A DNA stretch of 36,204 bases from Bacteroidota bacterium (GTDB taxonomy: Bacteria > Bacteroidota > Ignavibacteria > UBA10030), in the NCBI GenBank assembly GCA_041480785.1, contig JBGPAN010000002.1, forward strand, positions 1-36,204, given 5' to 3'. Of this stretch, positions 1 through 36,204 are shown piece by piece. The number at the start of each line of letters is the position of its first letter. Position 1 is the first letter of the stretch. The notes under the pieces were generated by a model. It did no database searches. It worked only from the letters and a program-made list of their open reading frames with translations, and had not been told where the DNA came from. Both the position numbers and the translations under genes were made by a program.

Positions 1-19
1 CTAACGGAAAAACCCACCC

Positions 20-2212
20 ATGAAGAAGTTAGTTCTCTTTCTCTTGCTCCCCCTCACCCTCTTTGCACAGAGCTTCTCAAAGGAGGAAATATCCCGTTGG
101 CAAAAACAATCCAGCCGGGTCACGATCATCCGCGACACCTGGGGTATCCCCCACATCTACGGCAAATCTGATGCCGATGCCGTGTTTGGCCTCTTGTATG
201 CTCAATGCGAAGATGATTTCAAACGCGTCGAGATGAACTATATCGAGAAGCTGGGAAGAACAGCCGAAGTGAAAGGCGAAGCTGCGCTGGCTGCCGACCT
301 CTATATCCGATTGGTCATCGACTCAGCGGCTGCGGTGGCCGACTACAAAAAGAGTCCCACCTGGCTCCGAAGCCTAATGAATGCTTATGCTGACGGCATC
401 AATTATTTCCTCCACACGCATCCGTCAGTCAAGCCGGCGTTGCTGAAACAATTCGAGCCATGGTTTCCGTTGATGTGGACAAATGGAAGTATCAGTGCGA
501 TCAGCACCGGCGATGTAACAGCAAGAGATGTAAGAGCTCTTTACCTTGAGGGAAGTGAGCCGATCAGCGCCATGCCGACAGAACCGGAAGAACAATTGAC
601 CGGCTCGAATGGATTTGCCATCGCTCCCTCGAAAACCCTTTCGGGAAATGCCATCCTCTATATCAATCCGCACGTTTCCTTCTATTTTCGCCCCGAAGTG
701 CATGTAGTAAGTGAAGAAGGGCTGAATACCTATGGTGCTGTGACATGGGGCCAGTTTTTTGTTTACCAGGGCTTCAACCAACACTGCGGATGGATGCATA
801 CATCCAGCGCTGTCGATGTATCCGACATGTATGTCGAAAAAGTCACAAAGAAGGACGGTCACATTTTCTACAAGTATAATAGATCCGAAAGACCGGTGAC
901 CGAACGGAGAATAACTCTTCGTTACAGAGTGGGAGATAGTCTGCAGGCAAAGACCATTACGGTGTACTTCACGCATCACGGCCCCATCATGGCAAAGCGG
1001 AATGGTGAGTGGATCAGCGTGCGATCGTACAACCGCTCGCTCACCAGCCTGATCCAAAGCTGGCAGCGAACCAAGAGCACGGGGTTTGCGTCATTCAAGA
1101 AAACGATGGAGCTTTGTTCCAACACATCCGACAACACGGTTTTTGCTGATGACAAAGGAAATATCGCTTACTGGCACGGCAATTTTATCCCGCGGCGAGA
1201 CAAATCGCTTAACTGGGCAAAACCGGTTGACGGAACGACTCCGGCCACGGAATGGAAGGGTCTGCATAGGCTGAATGAAATCATTCACGTTTACAACCCC
1301 TCCAGCGGGTGGATACAAAACTGCAATTCCACTCCGTTTACCGTATCGGGGACCAGCAGCCCAAAGAAAGAACATTTCCCCGTCTACATGGCGCCGGACG
1401 GGGAGAATTTCCGGGCCATCAATGCTGCGCGGGTGTTGAGCAGGGAAAATGCATTCACGCTCGTCAAAACCATTGCGGCAGGGTACGATCCGACGCTGAC
1501 GGCATTTGAAATACTGGTGCCTGTGTTGGTCACGGCATTCGAAAAGAATGTGAAGCCGGGTGATTCACTTTTTGAGCAGTTGCATGACGCTGTTGCCATT
1601 CTGAAGCAATGGGATTTTCGCTGCACTGAAAACTCAATCGCCACGACGCTCGCCATTGATTGGGGGAGAGAGCTGAACCCCGCTATCCAAAGAATTCGCA
1701 TTGATGGAGGAAATGCGGATCTGGTGGAGAAGACAAAGAAATTTGCTGCCGGCGCTTCAGTGCAGGAATTGGCCATACCATTACTGAATGCAATGCGGGA
1801 AATGGAAAAGAGATTTGGAACGTGGAAGATGCCCTGGGGAGAGATCAACCGGTATCAGCGGCTGACGAATGATCTCGAAGAACGATTCAGCGACAATCAA
1901 TCCAGCCTACCTGTGGGGTTTGCATCGTCCGCATGGGGAATGTTGGCTGCATACAACAGCCGCTCCTTTCCCGGCACGAACAAAAGGTATGGCGTGAGTG
2001 GAGCGAGCTTTGTGTGCGCGGTCGAGTTCGGCAAGAAAGTGCGAGCCAAATCAGTGCTGACTGGCGGAGAGAGCGGCGACCCATCCTCAAAACATTTTTC
2101 TGATCAGGCACTGATGTACACAAAAGGACAATTCAAGGATGTCTTGTTCTACAAAGAAGATGTGTTGAAACATGTGGAAAAGAAATATCATCCGGGAGAA
2201 ATAGCTCCGTAG
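20..2212 (+). CDS. Secreted Ntn-hydrolase of the penicillin/cephalosporin/AHL acylase family (peptidase S45)
   Basis: 730-aa ORF with signal peptide MKKLVLFLLLPLTLFAQ. Family-typical N-terminal block RDTWGIPHIYG..DAVFGLLYAQCEDDF. Autoprocessing-type junction QLTG|SNGFAIAP, with candidate nucleophile Ser196 at nt 605-607. Length fits an alpha-spacer-beta precursor. Confidence 0.85.
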   Translation: MKKLVLFLLLPLTLFAQSFSKEEISRWQKQSSRVTIIRDTWGIPHIYGKSDADAVFGLLYAQCEDDFKRVEMNYIEKLGRTAEVKGEAALAADLYIRLVIDSAAAVADYKKSPTWLRSLMNAYADGINYFLHTHPSVKPALLKQFEPWFPLMWTNGSISAISTGDVTARDVRALYLEGSEPISAMPTEPEEQLTGSNGFAIAPSKTLSGNAILYINPHVSFYFRPEVHVVSEEGLNTYGAVTWGQFFVYQGFNQHCGWMHTSSAVDVSDMYVEKVTKKDGHIFYKYNRSERPVTERRITLRYRVGDSLQAKTITVYFTHHGPIMAKRNGEWISVRSYNRSLTSLIQSWQRTKSTGFASFKKTMELCSNTSDNTVFADDKGNIAYWHGNFIPRRDKSLNWAKPVDGTTPATEWKGLHRLNEIIHVYNPSSGWIQNCNSTPFTVSGTSSPKKEHFPVYMAPDGENFRAINAARVLSRENAFTLVKTIAAGYDPTLTAFEILVPVLVTAFEKNVKPGDSLFEQLHDAVAILKQWDFRCTENSIATTLAIDWGRELNPAIQRIRIDGGNADLVEKTKKFAAGASVQELAIPLLNAMREMEKRFGTWKMPWGEINRYQRLTNDLEERFSDNQSSLPVGFASSAWGMLAAYNSRSFPGTNKRYGVSGASFVCAVEFGKKVRAKSVLTGGESGDPSSKHFSDQALMYTKGQFKDVLFYKEDVLKHVEKKYHPGEIAP

Positions 2213-2266
2213 TGGGCGTAGCCTGTCCCAATATGAACGCTGTACAATCTAAAATGAGGAACCCAA

Positions 2267-2704
2267 ATGCCTGATGCGCCATCAACACCAAAAAAGTTTC
2301 AATGGAAGTGGGTCTGGATATCGCTTCTGATGTACGTCGTGTTCTATTTCTTTCCCCTCACCCTTGTGCCCGGCGGAATGCTGAGCGGCACAGTCGTGAC
2401 GAAAGCCTCCGCTACATTCATCGGCGTCTGGTCTTTCGCGGGAATGATCATTATCTCCGCTGTTGCAGGATATATCTCCAAGGGCGTGACGATCAAAGAG
2501 CCAGCCGCTGCAGCTGTCGGCCTTGTGATCTTGTCTCTTGTCGCCGTTCAGATCAAATTCAACGCGGCCATTCAATTTACGACGCAGAGCATCATTGGAT
2601 TGGTCATCGCGCTGGCCGTCGTCGCTGGGCTGTCATTCGCCGGTGCGTGGTTTGGGGAGATTCTGCAGAAGGTTGTGCAGTCAAAGGGACCGGAGCCGAA
2701 GTAG
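2267..2704 (+). CDS. Small polytopic membrane protein (about 4 TM helices), function unknown
   Basis: 145-aa ORF. GAGGA lies about 8 nt upstream of the ATG. Four long hydrophobic segments (WVWISLLMYVVFYFF, FIGVWSFAGMIIISAVAGYI, AAAAVGLVILSLVAV, IIGLVIALAVVAGLSFAGAWF). No recognisable family motif. Confidence 0.6.
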   Translation: MPDAPSTPKKFQWKWVWISLLMYVVFYFFPLTLVPGGMLSGTVVTKASATFIGVWSFAGMIIISAVAGYISKGVTIKEPAAAAVGLVILSLVAVQIKFNAAIQFTTQSIIGLVIALAVVAGLSFAGAWFGEILQKVVQSKGPEPK

Positions 2705-2789
2705 AACGGTTGATGTTGAATCCACAAACAAAGCTCGCCGATTCTTCTGAGCCGGGGAGCGTGTACACCAATTCTTCAACGGTCGTCAG

Positions 2790-3770
2790 TCACTTCTTGT
2801 TCGTGAACTTCTCAACCTTGTTCTTGATAGGCTTCACCGAGCGCAGATATCTATAGATCGCTCCAAGATCTCGCTCCGTCATCCCCGCAAACATCGTCCA
2901 TGGCATCGCCGTGTTGTACTCCATGCTTGCGGCATTCATGGTGCGCCCTTCCGGGTTGTCGTAGAATTTGAACTTGTTCACAAAGTCTGTCTCCGACCAC
3001 GCGCCGATTCCAGTTTCTTCATCCGGTGTCAGGTTTGCCGACCGGACCAACTGCCCATTCGGAGACGGGAATTCGAACCCTCCTGCGAATTCCAGGCCTG
3101 GTATGATCTGTCCATCTTTCCGCTGCGTGTGACATTCAATACAGTTGGCTGTGTTCACCAGGTACTTTCCATATTCGTAGACATTGGATGTATCGGGTGC
3201 ATCATGCTGTGTGTGTTTCCCTGGAATGGTCCGCACAATAAGGTTCAACGGAAATTTGAGCGCCGTCGGTGGCGGAGTATTCTCGATTGGCTTCAACGTC
3301 CGGATGTACGCGATGATCGACATGATGTCTTCCTCGCTCATCGTCGTGAAGTGCGTGTACGGCATCAGCGGAAACATCGCTTTCCCATCTTTGTCGACGC
3401 CGGTCGTGATTGCCCTGTAAAGAACACCATCGCTCACTGAGCCGAGGGCTGCTGGTGTAATATTGTGAGCATAGATTGTTCCGGGAAAGCCTAACTTTTC
3501 ATCGAAGATTTCTCCGCCTTTCCCTTCTGTTCCTGCTAGCGGTGGACCCGAGAAGTATTCCCAATTGCGCGTCGAATGACAATCAACACAAACGGAAACG
3601 TGATTCGCGAGATACACGCCCCGTGCGAGACGTTCCGGCGTAGCCTGGACCGTGATGTTCTGAACCGGTCCGACATCAGGGAACTTCAGGAACAAATAAC
3701 CCACTCCCACGGCAATCACCAGCACCACGACACCCAGTCCCCAACCAAGAATTTTGAGGATTTTCTTCAT
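2790..3770 (-). CDS. Membrane-anchored dihaem c-type cytochrome
   Basis: Two CxxCH haem-binding motifs (CVDCH and CIECH). N-terminal anchor MKKILKILGWGLGVVVLVIAVGVGYLFL. I prefer the ATG at 3770, preceded by AGGAGGG, over the TTG at 3833 used by the ORF track. Confidence 0.85.
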   Translation of the reverse strand: MKKILKILGWGLGVVVLVIAVGVGYLFLKFPDVGPVQNITVQATPERLARGVYLANHVSVCVDCHSTRNWEYFSGPPLAGTEGKGGEIFDEKLGFPGTIYAHNITPAALGSVSDGVLYRAITTGVDKDGKAMFPLMPYTHFTTMSEEDIMSIIAYIRTLKPIENTPPPTALKFPLNLIVRTIPGKHTQHDAPDTSNVYEYGKYLVNTANCIECHTQRKDGQIIPGLEFAGGFEFPSPNGQLVRSANLTPDEETGIGAWSETDFVNKFKFYDNPEGRTMNAASMEYNTAMPWTMFAGMTERDLGAIYRYLRSVKPIKNKVEKFTNKK

Positions 3771-3921
3771 GCACCCTCCTGAACATGAAAGTGATAACCT
3801 CTCCTTATTCAAAGGAGAAAACAATCCACACAAGATTTCGTTCCCTCTTCTCCTTTTGAGACACTCCCCTCGGCAAGTGTAGCAGCCAAGAGTCTTGTTT
3901 TTCAGCCCTTTTTGCGCGCAC

Positions 3922-3950
3922 TTGACATGCGCAGGCAGAACGACTATCTT
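3922..3950 (+). promoter_or_regulatory. Candidate sigma-70-type promoter facing the kinase gene
   Basis: TTGACA (3922-3927), a 17-nt spacer, then TATCTT (3945-3950). It would give a leader of about 290 nt to the ATG at 4245. Sequence match only. Confidence 0.3.
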
Positions 3951-4244
3951 TCGTGTGCCTTTCTCACAGTACCGACAGATTCAGACGTTCTAGTTTCGTT
4001 CTTCTGTTGTACCCATCGACCCGAACAAACCACGGATGGACTTGCTTGTGTGCGGTTGGTTCCATAATACACTGACACGTAACATCGACGCGACGGGTGT
4101 TGTGCGCTTTGACGCAACCATGATCTTTTCACCCTTGAGACCTATGCCGTGCCCGCGTCTCTCAGGTGGTCCCATCTCAACTCCGGTCAATTCAGTCATG
4201 GGATTATGGACGCAATCCAACAATCCACAAATAATCAAATCCCT

Positions 4245-6803
4245 ATGATCGGTCAGACATTCTCCCATTACAAAATTCTTCAGAAACTCGGTGAGGGGGG
4301 TATGGGCGTGGTGTATAAGGCCCAGGATACGAAGCTCCTCCGCCCCGTTGCGTTGAAGTTCCTTTCGCCTGAATTGACCCGCGACCAGGACGCCAAGAAG
4401 CGGTTCATTCGGGAAGCACGGGCTGCTTCCGGACTGGATCATCCCAACATTGCCATCGTCCATGATGTGGACGAAACACCCGACGGCCATTCGTTCATCT
4501 GTATGGCGTACTACGACGGCCAGACTCTGGCGTCAAAGCTGGCGAAGGGATCGTTTGATGTTGTTGATGCCGTGCGGGTCGCGGTTCAGATAGCGGGTGG
4601 ACTGGAGAGAGCGCACGATTCCGGCATCGTCCATCGCGACATTAAGCCGAGCAATATCATCATCACGTCGCAGGGAGAAGTGAAGATTGTTGATTTTGGT
4701 CTCGCAAAGCTCTCGGCGCATGCACGGGAAACCAAGAGCCAGATTACGGGCGGCACTGCCGCATACATGTCACCAGAGCAGATACTCGGCAGCGAGGCTG
4801 ACGCTCGCAGCGATTTGTTTTCGCTCGGTGTCGTACTCTACGAAACCGTGACTGGAAAAAGACCATTTCTCGGGGAGCACGAGGCAGCGCTTTACTATTC
4901 CATTGTCAACTCGGAGCCGATTCCGCCGTCGACAATTCGTTCAGGAATCTCACCCGAGCTCGAGAAGGTTATCCTTCATCTGCTCGAGAAGGACCCGAAG
5001 AAGCGGTACCAGAGCGCTTCAGACGTTATCATCGACCTGAAGCACTATCTCGGAGAGAAGCCGACGGCAAGGCCAATCAGGCAACTCCGAAAAGCGCTCT
5101 ACGGCAAATATCCCGTACCGGTAGTCGTGGGGGCAGTCCTACTTGTCGCGACGATCATTCTGTATGCGAGTGGAGTGCTGGAGTACTGGTTTGGGGGGAG
5201 GCCGCCGCTACCAGAACAAGTAAGTATTGCGGTACTTCCTTTCGAGATACGCGGGGCAGATTCGATCGTGACATCTCAATTTCAGGGGTTGTTTGAGACC
5301 ATTGCCATAAGGCTGACGAAGTTACATTTGGGCCGACCTAATTTCACTGTGATCGGGACAAGCACGTCAAAAGATTTCAAGAGTGCGAAAGACGCATATG
5401 AGAAAGCGGGGGCGACGGTGGCACTCAAATGCTCGTTCGACTGTGTGGCGCCCCGGGCTGAGATCAAGGTCAGCCTTGAAAACACAAGGACTCTTCGCAC
5501 TATTGATGGCGATATTCTTGAGCATGACGCAAAAGACCTGGTTGAAATCGAAAGCGACATTCTGATGTTTGTGATCGGCACCTGCCGCATCGATGCTAAA
5601 CCCGCCGACCTACGAGGGTTCGAATTCGGAGACACCAAGAACGACGAAGCCAATAAACTCTACTTGCAGGCTAGAGGTCAGTTACGCAACTATGCGAATA
5701 GGGAAGTGCTTAGAAGTGCCATTGATTTGTTCGGGCAGTCCGTCGCAATCGATGCACGATTCGCAAAAGCATATGCCGGACTCGGTGAGGCTTATTGGCG
5801 AAACTTCGGGATAACGAAGGACCCACAGTGGGTCGACAGCGCCGAGGTCGCTTGGGCTCGCGCCAACGCACTTAATGCAAAGCTCCCTGAAGTTCGACTC
5901 ACTCGTGGCATGCTCTACCGAGTAGGTGGGAAACCTGAAGCCGCCATAGAAGAGTTTCGGGCTGTGCTGTCCATAGATTCATTGAATGCGGACGCCTATC
6001 GCGAGCTGGGCGACGCATACGCAGACGCGAAGCAGCTTCTGAAAGCTGAAGAAGCTTACAAAAAAGCCATTGTGATCAGGCCGACGGACTGGACTGTTCA
6101 TAACTACCTTGCCAGGTTCTATTATAAGACGATGAGAACCGAAGAGGCCATCGAGATATGGAAGAAGGTCATAGAGCTCGCCCCCGACGTTGGCATCGCT
6201 TACAGCAATCTCGGCGTGGCGTATTACATGCGACTTCAGCGATGGCGCGACGCAATCGCCTGGTTCGAGCGAGCCCAGCAAATCGACTCAACTAACTACT
6301 TGATATACAAGAACCTGGGAGCCGCATACTACTATGATAATCTCTATGAACGATCTACTCAGGCATATGAAAGATCACTCAAAATCAATTCCAAAGACTA
6401 TGGTGTCTTGGGCGGTCTTGGCGCTGCCTACCGGTCAATGGGGAGCCAAAAGCTCGCTAATGAAGCATATGAAGAGGCGATCAAACTGGCTGAGGCGCAG
6501 CTGAATGTGAATCGTAAGGACCCCGATATAGTTTCGCAACTAGCAGGATTTTATGCCGACGTTGGACGAAAGCAAGACGCACGCGCTACAGCTCTCAAGG
6601 CTCTCACACTCGCCCCGAACGATGGAGATGTTTTGAAGCGCCTCGTTTTCATGTACGAGGCTCTTGGTGAACGACGAGAGGCATTTAAGATGTTGGCTCG
6701 AGTCATGGAACAGAAGGCTCAATGGACAGAAATCAAATATAGCCCCGAGTTGAAGAGTTTCCGCGAAGATCCGCGATACAAACAAATCACGAAAGGAGGA
6801 TGA
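4245..6803 (+). CDS. Membrane Ser/Thr protein kinase with extracytoplasmic VLPFE-type module and C-terminal TPR array
   Basis: Hanks kinase motifs are present: G-loop GEGGMGVVYKA, VALK lysine, HRDIKPSNI catalytic loop, DFG, and YMSPE. One TM helix (YPVPVVVGAVLLVATIILYASGVL). Then VSIAVLPFEIRGAD.., then repeated TPR-like A..Y..A....P.. units to the C-terminus. The start at 4245 (MIGQTFSHYKIL) is typical for this architecture. In-frame ATGs at 4206 and 4149 cannot be excluded. Confidence 0.9.
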   Translation: MIGQTFSHYKILQKLGEGGMGVVYKAQDTKLLRPVALKFLSPELTRDQDAKKRFIREARAASGLDHPNIAIVHDVDETPDGHSFICMAYYDGQTLASKLAKGSFDVVDAVRVAVQIAGGLERAHDSGIVHRDIKPSNIIITSQGEVKIVDFGLAKLSAHARETKSQITGGTAAYMSPEQILGSEADARSDLFSLGVVLYETVTGKRPFLGEHEAALYYSIVNSEPIPPSTIRSGISPELEKVILHLLEKDPKKRYQSASDVIIDLKHYLGEKPTARPIRQLRKALYGKYPVPVVVGAVLLVATIILYASGVLEYWFGGRPPLPEQVSIAVLPFEIRGADSIVTSQFQGLFETIAIRLTKLHLGRPNFTVIGTSTSKDFKSAKDAYEKAGATVALKCSFDCVAPRAEIKVSLENTRTLRTIDGDILEHDAKDLVEIESDILMFVIGTCRIDAKPADLRGFEFGDTKNDEANKLYLQARGQLRNYANREVLRSAIDLFGQSVAIDARFAKAYAGLGEAYWRNFGITKDPQWVDSAEVAWARANALNAKLPEVRLTRGMLYRVGGKPEAAIEEFRAVLSIDSLNADAYRELGDAYADAKQLLKAEEAYKKAIVIRPTDWTVHNYLARFYYKTMRTEEAIEIWKKVIELAPDVGIAYSNLGVAYYMRLQRWRDAIAWFERAQQIDSTNYLIYKNLGAAYYYDNLYERSTQAYERSLKINSKDYGVLGGLGAAYRSMGSQKLANEAYEEAIKLAEAQLNVNRKDPDIVSQLAGFYADVGRKQDARATALKALTLAPNDGDVLKRLVFMYEALGERREAFKMLARVMEQKAQWTEIKYSPELKSFREDPRYKQITKGG

Positions 6804-6944
6804 ATCGGAGAAGTCAATATCATCGGTTTAGGAAAAATCGGGATGCAATAAGCCCGAACCAACGCTCTAGCCGAGATGAAAGCAATTTCCGGCCCGGAGA
6901 TGATAATCCAATAGATAATCTGTCTACATGAAAGGAGCTCGGTT

Positions 6945-7280
6945 ATGAAAAGGCCATCACTACCCAATTTTCAGCTCTTCTCTCAGGACATTCCCATTAA
7001 GTCGAATCCTGGTGGCCACTGGAGGGTGTCAAAGTGCCATGTCCAACCAGGAGTTGTCACTTGGAGATGTGATGTCCCTGGCTCTTACATATGGATCATG
7101 TTCCCCGAACATCATAATCCTATCAAAGACGGAGGTCCTCAGGCTTCGGGCCCAAGTCCCTTGAAGGTTACGCTGGGCGAACGCAAAGGCTACTACCCTT
7201 ACTGCGTGCTTAGTCAAGACCCCGCTGGGGTGTTCCATCTTGTCGAAGGCAATTCGCCTCCGGAAATGGAGATTGGGTAG
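6945..7280 (+). CDS. Small soluble protein of unknown family, paralog A (C-terminus HLVEGNSPPEMEIG)
   Basis: 111-aa ORF with AAAGGAG 7 nt upstream of the ATG. Paralogous to 7480-7818, with a substitution pattern consistent with selection on this reading frame. No signal peptide or TM segment. Confidence 0.75.
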   Translation: MKRPSLPNFQLFSQDIPIKSNPGGHWRVSKCHVQPGVVTWRCDVPGSYIWIMFPEHHNPIKDGGPQASGPSPLKVTLGERKGYYPYCVLSQDPAGVFHLVEGNSPPEMEIG

Positions 7281-7479
7281 GGCTTGTTTGTGTGGTAGAT
7301 ACACAGTAGATTTGTTCAATATCAGGGGCAAAGGATTAATCTATGCTCTTTTACAGCTTTCTCTCCTCCGATCACACCAACGCCAGCACTGTTTTCTATG
7401 CCAGGCCCTTATGAATCATTTCACTCCTCCATCATCCAACATCCAGACGAACATCCACCACTAACAAGAAAGGTTGAAC

Positions 7480-7818
7480 ATGTCTGCCACGCAAAAGAAC
7501 CCTGCAAGCCCTCAACACGATGAAAAGATCATCATCGTAAAAGGTGGAAATGCGAACTGGTTCATCAAGCCGATCAAAGTCCATGCAAATACCAAGGTGA
7601 CTTGGCATTGCCGTTTGAATAGTATTAGTATCTGGTTCCCCAAGGACAATAATCCCCTTGCTGGTGGCAAAAATGAGGTCTATGGCAAGAATGGAAAAGC
7701 GAACGCTGTGGTAGGTTCCAAGAAGGGCAAATACTACTACTGCATACTCGTCACAGAGGATAATGGCGAGGTTCATCTCGTGGAAGCGAACTCACCCCCC
7801 GAGATGGAGATCGTGTAG
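7480..7818 (+). CDS. Small soluble protein of unknown family, paralog B (C-terminus HLVEANSPPEMEIV)
   Basis: 112 aa from the ATG at 7480, with AAAGG 6 nt upstream. The ORF track starts at the TTG at 7474. Shares the blocks VTW[RH]C, IW.FP...NP...GG, KG.YY.YC.L and HLVE.NSPPEMEI with 6945-7280. Confidence 0.75.
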   Translation: MSATQKNPASPQHDEKIIIVKGGNANWFIKPIKVHANTKVTWHCRLNSISIWFPKDNNPLAGGKNEVYGKNGKANAVVGSKKGKYYYCILVTEDNGEVHLVEANSPPEMEIV

Positions 7819-8055
7819 TAGACTGTTGGTTTGTCCTAAGAGATTCTTTGATTTCCGGCAGCGGACGCAGAGGTAACGTTCTCTCGGATCTGGTGCGCCT
7901 ATCACTTATAGGTGCTCACCATGACCCAAGTACCTGTCGTGCGCATTTGCACATTCGCAACGATCTCCGTCTTTACGACCGCTTCAAAACCGCCCATTTT
8001 CCAGAAGACAAACCCTCTTTTTTAACCACATCCCACCTCCATCGTATCATCAACA

Positions 8056-8664
8056 GTGAGAGAATTCAAGATCGATATTGCAGGCTCACAAGGGAAGGTT
8101 CGGGAGGATGTTGTCAGCCGTTCACAGTGCAGAGATCTCGCTGCATTCGAGCAGCTCGTTCGGAAATATCAACCCTACGCTTTCTCTCTCGCCATGAAGT
8201 TTCTTTGTGATGAAGCAGAGGCTGCTGACGTTGTCCAGGATTCGTTTCTCCGAGTCTGGAAAAACATCGATCATTATGATCCGAATCAGAAATTTTCAAC
8301 GTGGCTCTACAAAATTGTTGCCAATGTGTGCATTGACCGGTTACGCGCTCTCAAAAGAAACCGGAGCATCTTCCTCTCGCGGGAACGTGATCCTATGATG
8401 GAAGATCTCCCGGACGAGCGCGACTGGGAAACATCGCGATCCCATGAACAGTTAGCCGACATTATCAGGACGTTCTCGAGACGGCTTTCACGAACACAAC
8501 GACTTGTTTTCACATTACGTGACCTTCAGGATTTGTCTGTGAAAGAGGTTGTGGAAATAACGGGCCTTTCGATTGGAAGCGTTAAGACGAACTTGCATTA
8601 TGCACGGAAATCCATCCGGGATATTCTGGTTCGACATTATGGCGTTGTGAGGGGTGAACTATGA
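8056..8664 (+). CDS. ECF-type RNA polymerase sigma-70 family factor
   Basis: Region 2 blocks DVVQDSFLRVWKN and FSTWLYKIVANVCIDRLR. Region 4 helix-turn-helix LSVKEVVEITGLSIGSVKTNLHYARKSIR. GTG start at 8056. The exact start is uncertain and no in-frame ATG is nearby. Confidence 0.9.
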   Translation: MREFKIDIAGSQGKVREDVVSRSQCRDLAAFEQLVRKYQPYAFSLAMKFLCDEAEAADVVQDSFLRVWKNIDHYDPNQKFSTWLYKIVANVCIDRLRALKRNRSIFLSRERDPMMEDLPDERDWETSRSHEQLADIIRTFSRRLSRTQRLVFTLRDLQDLSVKEVVEITGLSIGSVKTNLHYARKSIRDILVRHYGVVRGEL

Positions 8665-9365
8665 GCTGCGAGCGATATCAACGGTTGCTTCATCTGAATC
8701 GATCAGGTGAGATCTCCAAACGCGAGGCGGATGAACTCCGCCAGCATCTCCGCTTGTGCGAAAAGTGCTCTCTCGAGCTTCAGCGGATCGCAAGAGCTGA
8801 CGGATTCATCGATCGTCTTGCTGCCTTTTCACCGACCCCCAAGAACCCGGAAAAACTCACGGCAGACATTCTGCGGCGCGTGCAGGCAGAGTCCTCTGCG
8901 CCAAAGCCATTGAACCCACTGGACCGTTTTCTTGATTTCTTTCTGCTTCCGTCCGTGCGGTACGCAACCGTAACGATTGTTCTCTTGGTGACCATGACAT
9001 TCATGATTCAACTGCTGGTGATGATGAACAACATCTCCGATCTTGAACAGCGCATGGCATCCCCTGCCCGACATGGCGCTGCCGAGGCGACCTATAGGAT
9101 GCAGTCAAAGACGCTCCAGGAGGTCGCAATATCAGAACGGGGCAAGTCCCTCAAGGAAAATGTTTCCCTCACTGTGACCAACGACCGTATTGATGTCTCG
9201 GCGAAGGAGGTGGATACATTCCTGTCTGACTATGACCTGAGAAACCTTTCAGCAACGCTCGGAGCATCCGCCCTGGGTATTGACCAGAAGACGCTTGAGA
9301 AAATTGTCAACGAAGTTAAGGCCACAGCTGAACGATCGTTCCGTCTTGACGGTAAAGGAGCTTAA
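8661..9365 (+). CDS. Anti-sigma factor, zinc-finger (ZAS / zf-HC2) type, single-pass membrane protein
   Basis: The ATG overlaps the sigma stop (ATGA at 8661-8664). N-terminal C3-x25-H29-x3-C-x2-C (MSCERY...RQHLRLCEKC). One TM helix (YATVTIVLLVTMTFMIQLLVMM) followed by an extracytoplasmic tail of about 110 aa. Confidence 0.8.
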   Translation: MSCERYQRLLHLNRSGEISKREADELRQHLRLCEKCSLELQRIARADGFIDRLAAFSPTPKNPEKLTADILRRVQAESSAPKPLNPLDRFLDFFLLPSVRYATVTIVLLVTMTFMIQLLVMMNNISDLEQRMASPARHGAAEATYRMQSKTLQEVAISERGKSLKENVSLTVTNDRIDVSAKEVDTFLSDYDLRNLSATLGASALGIDQKTLEKIVNEVKATAERSFRLDGKGA

Positions 9366-9368
9366 CCT

Positions 9369-10427
9369 ATGCGACGCATCAGCGTTTCATCGAGTCTCAC
9401 TCTGTGTTTCCTTAGCACCCTGTTGCTGAGCGGATGCCTCGACATCACTTCGACCAGCAAGGTGAACAGCAATGGGAGTATCGTTCGTACGATTGCATTC
9501 ACGGGCGACTCCACCGACGTTTATGCGGGGAAGTTCCCTCTCCGGCTCGATTCATCGTGGAGCAAAAACATTACAAAGTCAAAGGAGAAGGATAGAAACT
9601 ACACATTGACAGCCAGCAGGACGTTTCGAGATGTTGAAGAGATGAACGGGGTCCTTGGAGGAACATTCAGCTGGACACTTCAATACCGCTTTGAATTTGA
9701 CAAGTCCTTCCAGTGGTTCTTCACTATCTACCGATATCGGGAGACGAACCTCCCATTTGCGCAATACACGTCTATTCCGCTGACGGAGTTTCTTTCAAGC
9801 CAGGAGATTGAGTTGGTCCTCCAGGACACGCTTGATGACCCGACGAGACACCTTATGTCGCGGGGAGACAGTCTTGCAATGGAGAGCCTCATCCCTCGTT
9901 TGCAAGAGTGGGAGTGGCGGAACCGATTTGAGCCCGTCTTCTCGGCGTTCCTTGACGGAGTGAAAACGCTCAACAATCCCTCGCTGACAACCGGCATGGT
10001 AGAGCCGCTGAAGGATTCGCTCTACGGGAAGTCGGCGAAAGCTATTGATAAGGGAAAGATTGATTCGCTTCGCATCATCTTCAAGGCCGTGATGAGGAAC
10101 CCGCTTGTTGACAAGGCCTGGCAGGCGAATGCGCCTGCGATTGAAGAGGTAAAACGCAGGTTTGCGTTCGAGCATCAGACCAATTCCCATAAATATTTCA
10201 CGAACGTTGTCATGCCGGGGTTGATCACGGGATCGAACGCGGGCAAGATAGAAGGGAATATGGCAACCTGGCAGGATTTCAGAGAGCGTGTCCATCATCT
10301 CGAATATACGATGTGGGTAGAGTCGCGGCAGGTGAACTGGTGGGCGGTGATCATTGCCCTGGCGGTGGTTGTATCGTTGATGACGATGTTGATTCTCTCC
10401 GTCCTGCGCAGGAGACATCAGGTGTAA
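9369..10427 (+). CDS. Lipoprotein with additional C-terminal TM helix, function unknown
   Basis: Starts 3 nt after the anti-sigma stop. Lipobox LLLSG|C. C-terminal WWAVIIALAVVVSLMTMLILSVL followed by RRRHQV. No catalytic motif recognised. Confidence 0.7.
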   Translation: MRRISVSSSLTLCFLSTLLLSGCLDITSTSKVNSNGSIVRTIAFTGDSTDVYAGKFPLRLDSSWSKNITKSKEKDRNYTLTASRTFRDVEEMNGVLGGTFSWTLQYRFEFDKSFQWFFTIYRYRETNLPFAQYTSIPLTEFLSSQEIELVLQDTLDDPTRHLMSRGDSLAMESLIPRLQEWEWRNRFEPVFSAFLDGVKTLNNPSLTTGMVEPLKDSLYGKSAKAIDKGKIDSLRIIFKAVMRNPLVDKAWQANAPAIEEVKRRFAFEHQTNSHKYFTNVVMPGLITGSNAGKIEGNMATWQDFRERVHHLEYTMWVESRQVNWWAVIIALAVVVSLMTMLILSVLRRRHQV

Positions 10428-10466
10428 AGCGTTCAGAGGATCGGAGTACATGACAAGGGAGAAATT

Positions 10467-11156
10467 ATGAACGATCTTATCACCCGATTTCGATGCAAAG
10501 GCCTGGGTTTTTGGTGCGCGGTGATCCTTTTCGCCGTGGCAGTCGCCCTCTCTTTGTGCGGCGTTACACAGCCTGTGCGGATCATCGACCGGGGAACAAC
10601 ACAGGCGGCCGTGTCCCTCGGCGGCCCCCTCATCCCGTTCGGAGGCATGACTGTTCCGACTCCATATCTGAACCTCGGTCTCATTCACGGCTACAAAGAG
10701 AACCTCACGCTCACCGGCAACGTCCACGCCACGATGGCCGTGTTCAAGAATGCAGCGTTTGACGTCGGCGCAGCGACGCGGCTTGCGCATGAAAGCAACG
10801 GTTGGCCCGAGTTGACAGCCAAAGGTCAACTTTATCTCTTCTCCGATCTGGAAAGACTGGACGCCGTGCGCGTCTTTCCCATGGTGAACGTCAACGCAAG
10901 TTATCTTCTGGGGCATTCGACGTTGCTCTATGCGGGCGCCGAACAGTTGATCCAATTCAACAAGCCGCAGTACTTCTTCACTCCATTTGCGGGGACACAG
11001 CTGAGTCTTTCCAACCGCTCAGCACTGCAGATCGAACTCAAATGGATGGCAGCAAACGCTAACGCTGCACACGGCATCTTCCGGGGAACAGGCTCCATTG
11101 GCGACCACGGTGACATTGGACTCTTTTTCGGATATACATACGGACTCTCCCGATGA
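10467..11156 (+). CDS. Envelope protein of unknown function, possibly a small beta-barrel
   Basis: 229-aa ORF with N-terminal hydrophobic segment FWCAVILFAVAVALSL. The rest shows an alternating hydrophobic/polar pattern and an aromatic-rich C-terminus (GLFFGYTYGLSR). The stop overlaps the next gene's ATG (ATGA at 11153-11156). Confidence 0.6.
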   Translation: MNDLITRFRCKGLGFWCAVILFAVAVALSLCGVTQPVRIIDRGTTQAAVSLGGPLIPFGGMTVPTPYLNLGLIHGYKENLTLTGNVHATMAVFKNAAFDVGAATRLAHESNGWPELTAKGQLYLFSDLERLDAVRVFPMVNVNASYLLGHSTLLYAGAEQLIQFNKPQYFFTPFAGTQLSLSNRSALQIELKWMAANANAAHGIFRGTGSIGDHGDIGLFFGYTYGLSR

Positions 11157-11986
11157 AAACCCTACAGACGATGCTCCTCGTGACTGTGAGTCTTTCTTTC
11201 ACTTCATGCGACCTTGACAGTCTGCTCTTCCATCAGACGAGCCTCATATCCTATTCCCTCAGCACAGCCGTCATTCCCGAATCCAAACGGGAGTTTGTTA
11301 CAATGACGTCACAAGGGAAAAAGATCTATGGCTATTTTATCAAGTCCAGCGGATCTTCTCCTTCCATCACGGTCCTGTATTTCCATGGCAACTACGATCA
11401 TCTTCAATACTACTGGGACCGAGCCGAGCTGCTCTACAAGACCGGCTGCAACGTCTTCATATTCGATTACCAGGGTTTTGGAATGAGTGAAGGTACACCG
11501 TCCGAATCGGCCCTCTACGCGGACAGCCGCGCGGCGTTGCAGTATGTTCTCTCACGCAGCGATGTTTCCGCCACCCGGCTGGTATTCTACGGGTACTCCC
11601 TCGGCTGCGCGGGAGCGATCGATGTGGCTGCCTACACCTTCACCCCTTTTTGCCTTCTTCTCGAGTCTCCGTACGCGTCAACATCCGTGCTTCTTCAAAG
11701 CGGCGTGCTTCTCGATATTCCCGGTTCATACATCATGAAGGGCGAGTACAACAACGCCGAGAAGATCCAAATGGTCCACACGCCCCTTCTTCTGATGCAC
11801 GGCGTGGATGACAGGTTCATTGACATCGAGAAGAACGGAGCTGTCGTCTTCAACAACGCGAATCCGCCGAAACAGTTCATTCGCGTTCCTGGCGCCGACC
11901 ACGAGGGCGTGCCGGGAGCAATGGGCGAAAGCAACTATGTGTTTACGGTTGCATCGTTTATTCTGCAATACACTCCCGCGAAATAG
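11153..11986 (+). CDS. Alpha/beta-fold serine hydrolase, probable lipoprotein
   Basis: Signal peptide with lipobox-like SFTS|C. Nucleophile elbow GYSLG. Acid residue in LLMHGVDDRFI. Histidine in PGADHEG. Confidence 0.8.
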   Translation: MKTLQTMLLVTVSLSFTSCDLDSLLFHQTSLISYSLSTAVIPESKREFVTMTSQGKKIYGYFIKSSGSSPSITVLYFHGNYDHLQYYWDRAELLYKTGCNVFIFDYQGFGMSEGTPSESALYADSRAALQYVLSRSDVSATRLVFYGYSLGCAGAIDVAAYTFTPFCLLLESPYASTSVLLQSGVLLDIPGSYIMKGEYNNAEKIQMVHTPLLLMHGVDDRFIDIEKNGAVVFNNANPPKQFIRVPGADHEGVPGAMGESNYVFTVASFILQYTPAK

Positions 11987-12101
11987 ACCCCGGCTTCTTA
12001 TCTTGCTTGTTTGACGAGGAATCTTCATATTCTCTTCGTCGTTGTTCGCCTTCTTGCCCGCCAATTCGGCACAAACCCCAGGTGCTCCCTCGGAGGATGC
12101 T

Positions 12102-14327
12102 ATGAGATCGAGTTGCGTGATTGTTGTGCTGATCTTCTGTTCACAACTCGCGTTTGCACAGAATCAGAAGACCGATTGGGAGTCACTGCTTCGGAGCATT
12201 CCCTCGCCGGAACGCCAGCGTGAGTATATGCAACGTCTCTCGGCGCGGCCCCACCATGTCGGATCGGCGTACGACAAGGATAACGCACAGTGGCTGTTGT
12301 CTACATTCAAGCAATGGGGGCTGAACGCACGCATCGAATCGTTTGATGTCCTTCTCCCCACCCCGAAAGAACGCGCTGTCGAGCTCATCGAGCCGAAGAA
12401 GTTCACCGCGACGATGGAAGAACCGAGAGTCATCGTCGATATCACTTCCGGACAACGGGCCGATCAATTGCCAACCTACAACGCTTATTCCATTGATGGC
12501 GATGTTGCCGCGCCTCTCGTTTACGTAAACTACGGAATTCCAGAAGACTACGAGCAGCTCGAACGGATGGGCATTTCAGTCAAGGGATGTATTGTTATTG
12601 CCCGATATGGGGGGGCTTGGCGCGGGATCAAGCCAAAGGTCGCAGCGGAAAAGGGGGCTCTTGGCTGCCTGATCTATTCCGATCCGAAGGAAGATGGCTA
12701 CTACCATGGAGATGTTTTCCCCGAAGGTCCTTGGCGGCCGAAAGATGGAGTACAACGCGGCAGCGTTATGGATATGCCGATCTATCCGGGAGACCCTCTG
12801 ACGCCAGGCGTTGGCGCAACGGCGGACGCAAAAAGAATCCCGCTCAAAGAAGCAAAAACGATTACGAGGATTCCCGTTCTCCCTATTTCTTATGCCAACG
12901 CGGAACCGCTGCTCGCCGAACTGACTGGACCCGTGGCCCCCGAGATCTGGCGGGGAGCATTACCCATAACATACAAGATCGGTCCTGGTCCTGCAAACGT
13001 GCACCTCAAGATCAAATCTAACTGGGATACCAAGACGATTCGCGATGTCATTGTCACGATCCCGGGTTCTGTATTTCCTGATGAATGGGTCATTCGCGGT
13101 AACCATCACGATGCCTGGGTCAATGGCGCCGAAGACCCGATTTCGGGACTTGTCGCAGAGATGGAAGAGCTCCGGGCGCTGTCCGAGCTGCTTAAAAAGG
13201 GGTGGAAACCCAAACGAACCATTGTTTATTGCGCATGGGATGGAGAGGAAGAAGGATTGCTCGGCTCGACAGAGTGGGCAGAGACCCACGCAGCCGAGTT
13301 GAAGCAGAAAGCTGTCATCTATATCAATTCTGACGCCAACGGCAGGGGTTTCCTTGGGGTTTCAGGGTCACATTCACTCGAAAGTTTCATTAATGGGGTC
13401 GCCCGTGATATCGAAGATCCCGAAAAGAAGATCTCCGTTTGGAAACGAAGTCAGCTCCAACGGATAAAGTCGGCGAATTCGCCGGAAGACCGGAACGAAG
13501 CCAGGACGCGCCCGGATCTTCACATTGGTGCGCTAGGATCGGGATCCGACTATACGGCGTTCCTCGATTACCTTGGCGTCGCATCGCTCGACCTGGGATA
13601 TGGCGGCGAGGATGGCGGAGGCATCTATCACTCTATCTATGATGATTTCTACTGGTTTACCCATTTCGCCGACACGAATTTCGCGTATGGCCGCGCACTC
13701 TCACAAACCGCCGGAACGGCCGTGCTCCGTTTTGCGGATGCGGACATTCTCCCGTTTGAATTCACCAACCTCAACGAGACGATCCGTCACTATGTGGACG
13801 ATGTAAAGCGGCTGCTCAAGACGATGCAGAATCAGATCAAGGAGCGAAACCGGGAAATCACAGAAGGGGTTTTCAGCGCAACCGACGATCCGAAACATCC
13901 TCTCCTTCCTCCTGCAACGGAAGAAGAGCCACCGTACCTGAACTTTGCTCCGCTCGACAATGCCGTGGACGCACTAAGCCGAAGTGCCGACCACTATGAC
14001 AAGGCGGCGAAGAGAATCCTTCACGCTTTCATACCTCCTTCGCCAGAAGCGCTGAAGGCGATCAATGGCAAGTTGATGCTCACCGAACGCACATTGACAC
14101 ATACCGACGGCCTTCCGGGTCGGCCCTGGTTCAAGCACTTGATCTACGCACCGGGAGCGTACACCGGCTACGGCGTCAAGACAATTCCGGGTGTGCGGGA
14201 AGCGATCGAGTTGAAGCGTTGGAAAGAGGCGGAAACAGAAATTGTCCGCGTGGCAGCCGCTCTTCAGCTCGAGGCAAATGTTATAGAGTCTACAGCCCAA
14301 GATCTTGACGCACAGCCAACAAAATAG
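12102..14327 (+). CDS. M28B metallopeptidase, glutamate carboxypeptidase II (PSMA/NAALADase) / transferrin-receptor-like
   Basis: The ATG at 12102 is preceded by GGAGGA. Signal peptide MRSSCVIVVLIFCSQLAFAQ. Co-catalytic zinc blocks line up with GCPII: GNHHDAWVNGAEDPISG, AWDGEEEGLLGSTEW, YINSDANG, GSGSDYTAFLDYLG, YHSIYD. PA-domain-like insert and a C-terminal helical dimerisation-like region. Confidence 0.9.
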   Translation: MRSSCVIVVLIFCSQLAFAQNQKTDWESLLRSIPSPERQREYMQRLSARPHHVGSAYDKDNAQWLLSTFKQWGLNARIESFDVLLPTPKERAVELIEPKKFTATMEEPRVIVDITSGQRADQLPTYNAYSIDGDVAAPLVYVNYGIPEDYEQLERMGISVKGCIVIARYGGAWRGIKPKVAAEKGALGCLIYSDPKEDGYYHGDVFPEGPWRPKDGVQRGSVMDMPIYPGDPLTPGVGATADAKRIPLKEAKTITRIPVLPISYANAEPLLAELTGPVAPEIWRGALPITYKIGPGPANVHLKIKSNWDTKTIRDVIVTIPGSVFPDEWVIRGNHHDAWVNGAEDPISGLVAEMEELRALSELLKKGWKPKRTIVYCAWDGEEEGLLGSTEWAETHAAELKQKAVIYINSDANGRGFLGVSGSHSLESFINGVARDIEDPEKKISVWKRSQLQRIKSANSPEDRNEARTRPDLHIGALGSGSDYTAFLDYLGVASLDLGYGGEDGGGIYHSIYDDFYWFTHFADTNFAYGRALSQTAGTAVLRFADADILPFEFTNLNETIRHYVDDVKRLLKTMQNQIKERNREITEGVFSATDDPKHPLLPPATEEEPPYLNFAPLDNAVDALSRSADHYDKAAKRILHAFIPPSPEALKAINGKLMLTERTLTHTDGLPGRPWFKHLIYAPGAYTGYGVKTIPGVREAIELKRWKEAETEIVRVAAALQLEANVIESTAQDLDAQPTK

Positions 14328-14338
14328 GTTGATCCTGC

Positions 14339-14938
14339 ATGCCCATCGAGACTATTCAACATTGGATTGACCTCTACGGATATGCCGCCTTGTTTTTCGG
14401 CCTTGTGTTCGGCATTATCGGTCTACCGGTTCCCGATGAATCGATGCTCGCCCTGTTTGGATACTTGGTGTCCACGGGGCGATTTCATTTCGCGCCTACG
14501 TACGCCATTGCCAGTCTGGGAAGTCTGTCAGGGATCACGCTCAGCTATTGGATTGGCCGATCAGGTGGTTATCGACTGATCCACAAGTACGGTCCGCGCT
14601 TTCACCTCACAGAGGAGCGCCTGGAAAAAGTCCATGGATGGTTTGATCGGATTGGGAAGTGGACATTAACGGTGGGGTATTTCATTCCCGGCGTGAGACA
14701 TTTTACGGCGCTCGTGGCAGGAGCTTCAGAACTCCAGTATCCGGTGTTTGCCGCATTTGCCTACACAGGCGGGTTGATCTGGTCATTGACGTTCATCTCT
14801 CTCGGCTACTATCTTGGCGAGACATGGTCTCAGGATTTCCACATTGGCTACAGGCTTCCGCTCGCGATTGGCGCCGCAGTGTTGTTCGCGGGCATTGCAC
14901 TCTTCTTCTATATGAAGCGAAAAAGATCCCGATCGTAA
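14339..14938 (+). CDS. DedA/SNARE-associated family inner-membrane protein
   Basis: The N-terminus YGYAALFFGLVFGIIGLPVPDESML and WIGRSGGYRLIHKYG are typical DedA blocks. Several TM helices. Confidence 0.85.
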   Translation: MPIETIQHWIDLYGYAALFFGLVFGIIGLPVPDESMLALFGYLVSTGRFHFAPTYAIASLGSLSGITLSYWIGRSGGYRLIHKYGPRFHLTEERLEKVHGWFDRIGKWTLTVGYFIPGVRHFTALVAGASELQYPVFAAFAYTGGLIWSLTFISLGYYLGETWSQDFHIGYRLPLAIGAAVLFAGIALFFYMKRKRSRS

Positions 14939-14961
14939 CCGTATTCATTCAAGGAGGTCTC

Positions 14962-16266
14962 ATGAAAACCCCTATGACTGTCGTCATCCTGTTGGCTGCC
15001 CTCCAGTTCGGCATGGCACAGATACAGACCACGGTTATAAAATGCGGAAGGCTCATCGACGGCAAATCCGATACTCCCATGGAAAACGTTGTAGTCTTGA
15101 TCGAAGGAAACAAGATCAAGGAGGTCGGAAAGAACGTCAAGATCCCTGCGAATGCGAAGATCATCGACCTCTCTGCAGCGACAGTGCTCCCCGGGCTCAT
15201 CGATGCGCACACACATGTTCTGCTGCAGGGAGACATTACCTCAGAAGATTATGACGTCCAGCTTCTGAAGCAATCTATTGCATACCGGGCATTGCGGGGA
15301 TCGCTCTCGTGCAAGACTGCGCTTCTCAATGGATTCACGGCACTGCGCGATCTCGGGACCGAGGGGGCCATGTATGCTGACGTCGATTTGAAGAAAGCGA
15401 TCAACCGCGGCATCATCGACGGACCAAGGCTCTTTGTCTCTGGACGGGCGATCAATTCCACGGGGCACTATTCCCTTTCGAACCGGGAGTACACATGGGA
15501 ATGGAAGGTCCCGAAAGGATTGATTGAAATTACAGGACCGGTCGAAGCGAGGCGTGCCGTGCGGGAAGAGCTTTCGTACGGTGCTGACTGGGTCAAAGTG
15601 TATGTCGATCGAAGTTATTACCGTCTAGCTGACGGCTCATTCCGCAGCCTGCAGAATTTTACTGCAGAGGAAGTCAACGCTCTGGGCGATGAGACTGCCA
15701 TGCATCACAAAAAGATGTCGGCTCATGCTATGACGCGGGACGGAATCATCCCAGCGATCAAAGCAGGCGCCGCCTCCATTGAGCACGGATTCGGCATGGA
15801 CGATGAATGCATCAAGCTGATGGTTGAGAAGGGAATCTACTGGTGTCCGACGATTTATGTGAATGTGTGGGTGGCCGAGGGCCGCGCCGCCACCGGCAGC
15901 ACCATCAACAAAGTATTTAGCGAGACTCTTCCTGCGACATTCAACAAGGCGCTCAAGGCCGGTGTGAAGATCGCTTTCGGTACCGATGCAGGCGGTTTTG
16001 ATTGGACAGAAAACGAGGCAAAAGAATTCTCTTACATGGTGAAATGGGGAATGACACCGATGCAGGCGATCAAGGCTGCAACCACCGTGGCGGCAGAACT
16101 GCTAGACATGACCGGCAAGATCGGCGAAGTCACCCCCGGGGCATTTGCTGACATCGTCGCCGCGAAGGAAGATCCGCTGAAGAACATCAGCGCTCTCGAG
16201 CGGATTGGCTTCGTGATGAAGGATGGGAAGGTGTATAAGGATGTGATTGGGGGGAACGCACGATAG
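14962..16266 (+). CDS. Secreted metal-dependent amidohydrolase (COG1228-type, imidazolonepropionase/Xaa-Pro dipeptidase-like)
   Basis: The ATG at 14962 is preceded by AAGGAGG. Sec signal MKTPMTVVILLAALQFGMAQ. Metal ligand blocks PGLIDAHTHV, WVKVYVD, SAHAM, SIEHG, AFGTDAG. The upstream in-frame extension to 14659 overlaps dedA and is discounted. Confidence 0.85.
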   Translation: MKTPMTVVILLAALQFGMAQIQTTVIKCGRLIDGKSDTPMENVVVLIEGNKIKEVGKNVKIPANAKIIDLSAATVLPGLIDAHTHVLLQGDITSEDYDVQLLKQSIAYRALRGSLSCKTALLNGFTALRDLGTEGAMYADVDLKKAINRGIIDGPRLFVSGRAINSTGHYSLSNREYTWEWKVPKGLIEITGPVEARRAVREELSYGADWVKVYVDRSYYRLADGSFRSLQNFTAEEVNALGDETAMHHKKMSAHAMTRDGIIPAIKAGAASIEHGFGMDDECIKLMVEKGIYWCPTIYVNVWVAEGRAATGSTINKVFSETLPATFNKALKAGVKIAFGTDAGGFDWTENEAKEFSYMVKWGMTPMQAIKAATTVAAELLDMTGKIGEVTPGAFADIVAAKEDPLKNISALERIGFVMKDGKVYKDVIGGNAR

Positions 16267-16272
16267 AACATA

Positions 16273-16355
16273 GAAGTCAGAATTCAGGAGCCAGAAGAAA
16301 AACGTGTGCGCAAGATGCCCCAGGTTCTGAATTCTGGATTCTGACTTCTGACTTC
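16273..16355. repeat. Intergenic cluster of inverted and tandem short repeats around two EcoRI sites
   Basis: CAGAATTCAG (16278-16287) is the perfect reverse complement of CTGAATTCTG (16327-16336). GAAGTCAGAAT (16273-16283) is the reverse complement of ATTCTGACTTC (16338-16348). CTGACTT is tandemly duplicated (16341-16354). The two stems are mutually exclusive. Confidence 0.5.
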
Positions 16356-16371
16356 CCGATACGATAACTGA

Positions 16372-17010
16372 ATGATCAGAAACATCATCTTCGACCTCGA
16401 CGGAACGCTTGTCGATTCGAAACGCGACATTGCTGCCGCACAACATTGGGTGCTTCGCCAACTGGGGGTTCATTCGTACAAACCAGAAGAGTTGTATCCC
16501 CTCATTGGAAAACCGCTGTCCGAGACCTTCGCAATGCTTCTTCCGGCCGATCTTCACGAGCGGATACCTGAAGCGACTGAACTCTATAAGACCTACTACC
16601 CACCGCGGGCACTCGAAACCACCACGCTGTTCCCCGGTGTTCGGGAGACCATTGAAACCTTGAGGGCAAAGGGAATTCGCCTCGCAACCGCGACGACCAA
16701 GCTGAGCGCCGGTACGCGTCGTGTGCTCACACATTTTGGGATAGCAGAACACTTTGACCAGATCCAGGGAAGCGACAACATTCCGTTCAAACCCAACCCA
16801 TTCATCATCACCAAAATTCTGGAAGATCAATCATGGGAAAAGAGTGAGAGCCTGATGGTGGGGGACACCGATAACGATATCATGGCCGGCAAGCGGGCAA
16901 GCATCCCGACATGCGGTGTCACCTATGGATCACTCAACAAAGAACAGATGGAACAACTCAATCCGGATATCATCATTCATTCACTGCCGGAATTGCTCCT
17001 TCACCTCTGA
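16372..17010 (+). CDS. HAD-superfamily phosphatase (phosphoglycolate phosphatase-like)
   Basis: Motif I IIFDLDGTLVDS, motif II ATATTK, motif IV MVGDTDNDIMAG. 212 aa. Confidence 0.85.
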   Translation: MIRNIIFDLDGTLVDSKRDIAAAQHWVLRQLGVHSYKPEELYPLIGKPLSETFAMLLPADLHERIPEATELYKTYYPPRALETTTLFPGVRETIETLRAKGIRLATATTKLSAGTRRVLTHFGIAEHFDQIQGSDNIPFKPNPFIITKILEDQSWEKSESLMVGDTDNDIMAGKRASIPTCGVTYGSLNKEQMEQLNPDIIIHSLPELLLHL

Positions 17011-17035
17011 GAAGAGCAAAGAGAGATAACCGATC

Positions 17036-19411
17036 ATGCGATACTCCTTCTACCTCGCGCTTGCCGCTTGTCTTATCCACTGCTCAGTTCTTTCACAACT
17101 TCTAGCGCCGAAGGCAGCCAACCCTGTTTCTGCACGCTGGATATCTCCATACGCGGCAGGAGGAACAAATGAGAAGACGCCATGCCCGATCATGCGATCA
17201 ACATTCACACTCAGCGGAAGTGTCACGAGAGGGATCGTACGAACCGTGGGGCTTGGTCATTATGAGCTGTACCTGAACGGCAAACGCGTAGGCAAGACGC
17301 TCATCAAGCAACCGTGGTCGCAGTATAACAAGACGCTCTATTGGCAGGAATTTGATATCAGCAAGCTTCTCCGCCGCGGAGAAAACGTCTGGGGGGTCAT
17401 GCTTGGCAACTCTTTCTGGCATGTGGGCCCGGCAAACGATTCGATGCGGTATGTCAAGACGGACGCAATGCCCGACTTCTCCGCCGGTTATCCTTACCTT
17501 CTCTGGCTTGAGGCCCGGATCATGACGGAAGACGGAAAGGAAGAGGTCATCGTCAGTGATGATTCATGGAAATGGATCGAAGGTCCCCTCACGTTCTCGC
17601 ACATCTATGCCGGAGAAGATTATGACGCACGGCTCTCTCCGGCCGGTTGGAATGCGCTCGGATTCGACGACCGGGACTGGAAGCCTGTTCAGATTGCCCC
17701 GGTTCCTTCCGCGACCCTGGAACGCTACGACGGCCCATTCATGGAAGGGTTTGAAGTCTTCAAACCTGTGAAGGTCGTCTCCCCCGCTCCCGGCGAGTAC
17801 ACGTACGTCTTCACTCAAAACTGTTCTGCTCTCTTGCGGTTTACCGTAACGGGTGCTGGCGGGAAAACCGTTCGTTTCAAACCATGCGAGTACATGGATT
17901 CCACCGGCCACGTCAAGTTCACGTACACCTGGGGAACTCACAAAGATATCTGGCACGACTATACGTCGCGGTCAGCTGGCAACGAGTCACACCAGATTCT
18001 TTTCTGTTATGTGGGGTGTCAGTATGTGGGAGTCACGGGAGCTGTACCGGAGGGGTATCCGAATCCGCAACGACTTCCCGTTGTGAAGAATCTGGAGCTC
18101 GTTCACGTTCGCACGGCCAATCCCCTGGCCGGCACATTCACGTGCTCGAGTGAATTGCAGAACGGCGCGGAGCGGATGATTGACTGGTCCATCCGGTCGA
18201 ACATGAGTTACGTCGCCACGGATTGTCCGCATCGGGAAAAAAACGGGTGGCAGGAAGAAAACTGGCACATGGCCAGAGCCATGAGCTATCGATTCAATAC
18301 GGAACAGTGGCTCGTCAAAATAGCGCACGATCTGCGGGATACACAGCTTCCCGATGGCCACGTGCCTACCAATTGTCCGAACTACCTTGTCGGCATCCCA
18401 CCACACGGATACTGGAACGAGGCTCCCGAGTGGGGCATTTCGTCAGTCCTCGTCCCCTGGCACCTCTATGAGTGGTACGGAAACAAGACCGTTCTCGGGA
18501 CGAATTTCGACAGCATGCGCAAGTTTGTCGATTACCTCTCATCGACCGCAAAGGATGGTATTATCAATAGCAATTTGGGGGATTGGTACGATTACGGCCA
18601 CGGAAAGGGAGACGGACCATCCCAATGGACGCCGAACGAACTCAGCGCAACAGCAATCTGGGCGTTGGGGGCAAAGACCGTCTCACAGGCAGCGACGGTT
18701 TTCGGAAAGACATCCGAGGCAGCGACGTACAAGAAGCTCTTCGATCAGATCAAGCAGGATTTTCAACGGCATTTCTATGATGCAACGACAAAGACGCTGA
18801 AGAACAACGGCTCATGTCAGGCGGCACATAGTGCAGCCTTGTGTGTCGGACTTGTTCCAGAGAAGGATCGTGCGGCGGTTCTGCAGGCAATCGTCGATGA
18901 TCTCGAGAAGCGAAACTGGCAACAGACAGTCGGTGAGGTGCTGCAGGTGTTCTTCATCCGCGCCCTCGCAGAGGGAAACCGAAACGATGTTCTTCATCGC
19001 GTGTACGCGCGTGAAAACCGCGGAAGCTACGGCTACATGGTGAACCAGGGATTCACGTCATTGCCGGAGAGTTGGGATGCCCGACCTGGCACGGGCAACA
19101 GCATGAACCACTTTATGCTGGGGCATTTGATGGAGTGGCATTACGCTTTTGTCGCCGGGATACAACAGCAACCGGGCAGTGTTGGCTGGAAGAAAGTTCT
19201 GATTGCTCCGAATCCGGGCCCGCTGGAAAGTACCTCGGCTTCATTCAATAGCCCATCCGGTATGATAAGAGTCCACTGGAAACAGACGAAGGCGTCGTTC
19301 GCAATGACTGTCACGATCCCCAAAGGGATGGAGGCAACCGCACTCCTTCCGACCGGAGAACGGCATGTTTTGAAGTCCGGGACAACAACGCTGAATTCGA
19401 AAATCAATTAA
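17036..19411 (+). CDS. Alpha-L-rhamnosidase family glycoside hydrolase (GH78-like), secreted
   Basis: Signal peptide. Rhamnosidase N-domain style ARWISP...GLGHYELYLNGKRVG. Catalytic (alpha/alpha)6 block ATDCPHREKNGWQEENW. 791 aa. Confidence 0.8.
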   Translation: MRYSFYLALAACLIHCSVLSQLLAPKAANPVSARWISPYAAGGTNEKTPCPIMRSTFTLSGSVTRGIVRTVGLGHYELYLNGKRVGKTLIKQPWSQYNKTLYWQEFDISKLLRRGENVWGVMLGNSFWHVGPANDSMRYVKTDAMPDFSAGYPYLLWLEARIMTEDGKEEVIVSDDSWKWIEGPLTFSHIYAGEDYDARLSPAGWNALGFDDRDWKPVQIAPVPSATLERYDGPFMEGFEVFKPVKVVSPAPGEYTYVFTQNCSALLRFTVTGAGGKTVRFKPCEYMDSTGHVKFTYTWGTHKDIWHDYTSRSAGNESHQILFCYVGCQYVGVTGAVPEGYPNPQRLPVVKNLELVHVRTANPLAGTFTCSSELQNGAERMIDWSIRSNMSYVATDCPHREKNGWQEENWHMARAMSYRFNTEQWLVKIAHDLRDTQLPDGHVPTNCPNYLVGIPPHGYWNEAPEWGISSVLVPWHLYEWYGNKTVLGTNFDSMRKFVDYLSSTAKDGIINSNLGDWYDYGHGKGDGPSQWTPNELSATAIWALGAKTVSQAATVFGKTSEAATYKKLFDQIKQDFQRHFYDATTKTLKNNGSCQAAHSAALCVGLVPEKDRAAVLQAIVDDLEKRNWQQTVGEVLQVFFIRALAEGNRNDVLHRVYARENRGSYGYMVNQGFTSLPESWDARPGTGNSMNHFMLGHLMEWHYAFVAGIQQQPGSVGWKKVLIAPNPGPLESTSASFNSPSGMIRVHWKQTKASFAMTVTIPKGMEATALLPTGERHVLKSGTTTLNSKIN

Positions 19412-19480
19412 TGGATTTCAGAAGTCGTGCATTTTTGATCACGAGTTGCCTAGAGAATCCATTCTCGCAGGAGACGAGCC

Positions 19481-20830
19481 ATGAAGAATCCAATAGACCG
19501 TCGTGAGTTTCTGCAACGAAGCATGCTGTCAGGTGCCGGGGTTGTTATCACCTCGCTCTTGCCCGCAACACTGAGAGGAAAAGGCATCAGGCAGACAACG
19601 GGAAGCCAAAACAGCGGTGCCTACCTTCTTAGGCCTGCCCGAGTGTTCACTGCTGAGGATGGCAGAATTCATGAGGGATGGGTTGTCCTCGTACGCGGAG
19701 AACGAATCGCGGCCGTCGGTCCATCCACCCAGGTTCCCACCCCGGAAGGTTCAAAGACGATTGAGCTCCCCGGAATGACATTGCTCCCGGGCCTGATGGA
19801 TATTCATTCGCACATTTTTCTTCACCCGTACAACGAAACCCTGTGGAATGATCAGGTATTGAAGGAACCACTCGCCTATCGGACCATCGAAGCTGTCCGG
19901 CACTGTGAACACACATTGATGGCGGGGTTCACCCTGCTGCGCGATCTCGGCACAGAAGGGGCAGGGTACGGAGACGTCTCGGTACAACGCGCCATTCGCG
20001 AAGGAATGATCCCGGGTCCACGACTGCTGGTTGCAACACGAGCGATTGTTGCCACGGCAAGTTACGGACCGGGGCCGGATGGATTTGCACCCGACCTGGT
20101 TTTGCCAAAAGGAGCTCAGGAGGTAAGTGGTCAGACCGAGATGATCAAAGCTGTGCGCGAACAGATTGGACAGGGAGCCGATTGGGTCAAAGTCTATGCC
20201 GACTACCGTCATGGTGTGAGCGGGACTGTTCCAACATTCAGCGAGGAAGAATTGCGCACGTTAGTAACGGAAGCTCATACAGCCGGCAGGCCCGTTTCCG
20301 CCCACGCCACCACACCCGAGGGAATGCGGCGCGCAACGGTGGCGGGAGCTGATTCGATTGAACACGGATACGGCGGCACAGAAGAGGTGTTCCGACTCAT
20401 GGCGCAACACGGTACAGCGTTCCTTCCTACTTTGACTGCGGAAGAAGCTTATGCAGAGTACTTCAATGGATACAAACAGGGAGGGCCATTGACCACCGGA
20501 ATGCAGCAGGCGCTGCATGCTTTCAAGATTGCGATGGACGCCGGAGTTACTATTGGCTTGGGAAGTGATGTTGGTGTTTTCGCACACGGAACCAACTATC
20601 GTGAGCTGGAGTGGATGGTGCGCGGCGGCATGAGCACAACGCAAGCCCTTCTGGCAGCCACAGCGGTGAATGCCAGGATCATTCGCATGCAGGATGTGGT
20701 CGGGCGCATCGTTCCCAATCTGTACGCCGACCTGATTGCTGTGAATGGTGATCCGACTCAGGACGCGAAAGCCGCGCGCGATGTGCCTTTCGTTATGAAA
20801 GGCGGAAACATCTTCAAGAACCGTTCGTAA
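19481..20830 (+). CDS. Tat-exported metal-dependent amidohydrolase (COG1228-type), paralog of 14962-16266
   Basis: AGGAGA upstream. Twin-arginine signal DRREFLQRSMLSGAGVVITSLL. Ligand blocks PGLMDIHSHIF, WVKVYAD, SAHAT, SIEHG, GLGSDVG. Confidence 0.85.
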   Translation: MKNPIDRREFLQRSMLSGAGVVITSLLPATLRGKGIRQTTGSQNSGAYLLRPARVFTAEDGRIHEGWVVLVRGERIAAVGPSTQVPTPEGSKTIELPGMTLLPGLMDIHSHIFLHPYNETLWNDQVLKEPLAYRTIEAVRHCEHTLMAGFTLLRDLGTEGAGYGDVSVQRAIREGMIPGPRLLVATRAIVATASYGPGPDGFAPDLVLPKGAQEVSGQTEMIKAVREQIGQGADWVKVYADYRHGVSGTVPTFSEEELRTLVTEAHTAGRPVSAHATTPEGMRRATVAGADSIEHGYGGTEEVFRLMAQHGTAFLPTLTAEEAYAEYFNGYKQGGPLTTGMQQALHAFKIAMDAGVTIGLGSDVGVFAHGTNYRELEWMVRGGMSTTQALLAATAVNARIIRMQDVVGRIVPNLYADLIAVNGDPTQDAKAARDVPFVMKGGNIFKNRS

Positions 20831-20862
20831 GTTTACTATCGATCACCATCAGGTAGCTCCTC

Positions 20863-22254
20863 GTGAGATTTCTCAAGCGCTCGTCAGTTGCACCATTGCT
20901 CGTATCACTGTTGCTTTTCTTCCCGCCCTTTTCCCTCGCCCAAAAGAAAACGACCGAGGTGAAGAGCTCTGAGCCCGACGTGACACGGTTGAGCCGTGGA
21001 CTTGCATATTCCATTCAGCGTTTTGCAGACAGCACTCTGCAGACCAAACGGCACTATTCGGATTCGCTCGTAGCTGCAGTGGCATTCATGACAAAGAATG
21101 CGACAACCCAAATTGATCTGCTGGCAGACTCCCTGATCACATCGGCTCATGATTCCCTCGACACTCCTCGGAAAGACACTCTTCGGTTCGTAACAAAGTT
21201 TCTGCAACAACAGCTTCTTGCATTCGGGGACACCGCGAAACAGGCTGTCAGCGGTCCCATTTCCAATTTTTTCGGTGAGTTCACGAAGGGTAAGAACACA
21301 TACTCCGTGTGCGACAGCTGTGAAAGCGGTTCTGATTTCGATGATCGTTTCGAACAATTCCACGCGTTTGTTGACAGCCTCCACGACGTATTCAACGATA
21401 CAACGGCTGCACTGATGGACGATCGCAAAGATGCTTTTCAGGACAGGTACGATACTATCCACGATTCTCTGGCCGATCTCCGGGACAACCTGATCGAAAA
21501 CCGTTTGAATGAAATCGACTATCAGCGCTACGTCGCAACTCGTCTCACCGTTTCAGCAGGCTATTCGAGTCGCACTACGTACCGCGGCCGCGACAATGGA
21601 TTACCCCAGCAAATGATCAGCCCTTCGCTGGCGTTTCATCATAAGTCAGGGTTTGGCATCGAGGTATCGACGTATTGGCTTGATCAAACACCGAAGCGAT
21701 GGGACGATGTAGCTGCTTCAGTAAGCTACGAATTCACTGTGGGGAGCCTCCTCGGTGGAGAGCTTTTCTATAGTCACTTCTGGTTCAGCGACAGCAGCCG
21801 ATCGGCAAAATCGGTTTTCAAGAATGATTTCGGTGCCAGCCTTTCGCTGAACTGGCCAGTTCTCACGTTTTCCGTCGACGGAGATCTTGCGACCGGCGAT
21901 GCTTCTGAATTCACCCTGGCTGTTTCTGCGTCTCACGAATTCGAAATCCCGCTGACACTCTACAACACCATCTCTTTCGCACCTGCCTTGACCGCAATTA
22001 TTGGTGAGCAGAATAGCACGTTGACGACGCTACGGAAGGGACCCAAAGGGAAAAAAATCGTCGGTGTCCAAACACAAACCAGCAACACATTTGGTGTCCT
22101 TGATTATGAAGCGTCTCTCCCCGTCACCATCGTCCTGGGGCAGTTCACGCTTTCTCCTTCCGTGATCTACATCGTGCCATTGAATGTCGTTGATCAGAGT
22201 ACAACAAAGTCATTTGTCGACTTCGAAATAGGAGTTAGTTTAGCATTTCATTGA
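20863..22254 (+). CDS. Secreted protein of unknown function: Asp-rich helical N-domain plus beta-barrel-like C-domain (putative outer-membrane protein)
   Basis: GTG start. Signal peptide RFLKRSSVAPLLVSLLLFFPPFSLAQ. The C-terminal ~230 aa show alternating amphipathic strands and end in ..FEIGVSLAFH. Confidence 0.6.
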   Translation: MRFLKRSSVAPLLVSLLLFFPPFSLAQKKTTEVKSSEPDVTRLSRGLAYSIQRFADSTLQTKRHYSDSLVAAVAFMTKNATTQIDLLADSLITSAHDSLDTPRKDTLRFVTKFLQQQLLAFGDTAKQAVSGPISNFFGEFTKGKNTYSVCDSCESGSDFDDRFEQFHAFVDSLHDVFNDTTAALMDDRKDAFQDRYDTIHDSLADLRDNLIENRLNEIDYQRYVATRLTVSAGYSSRTTYRGRDNGLPQQMISPSLAFHHKSGFGIEVSTYWLDQTPKRWDDVAASVSYEFTVGSLLGGELFYSHFWFSDSSRSAKSVFKNDFGASLSLNWPVLTFSVDGDLATGDASEFTLAVSASHEFEIPLTLYNTISFAPALTAIIGEQNSTLTTLRKGPKGKKIVGVQTQTSNTFGVLDYEASLPVTIVLGQFTLSPSVIYIVPLNVVDQSTTKSFVDFEIGVSLAFH

Positions 22255-22406
22255 GCGACTTGCGTCGTTGCTGCCTATAAGCCGAGTTGAATAAGCTGCC
22301 TATGGGTTTGTGCAAGGAACGTCAAGGTCTGCACGACGCTGAGGCTTGCCACAGCAGCGGTTCGCAACTTCGCGTACCGCATTTCTTTCACCAAACTACT
22401 ATCCCG

Positions 22407-23231
22407 ATGCCTGAGTCCAACGAACATGACAGCTATTTGCTGGGAGTGAACCAGCAGGAGCTCGAACGGCTTCAGTTTCAACACGGCGTTTGGGGCCCCG
22501 TCACGAAGAAGTTTCTCGGGCGACTGAATGTTGGGAAAGGATGGCGATGTCTTGATGTTGGCGCGGGCCCCGGGCTCGTGTCGATGGATCTGCGGGAAAT
22601 AGTCGGTGAAACAGGCGAAGTCACTGCGCTCGACCCTTCACTATTCTACCTGGAGTGGCTCAGAAAACAGGCCAGCGACAATGAGTGGGCAAACGTACAA
22701 TGCGTTCAAGGAACAGCGGAAAGTGTCGATCTTCCGTCCCGATACTATGATCTCATCTTCGTCCGGTGGGTCATTGCGTTTGTCCCTGATCCAGAGAAGT
22801 TTCTCGTTCCTCTTTTCTCGTTTTTGCGAACGGGCGGCATCATTGCGATTCAGGACTACTATTACGAAGGCCTCTCGTTGTTTCCCCACGGCGGACCCTG
22901 GGATGCGATGCCCGACATTGTCCGTGCCTACTATCGGTCCGGTGGGGGAGATGCGTACGTAACAGCAAGGATCCCGACCATATTCCGAAAGCACGGCCTC
23001 AAAGTTGTGGACTTCACCCCCACCTGCCTCTCCGGAGGACCGACAAGCGGTGTAATGGAATGGGCACACAGATTCTTTTCGAATCATGTGCCGTTGATGG
23101 GACAAAAAGGTGTGATTTCATCCGGTCAAGCCGAAGCGTTGATGGCCGATTGGAATGCTCACCGCCAGAATCCTGATGCTTTATTCTTTTCTCCTTTGGT
23201 TGTTGACATCGCCGGTTCGTTGTCACGATGA
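22407..23231 (+). CDS. Class I SAM-dependent methyltransferase
   Basis: Motif I CLDVGAGPGLVSMDL. N-terminal YLLGVNQQELERLQFQH block typical of this subgroup. The start at 22407 is chosen by homology-style reasoning. Upstream in-frame starts at 22302 and 22287 are possible. Confidence 0.8.
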   Translation: MPESNEHDSYLLGVNQQELERLQFQHGVWGPVTKKFLGRLNVGKGWRCLDVGAGPGLVSMDLREIVGETGEVTALDPSLFYLEWLRKQASDNEWANVQCVQGTAESVDLPSRYYDLIFVRWVIAFVPDPEKFLVPLFSFLRTGGIIAIQDYYYEGLSLFPHGGPWDAMPDIVRAYYRSGGGDAYVTARIPTIFRKHGLKVVDFTPTCLSGGPTSGVMEWAHRFFSNHVPLMGQKGVISSGQAEALMADWNAHRQNPDALFFSPLVVDIAGSLSR

Positions 23232-24328
23232 ACAAGCTTATCCCATTTTCGATTTCTGCGCTTCTGCTGCTCGGGATTGAAAGCAGTGATGTCCGCCCGC
23301 ACCAACACCTCCCTCTCGTTCAATCGACCTCGCCCTCGATCACGGATCTCGTTCTGATCTACCAGGGCGGCACTCATCGACCGGATTGGACAGTCAACCA
23401 GCTCCTTCCCTACGTTGCTTACAGAGACTCGCTCAACAAACGGGAGCAGTGGCTGTTCGATGGTTTCCTCTTTATTGAATTCAAAGACAACCGCGGTTTT
23501 GAGTTTGCCCATGGATATAGGCAGCGCCCTGCGCGAAAAGAAGAGTGGTTGTGGCTCCTATCGCGAAACTTTGAACCGCATCACGCAATTGAAGCCCTTG
23601 ACCAGGCCTGTGCGTTTGTTACGTCGCGAATAGGAGACCCACGGCGCAAGCGCGCGGTCGTCCTGACTCTTCCTGAGCCTATCGTCGGGCAGAAGGATTG
23701 GGGAGAACTCGATGGAAAGGCTCTGGACTTTGCCCGTCCTCAGGATCGAATTGATGCGTGCCTGTGGTATATCGACAAAGCACTCGAACGATGGAATGCG
23801 TTGGCTCCGAAGAATCTTGAGCTTGCTGGATTCTACTGGGTCGCCGAATACGGGTCTGAATCGAATGAGATTCTTCCTCGCATCGGAGCATCAATACAAA
23901 GCAAAGGGAGGCGTTTCTATTGGATTCCATACTGGAACGCTCCATACGCAGGCAAATGGAAATCGCTGGGTTTCGACAAAGCGTATCAACAGCCCAATCA
24001 CTTTTTTCATCCCGAAGTACCTGACAGCCGCCTGGATGAGGCCTGCAGGTACGCTTATGATCATGCGATGGGACTCGAAATGGAGTTCGATGCACGAGCC
24101 CTGACGGCGCCTGTGTTTCGACCACGTTTCTATTCTTACCTGGAGTCTTTCAGGAAAAATTCCGTCATTGATTCATCCGCAATTGCCTACTACGAAGGAG
24201 GGGGCACCCTCCTGACAATGGCGAACTCCCGCATTCCTGCTGAGAGGGCTCTGTACGATACACTTGCCTCTCTCATCGCGACACGTCAACAACGAGCGGA
24301 TTATGTTCAACTCCGGAGGGTTCCTTAA
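23228..24328 (+). CDS. Uncharacterised protein, possibly DUF4855-like (tentative)
   Basis: 366-aa ORF whose ATG overlaps the methyltransferase stop (ATGA). N-terminal hydrophobic leader. Blocks FLFIEFKD, FYWVAEYG, FYWIPYWNAPYAG. The family assignment is from memory only and is unverified. Confidence 0.65.
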   Translation: MNKLIPFSISALLLLGIESSDVRPHQHLPLVQSTSPSITDLVLIYQGGTHRPDWTVNQLLPYVAYRDSLNKREQWLFDGFLFIEFKDNRGFEFAHGYRQRPARKEEWLWLLSRNFEPHHAIEALDQACAFVTSRIGDPRRKRAVVLTLPEPIVGQKDWGELDGKALDFARPQDRIDACLWYIDKALERWNALAPKNLELAGFYWVAEYGSESNEILPRIGASIQSKGRRFYWIPYWNAPYAGKWKSLGFDKAYQQPNHFFHPEVPDSRLDEACRYAYDHAMGLEMEFDARALTAPVFRPRFYSYLESFRKNSVIDSSAIAYYEGGGTLLTMANSRIPAERALYDTLASLIATRQQRADYVQLRRVP

Positions 24329-26121
24329 TGAAATCAGCTGTACGATTACTTGTTGCTCTTCTCCTCCCCGCACTCACATGCTCCCAGACCCCAATTATCG
24401 AATACAAGCTTGGCATGTCCAAGCCGTGGACGCATCTCCTCGAGGTGGAGCTGACGGTCAAGGGCGTACCTTCCTCTCCGGCAACGCTCGACTTCGTTCT
24501 ACCCATCTGGCGCACAGGGCGATACATTGTGTTCGATTTCGCCGGCGGGGTTCAGGAATTTTCGGCAACTGATGGCTCCGGTACCCCCATCCGCTGGACG
24601 AAGACAGATAAGTCAACCTGGCGCGTGGAAAAGGGGCGCGCAACGGGAGTAACCATCCGCTACAAGGTGTATGCAAACGAATTTGAACAACGAACACGCG
24701 GTTTGAACGACGAGCATGCATTTGTCGACGGATGCGCTGTGTTCATGTTCCTCCTGCAATACCGAGACCTCCCTCTCACGTTGACGGTCGTCCCTTACCG
24801 GGATTGGCATGTGACGACAGGACTCGACGCTTTGCCCGGGGAGAAGTTCAGATTCCGCGCACCAAACTACGATTACCTTGTCGACAGCCCGCTGGAGATC
24901 GGCAACCAGAAGGATTTCGAATTTGAAGCCGAAGGAAAGAAACATGTGTTGACCATCTTTGGTCCAGGCAACTATGATCCCGACAAGATGATGGCAGACA
25001 TCAGCAAGATTGTGAAGATCAACAAGGAATTCTGGGGCGACTTGCCCTATGAGCGCTATGTATTCCAGCTCCACCTTGGCCTTGACGGCGGAGGAGCGAC
25101 AGAGCATATCAACTCTACCATCATGCAGACGGGACCGTTTGGGTTTAAGAATCCCAACTCCTATCGAGGCTTCCTGGGTCTTGTGTCACATGAGTATTTC
25201 CACACCTGGAACGTTAAACAGCTTCGGCCCAAAGGCCTTCTTCCGTACGACTACACCAAAGAGAACTATGTGAAAGAGCTTTGGATTGCAGAAGGAACAA
25301 CATCATACTATGGCAGTGTGTTGATGTTCCGAGCTGGTTTCAATCCTGCCCAAGCTGTCTTCGACTGGATCGCCAACACCGTGCAACAGGACCGCCTGCG
25401 CCCCGGAAACCGTGTGCAGTCTGCAACAGAAGCGAGCTTTGACTCCTGGGTGAAAGGGAGAGGAACTCAACAATCCTACAATTCTGAAACAGACATTTAC
25501 GGCAAGGGCGCCACCGTGAGTCTTGTGCTTGACCTCGAAATCCGGCAGCGCTCGAACAACAAGTACTCCCTTGATGATGTCATGCGCACGCTTTACAAGC
25601 GTTTCCCGCTCAGCGGTCATGGTTACACGGTTGACGATTTCCAATCCGTCGCCGAGCATCTTGCAGGAAGCAGTCTCAAGAAATTCTTCGAAGACTACGT
25701 CCACGGCACTACCCCTATCGATTGGGAACGCTCTTTGGGATACGCGGGCCTGCAACTTCAGGCGAGGGATGCCGAGCGAATGCCCTGGCTTGGAATGCAG
25801 ACAATCGAGCAAGAGAATAGAACACGCGTCATGAGCGTACTTGCGGGCTCCCCTGCTTACGATGCGGGGGTAGATGTTGGAGACGAGGTCGTTGCCTTGA
25901 ACGGTCTCCGTGTCCGAACCGGCGACTTGCAGGAACGTCTTGCGGACTACAAACCCGGAGACAAAGTCAGACTGACAGTATTTCGCAGAGACCGCCTGCG
26001 GGAATTCGAAATAGCGCTTCGGCTCCAGGATGTCCCTCCATACTGGGTTTCAAAAGTCGAACAGCCAACACCGCTGCAGAAATCGATTTTTGAGTCCTGG
26101 CTGAAGACAACCTGGGATTAG
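24328..26121 (+). CDS. M61 glycyl-aminopeptidase family metallopeptidase with C-terminal PDZ domain
   Basis: GGAGGG upstream. The start overlaps the preceding stop (TAATG). Signal peptide. Zinc motif HEYFHTWNVKQLRP plus LWIAEGTTSYY. PDZ block VLAGSPAYDAGVDVGDEVVALNG. Confidence 0.9.
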   Translation: MKSAVRLLVALLLPALTCSQTPIIEYKLGMSKPWTHLLEVELTVKGVPSSPATLDFVLPIWRTGRYIVFDFAGGVQEFSATDGSGTPIRWTKTDKSTWRVEKGRATGVTIRYKVYANEFEQRTRGLNDEHAFVDGCAVFMFLLQYRDLPLTLTVVPYRDWHVTTGLDALPGEKFRFRAPNYDYLVDSPLEIGNQKDFEFEAEGKKHVLTIFGPGNYDPDKMMADISKIVKINKEFWGDLPYERYVFQLHLGLDGGGATEHINSTIMQTGPFGFKNPNSYRGFLGLVSHEYFHTWNVKQLRPKGLLPYDYTKENYVKELWIAEGTTSYYGSVLMFRAGFNPAQAVFDWIANTVQQDRLRPGNRVQSATEASFDSWVKGRGTQQSYNSETDIYGKGATVSLVLDLEIRQRSNNKYSLDDVMRTLYKRFPLSGHGYTVDDFQSVAEHLAGSSLKKFFEDYVHGTTPIDWERSLGYAGLQLQARDAERMPWLGMQTIEQENRTRVMSVLAGSPAYDAGVDVGDEVVALNGLRVRTGDLQERLADYKPGDKVRLTVFRRDRLREFEIALRLQDVPPYWVSKVEQPTPLQKSIFESWLKTTWD

Positions 26122-26245
26122 ATTTGTTGACGTACACACGTCGGGACACTTCTTGTGCTTCCATGGCACACTGTTCCTGCATGCGTTTCTCTGGCGCACA
26201 CGATCGTCGACTTAGCGCTTTCATTTTTGCTACCGGAGGATTTCA

Positions 26246-28384
26246 ATGAAAAAGACTCTCCTATCGATTCTGGAATATGGGTTCATTCTTGCTGCCATTG
26301 TTCTCACCGTGGCTTTTGTGGGTCTTCCAACCGGCCAAAATGCAGCCGTGCAGCAGTTTCCAAGCCCACCAATTCCGAAGCTGACCCAAGGAACCGAGCC
26401 CTGGGACAAGGATCTAAACCTTCCAACTCAAAGCGATCGGATTGTGCGCTACACGATGGATGTGAGGCTCGACGTGAAGACCAACATCATCAGCGGATCG
26501 GAGAAGCTTGAATGGAAGAACACCACTGGTCAACCTCAGCACGAGTTTCCCTTCCATCTCTACCATAATGCCTGGAAAAATAACCGGAGTACGTATGCCA
26601 AAGAAGAGGGCTGGGAGCTGGGACTATTCGAAGAGAGCGACCACAGCTATATAAATGTAAAGAGTATCAAAGTGGTGGACGCGAAGGGCGAGACGGATAT
26701 TACCGATACCTTCCGCTACATGCAGCCTGATGACGGAAACGCCGACGATCAGACGGTTTGCCAGGTGCGCATTCCGAAACCGGTGCCGGCAGGTCAATCT
26801 GTTGTCTTTAAAATTGAGTTTGAAACGAAACAGCCGCGACCTCTCACGCGTACAGGGGCAATACGGACGTACCACTTTGTGGGGCAGTGGTTCCCGAAGA
26901 TTGGAGTCTGGTGGAGGGGAGCCTGGAATTGTCATCAGTTTCATAGGACAACCGAATTCTTTGCCGACTACGGCGTGTACGACGTAAGGATCACTGTGCC
27001 ACAGGGTTATGTCGTCGGTGCGACCGGAGGAATTCCACGCAATATCGAAACCAACAAGGACAGCACCACCACGCATGAATTTTATCAGGAAGACATTCAC
27101 GATTTTGCCTGGGTGACGGCCCCAGATCTCATTCCGATGGTACGGAAATTCAAACATGTCGATATCGAGCCGGGCGAACGTGCAGATCGCCACCATCCCC
27201 TGCGGGAGGTCACGGTCATCCTTCTCACACAGCCACAGCACGACAACATGATCGACCGCTATTTTGACGCGACCTTTAAGGCGCTCCGATACTACGGCGA
27301 GTGGTATGGCGAGTATCCGTACGACGCCATTACAGTTGTTGACCCGGCGAACGGCAGTGAATCGGGAGGAATGGAATATCCGACACTCTTCACCGGCGGA
27401 ACGAATCGCTACTCACCCAAAGAGCAGTCATCACCGGAAGGGGTGACGGTCCACGAGTGCGGCCATCAATGGTGGTACGGAATGATCGGGAACAACGAGT
27501 TTGAAGAAGCCTGGCTCGACGAAGGGTTCAACACCTATTCCACAGACCGCACCATGAACGCTGGTTGGCCGCCGTTCAAATTAGGGCGGGCGTATTTCGG
27601 GGGACGCGGTGCCTATGAGCGCGTTGGTATTCCATACGTGTTCAATGAAGTTAACGAGCCGCCCCTGGGCCCCGGCGACAACGGGCTGCGATACCAGGGA
27701 AAGAACGATGTCATGGCAAGGAGGGGATGGGAATACTACAAGACATACAGTTTGAATTCCTACACCAAACCGGCACTCTCGCTTGTCACTCTCGAGCGGT
27801 ATCTTGGTGAAGAGATGATGTACAGGGTCATGCGCACCTATCATCACCGGTACCGGTTCAAGCACCCTACATCACAGGACTTCATCAACACCGTGAACGA
27901 GGTCAGCGCAAGAAACATGAACTGGCTGTTCGAAAACACCTGGTTCAGCTCGAACCTCTTCGACTACAGCATCGACCAGATCATCAACCAGCGGATTCCG
28001 AAACCTGACGGTGTTTTCACGATGAACGGGAAACCGGCAGACAGTTCCGCCCTCCTCCCCACCAAGATATTCGAATGCAGTGTCATCGTGAAGCGCCTGG
28101 GCGAAGCTGTCGCTCCTGTGGATGTTCTTATTATCTTCAAGAACGGGGAACAGAAACATGAACAATGGGACGGTCAGTACCGGTGGAAAAAGTTCTCCTA
28201 TCAGTCTGATTCACCGGTGAGTTACGCAATTGTCGACCCCGACAAGAAACTCGCCATGGACATCAATTATAACAACAACAGCAAGGTAGTGCGGGAACCC
28301 GGTTATCGCTCGCTCGCAGCCCGGAAGTACGCGTCCAAGTGGATGTTCTGGGTCCAGAACTACTTTGAGTTCGCTGCATTCTGA
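26246..28384 (+). CDS. M1-family (aminopeptidase N-like) zinc metallopeptidase, membrane-anchored or secreted
   Basis: GGAGGA upstream. N-terminal hydrophobic anchor. Exopeptidase-type GGMEYP motif. HECGH-x18-E zincin signature (HECGHQWWYGMIGNNEFEEAWLDEG). Confidence 0.9.
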   Translation: MKKTLLSILEYGFILAAIVLTVAFVGLPTGQNAAVQQFPSPPIPKLTQGTEPWDKDLNLPTQSDRIVRYTMDVRLDVKTNIISGSEKLEWKNTTGQPQHEFPFHLYHNAWKNNRSTYAKEEGWELGLFEESDHSYINVKSIKVVDAKGETDITDTFRYMQPDDGNADDQTVCQVRIPKPVPAGQSVVFKIEFETKQPRPLTRTGAIRTYHFVGQWFPKIGVWWRGAWNCHQFHRTTEFFADYGVYDVRITVPQGYVVGATGGIPRNIETNKDSTTTHEFYQEDIHDFAWVTAPDLIPMVRKFKHVDIEPGERADRHHPLREVTVILLTQPQHDNMIDRYFDATFKALRYYGEWYGEYPYDAITVVDPANGSESGGMEYPTLFTGGTNRYSPKEQSSPEGVTVHECGHQWWYGMIGNNEFEEAWLDEGFNTYSTDRTMNAGWPPFKLGRAYFGGRGAYERVGIPYVFNEVNEPPLGPGDNGLRYQGKNDVMARRGWEYYKTYSLNSYTKPALSLVTLERYLGEEMMYRVMRTYHHRYRFKHPTSQDFINTVNEVSARNMNWLFENTWFSSNLFDYSIDQIINQRIPKPDGVFTMNGKPADSSALLPTKIFECSVIVKRLGEAVAPVDVLIIFKNGEQKHEQWDGQYRWKKFSYQSDSPVSYAIVDPDKKLAMDINYNNNSKVVREPGYRSLAARKYASKWMFWVQNYFEFAAF

Positions 28385-28474
28385 CAAACCACGCACTGGT
28401 TTCAGGCGAGACTTTGACAAACGATTGGAAACATCTGTGAGCAATACGTTTCTCTCATTCCCCAGGAGGCGCAC

Positions 28475-30880
28475 ATGGCTATAGCCTTGATTGTGATTAT
28501 TCTTCTGGCACTGTTGGTGGGTCTTTTCGTGAAGTTCTTTTCTTTTTCTGCGAGGCTGGACCAAATTGAGTTCGATCTTCGGAAGGTCAAGCAACTTAGC
28601 AATATCCTCACTTCTCTCCAACACGAGCTTGAGATGCTAAAGAGCCGTGCAGCACCTGGTGCAGGGGAATCACCGGAGCCGGCCAGAATTCCCGCGGCGC
28701 AAGCTGAAACGCAGGCTCCCATTGCTCCGCCATCTCAGGCAAAAGCGGAGGTCGTGCCTGCAACCCCACAACCTGCGCAGACGTTCACGCCTCAGTTCGC
28801 CAATAAGCCGCCGCAACCATCTCGGAGTCGTGAAGAGTGGGAGGCATTCGTAGGCGGAAAGTTGCTGAATCGCATTGGCGCGCTTGCTCTGATCATCGGC
28901 ATTGGCCTGTTTCTCAAGCATGCATTTGATGAGAACTGGATTTCCGAGACCGTCCGTGTCTTGATTGGGGTGTTTGCCGGCATCCTCTGCCTCGCTGGTG
29001 CTCATCGCGCTCATTCCAAGGGGCTCAAAATCTTCGCTCAGGGATTGGCGGGAACGGGCATTGCCGTTCTTTACCTCTCGGTGTACGCCTCGTTCAGCTT
29101 CTATGCGCTCGTTCCGCAAGTGATGGCTTTCCTGTTGATGGCTCTCGTGACTACGCTAGCACTTGCTGTTGGATTCTATTACGACTCTCTCGCAGCCGCG
29201 CTCCTCGGCCTCTTCGGCGGATTTCTGACGCCGATCATGCTGAGCACCGGTCAATCGAACGAGATCGGACTCTTCACATATCTTGCGCTGTTGAATGTCG
29301 GTCTCCTGGGACTGCTTTTGAAAAAGGAATCGTGGGCCATCCTAGAGCCTCTGTCTTTTGTCGCTACGTGGCTTCTCTACGCCGCTTGGCATACCCGGTA
29401 CTATCAGCCAGAAGCTCTCTTCCTCACGATCTTCTTCATTGCGCTCTTTTGGCTGTTGTACTATGCTCTCGACATTTTTCGCGTGCTTCGCGCCCGCACG
29501 GGATTTCTTTCCATTCATCATCTCATCGCGGGCACCAACGTGACGATCTTCTACATCACTCTCTATGTTCTCCTTGACAAACAATACCACGAATGGATGG
29601 GGTTGGCAACAATCATTGTAGGCGTGGTGTATTTTGGGACGATCCTCCTTGCCGCTCGACGGACGGAGCCCACACCCATTGCAAAAGCCCGGTACCTGCT
29701 TGCATCCATGGCACTGTTGATCATCGCAACAGCAATTCAGTTTCATGATTTCAGAATCGTCATCGTTTGGTCGATCGAAGCAGTGGTCCTCATTTGGTGT
29801 GGATTGCATTGGCGTATCCGCTACGTTTGGCAGGTGGCTACATGGTTTTTTGGTTTTGTCATCCTCAAGTTTTTGGCCACGGACGGAGCCCTGCAATTCG
29901 ATCCAATCCGGCAGTTCACGCTGTTCGCCAGCGAGCGAACCCTGACGTTCGCGGTTGTCACTGCCTCCCTTGCGATTGGTGCATGGATCATGACAAGATT
30001 TCGCTCTCCCGGAAGCGACGAGACTGCCGATTGGACCAAAGATGCGCTTCATTTTGCATGGTGTGCCATGTTCTTCGCACTGTTAACCGTTGAAACGAAT
30101 GACTACTTCCGTTTGCAGAGTCTCGACCAACAGTCCACTGTTCTGGACATGATTGGCTACGCACAACTGATGACTCTGCCTGTGATTTGGATTCTTTGCT
30201 CTGCGTTTCTTCTGTGGCTGGGCATCAGGACGGAGGCACTCACCATCGTGATCGCCTCAATAGGATTTCTTGCATTGGCCGTTATTCTGGATGCTGCGCG
30301 CGGAATCAGCTATGAGCCCATAACAGGGTTTACTGCGCTCTTCAACAAACGGGCAGCCTCCATGTTGATAGTGCTTGTCGTAATGGTTGTTCAGGCCAGA
30401 ATGATGCTGGCTCGTCCGGAGAGCTGGGACTGGCTGCATACGACACTCGGTGTTCTTCAGGTCACAATCGTTGTATTCCTGCTGCTCTTCTTCACGGCTG
30501 AGACTCGTGACTATTTTGAGAACAGGATGACGGAGTTGTCCATTTCATCCACTGACACCGATATTTCGGCTCCTCTCGACCGCCTCCACAACCTTCAACA
30601 ACTCTCGCTTTCGGGAGTCTGGTTGCTCTATTCTGTTGCATTGATGGCATATGGAATATGGCGTTCTGTGCGCAATATTCGAATCGTTGCCTTCGTCCTC
30701 TTCGGCATCACGATCCTGAAGATCTTCGTGTACGATCTTTCGTTCCTCGAGACCACCTACCGGATTTGTTCGTTTATCGGCCTCGGTCTCATTTTGATGG
30801 CCGTTTCGTACGCATACCAGCGATATAAAGAACTGATCTTTGGAACGCCGGAACAGCGGGAGCGTTCGCTCCCTTCATGA
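28475..30880 (+). CDS. DUF2339-type large polytopic membrane protein
   Basis: AGGAGG upstream. N-terminal TM, a coiled segment, a Pro/Ala/Gln-rich linker, then REEWEAFVGGKLLNRIGALALIIGIGLFLKH followed by at least 20 hydrophobic helices. This is the architecture I associate with DUF2339. Confidence 0.8.
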   Translation: MAIALIVIILLALLVGLFVKFFSFSARLDQIEFDLRKVKQLSNILTSLQHELEMLKSRAAPGAGESPEPARIPAAQAETQAPIAPPSQAKAEVVPATPQPAQTFTPQFANKPPQPSRSREEWEAFVGGKLLNRIGALALIIGIGLFLKHAFDENWISETVRVLIGVFAGILCLAGAHRAHSKGLKIFAQGLAGTGIAVLYLSVYASFSFYALVPQVMAFLLMALVTTLALAVGFYYDSLAAALLGLFGGFLTPIMLSTGQSNEIGLFTYLALLNVGLLGLLLKKESWAILEPLSFVATWLLYAAWHTRYYQPEALFLTIFFIALFWLLYYALDIFRVLRARTGFLSIHHLIAGTNVTIFYITLYVLLDKQYHEWMGLATIIVGVVYFGTILLAARRTEPTPIAKARYLLASMALLIIATAIQFHDFRIVIVWSIEAVVLIWCGLHWRIRYVWQVATWFFGFVILKFLATDGALQFDPIRQFTLFASERTLTFAVVTASLAIGAWIMTRFRSPGSDETADWTKDALHFAWCAMFFALLTVETNDYFRLQSLDQQSTVLDMIGYAQLMTLPVIWILCSAFLLWLGIRTEALTIVIASIGFLALAVILDAARGISYEPITGFTALFNKRAASMLIVLVVMVVQARMMLARPESWDWLHTTLGVLQVTIVVFLLLFFTAETRDYFENRMTELSISSTDTDISAPLDRLHNLQQLSLSGVWLLYSVALMAYGIWRSVRNIRIVAFVLFGITILKIFVYDLSFLETTYRICSFIGLGLILMAVSYAYQRYKELIFGTPEQRERSLPS

Positions 30881-30911
30881 CATCAGAGGTTTTTCAATTA
30901 AGGAACATTCC

Positions 30912-31961
30912 ATGAAAATCATTTCCGCTTTCAAGCACGGCTTTTCCAGGGTCTCGCACACGAAGCGTATGGTGCTTTTCGCCTGGTTCGTCAACGTCGT
31001 AATCACTCTGCCGCTTGCCCTCCCCGTGCTTAGCCAACTCGACGGCTATCTCCGCAATACCGTCATGGATGAAAAAATCCTGCAGCGGATGGATGCCACG
31101 TGCGCCAACAGTTACCGGGCAGACATGGAAAACAGCGAGTTTCTACATGCTCTGGACTACTCGGTCTTCGGCTATGCTCCCTTTGTCAATCATCTTGAGA
31201 TGCAGATAAATGGCACATTCATCAAAACGCTCGGCGGGTTTCTCTATGACTTCTTCTTCCGATGGGAAATCAACAGAGCCTCGACATCGTTGCTCTTTCT
31301 GTTGAGCCTTTTGTATGTCTGCGTCAATAGCTTTCTCTCGGGGGCGTTCATCGGTGTCTACTCGAAAGAATATCCATTCTCTTTTACAGAATTCCTCTCA
31401 GAAGGAGCCAGGTACTTCGGCAAATTCTTCCGCATCGCTCTTGTTGCTTTGCTCGTCTATTTCTTGTTCTTCAATCTCGTCGTCGACTCGATCAACAATG
31501 GCATCGCGCGATGGACTCAATCAGAAGCATCGGAGACCGTGCCGTACACATACTATATGATTCGCAACGTGATTGTCCTTTTCGTATTTTCATTTCTTTC
31601 TATGATCTTCGATTATGCCCGCGTTCGCATGGTCGTGGATGACCGGACGAGTTCTCTCGCGGCAGCGGCGGCCGGAACAAAATTTGCGATGACGAATGCT
31701 CGCTCCACGTACGGATTGTATTTGCTCTTGTGTCTGATTGGGTTTGTTCTCATCGCATTGTATGCAATCATCGAGAAAGTGACCCCGCAGGATTCGTACT
31801 GGCCGCTTCTGTTTCTATTCGTCCTTCAGCAATGTTATATGCTTGCGCGGCTCGGGCTCAAGGCCGCTTTTTACGCTTGCCAAACCGGTTTGTACCAAAC
31901 CATTTCCTTTGAGCGGCACCTCAAGGACGCTGGAGCGCCTATAGCAACACCCAATATGTGA
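30912..31961 (+). CDS. Polytopic membrane protein of unknown function
   Basis: 349 aa from the ATG at 30912 (MKIISAFKHGF). Several TM helices. The upstream in-frame extension to 30840 overlaps the DUF2339 gene. Confidence 0.6.
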   Translation: MKIISAFKHGFSRVSHTKRMVLFAWFVNVVITLPLALPVLSQLDGYLRNTVMDEKILQRMDATCANSYRADMENSEFLHALDYSVFGYAPFVNHLEMQINGTFIKTLGGFLYDFFFRWEINRASTSLLFLLSLLYVCVNSFLSGAFIGVYSKEYPFSFTEFLSEGARYFGKFFRIALVALLVYFLFFNLVVDSINNGIARWTQSEASETVPYTYYMIRNVIVLFVFSFLSMIFDYARVRMVVDDRTSSLAAAAAGTKFAMTNARSTYGLYLLLCLIGFVLIALYAIIEKVTPQDSYWPLLFLFVLQQCYMLARLGLKAAFYACQTGLYQTISFERHLKDAGAPIATPNM

Positions 31962-32020
31962 GTCAAGGCCTAAGAACTTCCAACGTCACATATCCACCTA
32001 TTATCAAGGAGTCATTCCCA

Positions 32021-33907
32021 ATGTTTCGTATCCGACGTATTTCGGCTCTCATCGCACTACTGTACATCGTGCCCGCATCATTCCTCCTCAGCCAGGAACC
32101 TTATTCTCTTGCTGCGCATTATGATAAACATGAATACATGATTCCAATGCGCGACGGGGTCAAGCTGTTCACTGCTTTCTACACGCCAAAAGACACGACG
32201 ATCCGCTATCCGTTTCTGATGACACGAACTCCGTACAGTTCTGCACCATACGGCGAAAATTTCTATCCCCCATATATCGGTACTCAAGCCCTCAAGTTTG
32301 CCCAGGAAGGATATATCATAGTCATTCAGGACGTTCGAGGGCGCTACATGTCAGAGGGGACATATCTTAACGTTCGCCCGTACATCGAGAACAAGAAGAG
32401 CCCAAAAGACATCGACGAAAGCAGCGACACGTACGACACTGTGGACTGGCTCATCAAAAACATCCGGCACAATAATGGCCGTGTTGGGATATACGGGATT
32501 TCGTATCCCGGGTTTTATACCACCACCGGCACCATCGATGCGCACCCGGCGGTCAAGGCAACATCACCGCAGGCGCCAGTCTCAAAGTGGATGTCAGGAG
32601 ACGACTTTTTCCACAACGGTGCGTTTCTTCTACCGCACGCCTTCGATTTCTATGCCGGTTTTGGCTGGCCGCGACCTACACCGACCGAGCATGATTCCCG
32701 TCCGTTCGATCACGGAACGATTGATGGATACAAGTTCTTCCTCAACCTCGGACCGCTCCCCAACGCGAACACAAAGTACTTCAAGGACAGTGTCGCGTTC
32801 TGGAACGATATCATGAATCACGGCACGTGGGACAGCTTCTGGGAAGCCCGCAACATCCTGCCACACGTGAAGAATATCAAACCCGCCACCCTTGTAGTCG
32901 GCGGGTGGTATGATTCTGAGAACCTCTACGGCGCACTGAACCTTTACGCTGCCATCAACAACTTGAATCCCAAGAACCAAAACCGGCTTGTTATGGGCCC
33001 CTGGTCGCATGGCGAATGGGGCAGCGATAACGGCGACTCGCTCGGAAATATCAAGTGGGGTTCGGCAACGGGGAAGTTCTTCGTCGATAGCATTGTCGTT
33101 CCTTTCTTCAACTACTACCTGAAAGACAAGGGTCAACCTAATTTGGCGAAGGCGATGGTCTTTGAGACCGGAAACAACCTCTGGAGATTTCTCGACAACT
33201 GGCCGCCGAAGAATACAAAGACAACCGATCTGTACTTGGACAAGAAGAATCGTCTGTCGTTTACCCCACCGGTTCAAGGCGACCATTTAACGGACTACGA
33301 TGAATACGTCAGCGATCCTTTGAAGCCTGTCCCCTACACCGCGGAAATACGGCATTGGTACAATCCAGCCTTTCCGGTGGAAGATCAGCGCTTTGTTTGG
33401 ACTCGCCCCGATGTGCTCGTATATGAAACCGATGTCCTGACAGACGATATTACGGTTGCAGGACCAATCACGGCAAGTCTGTTCGTTTCAACGAGCGGTA
33501 CAGATTCCGATTGGATTGTCAAAGTCATCGATGTTTTACCAGAGGATTTCCCGATGACAGCTCAGGGCGGACAGAAAAATGATATGACGTTAAGGGGTGC
33601 TCAGAGGATGGTACGGGGTGACGTGTTAAGAGGTAAATTCAGAAACAGCCTGTCAAAGCCAGATCCTTTCGTCCCGAATCAACCCACGAAAATCGAATTC
33701 GTCTTGAACGATATCTACCACACGTTCAAGAAGGGACACCGGATCATGGTCCAGATCCAAAGCACCTGGTTCCCGATGATCGACCGCAATCCTCAGGTGT
33801 TTGTCGACATTTATCACGCGAAGGAATCGGATTTCCAGAAAGCGACTCAGCGCGTCTATCATACGCCGTCATTGAGCTCGCATCTAAAGCTGCAGGTTCT
33901 GAAATAG
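32021..33907 (+). CDS. CocE/NonD-family serine hydrolase (peptidase S15, X-Pro dipeptidyl-peptidase-like), secreted
   Basis: AAGGAG upstream of the ATG at 32021. Signal peptide. PMRDGVKLFTAFYTPKD...YPFLMTRTPY block. Nucleophile motif GISYPG. C-terminal beta-sandwich-like region. Confidence 0.85.
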   Translation: MFRIRRISALIALLYIVPASFLLSQEPYSLAAHYDKHEYMIPMRDGVKLFTAFYTPKDTTIRYPFLMTRTPYSSAPYGENFYPPYIGTQALKFAQEGYIIVIQDVRGRYMSEGTYLNVRPYIENKKSPKDIDESSDTYDTVDWLIKNIRHNNGRVGIYGISYPGFYTTTGTIDAHPAVKATSPQAPVSKWMSGDDFFHNGAFLLPHAFDFYAGFGWPRPTPTEHDSRPFDHGTIDGYKFFLNLGPLPNANTKYFKDSVAFWNDIMNHGTWDSFWEARNILPHVKNIKPATLVVGGWYDSENLYGALNLYAAINNLNPKNQNRLVMGPWSHGEWGSDNGDSLGNIKWGSATGKFFVDSIVVPFFNYYLKDKGQPNLAKAMVFETGNNLWRFLDNWPPKNTKTTDLYLDKKNRLSFTPPVQGDHLTDYDEYVSDPLKPVPYTAEIRHWYNPAFPVEDQRFVWTRPDVLVYETDVLTDDITVAGPITASLFVSTSGTDSDWIVKVIDVLPEDFPMTAQGGQKNDMTLRGAQRMVRGDVLRGKFRNSLSKPDPFVPNQPTKIEFVLNDIYHTFKKGHRIMVQIQSTWFPMIDRNPQVFVDIYHAKESDFQKATQRVYHTPSLSSHLKLQVLK

Positions 33908-33912
33908 GTGTG

Positions 33913-33967
33913 AAAAGCAATGACCCTCATCTTTCCCTGACATGTGCAGGAGATGAGGGTCATTTGC
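33913..33967. terminator. Intrinsic terminator hairpin between convergent genes
   Basis: GCAATGACCCTCATCT (33917-33932) pairs with AGATGAGGGTCATTTGC (33951-33967), giving a stem of about 16 bp with one bulge. On the - strand the stem is followed by TTTT (33913-33916), so it fits the - strand gene best. It may also stop the + strand S15 gene. Confidence 0.7.
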
Positions 33968-33993
33968 TGAGTGACAGAGCAGAATAGCGCGAC

Positions 33994-34596
33994 TTACTGG
34001 ATTTTCTCAGACATTTGCTTGACCAGGTTCTTGACGGCCTCGCGAAGCGCCTGTGCGTTTGGTGTGTTTCCTCCCTCCTCCTTGTCCAAATTGATGCTTC
34101 CCCATTCCGTGGAGACATCCGCACCGACCGATTTATCCGTTTTACTGCCGCTTGCACGAAAGCTCTCAATGAGCGTCCCGGTGGAGACCGAAATCAGATC
34201 GCCTTGAATAACAACCGATGCTGTGACAGTCCGCAACGAAGAGCCCAGCGACTGACCGAGAACCGAAATCCCCCCTACCCCTGATGAACTCTTGCTGACC
34301 TCCGCTTCAAGGATTGTACCAATAACCACGTAGGCGACTCCGTTTTTCTTTCCTAACTCCACCGCCTTGTCGAAATCGATCGATGTGGGTTCTTCGTCTT
34401 TGGGCTTTGGAACTTGAATGAATTTCGGTATGTACTTCTTGTTCTTCAGGAGCTCAGATCGAATGAATTTTGCTACTTGATCGCCAAGCTCAGGGCCGGC
34501 GTTCGCTGCGTCTTCGAATGGAAGGACTCCGATTTTCTGCGCCCATAACAAGGAAGGGAGTAGCGCCAGCAACAACGCTGCGATGAATGCCTTCAT
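33994..34596 (-). CDS. Secreted periplasmic protein with VLPFE-type (CsgG/FlgO/TolB-N-like) fold, function unknown
   Basis: The ATG at 34596 is preceded by GAGGAGGGG. Signal peptide MKAFIAALLLALLPSLLWAQ. KIGVLPFEDAANAG...VAKFIRSELL and later VTASVVIQGDLISVSTGTLIESF resemble small periplasmic CsgG-like domains. The upstream extension to 34734 is discounted. Confidence 0.65.
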   Translation of the reverse strand: MKAFIAALLLALLPSLLWAQKIGVLPFEDAANAGPELGDQVAKFIRSELLKNKKYIPKFIQVPKPKDEEPTSIDFDKAVELGKKNGVAYVVIGTILEAEVSKSSSGVGGISVLGQSLGSSLRTVTASVVIQGDLISVSTGTLIESFRASGSKTDKSVGADVSTEWGSINLDKEEGGNTPNAQALREAVKNLVKQMSEKIQ

Positions 34597-34838
34597 GATG
34601 CCCCTCCTCTGGAATTGCTTTATGATGCCGGAATCCCGGCGATAACGACGCCCGGCTTCCCTCGCTGCAATCGATGTGCATATCCAGTGTACACGAGCGC
34701 GGCCGTAAATGCAATCGAAAAAAGTTCGGAACATTCATCGGTGATCCGGCACTGACAAGTGCATTGGAATCTTCGACATCATCATACCATTGACCAGGAT
34801 GGAGGTTGGCAGTCACAGAGCGCCAGTCGTCATTTTCA

Positions 34839-34867
34839 TTGAGACTCTGGCCTTTTTTCGCTATTTT
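34839..34867 (+). promoter_or_regulatory. Candidate sigma-70-type promoter for the SDR gene
   Basis: TTGAGA (34839-34844), a 17-nt spacer, then TATTTT (34862-34867), about 60 nt upstream of the ATG at 34927. The surrounding sequence is T-rich. Confidence 0.35.
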
Positions 34868-34926
34868 AGTTTTTGTTCGACCCGCCGGTTATTCACCATT
34901 CATACACGCATTCTTCAGGATACTGC

Positions 34927-35946
34927 ATGGCTTCAGCGAACACCGTTTTTGTAACTGGCTCTACAGGGTTTATCGGAACCAAGCTTGTCAATGAACTTGT
35001 CCGGCTTGGCTATACCGTCCGTGCTCTCACCCGCGGCACAAGCAACACCGATGGGCTTTCACACGAGCGCATCACGCTCGTCACTGGCGACATTCTCGAC
35101 CGGAAATCACTCGAGCGCGGAATGCAAGGCTGTAACCAAGTGTTCCATCTTGCCGCGTACGCGAAAAACTGGGCAAGAGACCCAAAGGTGTTTTTCGAAC
35201 AGAACGTCGGCGGAATGCGCAACCTGTTCGAAGCAGCAGCGGCAGTCGGTGTAGAGCGTGTTGTCTTCACCTCGACGATCGTTGCGTTCGGGCCAACACC
35301 CCCGGGCGTGGTCGGAACCGAGAGCATGCCGCGCATAACGCAGCGATATTTCACAGAATATGAAGAGACAAAAACCATAGCTGAACGGGAGACCCTTCAG
35401 CTCGCGGCAAAAGGATTCCCGGTAGTGATTGTCAATCCCACGCGCGTTTATGGCCCCGGCAAACTTACCGAAGGCAACTCCGTGTCGCTGATGATCGACA
35501 TGTACGATAAGGGAAAGGTGCCCGTTCTGCTGAACCGCGGCAAGGACATTGGCAATTACGTATTGGTTGACGATCTGGTCCGTGGTCATATTTTGGCTAT
35601 GGAAAAAGGGAAGATTGGCGAGCGCTATATACTCGGAGGGGAGAATGCCTCCCTCAGACAACTGTTTCAACTCGTCGATGAGGTCAGCGGCAAAAAACAT
35701 TTTCAAATGAACCTTCCTCCGAAACTCGCCTACCTCTATTCTGGTATCGAAAAGAAAAAGGCTGAGTGGCTTGGCTTGTATCCGCAGATCACCCCGGGAT
35801 GGGTCGAGACCTTCTTGCAGCATTGGGTTTACTCTACGGCGAAAGCCGAACGCGAACTTGGCTACACGATAACGCCGCTCAAGGAAGGGGTTCGCATGAC
35901 CTACGAATGGCTACTCAGCCAAAGAACAAAAGGAAGGAGTTATTGA
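34927..35946 (+). CDS. NAD(P)-dependent extended-SDR epimerase/dehydratase/reductase
   Basis: Rossmann motif VFVTGSTGFIGTKL at the N-terminus from the ATG at 34927. Catalytic YxxxK (YEETK). 339 aa. Confidence 0.85.
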   Translation: MASANTVFVTGSTGFIGTKLVNELVRLGYTVRALTRGTSNTDGLSHERITLVTGDILDRKSLERGMQGCNQVFHLAAYAKNWARDPKVFFEQNVGGMRNLFEAAAAVGVERVVFTSTIVAFGPTPPGVVGTESMPRITQRYFTEYEETKTIAERETLQLAAKGFPVVIVNPTRVYGPGKLTEGNSVSLMIDMYDKGKVPVLLNRGKDIGNYVLVDDLVRGHILAMEKGKIGERYILGGENASLRQLFQLVDEVSGKKHFQMNLPPKLAYLYSGIEKKKAEWLGLYPQITPGWVETFLQHWVYSTAKAERELGYTITPLKEGVRMTYEWLLSQRTKGRSY

Positions 35947-35948
35947 AC

Positions 35949-36204
35949 ATGCCGGCTCCCGTTGGCCGATTCACAACCTCGCTGTCACTGAGCGGGCTAT
36001 TCACCGGCGAGAACAAGAAGCCGACGGTTATTCTGCTTCTTACACCTTTTATTCTCACCACGTGGAAATACTACGGCGCTAAATCTTTCTACCTGGGCAA
36101 CCTGACATCGATGTTTGTGCTCTTTGGTGATCCGCAGCGTACGGCAGAACTTTACACTTTCGTGTCTGCTTTTGTTTTGTTCGCCCTCATTCCGTTCCTG
36201 ATCA
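35949..36204 (+). CDS. Partial membrane protein (5' end only), possibly CPBP/CAAX-protease-like
   Basis: My own translation from the ATG at 35949 gives 85 codons with no stop up to the window edge (MPAPVGRFTTSLSLSGLFTGENKKPTVILLLTPFILTTWKYYGAK...FVSAFVLFALIPFLI). It starts 3 nt after the SDR stop. Two hydrophobic helices. The family guess is weak. Confidence 0.45.
   Translation, partial: MPAPVGRFTTSLSLSGLFTGENKKPTVILLLTPFILTTWKYYGAKSFYLGNLTSMFVLFGDPQRTAELYTFVSAFVLFALIPFLI

Follow-up and report, generated by a model that had tools for sequence, protein, structure and literature searches.

An uncatalogued family of small, predicted all-beta proteins encoded behind a TPR-bearing Hanks-type kinase in Ignavibacteriales and distant lineages

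Two neighboring genes, here termed A and B, in the 36,204-nucleotide stretch of DNA analyzed (the window) encode members of a protein family that is undescribed and new to the databases searched, and the genes of this family have a deep and specific link to one ortholog of a membrane-spanning Ser/Thr kinase. On the strength of this gene context, the reading tentatively favored here is that the small protein may act as a cytoplasmic partner of the kinase, whether as substrate, adaptor or regulator. The features of the window that bear on this reading are the following, with the two Shine-Dalgarno-like sites and the octapeptide codons of B taken directly from the sequence:

4149 to 6803, plus strand: single-pass Hanks-type Ser/Thr kinase (Pfam Pkinase, 2.9e-51, and many TPR models)
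6930 to 6937, plus strand: Shine-Dalgarno-like GAAAGGAG, 7 nt ahead of the ATG of A
6945 to 7280, plus strand: ORF A, 111 aa, the kinase-proximal family member and occupant of the "A slot"
7251 to 7274, plus strand: NSPPEMEI codons of A; the DNA backbone common to related loci resumes at about 7236 to 7250
7281 to 7479, plus strand: intergenic region and leader of B, covered by alignments of 7 and 13 loci
7466 to 7473, plus strand: Shine-Dalgarno-like AAGAAAGG, ahead of B
7480 to 7818, plus strand: ORF B, 112 aa counted from the ATG, a conserved "B-type" member
7789 to 7812, plus strand: NSPPEMEI codons of B
8056 to 8664, plus strand: ECF sigma factor (Pfam; context only)
8661 to 9365, plus strand: zf-HC2 anti-sigma factor (Pfam; context only)

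A and B are real genes and diverged paralogs. An earlier note on this DNA had described two adjacent ORFs on the same strand, each with its own Shine-Dalgarno-like site, and both sites are present; stop codons bar the upstream extension of either ORF, and an in-frame TTG lies upstream of the ATG of B at 7474. The identity of the two proteins, estimated there by eye at about 35–40%, is 36% over 99 aligned amino acids in BLASTP (E 2e-19), a value far beyond chance that marks A and B as genuine paralogs, and all of the ordered blocks said to be shared, together with the common C-terminus HLVE[GA]NSPPEMEI[GV]-stop, were recovered in the alignment. For the octapeptide NSPPEMEI, A uses aat tcg cct ccg gaa atg gag att and B uses aac tca ccc ccc gag atg gag atc. 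As the earlier count had it, third-base differences occur at six of the seven degenerate codons, and these synonymous differences rule out a recent gene conversion between A and B. A hydropathy scan found no hydrophobic segment in either protein (maximum 19-aa Kyte-Doolittle mean 0.64 in A and 0.54 in B), in agreement with the previous statement that both are devoid of a signal peptide or TM segment. The two cysteines and one histidine described as conserved are shared by A and B and are not conserved in the wider family.

The proposal that the octapeptide is kept identical by selection on the protein is supported by the B orthologs, which are always 112 aa long and mutually 60–90% identical. 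The median dN/dS among 13 distinct B orthologs is 0.29, the codons of the tail have a pN of 0.08 and a pS of 0.46, and among the 37 degenerate codons that specify an invariant amino acid, 34 show synonymous variation; synonymous variation at invariant amino acids, together with this dN/dS, indicates that selection acts on the protein. Relative to the flanking genes, B has a lower pS and a 2- to 4-fold higher pN in essentially all 28 locus pairs; for example, pS between the window and locus L003 is 0.21 in B vs. 0.69–0.75 in the flanks. Codon bias was rejected as the source of this low synonymous divergence (the ENC of B is 61), and the pattern could stem from recombination among lineages or from a nucleotide-level constraint.

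Searches of curated collections left the family without a name, as the earlier note, which could not place it, had anticipated. There was no match of A or B to Pfam or NCBIfam even at E 10, none to PADLOC or PHROGs, and none to a PDB sequence in either single-sequence or profile searches. Within a collection of 5.8 billion proteins, B as a query returned 16 relatives, every one of 112 aa, and a word-indexed search with A returned only A itself; a profile to which A-like proteins from related loci had been added reached 42 clusters among the same 5.8 billion proteins, and A scores against the family profiles at E 4.9e-27 and 1.7e-24. An exhaustive HMM search of 1.84 billion representatives retrieved 114 proteins at E ≤ 1e-3, about 95 of which are single-domain proteins of 90–165 aa. 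Members of the family are mostly about 100–130 aa long, fall into about 100 clusters and are all metagenomic. The remaining large proteins among the 114 are PKD/fn3 repeat proteins with weak, additive matches, and these were not accepted as members because their similarity is generic. None of the 95 members reaches a meaningful Pfam model, and the source annotation reads "hypothetical protein" throughout. The named source genomes are all metagenome-assembled genomes (MAGs), assigned to Ignavibacteriales, Ignavibacteriae or "Bacteroidetes," with one Candidatus Eisenbacteria and one Balneolaceae. A single pattern match in a viral contig was dismissed as a chance match that involves no ORF.

The family has a clear signature at its C-terminus, where G-N-[S/T]-[P/S]-P-x-[M/I]-[I/V]-[I/V] followed by one to three residues occurs in 91 of the 95 members. 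The hydroxyl residue of this motif is serine in 92% and threonine in 8%, the proline two residues past it is present in all 91 motif-bearing members, and the final residue of the tail is variable, as is the residue preceding the S/T (N, D, G, K, H or S). Other nearly invariant positions, in B numbering, are W42, F53-P54 and Y87, so that the near-invariant set of the family is limited to W, F-P, Y, S and P. B-type proteins retain C44, H99, M109 and usually C88, the last being replaced by S or G in three B clusters; Cys and His are missing from many other family members, and A proteins of the type found at L003 have neither. Export signals were detected in a few marginal members of the 95 (P0127, P0129/P0161, P0142, and P0141; 4 marginal members).

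An AlphaFold2 model of B built on a 42-sequence alignment (mean pLDDT 86.8, pTM 0.78) consists of 11 beta-strands, and its confidently predicted fold is a Greek-key all-beta sandwich of a loosely cupredoxin- or Ig-like kind. The conserved C-terminal "tail" of the earlier note stands as regards its conservation (91 of 95 members) and does not stand as a free tail, since residues 108–111 form the last predicted strand, with pLDDT block means of 86 and 95 across residues 101–112. The loose likeness to cupredoxins that had been suspected is also seen in the model, for which the top-ranked PDB matches in Foldseek are to pseudoazurin, amicyanin, plastocyanin and laccase domains, at E 1.8e-4 to 7e-3 and a probability of ~1.0, with TM-scores of 0.39–0.49 and an rmsd of 6–8 Å. 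The highest PDB TM-score (0.60/0.56 across 128 alignment columns) belongs to SO1698 (PDB 3njh, DUF1888), a self-cleaving small beta protein of Shewanella; a literature search found no description of SO1698 or of the present family. A fold search of BFVD, a viral structure library, returned generic beta-sandwiches only.

FHA-domain proteins such as GarA/OdhI and FhaA, in actinobacterial pknB/pstP loci, are partners of Hanks kinases. Like them, the family has small (~100 aa), cytoplasmic members with a predicted beta-sandwich of ~11 strands, a gene beside a membrane Hanks kinase and in some cases a PP2C phosphatase gene nearby, as at L081, where a GAF-SpoIIE phosphatase lies directly downstream. 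In contrast to FHA domains, the family has no Pfam FHA match, lacks the G-R, S-x-x-H and N-G signature residues, has a C-terminal signature of its own and yields no FHA structure in the top 50 Foldseek matches of the 11-strand B model. Cupredoxins (pseudoazurin, amicyanin, and plastocyanin) resemble it in a "G-x-Y-x-Y-C" strand followed by an M/I-rich C-terminal strand, whereas the family has an extra hairpin between the Cys position and the last strand and lacks conserved copper ligands, a signal peptide and a profile match. SO1698 is of comparable size and has the highest TM-score, but it is 12% identical with no Pfam match, and the variability of the residue before the S/T means that the family has no conserved Asp-Pro or Asn cleavage site. 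Partner-switching substrates of the STAS type (SpoIIAA/RsbV) would be alike in role if the proposal holds, with a single conserved Ser/Thr, a neighboring kinase and a reset by SpoIIE/PP2C; they differ in fold, STAS being alpha/beta and the family predicted all-beta, and in their kinase, which is a GHKL anti-sigma kinase there and Hanks-type here. PKD, fn3 and Ig-like repeats share weak additive profile matches and the pattern "G-x-Y-x-Y-x-I-x-V-x-D-x-x-G," but they are extracellular repeats, and 0 of 95 family members reach a Pfam PKD or fn3 model. FHA, cupredoxin, SO1698 and STAS proteins each have defining features that the family lacks. By analogy, the nearest functional counterparts may be an FHA-domain partner or a STAS-type switch protein, and the nearest structures appear to be the cupredoxins and SO1698.

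The kinase gene that precedes A has an intact catalytic domain (aa 41–288, with VALK, HRD and DFG motifs visible in the translation), a TM helix at about aa 319–341 that corresponds to its one hydrophobic segment (aa 319–337), and a TPR array at aa ~570–860 in the ectodomain; the start of its orthologs corresponds to M33 (nt 4245), and its PADLOC match is through the generic kinase domain only. Because the TPR array and the ATP-using kinase domain lie on either side of the TM helix, the array is placed in the periplasm, across the membrane from A and B, and because A and B have neither a signal peptide nor a TM segment, the catalytic domain is the only part of the kinase in their compartment.

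The window runs from a penicillin amidase gene through a 145-aa membrane protein, a di-heme cytochrome c (minus strand), the kinase, A and B to the ECF sigma factor, the zf-HC2 anti-sigma factor, a 352-aa protein, a 229-aa protein, an alpha/beta hydrolase, a PA/M28/TFR peptidase and then housekeeping-type hydrolases. In the Ignavibacteriales synteny block, in which the cytochrome c and M28 peptidase are 71–93% identical to those of the window, the slot behind the kinase is always filled by family genes, about 23–150 nt downstream. A kinase ortholog immediately precedes the family genes at nearly all loci; it does so, on the same strand, in the window and at L001–L004, L013, L021, L025, L027, L036, L043, L045, L048, L051, L060, L065, and L076. 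At least eight subfamilies are represented in the slot, with one or two family genes per locus; L001 has B only, and L021, L051, L060, L065, and L076 are without B. The same adjacency recurs against at least six unrelated backgrounds, Ca. Eisenbacteria among them; the kinases of the distant loci share 33–45% identity with the window kinase along their whole length, and each has a single TM helix. Gaps and neighbors at individual loci are as follows:

L078: gap to kinase 23 nt; neighbor, an Exo_endo_phos gene
L080: gap to kinase 47 nt; neighbors, STAS and a sigma-54 activator
L081 (Ca. Eisenbacteria): gap to kinase 37 nt; then a GAF-SpoIIE phosphatase, directly downstream
L082: gap to kinase 45 nt; STAS and GAF-SpoIIE upstream
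L083: gap to kinase 91 nt; then a GAF hybrid histidine kinase
L043: gap to kinase 447 nt; then Amidase_3
L025: gap to kinase 151 nt

The outcomes that the earlier note had named as refuting it, scattered homologs among them, did not occur: homologs keep one context, behind the kinase. The distant members are single-copy and the tandem pairs are lineage-specific, so tandem occurrence is not a general feature of the family. Of the reported position between a sensor kinase and an ECF sigma/anti-sigma pair, the kinase side stands and the ECF side falls: the trio of ECF sigma factor, anti-sigma factor and 352-aa protein is found only in the window, L004, L008, L048, L063 and the P0007 contig, is missing from the other syntenic loci and represents an insertion in a subset of loci outside the conserved module, and a functional link to the sigma/anti-sigma pair was rejected on that ground. 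Genes for PP2C (SpoIIE) and STAS proteins recur in the distant loci, which fits a Ser/Thr phospho-switch setting. Some family genes have no adjacent kinase, namely those at L009/L016 (cytochrome c, then A and B), on the P0007 contig and at L014, where the gene sits behind a PrsW protease; an exported outlier member sits behind an amino oxidase gene and not next to a kinase.

Conservation across the locus is uneven. Between loci of the Ignavibacteriales block, the catalytic domain of the kinase is 70–94% identical, similar to the flanks, and the ectodomain is 20–50% identical in all but the closest relatives. Proteins of the A slot are only 25–45% identical, even between close genomes. Similarity in blastn stops near 5065–5197 or at the kinase stop codon and mostly resumes at 7236–7250, within the first codons of the conserved tail of A (at 7283 in L001 and further downstream in L003 and L027). 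The type of A does not track the type of kinase; for example, L004 and L048 combine a window-like kinase with a different A. Diversity-generating retroelements and repeat-driven variation were discarded as explanations, as there are no template or variable repeats. Between A and B, TAGATTTG occurs at 7307–7314, with no enrichment of this motif in the window, and in the alignments of 7 and 13 loci the proximal leader of B (7451–7479) is nearly invariant. A structured RNA or riboswitch in this leader was rejected, with no Rfam match and a weak consensus fold that has no covariation, and nothing above shuffle expectation was found for terminators or sigma-70 promoters around A and B.

In the tentatively favored partner reading, the module would consist of a kinase gene followed, usually 23–90 nt later on the same strand, by the small gene, and the short gap makes co-transcription of the two probable. 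The kinase would carry a periplasmic TPR sensor, and the small protein, a soluble cytoplasmic sandwich presumed to carry no metal site, would work with the cytoplasmic catalytic domain; a physical interaction with the kinase and any phosphorylation are what we infer from this arrangement. The best candidate for a phospho-acceptor or contact site would be the conserved G-N-[S/T]-x-P loop before the last strand, although this conserved S/T-x-P may be no more than a structural turn. In Ignavibacteriales the slot accepts one or two genes, and the window would represent a case with a fast-changing A that is swapped by recombination and a stable distal B behind a conserved leader. The kind of system suggested, a kinase with an operon-encoded small partner, would be a known one, and what appears to be new is the uncatalogued family of the partner.

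Several other readings of A and B were weighed. That the ORFs are not real, or that a 114-codon antisense ORF (7432–7776, minus strand) is the true gene, has next to no probability: the in-register frame is indeed open for 99–113 codons in 11 of 14 B orthologs, and the unusually low synonymous and high non-synonymous divergence of B relative to its flanks counts in favor of this reading, but an equal or longer open run appears in 38% of synonymous-codon shuffles of B with window codon usage, divergence on the plus strand falls by codon position in the order 3 > 1 > 2, and for the protein of the plus strand there are about 100 clusters of distant homologs and a confidently predicted fold. The antisense ORF is best regarded as a by-product of the scarcity of Leu and Ser codons in B (P = 0.38, codon shuffles). 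It is highly improbable that A and B are metal-binding proteins of the cupredoxin type (copper or zinc), engaged in electron transfer or metal handling and perhaps associated with the divergently encoded di-heme cytochrome c. The leading Foldseek matches, the ligand-like residues kept in B-type proteins and the cytochrome c gene as a conserved neighbor in the Ignavibacteriales block point toward this reading, but the TM-scores of those matches are below 0.5, Pfam cupredoxin models are unmatched even at E 10, the distant loci are without the cytochrome, and blue copper proteins and cytochrome c reside in the periplasm, whereas A and B have no signal peptide. A copper site in particular is unlikely because Cys and His are not conserved across the family, and a type-1 site was rejected on the variable ligand residues, the absence of an export signal and the spacing C88-x10-H99-x9-M109, which contains no C-x(2-4)-H-x(2-4)-M loop; the earlier note had likewise judged this spacing unsuited to such a site. 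Very unlikely, too, is a role of the C-terminal SPPxMxI tail as a docking peptide for the TPR array of the kinase. An invariant motif at the extreme C-terminus with a TPR array encoded next door recalls Hsp70 and Hsp90, which engage TPR co-chaperones through their EEVD tails; against such a role, the final residue of the tail is variable, the tail is predicted with high confidence as the last beta-strand, and the array is periplasmic, beyond the TM helix, whereas A and B have no export signal. Membrane topology and the predicted strand led to its rejection.

The main rival to a kinase partnership is independence, in which the small proteins would serve in binding or in stress and would have a transcript or neighborhood in common with the kinase but no direct physical or regulatory link to it; this is unlikely. 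The following observations count against partnership and favor independence. A and B are kept without an adjacent kinase at L009/L016 and on the P0007 contig, as is the family gene at L014; B is separated from A by 200 nt, has a conserved leader of its own and a possible promoter motif, and may be regulated separately; the types in the A slot are shuffled independently of, and do not co-vary with, the kinase types; and marginal members with an export signal, being periplasmic, could not be substrates of a cytoplasmic kinase. On the other side, the same kinase ortholog is adjacent in at least six otherwise unrelated neighborhoods, across phyla and with gaps of 23–91 nt, and since gene order rarely survives such divergence without a functional link, this adjacency counts against independence.

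A stronger version of the partner reading appears doubtful. In it, the small protein would serve the TPR-sensor Hanks kinase as its dedicated phospho-acceptor or output subunit, and the two would form a compact, two-component-like Ser/Thr unit across the sampled phyla (Ignavibacteriales-type MAGs, Ca. Eisenbacteria and a Balneolaceae MAG), with the [S/T]-x-P loop as the switch and with the ectodomain and proximal output gene swapped as cassettes by recombination between Ignavibacteriales strains. If true, such cassette swapping would give strain-specific combinations of input and output. The hypervariability of the kinase ectodomain and of the proximal small gene in itself suggests that the module changes by diversification or under recombination, something unusual in housekeeping signaling.

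On present evidence, the finding is a moderate one, a new small family with an inferred role and not a new kind of system. The family constitutes a new domain with a clear signature that could enter protein-family databases. A dedicated partner is known for few bacterial Hanks-type kinases, and substrates usually come to light singly through phosphoproteomics. A gene of an uncatalogued family that stays beside one sensor kinase across phyla therefore offers a testable kinase–partner pair in poorly studied, mostly uncultured lineages.

The catalytic domain of the Ser/Thr kinase encoded upstream of ORF A is 70–92% identical between the window and eight related loci (L001, L003, L008, L021, L027, L051, L060, and L076), on par with the flanking genes, and its ectodomain (5229–6803) shares just 20–50% identity with the same eight loci, with amino acids 361–480 at about 20–27%. 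At the nucleotide level, blastn similarity across the kinase gene between the window and related loci ends near 5065–5197. The sensor part of the kinase looks to have been swapped as a cassette through recombination. Sequence similarity is also interrupted in the A slot, the kinase-proximal position of the small-gene pair. L004 is a near relative of the window (82% identity in the kinase, 85% in ORF B, and 88% in cytochrome c), and its A-slot gene (4842–5282) belongs to another subfamily, with 41% identity to ORF A of the window. No DNA similarity was detectable between this gene and the body of ORF A (window 6812–7235); in comparisons with L004, L005, L008, and L009, similarity restarts at ∼7236–7250, the first codons of the conserved C-terminal motif of A. 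Split genes were observed in a few related loci, where the kinase ORF lies in two pieces in L001/L002 (L001 5132–7691) and L003 (4766–7342), and the A-slot gene of L008 (7202–7793) appears to be divided into a 121-aa part and a 60-aa piece bearing the motif. Such splits reflect either pseudogenes or assembly frameshift errors.

Other signalling genes accompany the pair of kinase and small gene in the distant loci L080, L081, L082, and L083, including GAF-SpoIIE (PP2C) phosphatases, STAS proteins, a GAF hybrid histidine kinase, and a sigma-54 activator. The observation extends to L001 689–2785 and L009 902–6133, and in L009 a 1743-aa Pkinase-AAA_16-GAF-SpoIIE protein is encoded nearby. Further features of the window, four of them ORFs without a Pfam match, are as follows:

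2267–2704, 145-aa multi-TM protein without a Pfam match, conserved beside penicillin amidase
7432–7776, minus strand, antisense ORF of 114 codons, in register with ORF B
8056–10427, trio of an ECF sigma factor, a zf-HC2 anti-sigma factor, and a 352-aa protein without a Pfam match
9369–10427, the 352-aa protein, downstream of the anti-sigma factor
10467–11156, 229-aa protein without a Pfam match, downstream of the anti-sigma factor
20863–22254, 463-aa protein without a Pfam match

Compared with many syntenic loci, the trio represents inserted genes, and it is missing in L001, L003, L005, L009, L021, L051, L060, and L076. Of 14 B orthologs, 11 keep the antisense frame open over 99–113 codons. 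This ORF was rejected as a gene because a codon-shuffle simulation (P = 0.38) indicates that it simply follows from how few Leu and Ser codons B contains.

The region upstream of B (7281–7479) is conserved, and its final ∼30 nt (ACATCCACCAC..AAGAAAGGTTGAAC, 7451–7479) are nearly invariant across 13 loci. Within this leader, TAGATTTG (7307–7314), kept in eight loci, matches the Bacteroidetes −7 promoter motif TAnnTTTG, which is not enriched in the window. An Rfam search of the leader returned no match, and covariation gave no support for RNA structure in it. A 26-nt stretch shortly after the kinase stop and ahead of A (6814–6839) is 73% identical to 7316–7341 of the leader, a likeness that may be a relic of a duplication that took in the upstream region, or may be due to chance. 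For B itself (7480–7818), compared with its orthologs in L001–L009 and L027, synonymous divergence is lower than in the flanking genes and non-synonymous divergence is 2–4-fold higher, a pattern seen in virtually every one of the 28 locus pairs; for example, pS between the window and L003 is 0.21 for B and 0.69–0.75 for the flanks. No codon bias was found in B (ENC 61). Recombination between lineages or constraint at the nucleotide level could possibly account for this combination of low synonymous and high non-synonymous divergence in B.
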